Shown here in pieces: positions 1-56,296 of a stretch of 56,296 nt of DNA (the first letter of the stretch is position 1; each line of letters opens with the position of its first letter). Made by a program: the position numbers and the translations under genes. The stretch lies in NCBI GenBank assembly GCA_964022095.1, contig CAXHZO010000015.1, positions 1 through 56,296 on the forward strand, read 5' to 3'. The notes under the pieces are model-generated. The model saw nothing but the letters and a program-made list of their open reading frames with translations, was not told the origin of the DNA and ran no database searches. Origin of the DNA: an uncultured Arcobacteraceae bacterium (GTDB taxonomy: Bacteria; Campylobacterota; Campylobacteria; Campylobacterales; Arcobacteraceae).

Positions 1-1
1 T

Positions 2-2329
2 AGAAAATTTGCTGCAATGTTTGGAACTAATAATATAGATCACCAAGCTAGAATTTGACATAGCTCAACAGTTGCCGGTGTGGCAAATACATGGGGTTAT
101 GGTGCTATGACAAATTCTTTAGGGGATATTCAAAACTCTAAGGCGATTATTATATTTGGAGCAAATCCAGCGGTTAATCACCCAGTTGGTTTCCAACATT
201 TCTTAAAAGCAAAAGAAAGAAATAATGCACAAATCATCGTTGTAGATCCTAGATTTACAAAAACTGCTGCAAAAGCAGATTTATATGCACAAATTAGACC
301 AGGTACAGATATTCCATTTATGTATGGAATGTTAAATATTATTTTTGAAAATGGTTGGGATGACAAAAATTTCATTAATGATAGAGTATATGGAATGGAC
401 GATATTAGAAAAGAGGCTAAAAACTGGCCAGTTGAAAGAGTTGCAGATGTAACAGGTGTTAGTGCAGATTTAATTGTACAAATTACTAAATCATATGCTG
501 CATCAACACCAGGAACATTAGTATGGGCAATGGGTTTAACTCAACATAATAATGGTTCATCTAATACAAGAATCGCTCCAATCGTACAACTTGCTCTTGG
601 TAACATGGGTAAAGAAGGTGGTGGAACAAACATCTTAAGAGGACATGATAACGTTCAAGGTGCTACAGATATGTGTTGTTTATCACATACATTACCAGGT
701 TATTATGGATTAAGTGATGGTTCATGGAAATATTTTGCAAAAATGTGGAATGTTGATTATGAATGGTTAAAAGGTAGATTTAAATCTCCTGAGTGGATGA
801 ATAAAAAAGGATTTACACTTGCTAGATGGTGGTCTGGAGTTCTTGGAGGTAATCCAGGAGAAGATGCTATTCATAATGCAGGAACAAATCTAAAAGCTTT
901 ATTTGTTATGGCAAATGGTATTACATCAATTGCACAACAAAAGAAAGTAAAAGAAGCTCTTGATAATCTTGAATTAGCAGTATTTGTTGACCCATTCGTA
1001 AATGAAGGTGCAATTTTAACTGATAAACAAGATGATGTTTATATTTTACCAGCAGCTACTCAGTTTGAAACTAGTGGTTCAGTTACAGCAACAAATAGAT
1101 CAGCACAGTGGAGAGATAAAATTATTGAACCAATGTATGAGTCAAAAACTGACCATGATATTATTTTTGAACTTGCTAAAAGACTTGGATTCTATGATGA
1201 ATTAACAGCAGGTATGTTAGTAAGAGAAAACAAAAAAGAGTTTAAATGGCCAGAAGATTGTACAGATGAAATAGCTAGAACTATTAAAACTATTGGATTA
1301 ACTGGATGGACTGCTGAAAGATTGAAAAAACACCAACAAAACTGGCATATGTTCGATGAAGTATCTATGAGAGGATATGGAGAAATGACTGGTGAGTACT
1401 ATGGTTTACCATGGCCTTGTTGGACAGAATCTCATAGTGGTTCACCAATTTTATATAACATTAACAGAAAAGTATCTGAAGGTGGTATGGGATTTAGGAA
1501 TAGATTTGGTTTAGAGCACGATGGTGTTTCTCAATTAGCAGGAAAAGGAAGTGCTCCAAAAGGTAGTGCAAACCCAGATGGTTATCCTGAAATTACAAGA
1601 GATAACATTGAAGAAGTTCTTGGTATTAAGTTAACTGAAGAAGAGAAAAAGAAAATTGGTAAAAACTGGAAAGTTGATACTTCAAACATCATTGCTGAAA
1701 AATGTATGGAAAAAGGTATCGCTCCTTATGGAAATGCAAAAGCAAGAGCAAAAGTATGGACATTTGCTGACCCAATTCCATTACATAGAGAGCCATTACA
1801 CTCTCCAAGAACGGATTTAGTTAATAAATATCCATCATTTGCAGATAAAAAAGATCACTATAGAGTTGATACTAGATATGTGTCTGAACAAACTAAACAA
1901 GATTGGGCAAAAGACTTCCCAGTTAACTTAGTTACAGGAAGACTTGTAAATTTAAATGGTGCTGGTATTGAAAATAGAGCATCTAAGTATTTAGCAAAAT
2001 TAACTCCAGAAATGTTCTGTGATATTAATCCAGATTTAGCTGGAAGACATGGAATTAGAGACGGTGCTTGGATGTGGATTCACTCACCAGAAGGTACAAA
2101 AATTAAAGTTAAAGCTAAATATTCACACAGTGTATCAGATGATAGAGTATTCTTACCATTCCACTTCGCAGGATTTATGGAAGGTGAAGATTTAACTCAC
2201 AAATTCCCAGATGGTACAAAACCTTATGCATCAGGAGAGAGTGCAAATACAGTTACTAACTACGGTTATGACATTGTGACTCAAATTCCTGAAACAAAAG
2301 GTGGTCTGTGTAGAATTGAAAGAGCGTAG
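2..2329 (+). CDS. fdhA: Formate dehydrogenase alpha subunit, selenocysteine-containing (5'-partial)
   Basis: Frame open from base 2: ...FGTNNIDHQARI-TGA(56-58)-HSSTVAGVANTWGYGAM. The TGA sits at the conserved Cys/Sec metal-ligand position. LRGHDNVQGATDM motif and C-terminal molybdopterin-dinucleotide domain present. The ORF-track start at 80 is an artefact of the UGA. Confidence 0.96.
59..101 (+). promoter_or_regulatory. Bacterial SECIS element
   Basis: Immediately 3' of the UGA. Upper stem TTGCC(72-76)/GGCAA(82-86) with GGTGT loop. Lower stem CATAGCTC(59-66) can pair with 94-101 using G-U pairs. Confidence 0.8.
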
Positions 2330-2339
2330 GAGAAGCAAT

Positions 2340-2957
2340 ATGAGTAATAATAATAATGTAGATTTTTCAAGAATGAAATTTTACTGCGATGAAAACAGAT
2401 GTATTCATTGTGACGGTTGTTCAGTTGCTTGTGCCGAAGCTCACGAGTTGCCAGTAGAAATTTCTAGAAGAAAAGTAGTAACAATAAATGAAGGTAAGCA
2501 AGGACAAGAGTTTTCTATGTCTGTAGCTTGTATGCATTGTACTGATGCTCCTTGTGAACAAGTTTGTCCTGTTGATTGTTTTTATATAAGAGACGACGGA
2601 ATTGTTTTACATGATAAAGATAAGTGTATTGGATGTTCTTATTGTCTATATGCTTGTCCTTTTGGAGCACCACAATTCCCTAAAGATGGTGCATTTGGAA
2701 CAAAAGGTGTTATGGACAAATGTACTATGTGTGCAGGTGGTCCTGATGAAACAAATAGTGAGCATGAAAGAGAACTTTATGGGCAAAATAGAATTGCTGA
2801 AGGTAAAGTTCCTGTATGTGCAGCTATGTGTTCTACAAAAGCACTATTAGTTGGTGATTCTGAATCAGTAGCTAATATCTATAGAGAAAGAGTAATATCA
2901 TTTGGTCATGGTGTACAATCTATGCCTTATGGTTGGGATAAAGCGTATGGAAAATAA
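2340..2957 (+). CDS. fdhB: Formate dehydrogenase iron-sulfur subunit
   Basis: Four ferredoxin-type Cys motifs (CIHCDGCSVAC, CMHCTDAPCEQVCP, CIGCSYCLYACP, KCTMC...PVCAAMC). AGGAG RBS before ATG 2340. Confidence 0.95.
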   Translation: MSNNNNVDFSRMKFYCDENRCIHCDGCSVACAEAHELPVEISRRKVVTINEGKQGQEFSMSVACMHCTDAPCEQVCPVDCFYIRDDGIVLHDKDKCIGCSYCLYACPFGAPQFPKDGAFGTKGVMDKCTMCAGGPDETNSEHERELYGQNRIAEGKVPVCAAMCSTKALLVGDSESVANIYRERVISFGHGVQSMPYGWDKAYGK

Positions 2958-3915
2958 AAGTTTTCTTAGTGAATATAAAGCCTACTTAATTGTAGGCTTA
3001 TTATTCATTGTATTAACTTATTGGTATTTTTGGTTAGCAACAATTGCTGATATAAATTATGTATATCAATTTTTGATGCAAATACTTCAAGGCAACATTA
3101 GTGGGCATGTAGTTCCTTATGAGAGTTTAACTCATTATGAACAAATGGAGGCTTCATTATTTGGACCTAATTATAATGCAATTGCGCCTGAAGTTGTTAG
3201 AGCGTTTGAAGAGAGACAACACTTATTACCAATAGTTTTTGTTGTGGAATTTTTTATCTTTTTAACAATGTTTGTTGTTGCAAAAGGTAGAAAGCAAGCA
3301 AAAATTACTAAAGAAAACGAAAAAGTACAAGTTTATTCTCTTTTCCAAAGATTTGTGATTTTATTAAACATAATTATTATGATTTATCTATTTATCACAG
3401 GTTTTTCAATTACCTTTGGTAACTGGACAGGCGGTGGAGAAATAGCTAGATTTATGAGAGCAACACATGAAATTGTAGGATTAGGATGGATTCCTGTGTG
3501 GTTTCTTATGACAATAATAGCATTTAAAGATCATAAGTATTTTATTAGACCAAGTACTAAGGTTTGGAATAAAATTTTCTTAAGAGGAAAATATAAGCAC
3601 ATGGATAGAATCAACTACTATATGTATGTTGTATTTGGTTCAAAATTAGTTTTAAGTGGATTTATAATTTGGTTTATGTTCCCTGATTATTTAACTAATG
3701 CTGAAACAATTCAGTTTAAAAGATTTATTTTATTTATCCATTTTATGGGTAGTGCAATTATTTCATTCTTTACATTTGAGACAGTATATTCATATTTTGT
3801 ATCTGTAAAGGGTTATTTACCAGGAGTAATCACTGGAAAGTTACCAGTTGAGTATCTAGAACAGTTAAGACCAGATGTTTTAGAGGAAGATAAAAATTTA
3901 AAAGTTAGTAAATAA
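2947..3915 (+). CDS. Divergent FdhC/cytochrome b-like membrane subunit retaining only 2 of 4 heme His ligands
   Basis: Multi-TM protein overlapping the fdhB stop. Aligns by eye with the downstream FdhC (YSLFQRF, TGFSITFG...GGGE...R...HE, IH...VY...KG...ITG). Confidence 0.8.
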   Translation: MENKSFLSEYKAYLIVGLLFIVLTYWYFWLATIADINYVYQFLMQILQGNISGHVVPYESLTHYEQMEASLFGPNYNAIAPEVVRAFEERQHLLPIVFVVEFFIFLTMFVVAKGRKQAKITKENEKVQVYSLFQRFVILLNIIIMIYLFITGFSITFGNWTGGGEIARFMRATHEIVGLGWIPVWFLMTIIAFKDHKYFIRPSTKVWNKIFLRGKYKHMDRINYYMYVVFGSKLVLSGFIIWFMFPDYLTNAETIQFKRFILFIHFMGSAIISFFTFETVYSYFVSVKGYLPGVITGKLPVEYLEQLRPDVLEEDKNLKVSK

Positions 3916-4073
3916 AGAGATTTATTTACATGATATTTCATAAAAGTATAATTTGCGGTATTAAGTAAAAGGGAGAGGTCCTATAAGAATAATTACCTAT
4001 CTAGTTTAAAAACTAGTGTAAATGATAAAAATTCTTTCATGTTTTAAGTATATAAGATTAGTAGGAGAAAATC

Positions 4074-4955
4074 ATGAAAGCAATATTGGGTTTATTATTA
4101 GTGTTAATTGGTTTTGCACAAGCAAACATAGAAGTTAATAGAGAAGATTTATTAGTTAGTATGATAAATCAACAAAAGGTCGAAGGAATTGATTGGCAAT
4201 TAGTATTTACTATATTGCAAGCGAAATACTTTTCAGTAATATTTTTGGTAATCACTTTAGGGATACCTATTATTTTTTTAATTCATTATTCAATAATAGG
4301 CCCTATGATCTTTTCACATGATAGAAAAAAGATTTTTGTTTTTCCTTTGTTTCAAAGATTGATTCATTGGTTAGCTGGAATCTCTTTTTTAGTATTAATT
4401 CCAACTGGGTTAATCATGACTTTTGGAACATATTTTGGTGGTGGAGAGTTTGTAAGAGTTTGTAAAGAACTTCATGCAATCTCAACTGTGATTTTTGCAA
4501 TTGCAGTTGTTCCTATGCTAATAATGTGGTTCAAAGAGATGTTGCCAATAGCAGCAGATTTAAAATGGTTAAAAATTCTTGGTGGATATTTAAATAAAAG
4601 AAAAGACCCCATTCCTGCATCAAAGTTTAATGCAGGTCAAAAAATGTGGTTTTGGGTTTGTACAGTAGGTGGTATTATGATGATTATGTCAGGTGCTGCT
4701 ATGTACTTCTCAGATGCAACAAATACTATCCTTAGATCATGGGGATATGTACAAGTTGATTTATTAAGAATTAGTGCAATTATTCATAACGTTTTAGGAA
4801 TGGCTATGGTAGCACTATTTTTTACTCATGTATACATGTCTGTATTTGCAATTAAAGGCGCAATTGCTAGTATGTTTACAGGGTATAAAGAGGAAGAAGA
4901 AGTAGAAATACTACATAGTATTTATTACAAAGAATTAAACAAAAAATCAAACTAG
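4074..4955 (+). CDS. fdhC: Formate dehydrogenase gamma subunit (di-heme cytochrome b)
   Basis: All four His ligands present (QRLIHW, KELHAI, IIHNV, FTHVY) and KFNAGQK motif. AGGAG RBS. Confidence 0.92.
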   Translation: MKAILGLLLVLIGFAQANIEVNREDLLVSMINQQKVEGIDWQLVFTILQAKYFSVIFLVITLGIPIIFLIHYSIIGPMIFSHDRKKIFVFPLFQRLIHWLAGISFLVLIPTGLIMTFGTYFGGGEFVRVCKELHAISTVIFAIAVVPMLIMWFKEMLPIAADLKWLKILGGYLNKRKDPIPASKFNAGQKMWFWVCTVGGIMMIMSGAAMYFSDATNTILRSWGYVQVDLLRISAIIHNVLGMAMVALFFTHVYMSVFAIKGAIASMFTGYKEEEEVEILHSIYYKELNKKSN

Positions 4956-4979
4956 CGGATATTTTCCGTTAGTTTTTTT
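4950..4979 (+). terminator. Intrinsic terminator after fdhC
   Basis: AACTAGCGGA/TCCGTTAGTT hairpin followed by a T-run. Confidence 0.7.
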
Positions 4980-5022
4980 AAAAGAATTTAAATATGCAAA
5001 ATTTGCATATTAAAGGAAAGAT

Positions 5023-5811
5023 ATGGATAACGCCAAATATTTAAAAACAGTAGTGATAGAAAAACTTATAGAAAATGAAGCCACAGAGGTTGAAGATGTG
5101 ACAATCGAAGAAGCACGTCTAAACCTATTTTTAAATGGAGAGAAAGCCATATCAATGATGACTATACCAAAAGACCAAGAAGCACATGCTATTGGTTTTT
5201 TGATGAGTGAAAATGTAATTAGTAGTGTTGATGATATACAAGAGCTTAAATTAAGTGATAATGGTTTAAGAGTTGATGTAAGAGCAGCTATAAATGAAGA
5301 GTCATTACAAAATCTTTATAAAGAAAAAACTTTAACAAGTGGATGTGGTGGTGGAGTAACAGGGACAGCAGAAGGTGAACTTCATATTCCATTTAACCAA
5401 ACATCTTTTAAAGTAAAACCCCAAACTATTTTAGATGAAGTAAAAATTTTTTATAAAGAAAGTGAATTATACAACTTAACAGGCTGTGTTCATAAAGCAA
5501 TGGTTTATTTACTTGATGGAACAACAATCACAGCAGAAGATATTGGAAGACACAACGCTATTGATAAAGCAATTGGAAAGTGTAAGTTAGAAGGTTTAGA
5601 TACTACAGAATCAGTTTTGTTTGTAAGTGGAAGATTAAGTTCCGAAATGGTTACAAAAGCAGTTATGCATAGAATTCCTGTAATTGTATCAAGAACTGCA
5701 CCAACTTATCTTGGTGTTCAAACAGCACATAAACACGGAATTACACTTATAGGTTTTGCAAGAGGAAGAAAAATGAACCTTTATACACATGGAGGAAGAA
5801 TTGATGTCTAG
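5023..5811 (+). CDS. fdhD: Formate dehydrogenase accessory sulfurtransferase
   Basis: TSGCGGG, TGCVH, EDIGRHNAIDK and SGRLSSEMV motifs. Confidence 0.95.
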   Translation: MDNAKYLKTVVIEKLIENEATEVEDVTIEEARLNLFLNGEKAISMMTIPKDQEAHAIGFLMSENVISSVDDIQELKLSDNGLRVDVRAAINEESLQNLYKEKTLTSGCGGGVTGTAEGELHIPFNQTSFKVKPQTILDEVKIFYKESELYNLTGCVHKAMVYLLDGTTITAEDIGRHNAIDKAIGKCKLEGLDTTESVLFVSGRLSSEMVTKAVMHRIPVIVSRTAPTYLGVQTAHKHGITLIGFARGRKMNLYTHGGRIDV

Positions 5812-6232
5812 TATAGATGATAATTTAAATATTAAGCTTGATAATATTCAAAAAGAGTTGATATTAGATAACTTAGATGAAGATGGGAAACTATCTTGTA
5901 TAAAAGCTTTTAAAGTAGCAAGATTAATTGGTAGAAAACCAAAAGAGATGAGCTCAATTACTAAAAGTTTAGGAATAAAAATTACTAATTGTGAATTAGG
6001 TGTATTTGGAAAATTAAATTTTAAAGCACCAAATGAAGAGATTTACAATAAGTTAAAAGAGAACTATATGGGTAATAAAACTATTGAGTGTAAAGTTTTA
6101 TGGCATGAGGCTCAAAATAGTACTTTGAGAACTGTTGGTTCAACTGTTAAGCATACTGATATTGATGTTGTTCATTGCCAATTAGGATGTTTTAGAGAGA
6201 AAAAAGGTCACAAAAATGGAAGTAAAAGTTAA
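5804..6232 (+). CDS. Conserved hypothetical Cys-containing protein with internal duplication
   Basis: GGAGG RBS at 5791-5795 favours ATG 5804. Two repeats of C-x~30-C(E/Q)LG(V/C)F. Confidence 0.8.
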   Translation: MSSIDDNLNIKLDNIQKELILDNLDEDGKLSCIKAFKVARLIGRKPKEMSSITKSLGIKITNCELGVFGKLNFKAPNEEIYNKLKENYMGNKTIECKVLWHEAQNSTLRTVGSTVKHTDIDVVHCQLGCFREKKGHKNGSKS

Positions 6233-6590
6233 AGTTTGGCTAGAAGATGACAATAGAAATTTGGTTTTTGGAAGTGGTAAAAACGAGATTTTAAAATATG
6301 TTGAATTAACTGGTTCTATTTCAAAAGCAGCCCAAAAAGTTGGAATGAATTATAAAAAAACATGGAGTCATATTCAAGTTTTAGAAAACTATATTGAAGA
6401 TAAATTAGTAATTACAAAAAAAGGTAGAGGTGAAGATAGTGGTTCTAAACTTACACCTAAAGCTAAAGAGCTTATTGAGTTATATAATCAGCTAAATGAA
6501 GATATTAAAAATTACTCTCAAAAAAGATTTGAAGAGTTGTTTTTAAATAAAGATGAATTAATCAGTTTAAAGGAAGATGATGCCTCATAA
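6216..6590 (+). CDS. ModE N-terminal-type winged-HTH regulator (no Mop domain)
   Basis: FGSGK...TGSISKAAQKVGMNYKKTW...KGRGEDSGSKLT, typical of the ModE DNA-binding domain. Confidence 0.85.
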   Translation: MEVKVKVWLEDDNRNLVFGSGKNEILKYVELTGSISKAAQKVGMNYKKTWSHIQVLENYIEDKLVITKKGRGEDSGSKLTPKAKELIELYNQLNEDIKNYSQKRFEELFLNKDELISLKEDDAS

Positions 6591-7575
6591 ATTTAACACT
6601 TTGCAATATAGTAATGTGCAAGATTTACATATTAGTGATGATTTATCTTTGTCTATTTTAAAAACTAATAGTGAGTATGAAATACTTGAACAAGAGTTTT
6701 TAAAGAGATTTCAGTTTAAAGAGCTAAATAGTTTTTCTTTTAGTCGTGATGGTTTTTTATCAATATTGCTTCACTTAAATAAAACTGGGAAAATTGCAGT
6801 TAGTATTGGTGAGACGGAGAGTTTAATCCAAGCTTCAAATACTTTTGAAAGCTTAGGATTTGAACTTCAGTATATAAACTTACAAAAAGATGGAAATATA
6901 GATTATTCTCAAATAGAAAAATTAGAGGTAGATTATATTTTCTTATCATCATATGTAATGGATACTTTTGTAAAGACAAATTTAGAAAAAGTAAAAAAAC
7001 TAACAAATGCAAAAGTCATCTCAAATGCAAGTGCAAATTTTGATAAAAATAGTGATGTAATATATTTTGATCCATATAAATTAACTGGCTTTAGTTTGCA
7101 TGGGTTAATACTTTTTAATGATGAGTTATTTGATCCTCAATCAATAGCCTTTAAAGATACACTAGCTTTAAGTTTTATTGATAAATCATTAAAACAAAGA
7201 ACTTTGGATACCTCTTCAAAAGCAAAATTTATAGAAAAATTAAAAGAGATTTTTGATGAAGATATCTACTTTTTTGTGGATAATCAAAATACTTTAGAAT
7301 TTAGTTTACACTTTGCATTAAAAGGTATAAAAGCAAGAGAACTTATAAGAACATTAGCTTTAGATGAAGTTCATATTACAAACGGAGAAGGCTGTTCTTT
7401 AGGGCTTTCAAAACCTTCAAGAATAATTCAAGCCATGGGTTATGATGAATTAACGAGTAGAAACTCAATTTCACTTACTTTTACGAAAAGTTATGATGAG
7501 CAAACTATTGAAAAAATAGTTAAAACAATGGCAAAAAAATATAGACAAATTAAAGTTTTAAATCAAGGAAATTAA
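6580..7575 (+). CDS. Divergent NifS/cysteine desulfurase-like protein
   Basis: DPYKL (putative PLP Lys), NGEGCSLG (catalytic Cys loop), SRIIQAMG...SISLTF. N-terminus is divergent. Confidence 0.7.
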   Translation: MPHKFNTLQYSNVQDLHISDDLSLSILKTNSEYEILEQEFLKRFQFKELNSFSFSRDGFLSILLHLNKTGKIAVSIGETESLIQASNTFESLGFELQYINLQKDGNIDYSQIEKLEVDYIFLSSYVMDTFVKTNLEKVKKLTNAKVISNASANFDKNSDVIYFDPYKLTGFSLHGLILFNDELFDPQSIAFKDTLALSFIDKSLKQRTLDTSSKAKFIEKLKEIFDEDIYFFVDNQNTLEFSLHFALKGIKARELIRTLALDEVHITNGEGCSLGLSKPSRIIQAMGYDELTSRNSISLTFTKSYDEQTIEKIVKTMAKKYRQIKVLNQGN

Positions 7576-8823
7576 ATGAATCAAAAAATGAATTTTTTAG
7601 ACTTCCCCCAAGCTGTACAAAAAAGCTTAGAAATGGCAAATCAAATTAGCTTCACAGAGATTATCCCCATAAGTGATGCTTTAAATAGAACTATTGCAAA
7701 TGATATTTTATGTGTAAAAAATCTTCCAGCTTTTAATAATTCAGCAATGGATGGATTTGCTGTTAAATTTAGTGATGCAGGGAAAACTCTAAATATAAAT
7801 AAAGTGATTTTTGCAGGTGATAAGGGTGAAAGCATAAAAGAGTCTTTAACTCAAAATGACTGCTACAAGATTATGACTGGTGCAAAAGTGCCAAATGATG
7901 CAGATACTATTATTCCTATTGAAAATTGTTTTGATGTAACTGAATCAACAGTAAAAATCCCAGAAGATATAAAAGAAGGTGCAAACTTAAGATTAAAGGG
8001 AGAAGAGCAAAAAGAGGGTAATGTACTACTTCAAAAAGGTGAGAGAATAACTTCTTCTCATATCACTTTATTAGCTTCTCAAGGTCTTATAATGGTTGAA
8101 GTATTTAAAAAAATATCAGTTGCAGTACTTTCAACTGGAAATGAAATTAAAGAGCCTTGGGAAAAAGCTGATGATGAAGAGATATATAATTGTAATTCAT
8201 TTGCTTTAATTTCTCAACTAAAAGAAAAAGGCTTTGATGCAACATATACAGGAGTAGTTCCAGATAGCTTAGAAAAGTCAAAAGAGTTTATTAAGAACTT
8301 AAAAACTTATGATGTGATTATTACAACTGGTGGTATTTCTATGGGAGATGCTGATTTTGTAGGAGAGGCATTTTTACAAAATGGATTAGAAATGGCTTTC
8401 CATGGAGTAAATATAAAACCTGGTCGACCAATTATGATGGGAACTATGGGTAAGACAAGAGTAGTTTGTCTTCCTGGAAATCCATTAACAGCTATGGTAA
8501 ATATCTATTTATTTGTAATTCCTATGCTTAAAAAAATTCAAGGTGACAGAGCTTATTATCATACTATAACAAAAGCTAAAAATGATACTGAGTTTAAAAC
8601 TAAAAAGGGGAGGGTAAACGTAGTACTTGGAACTATAGTAAATGGAGAATTCAAAGTAACTAGAAACAATAAATATGGTTCAGGAATGATTACTGCTTTA
8701 TATGAAAGTAATTCAATATTAGTAACAAATGAGCAAACTTCAAGCATACAAAGTAATCAAGAGGTAAATGTAATACATTTCAATACACAATTTAATCAAA
8801 CACAAACAAATATATTTAACTAG
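7576..8823 (+). CDS. moeA: Molybdopterin molybdenum/tungsten transferase
   Basis: PAFNNSAMDGFA, IMTGAKVP, STGNEI, TTGGISMGDADF, KPGRP and LPGNP motifs. Confidence 0.95.
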   Translation: MNQKMNFLDFPQAVQKSLEMANQISFTEIIPISDALNRTIANDILCVKNLPAFNNSAMDGFAVKFSDAGKTLNINKVIFAGDKGESIKESLTQNDCYKIMTGAKVPNDADTIIPIENCFDVTESTVKIPEDIKEGANLRLKGEEQKEGNVLLQKGERITSSHITLLASQGLIMVEVFKKISVAVLSTGNEIKEPWEKADDEEIYNCNSFALISQLKEKGFDATYTGVVPDSLEKSKEFIKNLKTYDVIITTGGISMGDADFVGEAFLQNGLEMAFHGVNIKPGRPIMMGTMGKTRVVCLPGNPLTAMVNIYLFVIPMLKKIQGDRAYYHTITKAKNDTEFKTKKGRVNVVLGTIVNGEFKVTRNNKYGSGMITALYESNSILVTNEQTSSIQSNQEVNVIHFNTQFNQTQTNIFN

Positions 8824-8835
8824 AAGGAAAGTTTT

Positions 8836-9651
8836 ATGAGAAAAACATTAGTAACACTAGGATTAAGCACACTATTAGCTACAACTTTAATGGCAAAAGA
8901 TTCACTTATGATGGCTACAACAACAAGTACAGATAATACTGGATTATTAGATTATTTAGCTCCAAAGTTTGAAAAAGAGACTGGAACGACTTTAAAGTGG
9001 GTTGCAACTGGTACAGGAAAAGCACTTAAAATGGGAAGTAATTGTGATGTAGATATTTTATTTGTTCATGCACCGGCAAGTGAGAAAAAATTTGTGGATA
9101 GTGGTTTTGGTGTAAATAGAAAGCAAGTTATGTATAACGATTTTATACTTGTAGGACCAAAAGCAGATGCTGCAAAAGTAACAGGCCTTACTCCAAGGGA
9201 TGCTTTAATGAAAATTAAATCTTCACAAGCTAAGTTTTTCTCAAGAGGTGATAACTCAGGAACAAATAAAAAAGAGATTTCTTTATGGAAAAGTGCTATG
9301 GAAAAAGCTCCTGAAAATCAAGCATGGTACGTACAAACTGGTCAAGGAATGTTAAGAACAATTAATATGGCTTCTGAAAAAGATGGATATACAATGACAG
9401 ATAGAGGAACTTGGATTAAATACGAATCTCAAAAAACTGATAAAAACAATATGAAAATTGTAGTTGAAGGTGATAAATCTTTATTTAATCAATACTCAGT
9501 TGTTACGATTAATAAAGACAAATGTGAAAATGTTAAGCCAAAATTAGCAACACAGTTTACAAACTGGATTGTAAAGCCAGAGACTCAAGAAACTATTGCA
9601 AACTTTAGGTTACTTGGGAAAGCTTTATTTATTCCTAATGCTAATAAATAA
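8836..9651 (+). CDS. tupA: Tungstate ABC transporter substrate-binding protein
   Basis: Signal peptide, TTTS tungstate signature, GTGKAL, SRGDNSGT, GQGM. Confidence 0.93.
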   Translation: MRKTLVTLGLSTLLATTLMAKDSLMMATTTSTDNTGLLDYLAPKFEKETGTTLKWVATGTGKALKMGSNCDVDILFVHAPASEKKFVDSGFGVNRKQVMYNDFILVGPKADAAKVTGLTPRDALMKIKSSQAKFFSRGDNSGTNKKEISLWKSAMEKAPENQAWYVQTGQGMLRTINMASEKDGYTMTDRGTWIKYESQKTDKNNMKIVVEGDKSLFNQYSVVTINKDKCENVKPKLATQFTNWIVKPETQETIANFRLLGKALFIPNANK

Positions 9652-9672
9652 CTAAAAGGATGAGTTTATAGT

Positions 9673-10368
9673 ATGAATCTATTTACAGATGGTTTCACGC
9701 AAGCAATTGATTTGCTTGCAAGTGGAAATGAGAGTGTTTATTCAGCAATTAGCACAACTATTACAGTATCTTCTTGGTCTTTACTTATAAGTTTAATTAT
9801 AGGTTTACCTTTGGGGTTTGCATTGGGTTATTATAACTTTTTTGGAAAAACAGTTGTAAGAACAATAGTTGATACTCTTTTAGCACTACCAACTGTAGTG
9901 ATAGGATTAATTGCTTATACTATGCTTTCTCAAGCTGGACCATTTGGTAAGTATGATTTACTATTTACTCCCCAAGCTATTATTATAGGACAGATAGTTC
10001 TTAGTCTTCCTATCATAATAGCTTTAACCGCTTCACAAGTTGAAGCAGTGGATAAGAGGCTATATACATCATTAAAAGGTATGGGTGCAAGTCCACATCA
10101 AATACTTATTGCAACCCTTATAGAAGCAAGATTTGGACTTATGACAGCAGCTATGACTGCATATGGAAGAATTATCACTGAAATTGGTATTTCTATGATG
10201 GTTGGTGGAAATATCAAATACCATACAAGAACAGTAACAACTGCAATTGCTCTTGAAACAGGTAAGGGTGAGTTTATCACTGGAATTGCACTTGGAATTG
10301 TTTTATTTGCAGTTGCTTTAATGGTAAATATTGCACTTAGTGTTTTAAAAAGGAAATGGACACAATGA
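9673..10368 (+). CDS. tupB: Tungstate ABC transporter permease
   Basis: TM protein with LPTVVIGL, EIGISMMVGGNI and TRTVTTAIALET. Confidence 0.92.
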   Translation: MNLFTDGFTQAIDLLASGNESVYSAISTTITVSSWSLLISLIIGLPLGFALGYYNFFGKTVVRTIVDTLLALPTVVIGLIAYTMLSQAGPFGKYDLLFTPQAIIIGQIVLSLPIIIALTASQVEAVDKRLYTSLKGMGASPHQILIATLIEARFGLMTAAMTAYGRIITEIGISMMVGGNIKYHTRTVTTAIALETGKGEFITGIALGIVLFAVALMVNIALSVLKRKWTQ

Positions 10369-11387
10369 GTAGTTTATATAATCTAAAAAATATTGAACAA
10401 TACTTTGATGGAAGAAGAGTTTTAAGTATTGATGAACTAAGCTTAGAAGAAAATCAAATAATAGGATTTTTTGGACCAAATGGTAGTGGAAAATCAACAC
10501 TATTTTCACTGCTTTCATTTATAAATAATCCTTGTAGTGGACAGATAACTTTTAATGGAGTAGAGAATAAGAAACTTGATTCTAAAACTAGACAAAGTGT
10601 AGTGATGGTTCCTCAAAATCCATACTTGTTAAAAAGAACAGTTTATGAGAATATTGTTTATGGTTTAAAACTTAGAAATGAAACAGATAATTTAGACAAA
10701 AAAGTAAACTCTGCACTTTCTATGGTAGGACTTGAAAGTTCTTTTGCAAAAAGAAAATGGAGTCAACTTTCAGGTGGTGAAGCACAAAGAGTAGCCTTAG
10801 CAGCAAGACTTATTTTAAAACCAAAGGTTCTAATTTTAGATGAACCTACAAGTGGTGTTGATACAAATTCAGCACAACTTATAAAAGAAGCAATACTTTG
10901 TGCAAAACAAAAATATAATACTACTATATTAATATCAAGTCATGACCATAATTGGTTAAATCATATATGTGATAAGAAAATTGCACTTTTCCAAGGAAAC
11001 TTAATAGAAAGTAGTAATGTAAACCTTCTTTTTGCTCCTTGGCGCAAAAATGAAAATCTAAACTTAGTAAAAGAGTTTAGTGATAATCAAAAGCTTGAAA
11101 TTGAAAATAGTTTTGATAAAAAAAGAGATTCAATAGTGATGATAAATAGTGATGATATTTATATTTGTAGAGTTGATTGTGATGATTTTAAAACAAATAA
11201 AACGCTAAAAGGTGTTATAAACTCTATTCACCAAGTAAATGATGGAAATAGATTATTAGTTGAATTTAGTGTTGCAGGGGTAAATTTCAATAGTAAAATT
11301 ACAAGAGAGTATATGCAAGAACAAACACTACTTCCAGGTGATAATGTTAATATAAATATTGATACAAAAAATATTTGTTGGATTTAG
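10365..11387 (+). CDS. tupC: Tungstate ABC transporter ATPase
   Basis: Walker A GPNGSGKST, LSGGEAQR, ILDEPT. ATGA overlap with the tupB stop. Confidence 0.9.
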   Translation: MSSLYNLKNIEQYFDGRRVLSIDELSLEENQIIGFFGPNGSGKSTLFSLLSFINNPCSGQITFNGVENKKLDSKTRQSVVMVPQNPYLLKRTVYENIVYGLKLRNETDNLDKKVNSALSMVGLESSFAKRKWSQLSGGEAQRVALAARLILKPKVLILDEPTSGVDTNSAQLIKEAILCAKQKYNTTILISSHDHNWLNHICDKKIALFQGNLIESSNVNLLFAPWRKNENLNLVKEFSDNQKLEIENSFDKKRDSIVMINSDDIYICRVDCDDFKTNKTLKGVINSIHQVNDGNRLLVEFSVAGVNFNSKITREYMQEQTLLPGDNVNINIDTKNICWI

Positions 11388-11447
11388 AAAAGTAAAATAA
11401 ATTTTACTTAAAAATGGTATAATAATTTCTAAATAAAAGGAGAATGT

Positions 11448-11639
11448 ATGTTTGTAAAATTAAATGAAAGAGTTTTCTTAAATATGGCAAAAATTACTAG
11501 AACTAAGATTGATCATGTTGAAGATGGAATTAGAGTGAGATTTTATGAAGGTCAAGATCAAGTAGCAAAATCAAGAAGATTTGATAGTGTTGAAGAAGCT
11601 TCTAAATGGTTTGAAGATTTAATCAAAGATATCAAATAA
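11448..11639 (+). CDS. Small hypothetical protein (63 aa)
   Basis: TGG-TATAAT promoter-like sequence, AAGGAG RBS, protein-like codon usage. Confidence 0.8.
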   Translation: MFVKLNERVFLNMAKITRTKIDHVEDGIRVRFYEGQDQVAKSRRFDSVEEASKWFEDLIKDIK

Positions 11640-11675
11640 AGAGTATTTATTCCCAATATTTTGGGATAAATTCTT

Positions 11676-13589
11676 CTAAATATTAATAATAAATTTAGCC
11701 CCTGTGTACTCAATGCCCTCATAAGTATATTTTTTATTTGAAACACATAAGTTACCTTCTAGGTGCTTAAGTACAATCTCTTCACTCATATATAATCCAA
11801 TTCCTGTCCCTACTAATTTATGTTTAGTGGTAAAGTATGGTTCAAAAATTCTATCTATAATATCTTCTTTTATTCCACCTGCATTATCTATTATTTCAAT
11901 ATATAATGTATCATCTTTTTTATAACTATTAATAAAGATAAGTCTTCTTTGATTATCTTTTAAAATTAATGCATCTCTTGCATTGTTTAGTATATTAATT
12001 AGAACTTGTACTAATTCATTTTCCAATGAAAAAAGTTCATTATTCTCAACATTTTGTATTAATTCTATATTTTTTGAAGTAAACTGTGCATTTACTAAAG
12101 TCAAAGCCTTATTAATTGTATTAGATATTTCAAATGCTATTTTTTTATTATTATTTGGATTAAAGAAGTTTCTAAAATCATCAATAGTTTCAGAAAGATA
12201 TTGTGCAGAACTATTGATTTTATCCATTGCAGAATTAAACTGCATATCTGATAAACAGTCCATCTCTTTTTGAACTTTTGCGCCTGTTGCAACAGTTGAG
12301 ATTGTAGATAAAGGTTGCCTCCATTGATGTGCAATATTTCCTATCATCTCTCCCATTGCTGCCATTTTAGATTGTTGTATTAACAATCTTTGTTTTTCTA
12401 TAGTTTTATTAGTTTCATCTTGAATTTTATTTCTATATATTACAAATTTTTCAGAAACTTTGTTAGATATATAAAAAGACAATAAAATAAATACTAATGT
12501 TATTGATATAGAAAGTATGATTATCTTATTAATTGATTTTTGTTTAGACTCTAGCAAATACTTTGTTTTTTGCTCAATTTCTTTTTCAAAGTTTTCTAAA
12601 AAAAAACCAGTACCTATAATCCATTTCCAATTATTAATAAGTCTAATATAAGAAATCTTTTTTCTTTTCTTTAAATTTTCTGGATTTACTTCTGTACTAT
12701 AAGACATAAAACCTTTTTTACTTTTTTGTGCAAATTCAATTATATCTTTTACAACATATTTCCCTAAAGGGTTTTTGATATTATAACGATTTGTTCCAAT
12801 TAAAGAGTCTTTATAATGAGAAAGAACATTACCCTTATCATCGAATATAAATATATAGTTTTTATTTTCTCTTGTGATATTTTTTATTTTTAATAACAAC
12901 TCTTTTTTTAGGTCATTTTCAAAATCATCAATATATTCAGCTGTTCCTATAAACCAATTATATGGTTCAAACTGTTTAATAAATCCAATTTTCTCAAACT
13001 CTTTTGATGAATCTTTTGGTTTATGAAAAAACCACTTTTGAAATCCTTCTTTTTCTTTACTTGTTGCTATATTAATTGATTCTTGAACAATATTTGTTCC
13101 TTTTGTATCTTTTACATAAAAGAAGTTTTTCCCTTCTCTTTGAGGTTTTATTGGATGAAGAATATTTGTTCCTTTTAGATCATAAATAAAAAAATATCCT
13201 CTTCCATCATTAAATCTACTAGTTTCAATAGCAGTTTTAATATCAAATATAATTTCTTCTTTTGTTTTTTTGTTTTTGTTTTTATTATAGATATTCATAG
13301 CTGTATTGTGAACTTGATAGACTCTTTTTTTAATATCTGATTTTAATGCTTGTTCTGATTTTTCTTTTTCATATGAAATTAAATTGTATATATTCTCTAT
13401 TTTATTTTTTACATTTTCTTGATTTTGAATAAGATATTTTTGTTTAGTTGATTCAACTTCTCTAGTAAAATCTTCTTCCATTTTAGTTAGATATATATTA
13501 GAAATAAAAAGAGAAACAAAAATAACAAGAATAATTGGAGAAAACTTAATTATATTTAGAATAATTCTTTCATCATTTGTTATTTTCAT
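11676..13589 (-). CDS. Cache-domain sensor histidine kinase
   Basis: Two TM helices around tandem Cache domains (GYFFIYDLKG...HP). H-box IAHQWRQPL, N-box NILNNARDA, DNAGGI, FEPYFTTK, GTGIGL. Confidence 0.92.
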   Translation of the reverse strand: MKITNDERIILNIIKFSPIILVIFVSLFISNIYLTKMEEDFTREVESTKQKYLIQNQENVKNKIENIYNLISYEKEKSEQALKSDIKKRVYQVHNTAMNIYNKNKNKKTKEEIIFDIKTAIETSRFNDGRGYFFIYDLKGTNILHPIKPQREGKNFFYVKDTKGTNIVQESINIATSKEKEGFQKWFFHKPKDSSKEFEKIGFIKQFEPYNWFIGTAEYIDDFENDLKKELLLKIKNITRENKNYIFIFDDKGNVLSHYKDSLIGTNRYNIKNPLGKYVVKDIIEFAQKSKKGFMSYSTEVNPENLKKRKKISYIRLINNWKWIIGTGFFLENFEKEIEQKTKYLLESKQKSINKIIILSISITLVFILLSFYISNKVSEKFVIYRNKIQDETNKTIEKQRLLIQQSKMAAMGEMIGNIAHQWRQPLSTISTVATGAKVQKEMDCLSDMQFNSAMDKINSSAQYLSETIDDFRNFFNPNNNKKIAFEISNTINKALTLVNAQFTSKNIELIQNVENNELFSLENELVQVLINILNNARDALILKDNQRRLIFINSYKKDDTLYIEIIDNAGGIKEDIIDRIFEPYFTTKHKLVGTGIGLYMSEEIVLKHLEGNLCVSNKKYTYEGIEYTGAKFIINI

Positions 13590-13682
13590 ACTAATTTCCT
13601 AATAAATAATAATTTATCATAAAAAAACTTTTATAATCTTAATTTTATAAACCTACTAAAGAATGTTAATCTAATTTTGTTT

Positions 13683-14150
13683 TTATACCTCAATTTGAGA
13701 AGACAAATCAATACTTCCATTTGAAATAATTTGCGCTCTTAATCCTGCTTTATTAACCATTTGAGTTAATGTTTTATCTTCTTGTAGTTTATTAGCTAAA
13801 TACTTACAAGGCTCACACAATCTAATACCTTTTAATACAACTTTTCCCACTTGAAACTCTTTTCCAACTAAAGAATTCAAATCACAGTTTGAAACTACAA
13901 TATTTCTTCTAAAATCCTCAGCTGTTAAGTTTAGATTATGTTCTTCATTTAAAGAGTTTATTTTTTCAATTTCTATTAGAGTAACATCTCTATCAGGTTC
14001 TATTTCACCTTCATTTGAAAATGTACCTTTTTTATTATAATATCTATCTCCAAATATACCTTTTCCAACTTCTAGTACAATTTGATTTACATTTTGCATA
14101 GGGCTTTGTGGATCTTTTGTAATTAATAGTTTTTCAATTTTACCTGACAT
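13683..14150 (-). CDS. MOSC domain protein
   Basis: GIFGDRY, FRRNIVV, RLCEPC, GLRAQI. Confidence 0.88.
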   Translation of the reverse strand: MSGKIEKLLITKDPQSPMQNVNQIVLEVGKGIFGDRYYNKKGTFSNEGEIEPDRDVTLIEIEKINSLNEEHNLNLTAEDFRRNIVVSNCDLNSLVGKEFQVGKVVLKGIRLCEPCKYLANKLQEDKTLTQMVNKAGLRAQIISNGSIDLSSQIEV

Positions 14151-14325
14151 TTGAATCCTTTTATTTTATTAGTAATCTTTTAACTATATTCTTTAAATAA
14201 TAAGGATTTGCTTTTTTTATAATTAATTGAATAAAAATACTTAATAATCAAAAAAAATATAAATAAATTTCTTAATTATGATATATTTATATTTAAATAT
14301 TAATTTAAAAATTCAAAGGAAATTT

Positions 14326-14718
14326 ATGACCGAACAAATAAAACACTATGAAAATAAATTAAAATATGAAATTGATTCTTGGGATTTAAGTGAATTACTA
14401 AAAAAGAAAAATCAAGTAATTGTAATAGATACTAGAGCAACAAGTGTTTATGAAGCTGAGCACATACCAACTGCTGTAAATATTCCTCATAGAACAATGA
14501 GTGCACATAGCACAAAAGATTTAGACAAAGATATATTATATGTAACATATTGTGACGGAATAGGGTGTAATGCTTCAACAAAAGGTGCATTAAATATGGC
14601 TAAGTTAGGTTTTAAAGTAAAAGAGCTTCTTGGTGGTTTAGATTGGTGGATACGAGATGGTTATGAAACCAATGGCCTAAATGCAAAACCTTCCAAAAAT
14701 ATTGAGTGCGCTTGTTAG
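14326..14718 (+). CDS. Rhodanese-like protein
   Basis: VIDTR, EHIPTAVNIP, YCDGIGCNAS, LLGGLDWW. AAGGA RBS before ATG 14326. Confidence 0.9.
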   Translation: MTEQIKHYENKLKYEIDSWDLSELLKKKNQVIVIDTRATSVYEAEHIPTAVNIPHRTMSAHSTKDLDKDILYVTYCDGIGCNASTKGALNMAKLGFKVKELLGGLDWWIRDGYETNGLNAKPSKNIECAC

Positions 14719-14894
14719 CCCTTGCTATTTATTTTTTATTCAGCTATATTGTATGTACTTAAGATGAATTCGAGTTTCATCTGTTATTATTTTGCCTTTT
14801 ATTAATTACTGCTCATTGATACGATACATTATTTATACAACAAGCTCATTTTTGTCTTTTTATTAACTTCATAGCGAAGAAAAAAAGGAAAAAT

Positions 14895-15047
14895 ATGTCA
14901 ATTACACATATGAAAACAAACGAAAAAATAGAGGTTTTTTTAAAACTATTAGAAAAAAATGAAAGCATTGAAGATGCCAGTTCTAAAGCTGGAATATCAT
15001 TAGAAAAAACTAAACTAATTTTAAACGAAAAAGAGTTGGCTTTTTAG
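14895..15047 (+). CDS. Unannotated 50-aa small protein, HTH-like
   Basis: AAGGA RBS. MSITHMKTNEKIEVFLKLLEKNESIEDASSKAGISLEKTKLILNEKELAF. Hairpin GAGTTGGCT/AGCCAATTC spans the stop codon. Confidence 0.7.
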   Translation: MSITHMKTNEKIEVFLKLLEKNESIEDASSKAGISLEKTKLILNEKELAF

Positions 15048-15186
15048 CCAATTCATTCTATCTACTATCTCTTAAATCTAAAAAATCTAAATTCATATAA
15101 AAATATTATTAACAAATAAAGATTTTAATTTAAAATTAAGTTTAAATTAATTTTAAGAAATGTAAAATACTTAAAAGGAGTCTGTT

Positions 15187-15810
15187 ATGCAAGTAAATAA
15201 TAGTATCAACCAAGCTTTAGACTTATTTAAAAAAAATCAAACTGTAACTGATGAAAATAGTACAAAGCAAAATGAATCTTTAGAAAAAACAATTAATGAG
15301 TCTGCTGTGAAGGTTAGTCTTTCTATGAATGCTCAAGTAATACTTTTTGCAATGAATTCTGCTCAAAGTATGAAAGATAATGCTACTGCTCAAACTGCTA
15401 TATTTAAAAGCAGTGAATCTTTTGATATCTCCAGTGAACAACAAGATGTCTTAGATTTCTTAGATGGCAAAATAAGTGAAAATGGCATGAGCTTAGAGAA
15501 CATTGGGTACGAAGGAAAGTCAATACTTGATTTAACACCTGATGAAGCAAAAGATTTAGTAAGTGATGATGGTTTCTTTGGAGTAACGCAAACTTCTGAT
15601 AGAGTTGCAAATTTTGTATTTAATTTTGCAGGTGAAGATTTAGAATTATTACAAAAAGGGAAAGAGGGTATTATTCAAGGTTTTCAAGAAGCTGAAAAAC
15701 TTTTTGGTGGTAAATTACCTGAAATATCTTATGAAACTCAAAACAGAACATTATCTTTAATAAATGAAAGAATTAATAGTTTAGGTGGAAATACAGAAGT
15801 TGAAAATTAG
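15187..15810 (+). CDS. Conserved hypothetical protein
   Basis: AAGGAG RBS. EAKDLVSDDGFFGVTQTSDRVANF...GF.EAEKLFGGKLPEIS resembles a Campylobacterota hypothetical family. Confidence 0.8.
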   Translation: MQVNNSINQALDLFKKNQTVTDENSTKQNESLEKTINESAVKVSLSMNAQVILFAMNSAQSMKDNATAQTAIFKSSESFDISSEQQDVLDFLDGKISENGMSLENIGYEGKSILDLTPDEAKDLVSDDGFFGVTQTSDRVANFVFNFAGEDLELLQKGKEGIIQGFQEAEKLFGGKLPEISYETQNRTLSLINERINSLGGNTEVEN

Positions 15811-15827
15811 TTTGAAGAGATAGCTTC

Positions 15828-16802
15828 TTAGCTATACTCTTCTGTCATTCTGTCATAAAATTTAACATATTCAGTGTCACCTTCATCTCTTGCTTTCATA
15901 GCAGGTCTTGGGTGCTCATTTAACTTACCAGTGATCATATAAGGTACGCTATAACCCCAGTCAAGTTCTTTTTCTAATGCTACTATTTTTTCTTCAATAA
16001 ATTTTAACACAGGTGATAATTTATATTTTGGGTTTTTTAAGAACCCTAATAGTAATTCTAAGTTACAGTTTCCAGCACCTCTTCCAAGTCCAGAAACAGT
16101 TGCATCTAAATAACTAGTTCCATATATCATAGCTTCTAAGGTATTTGCATATGCTAGTTGTAAGTTATTATGTGCGTGAATACCGATTTTTTTACCTGCA
16201 GCTTGGGCTTTTGTTAAATATTTTCCAGTTAATTTTTTGATTTGTTCTGGATAAAAAGAACCAAAACTATCAGCAATATAAATTACATCAACATTTGATG
16301 CACAAACTTGATCTAATACCTGGTCTAATTCATCATCAAATGATTTAGAAATAGCCATGATATTACAAGTAGTTTCATATCCTTTTGCATGGAAATCTTC
16401 AATTAATTCTAATGCTTCTGGAATTTGATGAATATAAGTTGCTACTCTAATCATATCTACAACTGAGTCTGAAGCTTGAGGAATCTCTTCTTTTAAAGTT
16501 CTACCAACATCAGCCATTGTTGCAATTTTTAAGTCTGTATTATTTTCACCAACAACACTTCTTATATCTTCTTCAACACAGAAGTTCCATTTTCCATACT
16601 CTTTAGGATCCATTACAGTTGGAGAAACATTTTTCCCAATTTCCATATAATCAACACCTGAAGCAACACACATTTCGTAATGTGCTTTAACAAAATCATC
16701 TGTGAAGTGGTAATTATTTACTAATCCACCATCTCTAATAGTACAGTCGAAAACTTTTAGGTCTTCTCTAACTGTTAAAATATCGCCATTTTTCTCTATC
16801 AT
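15828..16802 (-). CDS. DRE-TIM metallolyase (HMGL-like/aldolase catalytic domain protein)
   Basis: DCTIRDGG, ADSFGS, HAHNNLQLA, GLGRGAGN. Confidence 0.85.
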   Translation of the reverse strand: MIEKNGDILTVREDLKVFDCTIRDGGLVNNYHFTDDFVKAHYEMCVASGVDYMEIGKNVSPTVMDPKEYGKWNFCVEEDIRSVVGENNTDLKIATMADVGRTLKEEIPQASDSVVDMIRVATYIHQIPEALELIEDFHAKGYETTCNIMAISKSFDDELDQVLDQVCASNVDVIYIADSFGSFYPEQIKKLTGKYLTKAQAAGKKIGIHAHNNLQLAYANTLEAMIYGTSYLDATVSGLGRGAGNCNLELLLGFLKNPKYKLSPVLKFIEEKIVALEKELDWGYSVPYMITGKLNEHPRPAMKARDEGDTEYVKFYDRMTEEYS

Positions 16803-16948
16803 TTTTTTGTACCTTCTCTAAAAAAATTCAAGAATTATAACTAAAGCATAATCAATTTGATATTAATTACAGAAATAATCAAATGTAATAAATATAAAAA
16901 TTAGATAAAATATTGTAATATATACATAATTAATACAAAAGAAGTTTA

Positions 16949-18196
16949 ATGGATAAAGCATTTTTAAAAGAAATAACAATTCTGTATGTTGAAGATGATG
17001 AGCTAATAAAAAAAGAATTATATGATACATTAAAACTTTTTTTTAAAGATGTTCTACTAGCATCTGATGGTGAAGAAGCCATAATAGCATATGAAGAAAA
17101 TATCCAAGAAATACAACTAATTATCAGTGATATAAATATGCCCTATAAAGATGGAATAGAAGTATTAAATGAAATTAGAAAGACAAATAAAACAATTCCT
17201 TTTATTTTTACTACAGCTTATACTAGTCAAGAGTATTTATTAAGTTCTATAAAGTATGGAGTTGATGATTATTTTGTTAAGCCTCTTAATATAAAACAAC
17301 TAGTAGAAAAAGCAGAGTTTTTAATCAAAAAAAATATAAAAAAAGATAGAGTTAATCACTATCAAAATATGATAAATGACTACTTAGACACAATTAATCA
17401 AGTAGCTTTTGTATTTGTTTTTAATGATGACAAAAAAATTAGATATGTAAATGATTTTTATAAAGAGCTTTCAAAATTAGACAGTAGTGAAGTTATCGAT
17501 AAAGATATTGAGTTTTTATATCATAAAGAGACATCAAGTCAATTAATCCATGATCAATGGAGAACAATTAGTATTGGAAATAAATGGAAAGGTAGTATGA
17601 AATTTATGACCAAAGATGATAATGCTTTTTACTCTAATTGTACTATTATTCCTGTCCTTGATGAAGGAAAAACAAAATATATTAGTATTAATTTTATTAC
17701 TACAAAAGAAGAAAATATCAGAAGAAGTTTTAAAAAGAAAGTGCTATATAATTTTAATGAAACAAAAAAAATATATAAAGTTGCCCAAGAAAAAATTGAC
17801 TCTTTATCTTGTGAATTAAAAGAGTATGAGGATTTAGAAAAAAAAGAAAAAGAGATTCAAAATATAAAAGAGTTAAATGATAATTATATAAAAAATATAG
17901 ATAAGCTCGAAGATAAATTAAAAGATATAAGGCAAAGACAAGAGACTTTTACCCATGAAGTAAATGTGAAAATGAAAGATATTTTAGAATCTACTAAAGA
18001 GTTACGAACTGAAAATAAAAAATCTGATAAAAAAATAAACTATTTAAAAAAAGAGATTAAGGTTAGACAGAATTATATTTTAAGAATTCAAGAAGAGTTA
18101 GAAGTAAAAAAAAGAAAAGTAAATGATTTAGAAGATGTTTTAAGACACAGAGAAAATCAAATAGAAGAAAAAGAAAAATTAAATAGGCGTAAATAA
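16949..18196 (+). CDS. Response regulator: REC-PAS-coiled coil
   Basis: LYVEDD, ISDINMP, FTTAY, KP receiver motifs, followed by PAS (YVND...WKG) and a long coiled-coil tail. Confidence 0.85.
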   Translation: MDKAFLKEITILYVEDDELIKKELYDTLKLFFKDVLLASDGEEAIIAYEENIQEIQLIISDINMPYKDGIEVLNEIRKTNKTIPFIFTTAYTSQEYLLSSIKYGVDDYFVKPLNIKQLVEKAEFLIKKNIKKDRVNHYQNMINDYLDTINQVAFVFVFNDDKKIRYVNDFYKELSKLDSSEVIDKDIEFLYHKETSSQLIHDQWRTISIGNKWKGSMKFMTKDDNAFYSNCTIIPVLDEGKTKYISINFITTKEENIRRSFKKKVLYNFNETKKIYKVAQEKIDSLSCELKEYEDLEKKEKEIQNIKELNDNYIKNIDKLEDKLKDIRQRQETFTHEVNVKMKDILESTKELRTENKKSDKKINYLKKEIKVRQNYILRIQEELEVKKRKVNDLEDVLRHRENQIEEKEKLNRRK

Positions 18197-19425
18197 TGGT
18201 ATTAAATACAGAAAACTTTTATAAAAAATTAACAACTTTATATGTAGAACCAAATATTACTACAGCTAAGTATTTTGAAAATATTTTAAAAAAGATTTTT
18301 AAAGAAGTATTTATATTCAACAATTTTAACGAAGCTTTTGATTACTATAAACTTAATAATGAAGATATTGACTTTATAATTTGTGACATGGTGCTAGAAA
18401 AAAACTTTACAGCATTTGATTTACTTAAAAAAGCCAGAGAAATAAATGATGAAATTCCTTTTATTGTAACTACATCAAAAGTAGAAACAGATGAGCTTCT
18501 AAGTGCAATTAAATTAAATATAAATGATTTATTGATTAAACCTTATGGCGCAAAGTCACTTTTAGATTCAGTTCAAAAAATCTGCCAAACGAAATATTAT
18601 AAACAAACACAAAATCAATTAATGAAAGATTTAGAAGATATTTTTGAAGTAGTTAATGAAGTTGCCTTAGTATCTAAAACAGATATAAATGGAAATATTA
18701 TATTTATAAATAAATCCTTTAGTGAAATAACAGGATACACACAAGAAGAGTTAAAAGACTGTAATCATGATATTCTTAAAGATAAAAGTGATGATTCTTC
18801 ATCTGATCTTTATTCAACTATCAAAAATGGAAAAATATGGGAAGGTAAAGTTAGGAATATTTCAAAAAATAATACCGTATTTTATACATATTTGACAGTT
18901 ATTCCAATTCAGGAAGAATCTTCAAATAAAATTAAAGAGTATACTTGGATTGGTTTTTTAGCAACTGAATATGAACTAAAGCAAAAAGAGTTTAGAAAAA
19001 AAGTTATTGAAAATATCAATAAAAATAGAAGAATAAATACAGAAGCTAGAGAAAAAATTGACGAACTACAAAATATGTTATTAAAATATAAAAATGTTGA
19101 TAGTATTTATGAATTAGAAAAATCTAGAAAAGAGAAGTTTCAACAACAGTTTGAATACTTTGATAGTGAAGCTAAAAAAAGTAAAGCAAAATTAAATACA
19201 CTAAGTGAAAAAGCAAAAGAGAAACTTTATTTAGCTATTGATGAGCAAGATGAAGTTAGAATACAGAATGAACAAATTGAGATACTATTAGATTCAGTTT
19301 ATAGTGAATATAATCTAAAAAATAAAACTATAAAAGAGTTGAAAACAGAGCTAGAAAAACAGCAAAAAAAGATTAATGATTTAATGTTAAAGATTGAGCA
19401 TAAAGAACTAAAATTAGGATTATAA
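18196..19425 (+). CDS. Response regulator-like: degenerate REC-PAS-coiled coil
   Basis: LYVEPN, ICDMVL, IKP, then PAS (SKTDINGNIIFIN...ITGYT.EEL...WEG) and a coiled coil. Confidence 0.82.
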   Translation: MVLNTENFYKKLTTLYVEPNITTAKYFENILKKIFKEVFIFNNFNEAFDYYKLNNEDIDFIICDMVLEKNFTAFDLLKKAREINDEIPFIVTTSKVETDELLSAIKLNINDLLIKPYGAKSLLDSVQKICQTKYYKQTQNQLMKDLEDIFEVVNEVALVSKTDINGNIIFINKSFSEITGYTQEELKDCNHDILKDKSDDSSSDLYSTIKNGKIWEGKVRNISKNNTVFYTYLTVIPIQEESSNKIKEYTWIGFLATEYELKQKEFRKKVIENINKNRRINTEAREKIDELQNMLLKYKNVDSIYELEKSRKEKFQQQFEYFDSEAKKSKAKLNTLSEKAKEKLYLAIDEQDEVRIQNEQIEILLDSVYSEYNLKNKTIKELKTELEKQQKKINDLMLKIEHKELKLGL

Positions 19426-20276
19426 TGAATTACGAAATACAAAATGAATATATAAAAGCAGTAATTGATTCAGGTGGAGCACAATTAAATAGTTTAAAAA
19501 AAAATGATGAAGATTTAGATTATATTTGGTGTGCTGATGAATCATATTGGAATAGAAGTTCTCCGATTTTATTTCCTATTGTTGGAAAACTAAAAGATGA
19601 TGAATATATTTATGACAATAAAAAATATAGTATGAATCAGCATGGTTTTGCAAGGGATAAAAAATTCGAAGTTGTAAAAAAAGAAGATGATTGTGTTGAA
19701 TTTAAATTAACTAGTTCTAAAAAAAGTAAAGATATTTATCCTTTTGATTTTGAACTTTTTTTAAATTATCAATTAAAGGAAAATAAATTAATTGTTTCTT
19801 ATAAAGTTATAAATATAGATACTAAAGTACTTTATTTCTCTATTGGGGCACATCCTGCGTTTAATTGGCCTTTAGAAGATGAGGCAAAGGATGAGTGTTT
19901 TATAAGTGTTGATAAGAAAGAAGCTTATAGATACTTTTTAAAAGATGGCTTATTAGCTGATAATACTTATATGAATTGTGAAAAAATCTTTTTAAGTGAA
20001 GAGATGTTTTTTAATGATGCATTAGTTTTTAATGATGATATAAATGAAGTTACATTTCAAAACAGTAGAAATGACAGATTTGTAAAAATGAATTTTAAAG
20101 ACTTCCCTTATCTTGGTATTTGGTCAAAACCAAGTGGATCACCATTTTTATGTATAGAGCCTTGGCATGGAGTTGCTGATAGTGTTGATCATAATAAAAA
20201 ACTAGAAGATAAAAGAGGTATTTTATCTTTAGATTCAAAAAATAAATTTGAGTCTAGTTATAGTATTGAAATTTAG
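19425..20276 (+). CDS. Aldose 1-epimerase family protein
   Basis: SPILFPIVG, HGFARD, GAHPAF, FLCIEPW. Confidence 0.9.
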   Translation: MNYEIQNEYIKAVIDSGGAQLNSLKKNDEDLDYIWCADESYWNRSSPILFPIVGKLKDDEYIYDNKKYSMNQHGFARDKKFEVVKKEDDCVEFKLTSSKKSKDIYPFDFELFLNYQLKENKLIVSYKVINIDTKVLYFSIGAHPAFNWPLEDEAKDECFISVDKKEAYRYFLKDGLLADNTYMNCEKIFLSEEMFFNDALVFNDDINEVTFQNSRNDRFVKMNFKDFPYLGIWSKPSGSPFLCIEPWHGVADSVDHNKKLEDKRGILSLDSKNKFESSYSIEI

Positions 20277-20402
20277 GGTTTGAACTCTTAAATTAGTATA
20301 GTTATAAAATAGACAGCTTTGCATATTTTTTGTAAACTTCCATGTAAAAAATATTTATAATTTTTGATATAATAAATATATATTATTAATTGAAAGTATT
20401 TT

Positions 20403-22025
20403 ATGGAACATCTCTTATTTACAATATTTCTAACTATCTCTATCTCAACAATATTAAATATAATTTTAAAGAAATTTGGAATATCTCATATTATTGGTTA
20501 TATATTAACAGGAACAATAATTAGTTATATTTTTAATTTTAGTAAGCTTGATATCCACTCTTTAGAGATGTTAGGTGAGTTTGGTATTGTTTTTTTAATG
20601 TTTACTATTGGTCTTGAAATGAACTTTGAAAAAATTAAAAGAATGAAAGAAATACTTTTATTAAATGGTTTTTTACAAGTTAGTTTAAGTGCACTAATTA
20701 TTTATATATGTTCATATTTTATCTTCAATCTCAGTGTTGAAATATCATTAATTATTGCCCTTGCTTTTTCTTTATCTTCAACTGCAATTGTTCTTACATA
20801 TCTTAAAAGTTCAAAAGATATTCATACTCCTTATGGTGAGAAATCAACTGCAATTTTAATTTTTCAAGATTTAGCAGTAATTCCAATTTTACTACTAATT
20901 ACATTTTTAGCAAATGATACTTTATCTATTAGTGAAGTTATTACTAAGACAGTTTTTTCTGCACTTATAATTATTGCATTTATGTTTATTATTGGTAAAA
21001 AAATCATTAATTGGTTATTGAAGTTTTCTGCTAAAACTAGAATAGAAGAGTTGTTTTTAGGTTCTGTTTTCTCAATAGTAATTGGAACTTCAATATTAGC
21101 TCATGAGTTAGGTTTTACTTACTCACTAGGAGCTTTTATTGCAGGTATGATTATATCAGATACTAAGTATGCTGTAAAAGTAGAATCAGATATAGCAACA
21201 TATAAAGATTTACTTTTAGGAACATTTTTCTTTTGGGTTGGTACAAAAATAGATGCTATGTATTTTTTATTAAATATTCATATTATTTTACTAATGCTTA
21301 TGTCAATAATGCTTATAAAAGCACTAGTGATTTATTTTATTATCAGAAGAAAAAATGATAAAAGTACTTCTTTAAAATCAGCAATTGCATTATGTCAAGT
21401 AGGAGAGTTCTCTTTTGCAATTTTTGCACTTGCTTCAAATAATAACTTATTAACTTCAGATCAGTCAAGTTTTTTAATTTTGATTTCTGTTTTATCAATG
21501 ATATTAACACCATTTATTGTTGGAAATATTTATAGATTAGCTTCTTATTTTGTAGTAGAGTTTTATGAGTCTGATAAGATTACTCCAATTAAACAAAAAA
21601 ATCATATAGTAATATGTGGATTCTCAACATTAGGAAGAATTATTGCAAAAGATTTAAAAGATAAAGAGATTCCTTTTGTAATAATTAGTGATAATTTAAG
21701 ACATGTTCTATTGGCAAGAAAACTTGGTTATATGGCATATTTTGGGCACTTAGATAAAAGACCTGTATTAGAGTCACTAAAAATTGAAGAATCAAGTGCT
21801 ATTATTATTACACTTAGTGATGTTCATATAAAAAGATTAATATGTGAAGCTGTTTTAAATTATCACAGTGAAGCAAATATAATACTAAAAATACAATCTA
21901 CAAAAGAGAAAAGTGAATTAAAAGATTTAAATATTAATAAATATATTCATGCTTATCATGAAGTTGCAAAACTATTAATAGATGAAGCAACAATGAATTT
22001 AGAATTTAAGAATCAAATTCAATAG
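20403..22025 (+). CDS. CPA2 cation:proton antiporter (KefB/KefC-like) with TrkA-N domain
   Basis: GIVFLMFTIGLE, LSSTAIV, FQDL, QVGEFSF, C-terminal ICGFSTLG. Confidence 0.9.
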   Translation: MEHLLFTIFLTISISTILNIILKKFGISHIIGYILTGTIISYIFNFSKLDIHSLEMLGEFGIVFLMFTIGLEMNFEKIKRMKEILLLNGFLQVSLSALIIYICSYFIFNLSVEISLIIALAFSLSSTAIVLTYLKSSKDIHTPYGEKSTAILIFQDLAVIPILLLITFLANDTLSISEVITKTVFSALIIIAFMFIIGKKIINWLLKFSAKTRIEELFLGSVFSIVIGTSILAHELGFTYSLGAFIAGMIISDTKYAVKVESDIATYKDLLLGTFFFWVGTKIDAMYFLLNIHIILLMLMSIMLIKALVIYFIIRRKNDKSTSLKSAIALCQVGEFSFAIFALASNNNLLTSDQSSFLILISVLSMILTPFIVGNIYRLASYFVVEFYESDKITPIKQKNHIVICGFSTLGRIIAKDLKDKEIPFVIISDNLRHVLLARKLGYMAYFGHLDKRPVLESLKIEESSAIIITLSDVHIKRLICEAVLNYHSEANIILKIQSTKEKSELKDLNINKYIHAYHEVAKLLIDEATMNLEFKNQIQ

Positions 22026-22107
22026 TATACAGATAAATAATGTAAAATGACTTATTGTTTTTAAGCTAGAAAAAAGTAAAATAGGATATTAATCAAAAGG
22101 CTTCTAT

Positions 22108-23958
22108 TTGAATCGAAAAATAATAATAAAATTTATTATAGTTTCTGTCTTTTTAAGTATTTTATCTACATTAATTATTACTTATTACTTCAAAGAAAAT
22201 AACAAAGAATTAGTATTGCAAAATGCAAATGTAGTTTCAAATATAGTAAAAAATGGTTTAACTTCATATATGCAAAATAATAATATGCATCAAGTAGATA
22301 CTTTTTTAAACTCTATTAATGATACTGAAGATATAAAAAGAATTTGGATTGTTAGAAGTGATTCTTTAAATAAACAATATGGAACAGCAAATAAAAAATT
22401 ACCAAAAGATAGCATTGATAAAGAAGTTTTAAGAACAGGACAAACTAAATATCAAATCGAAGATAATTTGTTGCATAGTAACATGAGAATTACAATTCCA
22501 TATATTGCAAATTGGGAGAATGGTCTAGATTGTACATCTTGTCATAATGCAAAAAGTGGAGATGTTTTAGGCGCAGTTTCACTAGAAATAGACCTAGGTA
22601 AAATTGAAGAGTTAACTCTAAATATATTTATATTAGTTCCTTTGTTAATATTCTCAGGGGCATTATTGATTTTATTAACTTTTAGAAAAGTATTAAAACA
22701 ATATTCAAATTTATTTGAAAATATTACTGATAGTTTAGATGGTGCAATTGTAGGAGATTTTAAAAAAATTGAAATACCTAAAGATTTAACATCAGAAATG
22801 ATTAATACAATGGATAATTTTAATGATTTATTGACTACTTTTAAGCACACATCTAATGATATTGATAAGAAATTAAAAGTATTTATTGGTAATTCACAAA
22901 CAAATGATAGTTCTAATATTTCAGCTTTAGAAGAATCAAAAAAAATTGTTACAAATCTTTCGAATTTATATCAATTTAAAAAAGAAATTGAATTAGATAG
23001 TACAAAAGAAGAGATTTATAATAGGCTATCTCAAGTATTAATTAATAAATTTGGATTTTATAATTTTACATTTACCGAAATAAATTTAGCAAAACATAAG
23101 ATGGAAGTAACAAAGAAAGTTGGAGAAAGCTTTTTTTGTGAAGCAGATTTAGAAGCTAATCCTCATTTTTGTAGAGCTGCTAGAACTAAAAATGATGTCA
23201 TGTCTATAGAGTATCATTCTACTTGTCCTTATTTTAGAAAAGAAGATAAATTTCATTATTGTATTTCTACTAGTATTAGTGAAAATGTCTATTTAATCAT
23301 TAATTTTGTGTTAGATACTCAAGATCAATTGGATAACTTAAAGCAGAATATATCTTTCATTAAAAGTTATATTAATGAGTCAGCACCTTCAATTGAAGTT
23401 AAAGTTTTAATGGAAGCACTTAGACAATCTGCATTTAGAGATGGATTAACTGGCTTATATAACAGAAAGTTTTTAGAAGAGCACTCTAAGAAATTAATAC
23501 CACAAGCTAAAAGAGAGAAATTTAACATTGGTGTTCTTTTACTAGATATGGATCACTTCAAAGCTGTTAACGATGAATATGGACATGATATTGGAGATAA
23601 AGTTCTAAAAGAGTTATCAAGAATTTTACTTGAAAATGTCAGAGAGTCTGATATAGTAGTTAGATATGGTGGGGAAGAGTTTATGGTTTTACTTTTAAAT
23701 GTAAAATCTACTGAAAATGCATTAGACATTGCTAATAAAATTAGAATAAAAGTTAGTGAGAATGACATAGATGTATATGCTGGTGCAAAACTTAGAAAAA
23801 CTGTAAGTATTGGATTGTCTTTATTCCCTGATGATTCTACAAATTTTGAATCAGTTATTAAAAATGCTGATATTGCTTTATATGAAGCTAAAAATAAAGG
23901 TAGAAATCAAGTTGTAGTATTCACAGAAGAGCAAGTAAGCAGTGTAGATTTATTTTAA
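22108..23958 (+). CDS. Membrane diguanylate cyclase with periplasmic CxxCH heme-c motif
   Basis: Two TM helices with CTSCH between them. DGLTGLYNR, DMDHFK.VND.YGH, RESD I-site, RYGGEEF. Confidence 0.92.
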   Translation: MNRKIIIKFIIVSVFLSILSTLIITYYFKENNKELVLQNANVVSNIVKNGLTSYMQNNNMHQVDTFLNSINDTEDIKRIWIVRSDSLNKQYGTANKKLPKDSIDKEVLRTGQTKYQIEDNLLHSNMRITIPYIANWENGLDCTSCHNAKSGDVLGAVSLEIDLGKIEELTLNIFILVPLLIFSGALLILLTFRKVLKQYSNLFENITDSLDGAIVGDFKKIEIPKDLTSEMINTMDNFNDLLTTFKHTSNDIDKKLKVFIGNSQTNDSSNISALEESKKIVTNLSNLYQFKKEIELDSTKEEIYNRLSQVLINKFGFYNFTFTEINLAKHKMEVTKKVGESFFCEADLEANPHFCRAARTKNDVMSIEYHSTCPYFRKEDKFHYCISTSISENVYLIINFVLDTQDQLDNLKQNISFIKSYINESAPSIEVKVLMEALRQSAFRDGLTGLYNRKFLEEHSKKLIPQAKREKFNIGVLLLDMDHFKAVNDEYGHDIGDKVLKELSRILLENVRESDIVVRYGGEEFMVLLLNVKSTENALDIANKIRIKVSENDIDVYAGAKLRKTVSIGLSLFPDDSTNFESVIKNADIALYEAKNKGRNQVVVFTEEQVSSVDLF

Positions 23959-23962
23959 AACA

Positions 23963-23990
23963 TAAATCATCATCAAAAGATGATGATTTA
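23963..23990. terminator. Bidirectional hairpin between convergent genes
   Basis: TAAATCATCATC-AAAA-GATGATGATTTA perfect 12-bp stem. Confidence 0.65.
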
Positions 23991-23993
23991 AAA

Positions 23994-24488
23994 TTAGTTT
24001 AGTTTTTCTTTTGTGAAGATTACCCCATCTTCATCAGCATAAACGTAGTCTCCACTACTTACTTGAACACCTTCAAAGTTAAGAGTTTCTCCCCTTGAAG
24101 ATTGTGTTTTATCAAAGTTTCTTAATGGACAAGTACCAATCGCGTATAAGCCAACTTCAATATTTTGTGTTTCTCTTGTATCTCTAACATAACCATTTAA
24201 TATAATAGCTTTCCAATTGTTGTTTTTAGCAAATGCCATAAGTTTATCACCTACAACACCGAAAAATTCTTGAGCATTATCTACAACAACAATTTTACCT
24301 TCACCATCTTCATCTCTTAGCATTTCTAATAGTCTAAAATTACTTTTATCTAGTTTTATAGTTTCTATTCTTCCTGAGAAACTTTTTAAACCACCATAGT
24401 TTATAAACTTAGGTGATAAAACTTGAATTTCTTTATCTCTATTATCATCACATAAGTCTGCAGTTTGTGTAATCATTTTCATATTCAT
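23994..24488 (-). CDS. rraA: RraA family (HMG aldolase/ribonuclease activity regulator)
   Basis: TADLCD, YGG..SFSG, VGDKL, NGYVRD, YADEDGV. Confidence 0.88.
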   Translation of the reverse strand: MNMKMITQTADLCDDNRDKEIQVLSPKFINYGGLKSFSGRIETIKLDKSNFRLLEMLRDEDGEGKIVVVDNAQEFFGVVGDKLMAFAKNNNWKAIILNGYVRDTRETQNIEVGLYAIGTCPLRNFDKTQSSRGETLNFEGVQVSSGDYVYADEDGVIFTKEKLN

Positions 24489-24614
24489 TTTCTTCCTCTT
24501 TTCTTCCTAATTGAGTCTACATCTTAACAAAAAAAAATGTAAAAAAGATGTATAAATATTAAATTTAGTTTAAAAAAATATATTAATTTACAAAAATAAG
24601 TAAAAATGTAACAT

Positions 24615-25589
24615 TTAGAATTGAAAATCTGTAGAAATAATTGCATGGTCACTTTGAATTAGGGAACCATTTTTGTTATCTTTTAAATGTAAATCATAAA
24701 TATCATAGTTTGAAAAAGAACTTTTTAGTTTTTTTGAAATAAAAATATAATCAATAACATTTCCTACTGTTCTAAAATATGAGGTTGAAGGTCTTTTTTT
24801 ATAGCTTTTATCTAAATAAAATGAATCAAATAGTTGAGATCTATTTTCACTTATATTTATAGAGTTTAAATTCATAGTTTTTAATATTTGTTCAATTAAA
24901 GACTTATTTGTAAGCAAATCTATACTTAGACAAAACTCCTTATCATTTAAATCTCCTAAGGCTATTATATTTTCATTTGTTTTTAAAGTTTTACTTATAT
25001 CTTCAGATAAATGTATTACTTCACATAATCTTTGTTTTAATGCATTAGCATTTTTAAAAGTGAAACTTCTTAAAGATTTTTCAATTTTTTCGTTAATAAA
25101 AGTCTCTTTTAAAAACTTATATTCAAATTCATTTAATCTATTTGATTTTAGATGAAATACATAAGTTACTAATTCTTTTTTTTCTACTTGAATATAAGCT
25201 TTAATAGGTTTTCTGGAAAATACAAATTCATCTTCTAAATCTAACATTTGTACAATATCATCATTGGTTTGTATTGTTTGTATTTTATTTATTGGATATT
25301 TTGATGCTAAAAAAACTACACATGTTTGAAATATATTTTTTTCTAAAATAGCTTCATCAACACTTGCAAAATATTTATAACCATTCTTAATTAATAACTC
25401 TTTTATTTCTTCTTGAGTAAATACTTCTTGAAATGCTATTATGTCACTATTGATATGATTGATAGTTTCTTCTATCCAATTTACTTTACTTTGCCACTGG
25501 ATTGGACTAAATTTCTCTTTTTTTGTGTAGTAAGAGTAAGGTGGCGAACAAAATTGAAAAAGATTAAAAGTTGATATTCTAAGATTCAT
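24615..25589 (-). CDS. Endonuclease/exonuclease/phosphatase family protein
   Basis: STFN, AFQEV, HLKS, GDLND, IDYIF and SDH motifs. Confidence 0.9.
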   Translation of the reverse strand: MNLRISTFNLFQFCSPPYSYYTKKEKFSPIQWQSKVNWIEETINHINSDIIAFQEVFTQEEIKELLIKNGYKYFASVDEAILEKNIFQTCVVFLASKYPINKIQTIQTNDDIVQMLDLEDEFVFSRKPIKAYIQVEKKELVTYVFHLKSNRLNEFEYKFLKETFINEKIEKSLRSFTFKNANALKQRLCEVIHLSEDISKTLKTNENIIALGDLNDKEFCLSIDLLTNKSLIEQILKTMNLNSINISENRSQLFDSFYLDKSYKKRPSTSYFRTVGNVIDYIFISKKLKSSFSNYDIYDLHLKDNKNGSLIQSDHAIISTDFQF

Positions 25590-25631
25590 AATACTATTAT
25601 ATGATTTCAAAAATCAAAAGAAGATTTAAAT

Positions 25632-26558
25632 ATGACAAAATTTACAAATGAGAGTATGCATGAGATACTAAATTTCATGCAAGATAGTTTAAAAAACAGT
25701 GATAAAGTCAATACAGAAGTATTAAACCCTTCTATATCAAAAGATTTATATTGTGGAGAAGTTCTTACTTTAGATGATGAGTATATATATCGTTCTTTTA
25801 AAGTTTGGAGTGATTTATCAGAGATATTGTTTTGTAAAATGTATGTATTGAGTATAAATGATAAAACAATAGTATTAGAGTTTGAAAAAATAAATAAAGA
25901 AAACTCATTTCATAAACAACAATTAATTAATCCAAATGATAAATATGGAATAGAATCAACATTTTTTAGAATTAATAAAAATGAAGAACCAACTTTTTTA
26001 GATACGTACATAAGTGCTTTAAAAAGTGTGAAGATACAGGACAAGAAGAATGTATTAAATTTAGGTATAAATAAAGCAGATGAATTTGAAGTAATAAATA
26101 ATCTATTACAAAAAGAAGAAATAGAGAAAATAAATTTTTATGGCATTGATTTCTCTTCATCTGCAATACAGTATTCAAAAAATAGATTCAAAGCAGAAAA
26201 TTTCAATTTTTATTGTCATGACATAAATAAACTTGAACAGTTAGATCTTCCAAAAGCAGATCTGTTGATTTCAGTTGGTACTTTACAAAGTTCAAGTCTT
26301 AATTTCAAAGTACTTTTTATGGATTTAATTCAAAATTATCTTAGTGATAAAGGTAGTGTTATTTTAGGGTTTCCTAATTGTAGATGGATGGATGGAGAAG
26401 TGATTTTTGGAGCAAAAGCAAAGAACTATTCTTACAGTGAACAATCAGTTTTATACAATGATGTAATTTTTTGCAAAAAATATCTTCAACAGAAGAAATA
26501 TAGGGTAACTCTAAGGGGTAAAAACTATCTATTTTTAACTGCAACCTCAATAAAATAA
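25632..26558 (+). CDS. Class I SAM-dependent methyltransferase-like protein
   Basis: VLNLGIN..., YGIDFS, HDIN, DLLISVGTLQ. Confidence 0.75.
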   Translation: MTKFTNESMHEILNFMQDSLKNSDKVNTEVLNPSISKDLYCGEVLTLDDEYIYRSFKVWSDLSEILFCKMYVLSINDKTIVLEFEKINKENSFHKQQLINPNDKYGIESTFFRINKNEEPTFLDTYISALKSVKIQDKKNVLNLGINKADEFEVINNLLQKEEIEKINFYGIDFSSSAIQYSKNRFKAENFNFYCHDINKLEQLDLPKADLLISVGTLQSSSLNFKVLFMDLIQNYLSDKGSVILGFPNCRWMDGEVIFGAKAKNYSYSEQSVLYNDVIFCKKYLQQKKYRVTLRGKNYLFLTATSIK

Positions 26559-26626
26559 GAGTAAAAAAGTTTGATTATAAGCTTAACTTATGGTACAATA
26601 TTTTATATAAAATTTAAGGAGTTATT

Positions 26627-26911
26627 ATGCCAGCAAAACATATAGAAGTTAAAACATTAAAGTTAGCACATTCTACTGATGATACAGTAAGAATTGATCA
26701 TGTTGAAAAGCCATATGGTGAGTACAGTAGTCCTGTTATTAATATTGCAATTTTTTCTCACGGTACAGATAAAGTATCAGAAATTGATATTCCTTATGAA
26801 AATGTTGAAGAGTTCATGAAAGCTTTAAATGAATCAATTGAATTATGTGATTCGATTCCAAGAAGTAACATTCATGATGAAATTAACTCACCTATTGGTG
26901 GGGGAGCTTAA
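26627..26911 (+). CDS. Hypothetical protein
   Basis: AAGGAG RBS, upstream TACAAT, downstream hairpin. Confidence 0.8.
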   Translation: MPAKHIEVKTLKLAHSTDDTVRIDHVEKPYGEYSSPVINIAIFSHGTDKVSEIDIPYENVEEFMKALNESIELCDSIPRSNIHDEINSPIGGGA

Positions 26912-26963
26912 TTAAAAGATGGGGTCTTCCTCATCTTAAAATATAAATTTATAAAGGTTTTTA

Positions 26964-27410
26964 TTGAGTAAAATAAATGGTGAATCAAATATTGGTTCGG
27001 TTTTAGTATTTCTGTCTTTTTTAATATCAAGTATTGCTACTTTTGGTAGTCTTTTTTTCTCCGAAATAATGCATTTTGTTCCTTGTTCTATGTGTTGGTA
27101 TCAAAGAATATTTATGTATCCACTTGTCTTGATTTTTTTAATTAATCTTTTGTATCCTGATAATAAACTTTTCAAGTACTCATTTCCACTTATTTTAGGT
27201 GGTTTACTTATGGCAATTTATCATAATTTATTAATGTTTGGCATAATAACTGATGACTTAACACCTTGTGTTCAAGGGGTCCCTTGTTCTACTAGATATA
27301 TAGATTATTTTGGTTTTATTACAATTCCATTTTTGTCTTTAGTATCTTTTAGTATTTTATTTATAATATCGATAATTTTAAAAAAAGGAAAATATTTAGA
27401 TGAAGAATAA
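26964..27410 (+). CDS. dsbB: Disulfide bond formation protein B (BdbC-like)
   Basis: GSLFFSE...PCSMCWYQRIFMYP, second Cys pair PCVQGVPC. Confidence 0.9.
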   Translation: MSKINGESNIGSVLVFLSFLISSIATFGSLFFSEIMHFVPCSMCWYQRIFMYPLVLIFLINLLYPDNKLFKYSFPLILGGLLMAIYHNLLMFGIITDDLTPCVQGVPCSTRYIDYFGFITIPFLSLVSFSILFIISIILKKGKYLDEE

Positions 27411-28053
27411 AAACTTAGTTGCAATAGCACTAATTATAATAGTAGCTGTTTTTGGAACAGCAATGTATGTATTTAACAGTAGTGAAACTCAAAAAGCAAA
27501 AGAGGTAACAACTTTTCAGTATGATAAAAAACCTTTTGTAAGAGAATATAGCCCATCATTTGGTGATAATGAAAAAGGTATTTACGTAGTTGAATTTATT
27601 GACCCTGAGTGTGAATCTTGTGCCATTTTTAATAATGTAATAAAAGATTTTTATAAACAATATTATAAAGACATTAAGCTTGTAGTTAGATATTTAGCAA
27701 ACCACAAAAATTCTGATTATGCAATCAAAATTATTGAAGCAGCAAGACTTCAAGATAGATACTTAGAAGTATTAGATTTAGTTTATAAAAAGCAGCCATT
27801 ATGGGCACAACATAACAATGAAAAACCAGAGTTATTAATGGAGTTTTTAAAAGAAGTAGATGGCTTAGATATGGAGAAACTTAAAGCTGATATGCAAAAT
27901 GTAGAAATTGAAAAAAGAATCAATTTAGACAGAGTTGATGCGACTACTTTACAAGTTACAGGTACTCCAACAATTTTTATAAATGGAAAAAAACTTCAAA
28001 GATTATCACCTGATAGTTTAGAAGATTTGTATATATCTGAAGCATATAAATAA
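27400..28053 (+). CDS. DsbA-family thiol-disulfide oxidoreductase (BdbD-like)
   Basis: N-terminal anchor, EFIDPECESC, GTPTIFING. Confidence 0.88.
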   Translation: MKNKNLVAIALIIIVAVFGTAMYVFNSSETQKAKEVTTFQYDKKPFVREYSPSFGDNEKGIYVVEFIDPECESCAIFNNVIKDFYKQYYKDIKLVVRYLANHKNSDYAIKIIEAARLQDRYLEVLDLVYKKQPLWAQHNNEKPELLMEFLKEVDGLDMEKLKADMQNVEIEKRINLDRVDATTLQVTGTPTIFINGKKLQRLSPDSLEDLYISEAYK

Positions 28054-28055
28054 AC

Positions 28056-28083
28056 TAGTAGATGAGGAGTATCTCATCTACTA
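28056..28083 (+). terminator. Hairpin after DsbA-family gene
   Basis: TAGTAGATGAG/CTCATCTACTA 11-bp stem. Confidence 0.6.
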
Positions 28084-28150
28084 AAATATTAAGAAAATTT
28101 ATTATATTATGTAAAGTAATATTAACTTACAAATTCGTAAAGGAAAATCA

Positions 28151-29332
28151 ATGTCTTTTTTAGAAAAAATGAAATCTTTTTTTGCTTTAGCAAAAGAATC
28201 TAATTATGATTTATTAAAAATTTATGAGCAGGACCCTAATGGCTTTTTATTAGCTTTATTAGTTGTAGTTCTTTTCGTTTTAATAATTATACTTTTAATT
28301 AGAAGATCAATTAAAATTTCAAGTGCTGTGAAATTAGTTTCTAATATTCAAGGTTCAAAAGATATTGATGATTATGATACAAAGTTAACAAAACTAGTTA
28401 CTGAACTACCAAAAAGAGGTATGAAAGTTGCTCAAAGTATTAATGCATCAAAAAAAGATATTTTAGAACAAGAGTTAGCATTACTTAAGAACTTAAATAT
28501 AAGTGAAAAAATAAATAGATATCAACAAATTGCTTCACAATATGCATTAATGGCTCAAAATTCTAAGAAGTATAAAATTGAAGAATTAACTTCTTTTTAT
28601 GAAAATAAATCAAAATCTTTATTAGATGAAAATTTAAATGAAGAGATTAAGACTTACTATACAAACTCATTATTTGATGAAAATGAGATTACAAATGTAA
28701 ACAATATTGTAAACTATGCAAATAGTTCATCAAACCCTGCTGCAATAATAAACCCTTTACAAAATCAAATAAATAAGTTTAGCTATGGATATAATCTTGA
28801 TTTATTTAAGTTTATTAGAGGTTTAGATAAGCAAAAAGCTTCAAATATTTATAACACTTGTAACGAAAAGTTAAAAGAGTTATTTACTAGTGGTGAGGGA
28901 TTAGTTTCAAAAGAGTTATTGGAGTATATGTTAGAAAATGATGAGAAAGATAATGTATATGGATACATTTCAAAATTAGAGAATAAAGCTCATTTGACAT
29001 TATTATATAAAACACTATTTAGTAAAACAGATGATATTGATTTAGATTTAGCATTTGTTTCAAATACAAACAAAATTGATGTAGATTATAAATCTCATTT
29101 AGATAACAAATTAACAGAAAACTGGAAAGATTTATCATATATTAAATATATAATTGAATCTGATGGTGTTTTAGAAACTATTGGACATATTGATTATAGA
29201 AACGTATTAGAAAGAATAGAGAAACTAGAAACAGAAGAAGAAAACAATAAAGCAATAGCACAAGCTCTACAAATAGCAAGAAAAGCAGAAGAGATTGCAA
29301 ATGAAGCTAAATCAATAGCTAGAAGTAAATAG
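28151..29332 (+). CDS. Hypothetical membrane-anchored helical protein
   Basis: Single TM near the N-terminus, long alpha-helical remainder, RBS AAGGA. Confidence 0.8.
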   Translation: MSFLEKMKSFFALAKESNYDLLKIYEQDPNGFLLALLVVVLFVLIIILLIRRSIKISSAVKLVSNIQGSKDIDDYDTKLTKLVTELPKRGMKVAQSINASKKDILEQELALLKNLNISEKINRYQQIASQYALMAQNSKKYKIEELTSFYENKSKSLLDENLNEEIKTYYTNSLFDENEITNVNNIVNYANSSSNPAAIINPLQNQINKFSYGYNLDLFKFIRGLDKQKASNIYNTCNEKLKELFTSGEGLVSKELLEYMLENDEKDNVYGYISKLENKAHLTLLYKTLFSKTDDIDLDLAFVSNTNKIDVDYKSHLDNKLTENWKDLSYIKYIIESDGVLETIGHIDYRNVLERIEKLETEEENNKAIAQALQIARKAEEIANEAKSIARSK

Positions 29333-29337
29333 TATAA

Positions 29338-29631
29338 ATGGAATTTTTCTTAATAGTTTTATTAATAATAGGTATAATTGTTGCATTTTTTATAAAAGCA
29401 AAGATTGCAGCAAACAAGAAACCTACAGCAGTAAAAAAAAGTGAAATAGAAGATTATTATATTGAGCAAATGCAAGAAATTTTGTTAAGGTATCAAAAAG
29501 ATGAAGTGCTTTTAAAAGAACATAGAATAAAATATTTAAAAAGAGTTAATCAAGAGCTTTCAATGAATATTTTTTTCAACGAAGAAGAAGCTAAAAATAT
29601 ATTAAAAAAATTAACAAGTAAGGAATTATAG
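29338..29631 (+). CDS. Hypothetical protein, N-terminal TM
   Basis: Operon-like spacing between neighbours. Confidence 0.75.
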   Translation: MEFFLIVLLIIGIIVAFFIKAKIAANKKPTAVKKSEIEDYYIEQMQEILLRYQKDEVLLKEHRIKYLKRVNQELSMNIFFNEEEAKNILKKLTSKEL

Positions 29632-30198
29632 ATGATAAGAATTTTAATTGGATTATTAGCAGTAATGCTTTTATTTACTGCATGTGATAACAAAAGTAGT
29701 TTTGATGAAAGTCTAGTTGCAAAAACTGAAGTTACTCAAGAGGAACCATTTCAAGAGGTAAATTACTCTTTAACTACAGTTGATGCTAAATTAATAGATT
29801 TTAAAAGTACACCTCAAGGGTTTGACTTTGCAGATTATAAAGGTAAAAAAGCAGTTTTAATTGATGTTTTTGCTACTTGGTGTCCACCATGTATTGAAGA
29901 GTTACCAATCTTAAAAGAGTTAAGAGAAAAGTATAAAGATGATTTTGAAATTGTTTCTGTTTTATTTGAAAAAGATAAGCCTTTAGAAGAGGTTATTGCT
30001 TTTATAAATGAACATAAAATTCCTTATCCTGTTACAGTTGGAGAAGAGAATTTTGTTTTAACAAAAGATTTAGGAGATATTAAAAAAATACCTGAAATGT
30101 TTTTATTTTCTAAAAATGGTGAGTTCATAAAAAAATTTGTTGGAAAAACAAGTAAAGAAAACTTAGAAAGATATATTAATATTGCAATTGAGAACTAA
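29632..30198 (+). CDS. TlpA-family thiol:disulfide oxidoreductase lipoprotein
   Basis: Lipobox FTAC, FATWCPPC, IPEMF. Confidence 0.9.
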   Translation: MIRILIGLLAVMLLFTACDNKSSFDESLVAKTEVTQEEPFQEVNYSLTTVDAKLIDFKSTPQGFDFADYKGKKAVLIDVFATWCPPCIEELPILKELREKYKDDFEIVSVLFEKDKPLEEVIAFINEHKIPYPVTVGEENFVLTKDLGDIKKIPEMFLFSKNGEFIKKFVGKTSKENLERYINIAIEN

Positions 30199-30202
30199 TA
30201 AA

Positions 30203-30829
30203 CTATAAGATGTTTATTAGTTCTTTTAAATTATTTATTTTATGTTTTGCTGTTGAAAAATCTTGAGTTTGAGTAAATTTATTATGTACAATTGCACAAT
30301 CTATCTTGGCTTTATTAGCTGATATCAATCCCCTTTGTGAATCTTCTACAACTATAGCTTCTTCTTTTTTTGCATTAAACAGTTCTAAACCTTTTAAGTA
30401 TGGATCAGGATATGGTTTTGATCTTGGATAGTCTTCCACACATAAAACAAAATCCATAAAATCAGTTATTCCTCTATTATTATGAATTATTTCAAAATCT
30501 ACTCTTCTTGAAGTTGTTACAATACCCATTTTGTATTTTTCACTTAACTCTTCTAATATATCATGAATCCCATCAATTGCTATATCTTCTGTTTTTAAGT
30601 ACTCTTGATAGTATACATCTCTTTGCTCTCTTGCAACAATAATTTCTTCTTGTGAAGCCTTTGATGCTGCTACCCAAACACCTTTTCCATCAGTCATTAT
30701 CTTCATATATTGTTCAAACTCTAAATCAACATTAAAAAACTCTTTTAATGCTCTTTTACTTGCTTCATAATATAAAGGTTCAGTTTCAACTAAAACACCG
30801 TCGTTATCAAATAGTATATATTTTTTCAT
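30203..30829 (-). CDS. HAD-family phosphatase
   Basis: FDNDGVLVET, VTTS, KPYPDPY, VEDS. Confidence 0.92.
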   Translation of the reverse strand: MKKYILFDNDGVLVETEPLYYEASKRALKEFFNVDLEFEQYMKIMTDGKGVWVAASKASQEEIIVAREQRDVYYQEYLKTEDIAIDGIHDILEELSEKYKMGIVTTSRRVDFEIIHNNRGITDFMDFVLCVEDYPRSKPYPDPYLKGLELFNAKKEEAIVVEDSQRGLISANKAKIDCAIVHNKFTQTQDFSTAKHKINNLKELINIL

Positions 30830-30863
30830 GGATGAATTATACACAAAGTTGTTTATTAGTAGA

Positions 30864-30963
30864 TAAAAAAAGGGAAGCTTGTGGCTTCCCTTTTTTTTTG
30901 TTTTTAGTAGGAGAGTTAAATCAAAAATCTTAACACCAAGGCTAAGTGAAAAACTTAACTTGT
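30864..30963 (-). ncRNA. Candidate ~100-nt small RNA with anti-Shine-Dalgarno motif
   Basis: TATAAT at 30975-30970, two 5' hairpins, single-stranded CUCUCCU (30915-30909), strong terminator. No plausible ORF. Confidence 0.6.
30865..30899. terminator. Bidirectional intrinsic terminator
   Basis: A7-GGGAAGC-TTGTG-GCTTCCC-T9. Confidence 0.85.
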
Positions 30964-31033
30964 ATTACAATTATAAAGTCATGCCATTAACATTTATTTA
31001 ATAAATAGTTAATGATTAGTAAATGATAGGGAT

Positions 31034-31600
31034 TTATTTGTCTTCCCATTTAGCAAGTGGAGCTTTGTAGTGTTTTATTTCTAAAATAAGTTCATCTATA
31101 TCATCTGTAATAATAAGCATATCAATAAATCTTTTATCAATAAAGCCTTCTTTTGAAACATTTTTTAAAAAGTTCAATAAATTATCATAGTAACCATTTA
31201 TATTTAAAAATGCACAGGGTTTTTTGTGATATCCCATTTGTGCTAAAGATATTACTTCAAATATTTCATCAAATGTTCCATATCCTCCAGGAAGAGCTAT
31301 AAAGCCATCTGAAAGCTCTTCCATCTTCTCTTTCCTATCATTTATCGTATGAACCCTATAAATCTCTTGTAGGCTCTTATTTTCAATCTCTTTATTTGCT
31401 AAATCATTTGTAATAACACCCGTTACTTTATTTCCATATTTTAAAGATTCATTTGAAATAGTTCCCATTAATCCTTGAATTGAGCCACCATAAACAATTT
31501 GTATAGAATTTTCATATAGTTTTTTTGCAAGTGCTTTTGTTTTTTCTTCATAAATTTTACTAGCTCCAAAAGATGAGCCACAGTAAATAGCTATATTCAT
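31034..31600 (-). CDS. LOG family protein (TIGR00730-type)
   Basis: IYCGSS, VYGG...GLMG, RK..M, LPGGYGTFDE. Confidence 0.92.
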   Translation of the reverse strand: MNIAIYCGSSFGASKIYEEKTKALAKKLYENSIQIVYGGSIQGLMGTISNESLKYGNKVTGVITNDLANKEIENKSLQEIYRVHTINDRKEKMEELSDGFIALPGGYGTFDEIFEVISLAQMGYHKKPCAFLNINGYYDNLLNFLKNVSKEGFIDKRFIDMLIITDDIDELILEIKHYKAPLAKWEDK

Positions 31601-34095
31601 TTTGTATTCCTTAACTTTTCATAAGGTTCAAATATAATCATTAGTCTTGGTAGTAAAAGTAGGGCAGATGTTAAAAGTGAAGCCATTACAACTACTGTTA
31701 AAAGACCAAAATAAATTGTTGGAATTAGATTTGATAATATTAAAATAGAAAAACCTAGCATAATCACAATTGATGTGTAATACATAGCAAAACCGATACT
31801 TTTGTGTGCTCTTTTCATAGCATTCACATAATTATGATCAACTTTAAACTCTTCTTTATATCTATGGATATAGTGAATAGTATCATCAACTCCAATACCA
31901 ATAGAAATAGCTGCAATTGTTATTGTCATAATATCAAGTGGAATATTTAACCAACCCATTATTCCAAAAATAGCAGAAATTGGTACGATGTTAGTTGCAA
32001 GTGCAATAAGTGCAACTTTTATTGATCTAAATAAAATTAAGAACATAATTAATAAAATAATAAGCACAAAACCTAAAGTTTTAATTTGTGAATCAAAAAG
32101 TGATTGAAGCATATTATTGTATAAAACCATTAAATTTGATAACTGAAAAGTAGTCTCTTTATTTATTATAATTTCATCTACATCTTTTTTGATTTTATTT
32201 AATAAATCATTTCTTCTAAGTTCAGGATTAGAATCAACAATTCTCATTGTAATTCTTGCTTCATTTTTTTCAATATTAATATATGGTGATAAAATTAAAT
32301 CTTTGTATTTAACAGGTAGCTCATTATATAGAAGAGCTAAAGTTATTCCATCTAAATCTTTATTGTCATTTAAAGTTTTACCAACTTTTAATAGTGTTGC
32401 CAATGAGTCAACTTTACCAATTTGAGGAAGTGTTTCTAAATAGTTATGAATAGCTGTAATTGTATCCATTTTGTCTTTTGTAAACCAATATTGCTCTTCA
32501 CTACCTGTTTGTTCAAATTCATCAAAAAATGAATCAAACATATCAAAATTAGCATCAGTTTTTTTTGCTTGTACTTTTTTTTGTTCATCTTTAAATTTAA
32601 CAATAATATCAAGTGGAGTAGTTCCTCCTAATTGCTCATCAATAACTTCCATTCCCTTATAAATATCAGTTGATTTTTTAAAATAGTTAATAAAGCTATT
32701 TTCAACTATTAGTTTAGAAGCGCCTGTTAGTGAAAAAGCAACTACAATTATACTTGTGATAATTATGGTTTTTTTTGAGTTTTCTACAATATTAATACAT
32801 TTATTAATTAAAGAAAAATTAGATACTTTTTTCTCATGTTCATCTTTTTTATTCATCATAATTAACATAATAGGAAATACTAAAAATGCAATTATAAGTG
32901 AAATAGCAATACCAGCACTCATCATAAGCCCAAGGTTTTTAACAGGTTGAATACTTGATAAAACTAAAGATCCAAATCCTGTGATCGTAGTAATTACTGC
33001 AAAAAATGAAGGATTGAATTTAGATAAAATAGTATTAATTACTAGCTTATATTGACTAGCATTTTTATATTTTACATTTAACTCTCTATATCTTACAATT
33101 AAATGTAAAATAATAGAAATTGTAATGATCAATTGAAGTGATATAAAGTTTGATGAAATAACTGTAACTTCCCAACCAAATAATCCTAAAAGTCCAGCAG
33201 TTGATATTACAGATAAAATACAAATTGATATGGGTAAAACTATCCATCTTATATGTCTAAAGATAAACCATAAAATAAATATCAAAATAAATACTAATGT
33301 AGAGCCATAGATTTTTAAATCATTTTTTACAAAGCCAATAACATCATTGGCAATCATATTAACTCCACCTAAAAAGATTTTAGAGTTTGATGAGTATTTC
33401 TTTACGACATCTCTTACTTCTTGGATATCTTTACTCTCTTTTTCTCTAAGAAAATCTCTATAGTCTTTAAAATCTTTTTGAACTTTTTCTAGTTCAAGTA
33501 ACTCTTTACTTGAAGCTTTGTTATCTCTTCGTTTTTTTAGTAAACTATTTCTTTTTTCAAGGAGTTCAAAATATTTTTTATCCTCTTTTAAATTTAATAC
33601 AATAGCTGTGGTTTTAAAATCTTCACTTACTAGTGAATTTTTGTATAAAGGTGAAGATAAAAATTCATTTTTTACTAGTTTTTTATCTATATCATTTTTT
33701 GTCTGTAATGTATCAACTCCAGATACTAAATCTGAAATAGGTTTGATAGGTGATTGTAATAAAGGAACGTTTAAAATAGATGTGGTACTAGATATACTAT
33801 CTAAGTTTAAAAAATCATTTGTAAGGTTTTTTATTATTTGTAAATTTTTATCATCTAGTATTTCACCTGACTTTGGCGAATAAGCAACTACTAAAAAGTT
33901 TGGGTTTGTGTAGTTTTTATTAACTTCTCTGAAAATCTTTAAATCTTTATCATCTTCTAGTAATAGTGTTTCTGAAGAGGCATCAATTTCAAGTTTTGTA
34001 GTATAATACCCAAGAATTCCAACAAAACTCAGTAGTATTATTAGAATCGTTTTTGGGTATTTTAAAATTAAATTATCATAAAACTTTTTTATCAT
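31597..34095 (-). CDS. MMPL/RND-superfamily transporter
   Basis: Two repeats of periplasmic loop plus TM bundle, GIGVDDTIH, TTITGFGSL. Confidence 0.9.
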   Translation of the reverse strand: MIKKFYDNLILKYPKTILIILLSFVGILGYYTTKLEIDASSETLLLEDDKDLKIFREVNKNYTNPNFLVVAYSPKSGEILDDKNLQIIKNLTNDFLNLDSISSTTSILNVPLLQSPIKPISDLVSGVDTLQTKNDIDKKLVKNEFLSSPLYKNSLVSEDFKTTAIVLNLKEDKKYFELLEKRNSLLKKRRDNKASSKELLELEKVQKDFKDYRDFLREKESKDIQEVRDVVKKYSSNSKIFLGGVNMIANDVIGFVKNDLKIYGSTLVFILIFILWFIFRHIRWIVLPISICILSVISTAGLLGLFGWEVTVISSNFISLQLIITISIILHLIVRYRELNVKYKNASQYKLVINTILSKFNPSFFAVITTITGFGSLVLSSIQPVKNLGLMMSAGIAISLIIAFLVFPIMLIMMNKKDEHEKKVSNFSLINKCINIVENSKKTIIITSIIVVAFSLTGASKLIVENSFINYFKKSTDIYKGMEVIDEQLGGTTPLDIIVKFKDEQKKVQAKKTDANFDMFDSFFDEFEQTGSEEQYWFTKDKMDTITAIHNYLETLPQIGKVDSLATLLKVGKTLNDNKDLDGITLALLYNELPVKYKDLILSPYINIEKNEARITMRIVDSNPELRRNDLLNKIKKDVDEIIINKETTFQLSNLMVLYNNMLQSLFDSQIKTLGFVLIILLIMFLILFRSIKVALIALATNIVPISAIFGIMGWLNIPLDIMTITIAAISIGIGVDDTIHYIHRYKEEFKVDHNYVNAMKRAHKSIGFAMYYTSIVIMLGFSILILSNLIPTIYFGLLTVVVMASLLTSALLLLPRLMIIFEPYEKLRNTK

Positions 34096-34100
34096 TTTTT

Positions 34101-34700
34101 TTATTTAGTTTCATTAGCTAAAGAATCTTTTAACTCTTCTAGTAATTCATCAAAAGTTTTTTCTTTTAGTTGCCCATTAAATTGTAGTTGGTAAGTTTTA
34201 ATTATACTAACACCAACTAAATCAACATCATAAATATACCATTGCTTATCTTTTCTATTTTCATAGAAATTATAGTTTATTTGGTATGTTTTATCTTTTC
34301 CTAAAAGCTCAGTTTGTAATTGTGCTCTTGAACCTTGATGATCTTTTAATCCAATGATTTTTACTTTTTGATCATTATATAGTTTTAATTTATCAATATA
34401 TGATTTTTTTAATTTTTCTTCAAAAAGCTCTGTAAATTCGGCTCTTTGTTGTGAGTTTATAGATACCCATGTTTGTTTACCTAATGAGAGCATTGCCATT
34501 AAATTATAATCAAAAACTTCATCAATAATTTTAATTATCTGCTCACCTTTTTGATCATTTGTAAGCTCTTTTTTTCCTAAAATTACAAGTACATTATCAA
34601 TTTTTTCTGCCATTTTAGGTTTTATTTCATCTTTATTTAGTGCAAAAACTGAACTAAACCCTAAAGATATTATTAAAAATATTTTTATTAAATTTTTCAT
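34101..34700 (-). CDS. mlaC: MlaC/Ttg2D phospholipid-binding periplasmic protein
   Basis: FDYNLMAMLSLG..W, WYIYDV...GVSII.TY..QF. Confidence 0.88.
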   Translation of the reverse strand: MKNLIKIFLIISLGFSSVFALNKDEIKPKMAEKIDNVLVILGKKELTNDQKGEQIIKIIDEVFDYNLMAMLSLGKQTWVSINSQQRAEFTELFEEKLKKSYIDKLKLYNDQKVKIIGLKDHQGSRAQLQTELLGKDKTYQINYNFYENRKDKQWYIYDVDLVGVSIIKTYQLQFNGQLKEKTFDELLEELKDSLANETK

Positions 34701-34701
34701 T

Positions 34702-35478
34702 TTATTCCTCTATTTGTTTGTTTCTTCTTTGAGTATATATATCTCTTAAAAATGGATATAAATCAAATGCATCTTTTTTAACAGATTCATATTGTCCAAG
34801 TCTTAAAGATGTTGTATTTATTGTTGTTCCTACTTGTATTCCTAATTGCTCATAAAAATTATTTGGTAATTTATATTGAATATCACTTGCACCTGTTGTA
34901 TTTACAGGACTAACGTATCCATCAGCAGCAAGTCCTACAATATCTCTTAAATTCGAAGGTCCTAAAAATGGTAATACAATATGAAATCCTTCTCCTACAC
35001 CCCAATATCCAAGTGTTTGTCCAAAGTCTTCATCATGTTCAACCCAACCTAATTCATTTTTTGCAGGATCCATAAATCCTCCAAGTCCCCATATTGTATT
35101 TACAAAAAACCTACCTAATTCTTCAGCAGAATTCTCAAATTTAAATTGTAAAAGATTATTTACAAATCTTATTGGAAAAAGTAAGTTATTAATAAAATTT
35201 GAAAGACCAACTCTTATATTTTCATGTACAGTGTTTGAGTATCCAGTTGAAACTGGAGATAAAACATATTCATAAACTCCATCATTGAAGTTTGTCATTA
35301 CTCTGTTGTATCCACTTAAGGGATCAAATACTTCTTCTTTTTTTTCTTGTGAGAATTCTGTATCAAATTCATCACTAAATTGTTCAAAAGCATTTTGTGT
35401 ATCAAACGAATTTTCATTTGTATTCTCATTTGCAAATGAAAATATTGATAAAAACAATATTAATATTAAACTCTTCAA
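34702..35478 (-). CDS. mlaA: MlaA/VacJ family protein
   Basis: DPLSGYNRVM..FND, RFFVNT..GLGG, EDFGQTLGYWG, LPFLGPSNLRD. Confidence 0.93.
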   Translation of the reverse strand: MKSLILILFLSIFSFANENTNENSFDTQNAFEQFSDEFDTEFSQEKKEEVFDPLSGYNRVMTNFNDGVYEYVLSPVSTGYSNTVHENIRVGLSNFINNLLFPIRFVNNLLQFKFENSAEELGRFFVNTIWGLGGFMDPAKNELGWVEHDEDFGQTLGYWGVGEGFHIVLPFLGPSNLRDIVGLAADGYVSPVNTTGASDIQYKLPNNFYEQLGIQVGTTINTTSLRLGQYESVKKDAFDLYPFLRDIYTQRRNKQIEE

Positions 35479-35538
35479 ACTCTTCCTTCTTTAAAAATAA
35501 TTGAGATTATACTTAAAAAATGTGTAAAAAATGTTAAA

Positions 35539-36387
35539 CTAGTTATTTAATAAATTTAAAATCTTAATTGCTTGCAGGGGATCTACTTGAATACCATGTA
35601 TTCTAAAAGCAAAGTGTAAGTGTGGTCCTGTAACTCTTCCGGTATCTCCACTTAGCCCTAGAACTTCGCCTTTTTTGATGAAGTCTCCCACTTTATAATT
35701 CATTTTTATTAAATGAAAATAACAACTATATACACCCTGTCCATGGTCAATAACTATAGAATTACCCGAATAAAATCTATTTTCTGAAATTCTTACAATT
35801 CCACTATTTGAAGCAATGATAGGTGTGCCATTTTTTGCTTTAAAATCTGTTCCACTATGATAAGACTTTAGTTTTCCATTATAAACTCTTTTTGTTCCAA
35901 AATTACTTGTTATTTTTGAGTTTAGAGGATTTATAAAATCTTTATTCCAATAAATTTTTTCTGATTTACTATTATAAACTTTCATAGCTTGGATATACTC
36001 TTTTTTAGTTCTTTCTGCCCTTGACTTTGGTGGTTTAAACTTTGATGGTTTTACATTAATTACTTCACTTTTATATTTTCCATCAACTACTTTTAAATCA
36101 CTTCCTTTAAATACTCTTTTTTCATTTTCTAAATAAGAGATAATAACACGGTAGTTGTCTTTTTTTTGATAATAAGATATTGGGACTAGAGCATAAAAAC
36201 TATTTTCTTTAAATGGATTTTCATAAAAATCAATATTTTGTTTATCAAAAGTAAGTTTAACATCACTAATATTTTCTTTTGTAACTTCAACTAGCACGGT
36301 ATTGGCATTTTTAACTACATTTGAAGAGAGTTTTAATGCAAATAAATTGTAATTTAGTATTAAAATAATAAGTATAATTTTTTTCAT
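35539..36387 (-). CDS. M23 family metallopeptidase
   Basis: HSGTDF, DHGQG, YFHL, TGPHLHF. Confidence 0.92.
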   Translation of the reverse strand: MKKIILIILILNYNLFALKLSSNVVKNANTVLVEVTKENISDVKLTFDKQNIDFYENPFKENSFYALVPISYYQKKDNYRVIISYLENEKRVFKGSDLKVVDGKYKSEVINVKPSKFKPPKSRAERTKKEYIQAMKVYNSKSEKIYWNKDFINPLNSKITSNFGTKRVYNGKLKSYHSGTDFKAKNGTPIIASNSGIVRISENRFYSGNSIVIDHGQGVYSCYFHLIKMNYKVGDFIKKGEVLGLSGDTGRVTGPHLHFAFRIHGIQVDPLQAIKILNLLNN

Positions 36388-36494
36388 CTGAAAATCTTAG
36401 CAGATTTTAAATTAGGGGTATATAATATATATATTATTACAAACCTGCTATAATCCATCAAAAATTTAGAAAAATCAATATAATTGGAGTTAAT

Positions 36495-37205
36495 ATGGGT
36501 AGAGCCTTTGAGTATAGAAAAGCCGCTAAAATGAAAAGATGGGGAGCAATGTCAAGAGTATTCCCTAAACTTGCTAAAGCTATTGAAATGGCAGCAAAAG
36601 CAGGTGGTGAAGATCCTGAAATGAACTCAGCATTAAGAACGGCTATTTTAAATGCAAAAGCTGAAAATATGCCAAAAACAAACATTGATGCAGCTATTAA
36701 AAGAGCAACAGGAAAAGATGCAGCAAACTATTCTGATGTAAATTTTGAAGGTAAAGGTCCACATGGTGTTTTAATATTTGTTGAAACAGCAACTGATAAT
36801 AATACTAGAACAGTTGCAAATGTTAAAATGCATTTTAATAAAAATGGTGGACAAGTTGTACCAACTGGTTCATTAGAGTTTTTCTTCGATAGAAAAGCTA
36901 TTTTTGAGTTTAATAAAACTGAAGATATGGATATTGAAGAATTAGAATTAGAATTAATTGATGCTGGTTTAGAAGAGATTGAAGAGGAAGATGGAATTGT
37001 GCTTGTAAGTGCAGACTATACTGACTTTGGTACTTTAAATAAAGCATTTGAAGATATGGGTATTGAACTTACTAAAGCTGAGTTAAAAAGAATTTCAAAT
37101 AATCCTCAAGAATTTAGTGAAGAACAACAAGAAGAGATTGGAAAATTATTAGAAAAGCTTGAAGATGATGATGATGTTCAAGCAGTTTATACTAACATTG
37201 CATAA
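36495..37205 (+). CDS. yebC: YebC/PmpR family protein
   Basis: [38 protein letters not shown]. Confidence 0.95.
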
Positions 37206-37233
37206 TTAAATAGAGAGATTTCTCTATTTAATT
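37204..37233. terminator. Bidirectional hairpin between yebC and the M48 gene
   Basis: AATTAAATAGAGA/TCTCTATTTAATT 13-bp stem. Confidence 0.6.
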
Positions 37234-38043
37234 TACTTGCTTACCGATTAAAGAACTACTACTATTACTACTCGTAGTTTTCATATTACCTGCTTTTACT
37301 TTTTTTATTATATTTTGAATATTTGAAATTCTTGTTGTTGAACTTGGGTGAGTTGAAAAGAATTCATTTGTTTGTTTTTTCCCTGCACTCATATTTTTCC
37401 AAAAGTTTAAAGCTTCATTTGGATTGTAACCAGCTTTTATCATAAGGTATATACCAATTTCATCAGCTTCACTTTCTTGAAGTCTTCCATAAGGTAACAT
37501 TACACCCAGTTGAGTTCCTACTCCATATGCTTGGTTAAATACATTTGTATATTGTGGAGCACTTGATGATAATACTATATTACCAAGTAATTGAACACCT
37601 TGTTGTATTTTAGCACTACTCATTCTTTCAGCACCATGTCTTGCAAGTGCATGAGCTATTTCATGAGAAATTACAGTAGCTAATTGGTCATCATTTTTAG
37701 CAGCTTTTAAAATACCTGTATATACTACTACTTTACCTCCTGGAAGACAAAATGCATTCATTGCATCATTCTTAACTAAGTTAAACTCCCATTTATAATT
37801 TGGTATATTTGCAGCTTGTGCAATCTTATATCCTATATTTTTAACTCTTCTTGCATCAGGCGTATTTGTAATTACATCTGCTTTTGAAAGAGTTTGCTTG
37901 TATGACTGTTCACCTAATGCTAGCTCTTCTTCTTGAGACATTAATATCATTTGTGATCTATTTGTATATGGAGTTTTATGTGTACATCCATTAATAAATA
38001 GAATAAAAACTACTAGTAAAAGTGTTGCTTTAATATGTTTCAT
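37228..38043 (-). CDS. M48 family metallopeptidase lipoprotein
   Basis: Lipobox INGC, NAFCLPGG, HEIAH, ESEAD, STHP. Confidence 0.92.
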   Translation of the reverse strand: MKHIKATLLLVVFILFINGCTHKTPYTNRSQMILMSQEEELALGEQSYKQTLSKADVITNTPDARRVKNIGYKIAQAANIPNYKWEFNLVKNDAMNAFCLPGGKVVVYTGILKAAKNDDQLATVISHEIAHALARHGAERMSSAKIQQGVQLLGNIVLSSSAPQYTNVFNQAYGVGTQLGVMLPYGRLQESEADEIGIYLMIKAGYNPNEALNFWKNMSAGKKQTNEFFSTHPSSTTRISNIQNIIKKVKAGNMKTTSSNSSSSLIGKQVN

Positions 38044-38106
38044 TTCTTATTCCTTGCATAAAATAAACTATTTTATAATAAAGTAAATTATAAATAAGAA
38101 TAGCTT

Positions 38107-38358
38107 TTATTTTAATCTCATCTCTTCTACAGCTTGAATAATCTCTTGGGCTTCATCTTGTGTTAAATCATTTGCGTTTAAGTCTATTAAAATATTATCA
38201 AAAAAGTTTTTCATCTCTTTTAATTCCTCAAACTCCTCTTTATCTTCAGTTGTTGCTTTCCATGATTGGTTGATGTTTGCTAATTCTGCTAATGCCTCTT
38301 CTAATTCAGGAATAAACTCTTCTGTTAAAAGTTTTTTTAATTTTTCAATATTTGACAT
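38107..38358 (-). CDS. Small acidic hypothetical protein
   Basis: AGGA RBS, helical acidic 83 aa. Confidence 0.75.
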   Translation of the reverse strand: MSNIEKLKKLLTEEFIPELEEALAELANINQSWKATTEDKEEFEELKEMKNFFDNILIDLNANDLTQDEAQEIIQAVEEMRLK

Positions 38359-38529
38359 GATAAATCCTAATTTTTTGAAATTATATCAAATTTTTCCAAT
38401 TATTTTACTTTGAAAATATAATGAATATTAAAGAAATCAAAAGGAAGTTTAAGTCTTATTTAAAACTGTATTACATATAGCGATAATTGATATCATAAAA
38501 TTGAAAACCTGTTCCAAAAAGGATTATTT

Positions 38530-39927
38530 ATGCAATATAGAATCGAAAAAGACACAATGGGTGAAATACAAGTGCCAAATGATAAGTATTGGGGTGCTCA
38601 AACTCAAAGAAGTGTGGAAAACTTTCCTATTGGTGAAGAAAAAATGCCAAAAGAAATAATCGAGGGTTTTGCATATCTTAAAAAGGCTTGTGCAATTGTA
38701 AATAATAAACTTGAAAGATTAGATGATAAAAAAACAACTGCTATTTTACAAGCTTGTGATGAAGTTTTAGAAGCTAAACTTGATGATAACTTTCCTTTAG
38801 TTGTTTGGCAAACAGGTTCAGGAACACAATCAAATATGAATATAAATGAAGTTGTAGCAAATAGGGCAAGTGAAATTTTAGGATGTGATTTTAGAGTGGA
38901 AAAAAAAGTTCATCCAAATGATGATGTAAATAAAGCTCAAAGCTCAAATGACACTTACCCAACTGCTATGAGAATTGCCTTTGTTTTAGACCTACAAAAA
39001 AGATTAATCCCAGCAATAAAAACTTTAAAAGCTACATTTGAAAATAAAGTGAAAGAGTTTGAAGATGTAGTAAAAATAGGAAGAACACATCTCCAAGATG
39101 CTACTCCTCTTACTTTAGGACAAGAAATATCAGCTTACGTTGATATGCTTGATAAAGCCTTATTACAAATAGATGATTCTATGAAGTATATAGTAGAACT
39201 TGCTATTGGTGGAACTGCTGTTGGAACTGGACTTAATTCCCATCCTGATTTTTCCCCAATGGTTGCAGAAATTTTAAATGAACTTACAAATACAAAATAT
39301 AAGTTTAAATCTCACCCGAATAAATTTCATGCCCTAACAGCTCATGATGGAGAAGTTGTCTTAAGTGGAGTTTTAAATGCTCTTGCTTCAAATCTTATGA
39401 AAATTGCAAATGATATAAGATGGCTTTCATCAGGTCCTAGATGTGGAATAGGAGAAATAAGTATTCCTGAAAATGAACCAGGAAGTTCAATCATGCCTGG
39501 AAAAGTAAACCCAACACAAAGTGAAGCTATGACAATGGTTGCAGTTCAAGTTATGGGGAATCATACAACTATAAGTGTTGCAGCATCTCAAGGTAATTTT
39601 GAGCTAAATGTGTTTAAACCAGTAATTGCTTTAAATATTCTTCAATCAATTAGACTACTAAGTGATACAATACTTTCATTTAATGATAAGTGTGCAGTAG
39701 GTATTCAAGCAAATAGGTTTAATATAGAAAAATATTTAAATGACTCTTTGATGTTAGCTACAGCTTTAAACCCATATATAGGATATGAAAAAGCAGCCCT
39801 CATAGCAAAAACTGCTCATAAAAATGGAACTTCATTAAAAGAAGAAGCTATGAATCTAGGTATTTTAACTTATTCGCAGTTTGATGAGTATGTAAAGCCA
39901 CATGAAATGATAAAAGCAAAAGGGTAA
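38530..39927 (+). CDS. fumC: Class II fumarate hydratase
   Basis: [34 protein letters not shown]. Confidence 0.97.
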
Positions 39928-39935
39928 GAAAAGTC

Positions 39936-40379
39936 TTACACTTTTATCACATAGATACCTTCAAAATCAACGCAAGTTTGATTATCTTCGATTATCGAAG
40001 ACTTTATCTTTAATGAAGCACTACCTTTTTCTTTTAGTTTTTTAGCTACTTTTTCTATCTCATCAATTGAAGGCTTCATTGTGTAACAATATATATCTTT
40101 AGTAACAGGCTTTTTATATGAGTTTTCATTTTTTATTACAACAATATTTTTACTATCTATATTTAGCTCTTGAGAAATAAGCCAACACATACTCCAAGAT
40201 GAGATAATAGTCATAGTACTTAAACTTCCACCAAAAGCTGTTCCTTTATCATTTATATTTATTTGTAATGGAGCTGATGTTATTAATGAATTATTGTTGT
40301 ACTGTTCTATTTTTATATTCATTAATTTTGTTAGTGGTATTTCATTGTGTAGTTTTTCTTGTAAGAGTTCTATAATCAT
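39936..40379 (-). CDS. YiiD C-terminal-type thioesterase domain protein
   Basis: IPL...M, APL..NINDKGTAFGGSL, Y.KPV. Confidence 0.85.
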   Translation of the reverse strand: MIIELLQEKLHNEIPLTKLMNIKIEQYNNNSLITSAPLQININDKGTAFGGSLSTMTIISSWSMCWLISQELNIDSKNIVVIKNENSYKKPVTKDIYCYTMKPSIDEIEKVAKKLKEKGSASLKIKSSIIEDNQTCVDFEGIYVIKV

Positions 40380-40734
40380 TTGTTATCCTTATTAGTATGA
40401 TAAATTATATAGATATAAAGATTAATAAAATATAAATATTTTCCTTCCAATAATGTACAAAAATTGTACAATATTGAAAAGAAAAGTGTAAAATAAATTT
40501 GAATAATAAACTCTGCTAATAAATACTTTTTAAGACTTTAAAAAACTAGTGAAAAGCCTACTACTAGTCATATTTTCAATAAATTAAATTAATTAAAACT
40601 TAAATGCAAAAATTTGTGTAACTTTTATTTACACTATTTAAACTTGTACAAGTGTTTACAATAATTGTACATACGATTTTTTCTCTTTATGCTATAATTT
40701 ATCTAAACTTTTTAAATCGATGAGGAGATAATAT

Positions 40735-43311
40735 ATGAGTTTAATAGCTGATTATAAAGCGCATACAGAAGAGAGACTTAATGAAGGTGGATTACCTCCA
40801 TTAGCTTTAACTGCTGAGCAAACTGCTGATTTAGTAGAATTACTAAAAGCAAGCACAGTTGAAGAAGCAGAGTACTGTTTAAATTTATTTAAAAATAAAA
40901 TTAACCCAGGTGTTGATGATGCTGCATACGTAAAAGCTGCATTTTTAAATGATGTTGTACAAGGTAATGTTGCATGTTCAGTAATTTCTAAAACTGAAGC
41001 TGTAGAGATTTTAGGAACTATGATGGGTGGATTTAACGTTACTCCATTAATAGAAGCACTTAAAGTTGAAGAAGTAGCAGAAATTGCAGCTACTCAATTA
41101 AAAAATACTATCTTAGTATATGATGCATTCAATGATGTAAAAGATTTAATGGATGCTGGAAATGCAAAAGCTAAAGAAGTTATCGAATCATGGGCAAATG
41201 CTGAGTGGTTTACTAACAAACCAGCTTTAGAAGAAGAAATTAAATTAACTGTTTACAAAATCCCTGGTGAAACAAATACAGATGATTTATCTCCTGCAAC
41301 TGTTGCATTTACAAGACCTGATATTCCATTACACGCAACTGCAATGTTACAGTCAAGAATGGAAAATCCATTAGATACAATGAAAGCTCTTAAAGAAAAA
41401 GGTAACCCATTAGCATACGTTGGTGATGTTGTTGGTACAGGAAGTTCAAGAAAATCAGGTATCAACTCAGTTCAATGGCATATGGGTAGAGATATTCCAG
41501 GTGTTCCAAATAAAAGAACTGGTGGTGTTGTAATTGGTTCAATTATTGCTCCAATTTTCTTCAATACTGCAGAAGATTCAGGATGTTTACCAATTGAAGC
41601 TCCAGTTGATGCTTTAGAAACTGGTGATGAAATTGTTGTTAAGCCATATGATGGTGTTATTACAAAAAATGGTGAAGTAGTTTCTGAATTCAAATTAGCT
41701 CCAAATACATTAACTGATGAAATGAGAGCAGGTGGAAGAATTCCTTTAATTATTGGTAAAGGTTTAACTGCAAAAGCAAGAGAAGTATTAGGTTTAGGTG
41801 CAACTGATATGTTCTTAGCTCCTGAGCAACCAGCTGATAACGGTAAAGGGTTTACTCAAGCACAAAAAATGGTTGGTAGAGCTTGTGGATTAGAAGGTGT
41901 TAGACCTGGTATGTACGTTGAGCCAATCGCTACAACTGTTGGATCTCAAGATACAACTGGACCAATGACAAGAGATGAAATTAAAGAACTTGCAGCATTA
42001 TCATTTGGTGCTGATATGGTTATGCAATCATTCTGTCACACTGCTGCTTACCCAAAACCAGCAGATATTAAATTAAGACATACTTTACCAGATTTCATCA
42101 ACTCTAGAGGTGGTGTTACATTAAGACCAGGTGATGGTGTTATTCACTCATGGTTAAATAGATTATGTTTACCTGATACTGTTGGTACTGGTGGAGATTC
42201 TCATACTAGATTCCCAATTGGTATTTCATTCCCAGCTGGTTCTGGTCTTATCGCATTTGCTGGTGTTACTGGTGCTATGCCATTAACTATGCCAGAATCT
42301 GTTTTAGTTAAATTCAAAGGTGAAATGCAACCAGGAATTACTTTAAGAGACTTAGTAAATGCTATTCCATACCAAGCAATTCAAGATGGTTTATTAACTG
42401 TTGAGAAAAAAGGTAAGAAAAACGTATTCGCTGGAACAATTATTGAGATTGCTGGTTTACCAGATCTTAAAGTTGAGCAAGCATTCGAATTATCAGATTC
42501 AGCAGCAGAGAGATCAGCAGCAGCTTGTTCTGTTCAATTAGATAAAGAACCAATCATTGAGTACTTATCTTCAAACATTGCTTTAATTGAAAAAATGATT
42601 GAAGAAGGTTACGAAGATGCTAGAACTTTACAAAGAAGAGCTGACAAAATGAAAGAATGGTTAGCTAATCCAGAGTTATTAACTCCAGATGCAGATGCAG
42701 AGTATAAAGCTGTAATCGAAATCGACTTAAATACAATTACTGAACCAATTTTAGCTTGTCCAAATGATCCAGATGATGTTGATACTTTAACAAACATCTT
42801 AGCTGATGATAAAAGAATCAAACAAATTGACGAAGTATTCGTTGGTTCTTGTATGACTAATATCGGATTATTTAGAGCACTTGGTGAAGTTCTTAAAGGT
42901 GAGGGTGAAGTTCCTACTAAATTATGGGTTGCACCACCAACAAAAATGGATGAAGCTCAATTAACTGAAGAAGGTTACTATGCAACATTTGCAGCAGCTG
43001 GTGCTAGATTAGAGATCCCTGGTTGTTCTTTATGTATGGGTAACCAAGCTTCTGTTTCTGAAAATGCAGCAGTATTCTCAACTTCTACAAGAAACTTTGA
43101 TAATAGACTTGGAAAAGGTTCTCAAGTTTACTTAGGTTCTGCAGAAGTAGCAGCAGTAACAGCACTTCTTGGAAGACTTCCAACTAAAGAAGAGTACATG
43201 GAAATCGTACCTAAGAAAATTACAGCTGAAAACAAAGATGGAGTTTATAAATACTTAAACTTCCACGAAGTTTCAACTGATCATTTAACTACGCTAGTTA
43301 CATCTAGATAA
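40735..43311 (+). CDS. acnB: Aconitate hydratase B
   Basis: [56 protein letters not shown]. Confidence 0.97.
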
Positions 43312-43332
43312 TAATTATAAAAAACTAGATTT

Positions 43333-43366
43333 AAAAAAGCCAAGGATTAATTCCTTGGCTTTTTTT
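43333..43366 (+). terminator. Intrinsic terminator after acnB
   Basis: A6-GCCAAGGA-TTAAT-TCCTTGGC-T7. Confidence 0.88.
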
Positions 43367-43448
43367 ATATATAATAAATAGTGATTGATTTTTTATTAAT
43401 CATTAATATAATAAGATTAGACATAAATAAAAACTTTAAGGATTTATC

Positions 43449-44042
43449 ATATCAACTGCAAAAGAAACTAAGAAAAATACTATTATAGAAAATGCTCTAA
43501 AACTATTTTCGAAAAAAGGTTTTTATAATACAACAATCCCTGATATTGCAAAAGCAATGAAAATGAGTGTTGGTAATATGTATAACTATTTCTCTTCAAA
43601 AGAAGAACTTGCGAAGTATGCAATTAAATATTCTACAAATATTTTAGCAGCTGAACTTAGAGAAATTAATAGTATGGAAATATCTTCAAAAGAAAAAATA
43701 TCTGTATTTGTAAAAAAGTATTTAGAAAATGTACAACAATCACCGGAGGTTATTGAGTATTTTTTAAGAGTTTATTTATCAAATAGAGAAGTATTCAAAC
43801 AAGGTTGTGAAGGTTTTTTATGCGTAGGCGAGTTTGTAACAGAAGTTATGATTCTACTTGATGAAGGTGCACAAAATAAAGAGTTTAGAGAACAAGACTT
43901 TTTCCCTGCATTTGCAATGATTATGGGATGTCTTGGTGGATTTGCTTTTCTTTCAGGTGAGAAAGTTTTAGATAAAGATTTATTAGATTATAGTGATGCC
44001 GTTGCTGATAATATTTATCGAGCTTTAAAGTATGACGAGTAA
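43449..44042 (+). CDS. TetR/AcrR family regulator with probable ATA start codon
   Basis: The frame upstream of ATG 43557 encodes KKNTIIENALKLFSKKGFYNTTIPDIAKA, the first TetR helices. Stop at 43437-43439, AAGGA at 43438-43442, ATA at 43449. Confidence 0.85.
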   Translation: MSTAKETKKNTIIENALKLFSKKGFYNTTIPDIAKAMKMSVGNMYNYFSSKEELAKYAIKYSTNILAAELREINSMEISSKEKISVFVKKYLENVQQSPEVIEYFLRVYLSNREVFKQGCEGFLCVGEFVTEVMILLDEGAQNKEFREQDFFPAFAMIMGCLGGFAFLSGEKVLDKDLLDYSDAVADNIYRALKYDE

Positions 44043-44916
44043 AAAAAAACCTACAGTCGTATGGTTTCAAGCAATCACATGTAATGGAAATACTCATTCA
44101 TTACTTAGCGCTAATTCAAATAGATTAGAGCTATTTTTTAATAGTTTTAATCTTATTTATCATCCAAGTCTTACTATTGATAAATCTTTAGAAGACATTC
44201 TTAATTCAAAAACAAAAATAGATTTTTTATTAATAGAAGGTTCTGTTTCTAATAATAAGAAATTTTTTCAAATCTCTGATGATTCAACATATAATCATTT
44301 ACAAAAACTTATAAAAAAAGCAACATATGTTATTAGTGTTGGTTCTTGTGCTTCTTATGGCGGAATTCATTCTATGTTTAAAGAACATGAAGGTATTAAA
44401 AGTGTAGAAGAGTATTTTAGTAATAATTCTTTAGAGCATAAAATTATCAATTTAAGTGGTTGTCCTGTTCATCCTGAGTGGTTATTACAAACAATGTTTT
44501 CCTTAAAAGATTTTGCTTCAATAAAATTAGATGAAGATGGTAGACCAAAAGAGTTGTATAGTAGTTTAGTTCACCATGGCTGTACTAGAAATGAGTATTT
44601 TGAGTGGAAAGTAGAAGGGGAATTTGGTAAAAAAGAAGGATGCTTATTTTATGATCAAGGTTGTCGTGGTCCAATGACTCATGGCTCATGTAATAAAATA
44701 CTATGGAATGATGTTAGTAGTAAGACAAGAGCTGGCATGCCTTGTGTTGGATGTACTGAAAAAGATTTTCCAAGAAATAATATGTTAGAAACAAAGAAAA
44801 ATATTGGAATTCCACTACAAGTTCCACTGGGAATTTCTAAACGAGCATATCTATCAATTACAGGAATTGCAAAAACATTTAAAATTGATAGATTACATAA
44901 AAAACTAATGGATTAA
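44032..44916 (+). CDS. Cytoplasmic NiFe hydrogenase small subunit (group 2d-like)
   Basis: No Tat signal. CNGN, GSCASYGGI, SGCPVHP, HHGCTRNEYF, GCLF...GCRGP, PCVGCTE. Confidence 0.9.
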   Translation: MTSKKKPTVVWFQAITCNGNTHSLLSANSNRLELFFNSFNLIYHPSLTIDKSLEDILNSKTKIDFLLIEGSVSNNKKFFQISDDSTYNHLQKLIKKATYVISVGSCASYGGIHSMFKEHEGIKSVEEYFSNNSLEHKIINLSGCPVHPEWLLQTMFSLKDFASIKLDEDGRPKELYSSLVHHGCTRNEYFEWKVEGEFGKKEGCLFYDQGCRGPMTHGSCNKILWNDVSSKTRAGMPCVGCTEKDFPRNNMLETKKNIGIPLQVPLGISKRAYLSITGIAKTFKIDRLHKKLMD

Positions 44917-44919
44917 AAT

Positions 44920-46272
44920 TTGAAAACTGTTGATATAGTAGAAAGAATAGAGGGTGAAGCAAAACTTAATTGCTCATGGGAAAATGGAATTATAAGTGAT
45001 GCTCGAATTGATTTTTTAAATTTTAGAGGATTTGAGTATATGCTAGAGGGAAAAGCACCTTTAGATTCACTTATTTATACTCCAAGAATATGTGGTATTT
45101 GTGGGCAAGCTCATTTAAAAGCTACAGTTGATGCATTGGAAAATATTTATGAAAATATTGGTGAGAAGTTAGAAATTACCCCTAAAGCAAAACTACTTAG
45201 AGAAATTGGTCTTAATATTGAGATAATTGATTCTCATATTAAATGGTTTTACATGTTTATTTTACCAGATGTTATAAAGCTTGATACTCAAGACTTAGGG
45301 ATATATGAACCAATAAAAGGTAGAAGATGGCTTGAGAGTACAAAAGTTGCAAGTGAAACTATAAAGGCACTAGCAATTATAGGAGGTCAATGGCCACATA
45401 CTTCATATATGACTCCAGGTGGAGTTATGAGTGATCCTACATTATTAGATTTATCAGCTATGAATAGTTACTTAGATACTTCAATAAACTTTTTTGAAAG
45501 TGCAGTAGTAGGTCTTCCTTTTGATGATTACTTATCTTTTTCTAAACTTAAAGATTTAGATAAATTAAATGGTGACTTAAAGCAATTTAGTGATTTAGCA
45601 TTTAAATATTCACTTGATAAATATGGAAAATCATACGAAAGATTCATCACTTTAGGTGAAAGTTCTATATTTTGTTCTGGGAAGTATGATAAAAAAGTAG
45701 AAAAAAGTATTGATACAAGTAAAATCTTTGAGAGTGAAAAAAATACATTCACTATACATGATACTACTTCTGAAGATAAGCATACTTGGTCTAAATCAGT
45801 ACTTTATCAAAATAAATTTTATGAAACAGGTCCCCTTTCAAGAGCAATGGTTTCAAATAATAAATTTATTAAAAACATATACAAAGAGTACAAGGATAGT
45901 GTATATACTAGAGTACTAGCTAGGGTAAATGAGATTGCATTATTATTAAATGAAACAAAAAAACTAATCTCTCAAGTTGATATTTCTCAAGAATCATATA
46001 TTCAACCTAAAATAGATTTAAAGAGTTTAACAAATGTTTATGGAGAATCATCAATTGAAGCTACAAGAGGGTCTTTATATCATAAACTTGCGATAAATGA
46101 AGGTAAAATCTTTACTTATAATATTATTACTCCAACAGTTTGGAACTTAGGTCCAAAGTATAGCGATCAGCTGGGAATTGCACAAAATGCTATTATTGGT
46201 AGTCCAAGTATTGAAATTGCAAAAATCATCTTACGAAGTTTTGATGTATGTTCTGTATGCACTACTCATTAA
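44920..46272 (+). CDS. Cytoplasmic NiFe hydrogenase large subunit (group 2d-like)
   Basis: ERIEGE, L1 PRICGICGQAH, L2 SFDVCSVCTTH at the very C-terminus. Confidence 0.92.
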   Translation: MKTVDIVERIEGEAKLNCSWENGIISDARIDFLNFRGFEYMLEGKAPLDSLIYTPRICGICGQAHLKATVDALENIYENIGEKLEITPKAKLLREIGLNIEIIDSHIKWFYMFILPDVIKLDTQDLGIYEPIKGRRWLESTKVASETIKALAIIGGQWPHTSYMTPGGVMSDPTLLDLSAMNSYLDTSINFFESAVVGLPFDDYLSFSKLKDLDKLNGDLKQFSDLAFKYSLDKYGKSYERFITLGESSIFCSGKYDKKVEKSIDTSKIFESEKNTFTIHDTTSEDKHTWSKSVLYQNKFYETGPLSRAMVSNNKFIKNIYKEYKDSVYTRVLARVNEIALLLNETKKLISQVDISQESYIQPKIDLKSLTNVYGESSIEATRGSLYHKLAINEGKIFTYNIITPTVWNLGPKYSDQLGIAQNAIIGSPSIEIAKIILRSFDVCSVCTTH

Positions 46273-46362
46273 AAAATACTTCAATATAACCAAAAAATAA
46301 TTATTTAATACATATATAGTCATTAAAAGTATCAGGCTATTAATGGGCTATAATACAATAGT

Positions 46363-47281
46363 ATGATAGGAAAAAAAGGAGTTCCTATCAAAACTTTAAC
46401 AATTGGAAAGAAAATTATCTATTTAATAATAATTATCTCAATATTGGCTTTACATCAAGCTTCCTTATATTAAATTGGTTTGCAAGTCAAGCAGTAACAG
46501 AAACGTATATTAAAACAAAGAATGATTTAATATCTTTATCTAAAAATAGAATAGCTGCTAAATTAGATATTGGAATTTCAAATGCTATTGCTTTGTCTTC
46601 TAATGCAGATTTAAAAGTTTCTTTAAATGAAGAAGATAAAGAATTAGCCTTTGAAATATTTTCATCAGTAAACGATAATTATAAGAATAATACTAATTAT
46701 AAAAATATGAGAATACATATTCATAGAGCAGATGTCACGTCGTTTTTAAAAGTTTGGGACTCCGAAGATGAAAATGATGAGGACTTAAGTGAATCTAGAC
46801 CAACAATAAATAAAGTAAAAGAAACAAAAGCTCCTTTAAATAGTTTTGAAATTAGTGAGTTAGGACTAACTCTTAATTCTATTGTGCCTGTACTTGATTC
46901 TCGTAGATTAGGTGATAGTTATATTGGTTCTCTCGAACTTATTCAAAGTATAGATTCAATTGCAAAAATATTTGATAAAACAAAAGATGGATTTATTTTA
47001 CTTGTTGATAAAAAATTAATTTCTAAAAAATCAAAAGAAACTAAAATGATTCAAAATTATATTGTATCTCAAACTTTTGTAAGCAAAAATATTTTAGAAG
47101 ATTCAAAAAATATTAATATTAAACAACTGTTAAAAGATTCATTTTTTATTACTTCAAAGTATTTTTATGCATACGAAAATATAAAAGATTTCAAAGGAAA
47201 GAATATTGGTATTGCTTTACTTTCTAAGCCATTAAGTATTGTTAATAAAGATATTGAGAATGCAAAAGAGCTTATAAATAT
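46363..47281 (+). pseudogene. Methyl-accepting chemotaxis protein, 5' part (TM1 plus Cache-like sensor), frameshifted near 46443 and interrupted by the transposon
   Basis: KTLTIGKKIIYLIIIISI continues after a 1-nt shift as IGFTSSFLILNW... into the 46593 ORF, and joins in frame to the 3' part when the element is removed. Confidence 0.85.
47274..47281 (+). repeat. Left target-site duplication ATAAATAT
   Basis: Identical 8-mer at 53391-53398. Confidence 0.93.
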
Positions 47282-47305
47282 CGATATTATGTAGCAGATG
47301 CACAA
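47282..47305 (+). repeat. Left terminal inverted repeat CGATATTATGTAGCAGATGCACAA
   Basis: Reverse complement of 53367-53390 with one mismatch. Confidence 0.95.
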
Positions 47306-47366
47306 GACTTTTAGGCTAGTTTTCGGCTAAAATTTCAGTAATTTATTTTAATTATTGGAGTAAAAA

Positions 47367-47813
47367 ATGGCTGATTCTCACGTTATATCTGCACTATCAA
47401 AAAAAAGAGGTGAGCTTCTTGGCTCAATTAGACATTACAAAGAATTAATTTCATCTTTAGATAAAGACTTAGCTACTATAGATGCAACTATAAGAATATT
47501 TGAACCTGATTTTAAATTTGGTTCTACAAGAATCGTTAATAAACATAAAAGAAATAGATATTTTGAAACGGGTGAAGCAAGAAGACTTATTTTAGAAGCT
47601 CTTAAAGAGAAAAATGAACCTACAAGAACTGATGATTTAAGTGATATTGTTATGAATAAAAAATCTCTTAGTTTTGACAATGACTATGAACTTAAAAACT
47701 TTAGAAAATCAATTATAAGTGCATTAGGTACTTTAGAAAAAGATAATCTAGTTCAAAGAGTAGATAAAGAAGGTCTTGTTATTATCTGGAAGATTAAAGA
47801 GTTAGAGGATTAA
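47367..47813 (+). CDS. Transposon-associated hypothetical protein (coiled coil plus wHTH-like C-terminus)
   Basis: GGAG RBS. SHVISAL..KRGEL.G.I...DLATIDATIRIFEPD. Convergent with the transposase, with overlapping stops. Confidence 0.82.
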   Translation: MADSHVISALSKKRGELLGSIRHYKELISSLDKDLATIDATIRIFEPDFKFGSTRIVNKHKRNRYFETGEARRLILEALKEKNEPTRTDDLSDIVMNKKSLSFDNDYELKNFRKSIISALGTLEKDNLVQRVDKEGLVIIWKIKELED

Positions 47814-48826
47814 ATACCTAATCTTTCAGATAGTCTTTTGTTGCCTTGCCAATACCCATAAAACTCATTAGACACTAAAGAAGTTAAACATCTTGATAAA
47901 ATATCATCAAAAATCTCTTTATTTGATTTTCTTCTTGTATCTTCTCTATATGCAATTTCATTAGCATAATTAGATAAATATAAATTACCAATTTTATGTA
48001 AGTTACCATACTGCATTCTTCTAAATCTTGCATTATATGATTCACTTTGATTATTGTTTTCTCCATATACTCCTGAGTACTCTATTTGATGATTAACTCT
48101 ATTCATATCATAATGAGCAGTTAAATCGTCATAAGCATTTGATTCATCCGTATGGATTGAACTTCCAACTTTAATATATTTATGAGCTATAGTTTTAATA
48201 TCTGTAGAGTTTTCAGATTTTAAGATAAAAGTTTTAGTTTTTATTGCACCTACAGTTTCATCATTAAGCTCTGCTCTTTGTCTTAAAGAGATAACAACTC
48301 TTTTATTAGGCTTATGAACTTTTCTTCTATCAACTCTTTTATCTATTTGATTTTTTGGTCTTATATAGTGACCTACATATACACCGTCCATTTCACAAGT
48401 TCCTTCAAGCTTTTCATCTTCATTATAATCCATTAAAGATTCTCTAATCTTATGAGATAATACCCAAGCAGTTTTATATTGAACATCTAAATCTCTACTT
48501 AATTGTAAAGCTGAAATTGATTTAACTGCATTAGTAAATAAAGCAATTGCTAAAAGATATATTTTTAAAGGTTTTTTATGACTAGCAAAAATAGTTCCAC
48601 TAGTAACAGAAAATGTATGAAAACACTCTTTACATCTAAACTGCATTCTTGTTTTTAAAAAGTAATGTTTTTTAACTGAACCACAACAAGGACAAACTGG
48701 TTTACCATTAGTTGAACTCCATCTAACATTTTTAAATACTTCAAAAGCTTCCATATTAGACATCATCATAATTTTTACCATTGATAACTCTCTTGCTTTT
48801 GATGATAGTAGAAAATGTTGTGCCAT
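47810..48826 (-). CDS. IS1595-family DDE transposase
   Basis: Zn ribbon CPCC...CKEC, FSVTSGTIF, HTH ISALQLSRDLDVQYKTAW..HKIRE, EMDGVYVG, HTDES..Y, VNH..EY...NNQSES, Y.NEIAYRED. Confidence 0.93.
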   Translation of the reverse strand: MAQHFLLSSKARELSMVKIMMMSNMEAFEVFKNVRWSSTNGKPVCPCCGSVKKHYFLKTRMQFRCKECFHTFSVTSGTIFASHKKPLKIYLLAIALFTNAVKSISALQLSRDLDVQYKTAWVLSHKIRESLMDYNEDEKLEGTCEMDGVYVGHYIRPKNQIDKRVDRRKVHKPNKRVVISLRQRAELNDETVGAIKTKTFILKSENSTDIKTIAHKYIKVGSSIHTDESNAYDDLTAHYDMNRVNHQIEYSGVYGENNNQSESYNARFRRMQYGNLHKIGNLYLSNYANEIAYREDTRRKSNKEIFDDILSRCLTSLVSNEFYGYWQGNKRLSERLGI

Positions 48827-48992
48827 CTTTTATTCCTTAATGTTAAATGCTTTTTATAATATGTATTTTACACCTTGTTAGTTTAATTTCACATTAAATT
48901 GACTTAATTTTAAATGTAATTAGCATATTTTATAAGCTTAAATTAATATATTAATATGTAAAATACATCAAGATTAATACAAAGGTATTAAA

Positions 48993-49202
48993 ATGGATTT
49001 TGATACATTTTTAATAAAACTAAAAGAAGCTAGTTTATCAAAAGAGGAATTTGTGGAATTAACTGGAACAAACATGAATACCTTAAAAGGTTGGGCAACT
49101 GAGAGACAAGGTAGAAAAGTACAGCATTGGGTTGAGAGTTGGTTAAGTCTATATATGGATAATAAGAAAAAAGATATTGTAATTGAAGCATTAAGGAAAT
49201 AG
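48993..49202 (+). CDS. Small XRE/HTH-like DNA-binding protein (putative controller)
   Basis: LKEASLSKEEFVELTGTNMNTLKGW HTH pattern. Stop is 1 nt before the RM start. Confidence 0.75.
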   Translation: MDFDTFLIKLKEASLSKEEFVELTGTNMNTLKGWATERQGRKVQHWVESWLSLYMDNKKKDIVIEALRK

Positions 49203-49203
49203 T

Positions 49204-52200
49204 ATGCTAAAGCCAAATTTTATAAAAACTCATAATTTTATTAATATTATTTTGAAAAAGAAAGAGTTGCCATCAGGTTCAAAAGATTTTTTAATTAAAG
49301 AACTTCATAAATTAAACAACATTAATCCTGACGAGAGAGAAGAGAATCAAAAAACTTACATTAGAGATTTTTTATCTAATACTTTTGGATATAAAATTAA
49401 TACCGCTGGAGATATTGATTGGGCAATTTTAAATGAATTAAATAAAGTAGAAGTAATTATTGAAGTAAAAAGAATCAAAAATGATTCTGAAATGGTTACT
49501 AAAGAGAACTTCTTAAAAAAAGCTTTTTATGAAACAATTTTATACTTTATGAGAGAAAGAAATAAAAGCAATATTGATTTAAAACATATTGTTATCACAA
49601 ATATTAGTAGTTGGTTTGTTATAGATGCTACTGAATATGAAAGATTGTTTTGGAACAATAAAAAATTTAGAAAACAATTTTTAGATTGGGAAAATAAAAA
49701 AACTTTGGATAGTAAAACAGATTTTTTCTATGCTGAAATAGCAAAACCTTTTTGTGAATCCTTAAATAATTCAAGAAAAGTTTCATTGTTTGAAACAGAC
49801 AATGAATTAATTGATTTTACCCACTTTAATATCAAAGAATTACTTTTTAGTAATGCTGATAGAAATTTTTCTAATGTCTATAAACTTTTAAGTCCTGATA
49901 CCCTAATGAAAGATTTTTCTCCTAATGATGGAAATAGTTTAAATAAAAATTTTTATGATGAATTGCTTTATATTTTAGGACTGGAAGAAAAAAATATTAA
50001 TGGCAAGAAAAGAATTGTTAGAACTCAAAAAGAAATACAAGAGGGTTCTTTTTTTGAAAATATTTATACTAAACTTTACAGATATAACAAGCTATCTTCA
50101 AGTGAAGATGAAAATTTTAACAAAGTAATATCATTAATAATAGTATGGTTAAACAGGATATTATTTTTAAAATTATTTGAAAATCAATTAATTGGATTTG
50201 CAAAAGATGATAGTCTATCTTTTTTAAAAAATGAATTTATCAAAGATTTTGATGAGTTAGATAAATTATTCTTTGATGTGCTATCAAAAAAACCTGATGA
50301 TAGATATGAGGATATTAAAAAGAAGTTTAATTTTATTCCCTATTTGAATAGTTCTTTATTTGAAGAATCCGATGAAGAGAAGAATCTTATATTTATATCA
50401 CAGTTAGATTCAAATTCTAAAATTAAATTATACAAAAATACAGTTTTAAAAAATAAAGATGGAAAAAGATTAACTGGAGAAAGTACACTTATTGAATACT
50501 TATACGATTTTTTAAACTCATACAATTTCGGTAGCTTAAATAATAGCAACACGATAGAAGAACATCATAAAGAATTAATTAGTAGTTCGGTCTTAGGGTT
50601 AATTTTTGAAAAGATTAATGGGTATAAAGATGGTAGTTTTTATACTCCAAGTTATATAACTACTTTTATGTCAAGAAATATTCTTGAAAAAATGGTTTTT
50701 GACAAATTCAAAGAAATTAAAAATTGGAATTGTAAAACAATTGATGATTTATATGATAAAATAGATAATAAAATTGAAGCAAATGAAATAATAAATAGTT
50801 TGAAAATTTGTGATACTGCTGTTGGAAGCGGGCATTATTTGGTCTCTATGCTTAATGAAATGATTAGACTTAAATCAGAATTAGGGATACTTCTTGATAA
50901 GAATGGAAAGAGAATTAGAGACTATAAAGTATTAATAGAAAATGATGATTTAGCAATTAAAACTATTGATAATGAATATTTTACTTATCAAAAACCTAAA
51001 ACAGTAACAGAAAACCACTTAGTTCAAGAAACAATATTTTTAGAAAAACAGAAAATTATTGAAAACTGTTTATTTGGAGTTGATATAAATCCAAACTCAA
51101 TTAATATTTGCAGATTGAGACTTTGGATTGAACTTTTGAAAAGCACATATTATACAGAAGATAGTAATTTTGAATATCTTCACACTTTACCAAATATAGA
51201 TATAAATATTAAAACTGGAAATTCTTTGCTTACTAAATTCCCCTTGATAGACAATGAAAATATTCCAAAATCCTTAAAAAGTAAAATTGAAGATTATAAG
51301 TTATCTGTAAAAGAGTACAAAAGAACTGACAATAAATTATTAAAACATGAAATTAAAAATAAAATTAGAATTATGAAAGATGAGTTCACTAAAGATTTTA
51401 AAAATAATTCTCATAATATCGTAAAATTAAAAAGAATTTTAAATGGATACAATACTGCTAAAGAAGTCAAAAAAGGGTATATCCAACAATTTGGTTACGA
51501 AGGTTTAGTTAAAGACATTATTCTAAATTATGCAAATGATACAACTGATAGTTTATTTGATATTGGCAGTTCTATGAGTAAATCTCAAATTAAAGAGGCA
51601 AAAAAAATAAAGAAAGATATGCTAAAAACTATTAATTTATTATATAAAAATATAAAAAAAGCAGAAAATGACAAAATATATGAAAATTCTTTTGAATGGA
51701 GATTTGAATTTCCTGAAATTTTAGATGATGATGGAAAGTTTTTAGGGTTTGATGCAATAATAGGTAATCCGCCTTACATTAGAGAGCCTGACAATAAAGA
51801 TGCTTTTATTGGTTTACATGAATCACCTTGCTACAAAGGGAAAATGGATTTATGGTTTTTATTTGCTTGCAAGGGTATAGATTTATTAAAAGATAATGGA
51901 AGACTATCATTTATTGCTACAAATAATTGGGTGTCAAATTATGGTGCATCTAATTTCAGAAACAAGCTATTGCAAACCACCAAAATAGAAGAATATATTG
52001 ATTTTGGAGAATATTTTGTTTTTGATAGTGCAGATGTATTAACAATGATATTTACACTAAGTAAAACGAATGAGAATAATGATTACTTATGTAAATATTC
52101 TAAGGTTATTGATAAAACGATAAAAGAAGACGAGATAAAAGAATTCTTAAATAATGGTTCTAGTGAAAAAATAGAATGTTTTAACTCTTTAATGATTAAT

Positions 52201-53073
52201 GATAATTTAGTAGATAAGAATATTGTATTTTTGGATGATAAAACGACCAAGATACTAAATAAAATTCAAGATAAAAGAAATTTTGCTTTAGATGAGAAAA
52301 AAGAAATCACTAATGGTGTTCAAGTTCAACAAGAAAGAGTTAATAAAAAATCATTAGAAAAATTAGGCAAAAATTATAGATTAAATGAAGGCATTTTTAA
52401 TCTAACTACAGATGAGTTAGAGTATTTAAGTTTAAATGAAAATGAGTATGAAATTGTAAAACCACTTTATACTTCAAAAGAAATCAATAAATATAAAACT
52501 AACAAACAAAATCAGAATTGGGTTATTTACACAGATAGTAGTTTTAAAAATGTTGAAAAAATGGAAAATTATCCAAATTTAAAATATCACTTAGATAGAT
52601 TTAAAGAAGTAATTACTTCTGACAATAAACCTTATGGTATCCATAGAGCAAGAAATGAGTATTTCTTTAAAGGCGAGAAAATTCTTTCATTAAGAAAATG
52701 TTCTAATAGACCTACATTTAGTTATGTAGATTTTGATAGTTATGTGAACCAAGCATATTATGTAATTAAAACAGAAAGGGTAAACCTAAAATATCTCACA
52801 GCTTTTTTAAATTCAGATATTATAGCCTTTTGGTTGAAATTTAATGGAAAAATACAAGGAGGTAATTATCAAGTTGATAAAGAGCCATTGTTAAATATCC
52901 CATATTCTATCATTGAAGATGAGCATACAATCAATGAAATAATAAGCATAGTTGATTCTATCTCTGCATCTACTAACTCAATAGATTTAGAAGATGATTT
53001 AAATCAAATATTTTGGAACTATTATAAATTAGACAGTAATGAAATCAACTTTATTAAAAAGGCATTAAAATAA
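49204..53073 (+). CDS. Type IIG restriction-modification enzyme (Eco57I/Cj0031-like, N6-adenine MTase fused to endonuclease)
   Basis: N-terminal IDWAI...IIEVKR (PD-(D/E)xK), GSFYTP, motif I ICDTAVGSGHYL, FGVDIN, motif IV IGNPPY, C-terminal TaqI-like TRD. Confidence 0.92.
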   Translation: MLKPNFIKTHNFINIILKKKELPSGSKDFLIKELHKLNNINPDEREENQKTYIRDFLSNTFGYKINTAGDIDWAILNELNKVEVIIEVKRIKNDSEMVTKENFLKKAFYETILYFMRERNKSNIDLKHIVITNISSWFVIDATEYERLFWNNKKFRKQFLDWENKKTLDSKTDFFYAEIAKPFCESLNNSRKVSLFETDNELIDFTHFNIKELLFSNADRNFSNVYKLLSPDTLMKDFSPNDGNSLNKNFYDELLYILGLEEKNINGKKRIVRTQKEIQEGSFFENIYTKLYRYNKLSSSEDENFNKVISLIIVWLNRILFLKLFENQLIGFAKDDSLSFLKNEFIKDFDELDKLFFDVLSKKPDDRYEDIKKKFNFIPYLNSSLFEESDEEKNLIFISQLDSNSKIKLYKNTVLKNKDGKRLTGESTLIEYLYDFLNSYNFGSLNNSNTIEEHHKELISSSVLGLIFEKINGYKDGSFYTPSYITTFMSRNILEKMVFDKFKEIKNWNCKTIDDLYDKIDNKIEANEIINSLKICDTAVGSGHYLVSMLNEMIRLKSELGILLDKNGKRIRDYKVLIENDDLAIKTIDNEYFTYQKPKTVTENHLVQETIFLEKQKIIENCLFGVDINPNSINICRLRLWIELLKSTYYTEDSNFEYLHTLPNIDINIKTGNSLLTKFPLIDNENIPKSLKSKIEDYKLSVKEYKRTDNKLLKHEIKNKIRIMKDEFTKDFKNNSHNIVKLKRILNGYNTAKEVKKGYIQQFGYEGLVKDIILNYANDTTDSLFDIGSSMSKSQIKEAKKIKKDMLKTINLLYKNIKKAENDKIYENSFEWRFEFPEILDDDGKFLGFDAIIGNPPYIREPDNKDAFIGLHESPCYKGKMDLWFLFACKGIDLLKDNGRLSFIATNNWVSNYGASNFRNKLLQTTKIEEYIDFGEYFVFDSADVLTMIFTLSKTNENNDYLCKYSKVIDKTIKEDEIKEFLNNGSSEKIECFNSLMINDNLVDKNIVFLDDKTTKILNKIQDKRNFALDEKKEITNGVQVQQERVNKKSLEKLGKNYRLNEGIFNLTTDELEYLSLNENEYEIVKPLYTSKEINKYKTNKQNQNWVIYTDSSFKNVEKMENYPNLKYHLDRFKEVITSDNKPYGIHRARNEYFFKGEKILSLRKCSNRPTFSYVDFDSYVNQAYYVIKTERVNLKYLTAFLNSDIIAFWLKFNGKIQGGNYQVDKEPLLNIPYSIIEDEHTINEIISIVDSISASTNSIDLEDDLNQIFWNYYKLDSNEINFIKKALK

Positions 53074-53285
53074 TGCAAACCCTAGAATACAATAAGCAAA
53101 CTCATAAAATAACCCTCAATACTTATACGGAGGATGAATTCTTAGAATCAGAAATAGATATTACAGAACAAGTATCTACTTTGGTTATTGAAAAGATTTA
53201 TGATGATTACGATTTAGATAATGGAGATGAACTTCTAATCACTAAGAAAAAGTCTTTAAAAAATCATACAAAAATTAAGCTATAA
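53073..53285 (+). CDS. Small acidic hypothetical protein (70 aa), transposon cargo
   Basis: TAATG stop/start overlap with the RM gene. Confidence 0.7.
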   Translation: MQTLEYNKQTHKITLNTYTEDEFLESEIDITEQVSTLVIEKIYDDYDLDNGDELLITKKKSLKNHTKIKL

Positions 53286-53366
53286 AATTTTTTTGAAATT
53301 TTTTTCAAGGAAATTTCAAACAAGGTTTTCATTTTCAGAGAAACTGCGATTTTTTAAAATCTTGTT

Positions 53367-53390
53367 TTGTGCATTTGCTACATAATATCG
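53367..53390 (-). repeat. Right terminal inverted repeat
   Basis: TTGTGCATTTGCTACATAATATCG, followed by TSD ATAAATAT at 53391-53398. Confidence 0.95.
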
Positions 53391-54668
53391 ATAAATATTG
53401 CATTAATTCTTATGTCAATAATTATGCTTATTCTTTTTGTTTCGATTATTGCCTTAATGAATAATGTTGTTATTAAACCAATCAGAAATTTAGAAATAGG
53501 ATTAGTATCATTCTTTAAATATTTAAATAAAGAAAAAGAAGATACGGAACTTATTAGTATAAATTCAGAAGATGAAATAGGAATAATGGCAAAAGTTGTA
53601 AATGAAAATATTGAAAAGTCTAAAAATGAGATTGAAGAAGACAAAAAAGTTATATCTGATACTATTAATGTATTGACAAATTTCCAACAAGGGGATTTAT
53701 CTCAAAGAGTTAAAGAAAAATCAAATAATCCAGCTTTAAATGAATTAACTAATCTTTTAAATAAGATGGCTGTAAACTTAGAATCAAATATTGATAATAT
53801 ATTAAGTATTGTAGATTTATATTCTAATTATAACTATACAAAAAAAGTTATGACAAATGAACTTAAAGGTCATTTATTAAAATTATCAAATGGAATTAAT
53901 TCATTAGCTGATTCAACAACTAAAATGTTAATACAAAGTAAATCAAATGGATTAACATTACAAAATAGAGCACAATTATTACTTAAAGATGTTGATACCT
54001 TAAATAATAGTTCAACTAAAACAGCAGCAGCTTTAACAGAAGTTACAGAAAATGTTAGAAGTAACACTTCAAATGTTTCTGAAATGTCAGTATATGCAAA
54101 AGAATTAGCATTATCTTCAAGTGAAGGTCAGAATTTAGCCTCTCAAACAACTAACTCAATGGATGAAATAAATGAAAAAGTAACCGCAATTAATGAAGCA
54201 ATAACTGTTATTGATCAAATTGCATTCCAAACAAATATCTTATCATTAAACGCAGCAGTAGAAGCAGCAACTGCAGGGGAATCTGGTAAAGGTTTTGCAG
54301 TTGTTGCACAAGAAGTTAGAAACCTAGCAAGTAGAAGTGCCCAAGCAGCTAGCGAGATTAAAGAATTAGTAGAAGATGCAAGTTTTAAAGCTGATGAGGG
54401 TAAGAAAGTCACTGATTCAATGATTACTGGATATAATAAATTAAGTGGAAATATTGAGAATACTACAAAGCTTATTGATAGTATTCAAGTTTCATCAAAA
54501 GAACAATTACAAGCAATTGAACAAATTAGTGACACTGTAAATCAACTTGATCAACAAACTCAATTAAATGTTGAAGTGTCAAATAATACTCAACAAATAG
54601 CAGTTGAAACAAATAATATAGCTATTTTAATTGTGAATGAAACAAATGAAAAAGAGTTTGATGAATAA
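53391..54668 (+). pseudogene. Methyl-accepting chemotaxis protein, 3' part (TM2, HAMP, signalling domain)
   Basis: [15 protein letters not shown]2, [51 protein letters not shown]. Confidence 0.9.
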
Positions 54669-54681
54669 GATTAAAGAATAA

Positions 54682-54712
54682 TTTGACAACACTTATACCT
54701 TGTGTTGTCAAA
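54682..54712 (+). terminator. Hairpin after the MCP gene
   Basis: TTTGACAACAC/GTGTTGTCAAA 11-bp stem. Confidence 0.6.
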
Positions 54713-54830
54713 CTACTAAAATAACTATAGCAATACTATTTTTAAAAGACAAATAATGTTTACTTTTGTAACAAAAACTATAAAATATAAAAAAAGACTT
54801 TAAATTAAATCTAAATTATAAATTTTATTA

Positions 54831-55000
54831 ATAAATGAATGTCCATTCTTAATATAGTCCTAATAATCGATATTTATTAAAAGTATAAAAATAATTCAAA
54901 ATAATATTTGCTAGACAATTGCTACGAATCCCATAAATACGTTAAGTTTTTGTAAAGTTTAGTATTGCTAAGTTAAATTTATATAAATGAATGTTCATTT
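54831..55000 (+). promoter_or_regulatory. Two copies of a palindromic operator upstream of hydA
   Basis: ATAAATGAATGTCCATT at 54831-54847 and ATAAATGAATGTTCATT at 54983-54999. The second contains the palindrome AAATGAA-TG-TTCATTT. Confidence 0.65.
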
Positions 55001-55017
55001 TTTAAGGAGTGTGATTT

Positions 55018-56250
55018 ATGATAGATTCATCTGAGATGGTAAAAAAAGTTTTTACCCAAAAATCAGGGCGAGTGGAGACAAATAAGGGTGAGGAGTTTTA
55101 TAACTCTTTATATAAACAAGCAGAAACGAGGTTGGCAGATTTAAGAGCTCAAGAGCCACTTAAAGATATTGATCTTATGGATGTTATTGATAGCGAAGGC
55201 GTAAATAGAAGAGATTTCATGAAGTGGGTAAGTGCAACTACTGCTACACTTATGTTACCTCCTATGTTTGCACCACTAGTTGCCCAAGCAACTGAGCTTA
55301 TGAATAGAGTTCCAGTAGTATGGATTGAGTTACAAGACTGTGCTGGTAACTCAGAAGCACTTCTAAGATCATCTGCACCAACTGTTGATGATTTATTATT
55401 TGATGTTTTATCTTTAGAGTTCCATGAGACTTTACAAGCTGCAGCTGGTCATGATGCTGATAGACAACTTGAAGAAGCTGTTCATCACTTTAAAGATAAA
55501 TATCTATTATTTGTTGAAGGTGCAATTCCAATGGCTAATAATGGTCAATATGGAACTATTGGTGCTATGGGTGAAACTTTCCATGATCACTTAATTAGAA
55601 TGTCAAAAGATGCTGCTGCAGTAGTTGCAGTTGGTACTTGTGCAACATTTGGTGGAATTCCAGCAGCTGCTCCAAACCCAACTGGTGCAGTTGGAGTTAT
55701 GGATTTGGTAAAAGGTAAGCCAATTATTAATATCCCAGCATGTCCAGCAAACCCAGCTAATATGGTTGGAGTAATTTTACATTACGTTTTAACTGGTCAA
55801 ATTCCAGAATTAGATTCATTATTAAGACCTAAGTTTGCATTTGGTTACAGAATTCACGATAACTGTGAGAGAAGAGCTCACTTTGATGCTGGTGAGTTTG
55901 TTGAAGAGTGGGGTGATGAAGGTGCTAAAAACAACTTCTGTTTATACAAAGTTGGTTGTAAAGGTCCTATGACATTTAATAACTGTTCAATTATTAGATA
56001 TAACGATGGGGCAAATTGGCCTATTGGAGTTGGTCGTGGTTGTATTGGTTGTTCTGAGCCAGACTTTTGGGATAAATATGCTTATGAAAGACCAATGGCA
56101 AATGCTAATATTAAAGCGCCAACTGGTGGAGTAGAGAAAACTGTTGATGAATTTGGACTTGGATTATTAACAGCAACTACTATTGGTATTGGAGTTCACG
56201 CAGTTGCAAGTGCAGTAGCGGGAAAAAAATCAGATGAGGGAGAAGAATAA
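55018..56250 (+). CDS. hydA: Membrane-bound uptake NiFe hydrogenase small subunit
   Basis: Tat motif NRRDFMK, GTCATFGG, PACP, HDNCERR, CLYKVGCKGP, GCIGCSEP, C-terminal TM anchor. Confidence 0.93.
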   Translation: MIDSSEMVKKVFTQKSGRVETNKGEEFYNSLYKQAETRLADLRAQEPLKDIDLMDVIDSEGVNRRDFMKWVSATTATLMLPPMFAPLVAQATELMNRVPVVWIELQDCAGNSEALLRSSAPTVDDLLFDVLSLEFHETLQAAAGHDADRQLEEAVHHFKDKYLLFVEGAIPMANNGQYGTIGAMGETFHDHLIRMSKDAAAVVAVGTCATFGGIPAAAPNPTGAVGVMDLVKGKPIINIPACPANPANMVGVILHYVLTGQIPELDSLLRPKFAFGYRIHDNCERRAHFDAGEFVEEWGDEGAKNNFCLYKVGCKGPMTFNNCSIIRYNDGANWPIGVGRGCIGCSEPDFWDKYAYERPMANANIKAPTGGVEKTVDEFGLGLLTATTIGIGVHAVASAVAGKKSDEGEE

Positions 56251-56252
56251 AA

Positions 56253-56296
56253 ATGGCAAAAAAACACTTAGTAATTGATCCGATTACAAGAATTGA
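56253..56296 (+). CDS. hydB: Uptake hydrogenase large subunit, N-terminus (3'-partial)
   Basis: MAKKHLVIDPITRI matches the conserved DPITRIEGH start of large subunits. Confidence 0.85.
   Translation, partial: MAKKHLVIDPITRI

Follow-up and report, generated by a model that had tools for sequence, protein, structure and literature searches.

An IS1595-family unit transposon within a chemotaxis-receptor gene

The window analysed here, the whole stretch of 56,296 nucleotides from an uncultured Arcobacteraceae bacterium (assembly GCA_964022095.1, contig CAXHZO010000015.1, positions 1 to 56,296), contains a unit transposon of the IS1595 family at positions 47282–53390 (6,109 bp). The insertion interrupts a methyl-accepting chemotaxis gene, and the locus is arranged as follows.

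46593–47273, + strand: chemotaxis-receptor gene, 5' part, with a dCache_3 sensor; its reading frame is now closed by a stop within the left terminal inverted repeat (47292–47294)
47274–47281, no strand: left copy of the target-site duplication (TSD), ATAAATAT; one copy is retained in the empty allele of run X8
47282–47308, + strand: left terminal inverted repeat (IRL), 27 bp, beginning CGATATTATGTAGCA
47367–47813, + strand: acc148, predicted core gene, 148 aa, convergent with the transposase gene and overlapping it by 4 bp
47810–48826, − strand: 338-aa DDE transposase of the IS1595 family; zinc ribbon at its N-terminus (CPCC at 45, CKEC at 65)
48827–48992, no strand: intergenic control region from which the transposase and regulator genes diverge, with two palindromic boxes
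48862–48872, no strand: palindromic box 1, TGTATTTTACA
48957–48967, no strand: palindromic box 2, TGTAAAATACA
48993–49202, + strand: putative regulator, 69 aa, opening the predicted cargo operon
49204–53073, + strand: cargo, predicted single-chain Type IIG restriction endonuclease-methyltransferase, 1289 aa
53073–53285, + strand: p70, conserved 70-aa protein, whose start overlaps the stop of the cargo gene and which adjoins the right end
53364–53390, − strand: right terminal inverted repeat (IRR), 27 bp
53391–53398, no strand: right copy of the TSD, ATAAATAT
53399–54668, + strand: chemotaxis-receptor gene, 3' part, with a membrane helix, a weak sub-threshold HAMP match and an MCP signalling domain

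The two terminal inverted repeats (TIRs) match at 25 of 27 positions, with 2 mismatches, and the 8-bp target duplication ATAAATAT is perfect in both copies. A search for the 27-mer end pattern with up to 3 mismatches recovered IRL and IRR as the only two sites in the window, and 100 shuffles yielded no match; across the full 2.57-Mb genome, the pattern again occurs at these two places only. A 24-nt TIR core is shared with the ends of related elements. There is one transposase inside the element and one in the entire genome, and the insertion is therefore a unit element. No G+C anomaly separates the element from its flanks, so that composition is silent on origin.

The original prediction had proposed an IS1595-family unit element with one transposase, bordered by a perfect 8-bp TSD, and each of these points was recovered: the transposase gene is single with no second IS, Pfam and NCBIfam models both match it, and ATAAATAT stands at both borders. 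The proposed 24-bp TIRs are real repeats, but their length is 27 bp, the 24 bp being a perfect-to-one-mismatch core.

The same prediction held that the empty site restores a host open reading frame; the frame was recovered in silico, and the empty allele was found in nature. Removal of 47282–53398 in silico gave a stop-free frame of 652 aa, which aligned end to end with chemotaxis receptors at 38–41% identity in all six relatives tried. In run X8, from another sample, contig record 19 joins 46616–47273 directly to 53391–54035, so an empty allele, exact to the base, exists in nature and the insertion is polymorphic. The filled site was found without differences in contigs of run X4. Because the empty-site allele, with 14 differences over 658 bases of left flank, still exists, the insertion is judged to be young. 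Chemotaxis genes are split by two related elements, one here and one in a genome of the same genus; chemotaxis genes as a favoured target were not established, given that other insertions of related elements hit a symporter gene or lie at unrelated positions.

The mobility core: transposase and acc148

The transposase matched Pfam DDE_Tnp_IS1595 (PF12762; 9e-37, profile positions 1–153 of 153), Pfam Zn_ribbon_IS1595 (PF12760; 3.3e-13) and NCBIfam transpos_IS1595 (NF033547; 124.8 bits against a cut-off of 75). Residues D147, D227 and E262 are unchanged across 19 relatives, and the protein carries the string E262-SYNARFRR.

The neighbouring acc148 gene had been taken at first for accessory cargo, a view that its gene neighbourhood overturns, since a homologue also stands beside alphaproteobacterial IS1595 transposases. 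A convergent gene of 148–172 aa abuts the IS1595 transposase gene in 4 of 4 alphaproteobacterial plasmid loci, acc148 is homologous to such a neighbour (hhalign 99.1% for the one compared), and the acc148 plus transposase pair occurs cargo-free in Alphaproteobacteria. Judged from these comparisons, acc148 is a core partner of the transposase and not an accessory passenger. Its family comprises 421 clusters, and it had no match in Pfam. An AlphaFold2 model (pLDDT 89) has a long N-terminal helix (coiled-coil) and a C-terminal winged-helix domain, and the best Foldseek rows were winged-helix regulators (E 2e-3 to 5e-2). A candidate assignment as a binary-toxin subunit (NCBIfam E 0.0027, 17 bits against a cut-off of 40) was rejected as coiled-coil noise.

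The cargo enzyme and a conserved gene at the right end

The PADLOC profile REase_MTase_IIG (PDLC03612) matched the cargo protein at E 6e-247, with residues 7–1285 aligned to profile positions 6–1244 of 1247; the cargo had been described beforehand as an intact Type IIG gene, and this profile covers its full length. Pfam matches in the same protein were DUF7149, DUF7814 and Eco57I. Inspection located D70/D72...E85-x-K87, DTAVGSG from 537 and NPPY at 855, which we take to be the motifs known as D..ExK, DTAVGSG and NPPY. The protein is thus predicted to be an intact Type IIG enzyme that combines a nuclease, a gamma-class N6-adenine methyltransferase and target recognition in a single polypeptide.

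The p70 gene adjoins the right end also in elements with unrelated cargo. Its family comprises 130 clusters and has no match in Pfam. The model (pLDDT 86.6) has an acidic body of three strands and a helix, followed by a basic tail, and fold searches gave no match (Foldseek best E 0.3; VIA-align best Z 2.9; no usable match in the Atlas). A joint fold prediction of the transposase, acc148 and p70, with p70 as partner, scored 0.00, which bears neither way. All five frames of the element are open and full length, and the regulator, cargo and p70 genes are tightly packed in one predicted operon. No RNA run was among the matches listed for the locus.

A putative regulator and its palindromic boxes

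The 69-aa protein had been labelled a helix-turn-helix (HTH) protein. In its favour are language-model look-alikes in the Atlas, which are Cro/C1 HTH_3 clusters (0.92) and serve as a lead only, and the position of its gene; against it, the protein matched nothing in Pfam, NCBIfam or PADLOC, including any HTH model, and its best PDB profile match had an E of 0.15. The regulator slot of relatives is occupied by DUF6471 or HTH_3 proteins, and at least three apparently unrelated classes of small protein are found in this slot across elements. A relationship of the 69-aa class to DUF6471 was not supported: the profile comparison gave 3% probability, and the two therefore look unrelated.

Both palindromic boxes have TGTA and TACA half-sites, and in all six elements compared that carry the 69-aa regulator class these half-sites do not vary; elements with DUF6471 regulators have different conserved boxes. 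The boxes may act as operators. Backbone similarity to elements with other regulators ends at 48838–48862. As this leaves only about 35 bp of shared backbone ahead of the transposase gene, the promoter of that gene would have to be placed within the regulator module, by its boxes. A promoter and terminator scan of the element gave 41 promoter-like sites against a shuffle mean of 46.3 and is uninformative in such AT-rich DNA.

In restriction-modification operons with a controller (C) protein, a small DNA-binding protein is encoded first and palindromic boxes lie upstream. The element resembles these operons in both respects, with a small putative regulator gene in first place and palindromic boxes upstream, and it differs from them in that no homology to C proteins was shown. 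Ordinary C-controlled operons are not known to have boxes in a region shared with a transposase gene, unlike this element.

A lineage of related elements with exchangeable restriction cargo

The same ends and frame were found in 14 of 184 Arcobacteraceae genomes by a TIR core search and also in other Campylobacteria families, and the same TIR core occurred in at least 124 metagenome stretches. Related elements have ends CGATATT or CGGTATT and sizes of 3.8–8.8 kb. One complete genome holds three 100%-identical copies of 4,602 bp at three sites. An element with about 89% identity and the same enzyme lies at another site in another genus (L016/L033), so that the unit recurs beyond the present locus; its confinement to one site and one cargo, together with a lack of attributable methylation or restriction, had been named in advance as grounds for giving up the prediction.

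Among TIR pairs with both flanks available, a perfect 8-bp duplication was present in 15 of 26, or 13 of 21 after merging of repeated loci, and in 3 of 4 elements tested in the other families. The remaining 11 of 26 pairs have no perfect duplication (including two of the three identical copies in one genome), and therefore some copies have been rearranged or have moved by other routes. Degenerate and non-autonomous relatives are also present, in the form of 142-bp end pairs, 799-bp copies with acc148 only, cargo-only copies and split transposase genes. At one locus (L050/L066), two element copies lie tail to tail.

In these elements, the cargo is nearly always a restriction system. A DNA methyltransferase gene or domain was found in 37 of 40 distinct cargo regions of TIR-defined elements, many of them from cut metagenome contigs and with duplicates removed by eye, and in 11 of 12 sampled loci of other Campylobacteria families. 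The restriction types span IIG, IIB-like, IIS, IIP-like and III. Wadjet genes (JetC/JetD) occupy two of the 40 regions, and one region, which is cut, shows an HNH gene only. The suggestion that the slot downstream of the presumed HTH gene is a variable site for defence cargo was thus borne out, with other restriction systems or Wadjet standing there in relatives.

Comparison with known mobile elements

Within the IS1595 family, members of the ISNha5 group are 3.4–7.9 kb long, with ends starting CGGnnTT, passenger genes and a DDE motif followed by R/K. The CGATATT/CGGTATT ends, the 3.8–8.8 kb sizes and the E262-SYNARFRR string of the present lineage are compatible with these features. Transporter ISs (tISs) of this family, with passenger-carrying subgroups such as ISNha5, were reportedly described by Siguier, Gagnevin and Chandler in 2009. 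ISNha5 is presented in the cited part of PMC11891212 as an IS1595 member with transcription-regulator passengers, and tISs are defined there as single-transposase ISs carrying, inside their ends, genes unneeded for transposition. The element described here has a restriction gene between the TIRs of a single-transposase element, and shares with tISs and ISNha5 the DDE_Tnp_IS1595 domain with a zinc ribbon, short inverted ends, an 8-bp duplication and passengers inside the ends. Cargo-carrying IS1595 elements are already known; our literature search did not find in print this lineage with its restriction-dedicated layout, that is, the four-module frame, the 70-aa end gene and the near-exclusive restriction cargo across Campylobacteria.

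A similar case is a transposon-like restriction unit in Neisseria gonorrhoeae NCCP11945 (Furuta, Abe and Kobayashi 2010, PMC2853133). According to the section of that report relied on here, inverted repeats of 26 bp and a duplication of 8 bp mark the unit, the site is unoccupied in a relative, and the unit brings together a transposase-like gene (COG3677) and a gene for a Type IIG enzyme, all of which recall the present element. It is described there as a single case in which the Type IIG gene is truncated, the transposase is likely inactive and the mover is left open. Compared with what that section covers, the genes of transposase and enzyme are intact here, the family of the mover is identified, the lineage is large and the cargo is exchangeable. 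Tn7-like transposons, in the portion of Benler et al. 2021 (PMC8649781) used for comparison, likewise combine a frame with a defence-rich cargo region; they differ in having other, multi-protein machinery, a far larger size and mixed cargo, whereas the present elements are compact, use a single transposase and carry almost only restriction systems.

Proposed mechanism and alternative explanations

The above analyses make it very probable that the 6,109-bp unit is an autonomous transporter IS of the IS1595 family, built of four modules, with a Type IIG cargo in a slot that has been refilled across the lineage. The modules would be the acc148 and transposase core, the regulator with its own palindromic boxes, the cargo slot, and p70 at the right end. 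The DDE transposase, presumably still active, would act on the two 27-bp ends and insert everything between them, duplicating 8 bp of the target, and the unit would in this way have landed in the chemotaxis-receptor gene and split it. The enzyme, if active as its sequence predicts, would be expected to place methyl groups on adenine at its recognition site and to cleave DNA that lacks this modification, so that one jump or transfer would bring a restriction barrier together with a new methylation mark, possibly with an anti-phage effect. Recombination in the conserved flanks is the most likely route by which other restriction systems could have refilled the slot, because breaks in similarity fall exactly at gene borders.

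We tentatively suggest, as a possibility that we would not yet favour, that the restriction operon and the transposase are both under the control of the small regulator, within a Campylobacteria IS1595 lineage specialised for restriction systems. If so, transposase and cargo would both fire in a naive cell without the regulator and both would shut down as the regulator builds up, and the establishment of restriction would therefore be coupled to a burst of transposition. The acidic p70 and the winged-helix acc148 could be further parts of such a coupled programme.

The cargo could alternatively serve mainly as an epigenetic or addiction module, which stabilises the insertion because cells die once they have lost it, in place of phage defence; we regard this as conceivable but rather doubtful. 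The cargo is nearly always a restriction system, of any type, as would be expected if the element itself gained from it. Weakness as addiction modules is a property of single-chain Type IIG enzymes that counts against this explanation, and the slot also accepts Wadjet genes, which are anti-plasmid. The cited part of PMC2853133 describes how Type II systems can cause post-segregational killing. Defence and addiction roles are compatible with each other.

It is unlikely that the locus is instead a fossil, in which a real insertion, with its transposon and perhaps its enzyme now inactive, is inherited vertically as an island and kept by restriction addiction. The single genome copy and the differences at 2 of 27 end positions count against an autonomous transporter IS and point in the direction of a fossil, as does the existence of degenerate and non-autonomous relatives. 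However, none of the five frames is interrupted or shortened, the transposase retains its catalytic D, D and E as well as the zinc ribbon, the persisting empty-site allele marks the insertion as young, and a relative genome carries three identical copies. That the unit was not moved by its own transposase, a restriction operon and an IS having become neighbours by chance or as parts of a composite and the 8-bp repeat having another origin, is highly improbable, since in spite of relatives without matching duplications and the tail-to-tail copies at L050/L066, the same two ends bracket transposase and cargo in dozens of loci with differing cargo and flanks, the empty site matches to the nucleotide, and the unit has a single transposase gene and no second IS.

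Movement of restriction systems between genomes is known, and the vehicles have rarely been pinned down. As an autonomous transporter IS, the element would be an explicit vehicle, compact and with a slot whose content can be exchanged, that spreads Type II (G, B-like, S, P-like) and Type III systems, and now and then Wadjet, across an entire bacterial class. It would allow a restriction barrier and a methylation motif to be gained in one step, at the price of a redundant gene. The natural carrier and empty-site alleles offer a clean comparison of methylomes and phage resistance, the lineage supplies Type IIG enzymes that are close relatives of one another but have exchanged recognition domains, and the two conserved small proteins are candidates for roles in transposition or establishment.

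Occurrence in plasmid and viral sequence collections

The plasmid collection contained no full copy of the element; the sole trace was on two Arcobacter plasmids, where 129 bases match acc148. The nearest plasmid-borne transposases were alphaproteobacterial, at 36–45% identity. Among viral contigs there was one TIR match, which lies near the end of a 39.6-kb contig.

Element ends, empty site and genomic setting

The direct repeat ATAAATAT occurs at 47274–47281 and again at 53391–53398, immediately outside a pair of inverted repeats (47282–47308 and 53364–53390). This bears out the original prediction of a transposase-bearing region with inverted ends and an 8-bp target site duplication, except that the ends, described as 24 bp, are 27 bp long with two mismatches. 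The 27-mer pattern, allowing up to three mismatches, matches two sites in the window, which are the element ends, and is absent from all 100 shuffles. Across the entire assembly (2.57 Mb) the end core of 24 nt is found only at these two places, and the transposase is present as a single copy. The G+C content is ~24–29% both within the element and outside it.

The insertion splits a chemotaxis-receptor gene, in which the dCache_3 sensor part stops inside the left repeat and the MCP signalling part is located downstream of the right repeat. In silico deletion of the element together with one copy of the direct repeat yielded a stop-free frame of 652 aa that aligns over its full length with receptors of all six relatives tried (38–41% identity). 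The strongest evidence comes from public contigs of four sequencing runs aligned to window positions 45800–54900. A 1,317-bp contig of run X8 covers 46616–47273 and then 53391–54035 and is an exact empty site with a single ATAAATAT, with 14 differences from the window in its left part and 2 in its right part. The filled site is present, with zero differences, in contigs of run X4, and the match of a contig of run X9 starts at 53391 (the right part only, among the matches listed). The predicted empty site that restores the host frame is therefore also represented by a natural allele. Overall, this is a real and young element of a known kind.

The neighbours of the element are housekeeping genes (fumarase, aconitase B and two NiFe hydrogenase sets), and the locus is thus not a defence island. 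The hydrogenase sets flank the split chemotaxis gene, with small and large subunits upstream (43557–46272) and another small subunit downstream (55018–56250).

Genes and modular organization

Five open frames lie between the ends:

Open frames of the element
47367–47813, plus strand: acc148, 148 aa, without Pfam match
47810–48826, minus strand: transposase, 338 aa, with an IS1595 zinc ribbon and an ISXO2-like DDE domain
48993–49202, plus strand: 69-aa regulator-slot protein, no model match
49204–53073, plus strand: cargo enzyme, 1289 aa, Pfam DUF7149, DUF7814 and Eco57I
53073–53285, plus strand: p70, 70 aa, no database match

The transposase scores above the NCBIfam IS1595 cut-off. The cargo had been read as an intact Type IIG system, and the enzyme matches a PADLOC Type IIG model end to end (E 6e-247). 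By inspection it retains a D..ExK nuclease motif (D70/D72, E85 and K87), together with DTAVGSG from residue 537 and NPPY at 855. The activities of enzyme and transposase are predicted from sequence. The AlphaFold2 model of acc148 (pLDDT 89) has an N-terminal helix of 44 residues and ends in a winged helix; the top rows of its Foldseek search belong to winged-helix regulators (Fur, PadR, MarR; E 2e-3 to 5e-2), with no row below 0.001. The p70 model (pLDDT 86.6), a three-stranded sheet and a helix with a basic tail, has no match among known folds, and 15 of the first 55 residues of the protein are acidic and 3 basic.

DNA comparison of related elements resolves these genes into modules. A left backbone (left inverted repeat, acc148 and transposase) is common to the elements up to 48838–48862 whatever comes next, similarity extends to 49201 in those with the same 69-aa regulator, and it returns at 53069–53078, the start of the p70 gene, to continue to the right end. 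From these breaks, the cargo is exactly the span from the regulator stop to the p70 gene start.

Small proteins of at least three kinds occupy the regulator slot, namely the 69-aa class, an 86–96-aa class and Pfam DUF6471, while more distant relatives have HTH_3 proteins there. By profile comparison (3%), the 69-aa class is unrelated to DUF6471. For the 69-aa protein, the Atlas gives Cro/C1 HTH clusters as look-alikes (0.92), which is a lead to its type only. Palindromic TGTA-N3-TACA boxes in the divergent region (48862–48872 and 48957–48967) are kept in all six elements of the 69-aa class, whereas four of seven aligned DUF6471-class regions keep other boxes instead, suggesting that each regulator is accompanied by its own putative operators. 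Because the backbone reaches only ~35 bp upstream of the transposase start, the transposase promoter would lie within the regulator module, a hint that this module may control cargo and transposase alike.

Related elements sharing these ends

A scan for transposase relatives gave nine loci, with titles mostly of Arcobacter, Aliarcobacter or Arcobacteraceae. The 24-nt end core (up to two mismatches) occurs in 14 of 184 family genomes (13 of the 152 of good quality), with zero control matches in the same scan, and in at least 124 metagenome stretches, for 80 of which flanks were retrieved. One complete genome, listed as Malaciobacter molluscorum LMG 25693, carries three 4,602-bp copies, 100% identical, at three sites. 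Another relative (loci L016/L033), at a different site in another genus, is ~89% identical over 4.36 kb and encodes the same enzyme as the window (94% protein identity). Perfect 8-bp direct repeats bound 15 of the 26 end pairs with both flanks available, or 13 of 21 once we merged repeated loci; two of the 11 pairs (8 distinct) without a perfect repeat are among the three identical LMG 25693 copies. Element sizes range from 142-bp end pairs through 799-bp copies with acc148 only to 8.8 kb.

Cargo of the slot

Cargo frames were scanned in every element with the slot on its contig (L016/L033 by BLAST only). After repeating loci were merged by eye and L015, cut directly after the regulator, was excluded, 40 distinct cargo regions remained, of which 37 contain a DNA methyltransferase domain. 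The proposed variable defence-cargo slot after the regulator is borne out by the differing systems of these relatives:

Cargo groups
Single-chain Type IIG or IIL-like enzymes (many)
N6_Mtase proteins whose specificity subunit is separate
AlwI-type and FokI-type enzymes with two methylases
N6_N4 or D12 methylases accompanied by a second gene, with matches to PADLOC Type II nuclease models in some
D12 methylase with an HNH protein
EcoRI-type methylase together with a DUF262-HNH nuclease
C5 methylases
Type III Mod-Res pair
D12 methylase with a HerA-like ATPase

In two loci (L038, 321–4936; L085, 128–1577) Wadjet JetC/JetD fill the slot, immediately preceding p70 and the right end; these contigs are cut, which places JetA/JetB and the transposase side outside view. 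On another cut contig (L040) an HNH gene alone is visible. Some elements (L036, 4563–6168; L057, 6028–8201; L162, 6750–8264) have a further, smaller cargo region after p70 and before the right end, with recurrent calcineurin-like metallophosphoesterase genes and small frames without assigned function. The enzyme of L063 is 73–85% identical to that of the window over residues 1–700 but only 20–37% from 900 on: its recognition domain is swapped.

Spread in Campylobacteria and origin of the core

The acc148 profile has matches in 25 of the 401 Campylobacteria genomes sampled, spread over 6 of 14 families. Fifteen of these places were retrieved; in 12, acc148 adjoins a transposase 59–78% identical to that of the window, and the other three (L169, L170, L176) were left out, with no transposase beside acc148. 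In 11 of these 12 loci outside the family, a DNA methyltransferase is encoded among the genes that follow the small regulator; those of the twelfth (L173) gave no match. Among the systems are AlwI, HaeII, a Type III pair, and LlaJI together with two C5 methylases plus an AAA protein. Repeats of the same kind (CGATATTATGTAG or CGGTATTATGTAG) are present in all four other-family loci checked for ends, three of which have a perfect 8-bp duplication. A more distant element is found in the same-genus genome G001 (L177, 1971–7230; transposase 58% identical), with a 990-aa N6_Mtase cargo but without a p70 frame of at least 65 aa. It also splits a chemotaxis-receptor gene, a different one, with dCache_1 and a weak sub-threshold HAMP match on one side of the insertion and MCPsignal on the other; such genes may be preferred or merely tolerated targets.

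The nearest plasmid-borne transposases are alphaproteobacterial (36–45% identity, annotated as IS1595 family). In all four such loci inspected, a convergent hypothetical gene of 148–172 aa abuts or overlaps the transposase gene, and none has an annotated restriction gene adjacent; the one partner compared is an acc148 homologue (hhalign 99.1%, E 1e-18). One of these two-gene units sits between two annotated oxidoreductase gene pieces. Thus acc148 and the transposase form an old two-gene core, and acc148, originally taken for an accessory cargo protein, is rather a core partner. The regulator-cargo-p70 operon was added to this core and is seen here in Campylobacteria alone.

Relation to described elements

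Transporter insertion sequences, including passenger-carrying IS1595 members, have been described since 2009 (PMC11891212). Furuta et al. 2010 reported a single Neisseria unit that combines 26-bp repeats and an 8-bp duplication with a truncated Type IIG gene and a COG3677 transposase that is probably inactive, and cite the same 2009 description for restriction or methylase genes with IS elements on either side (PMC2853133). Searching outside subscription journals, ISfinder and REBASE, we found no literature description of this lineage or of a restriction-dedicated IS1595 group, nor, outside subscription journals, a published account of DUF6471. Our analysis supports the overall reading of an IS1595 cargo transposon and extends what is known by a four-module frame including two conserved proteins without assigned role, class-wide spread with near-exclusive restriction cargo, and possible joint governance of cargo and transposase by one regulator module.

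Derivative and unusual copies

Transposase-less mini-elements of 799 bp with both ends (L027, 2387–3185; L061, 1465–2263; L115, 1785–2583) contain nothing beyond acc148 and a 71-aa frame. The protein collection has many acc148 homologues from contigs of 0.6–1.2 kb, and such minis may therefore be common. Almost empty end pairs of 142 or 143 bp (L108, 3577–3718; L157, 301–443; L113, 4409–4550; L131, 183–324) look like MITE-like derivatives of the family; those of L108 and L157, of one kind, have the perfect 8-bp duplication TAAAGTGC on both sides. Other copies are non-autonomous, with no transposase: in L070 (9001–13351; also L064) the ends and a perfect duplication surround a 1262-aa fused restriction-methylase-specificity protein alone, and in L111 (3907–6158) they enclose a 613-aa methylase and p70.

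One 38-kb metagenome contig (L050 and L066) carries two tail-to-tail copies, ~4.6 kb apart, of an element whose cargo proteins are 797 and 368 aa long, with a small set of mirrored frames between them; the arrangement may represent either a composite or an inverted duplication. In L022/L039 the transposase gene is reduced to its last third (10031–10327 in L022), adjoining acc148, with five large frames of 382–797 aa upstream of the remnant, and another element may have inserted in the gene. Related elements also occur on short contigs binned in unrelated phyla, a Rhodanobacter MAG (L017, whose contig is precisely one element, end to end) and a Candidatus Gracilibacteria MAG (L020); a repeated element of low G+C seems more likely to have been mis-binned here than to have crossed between phyla.
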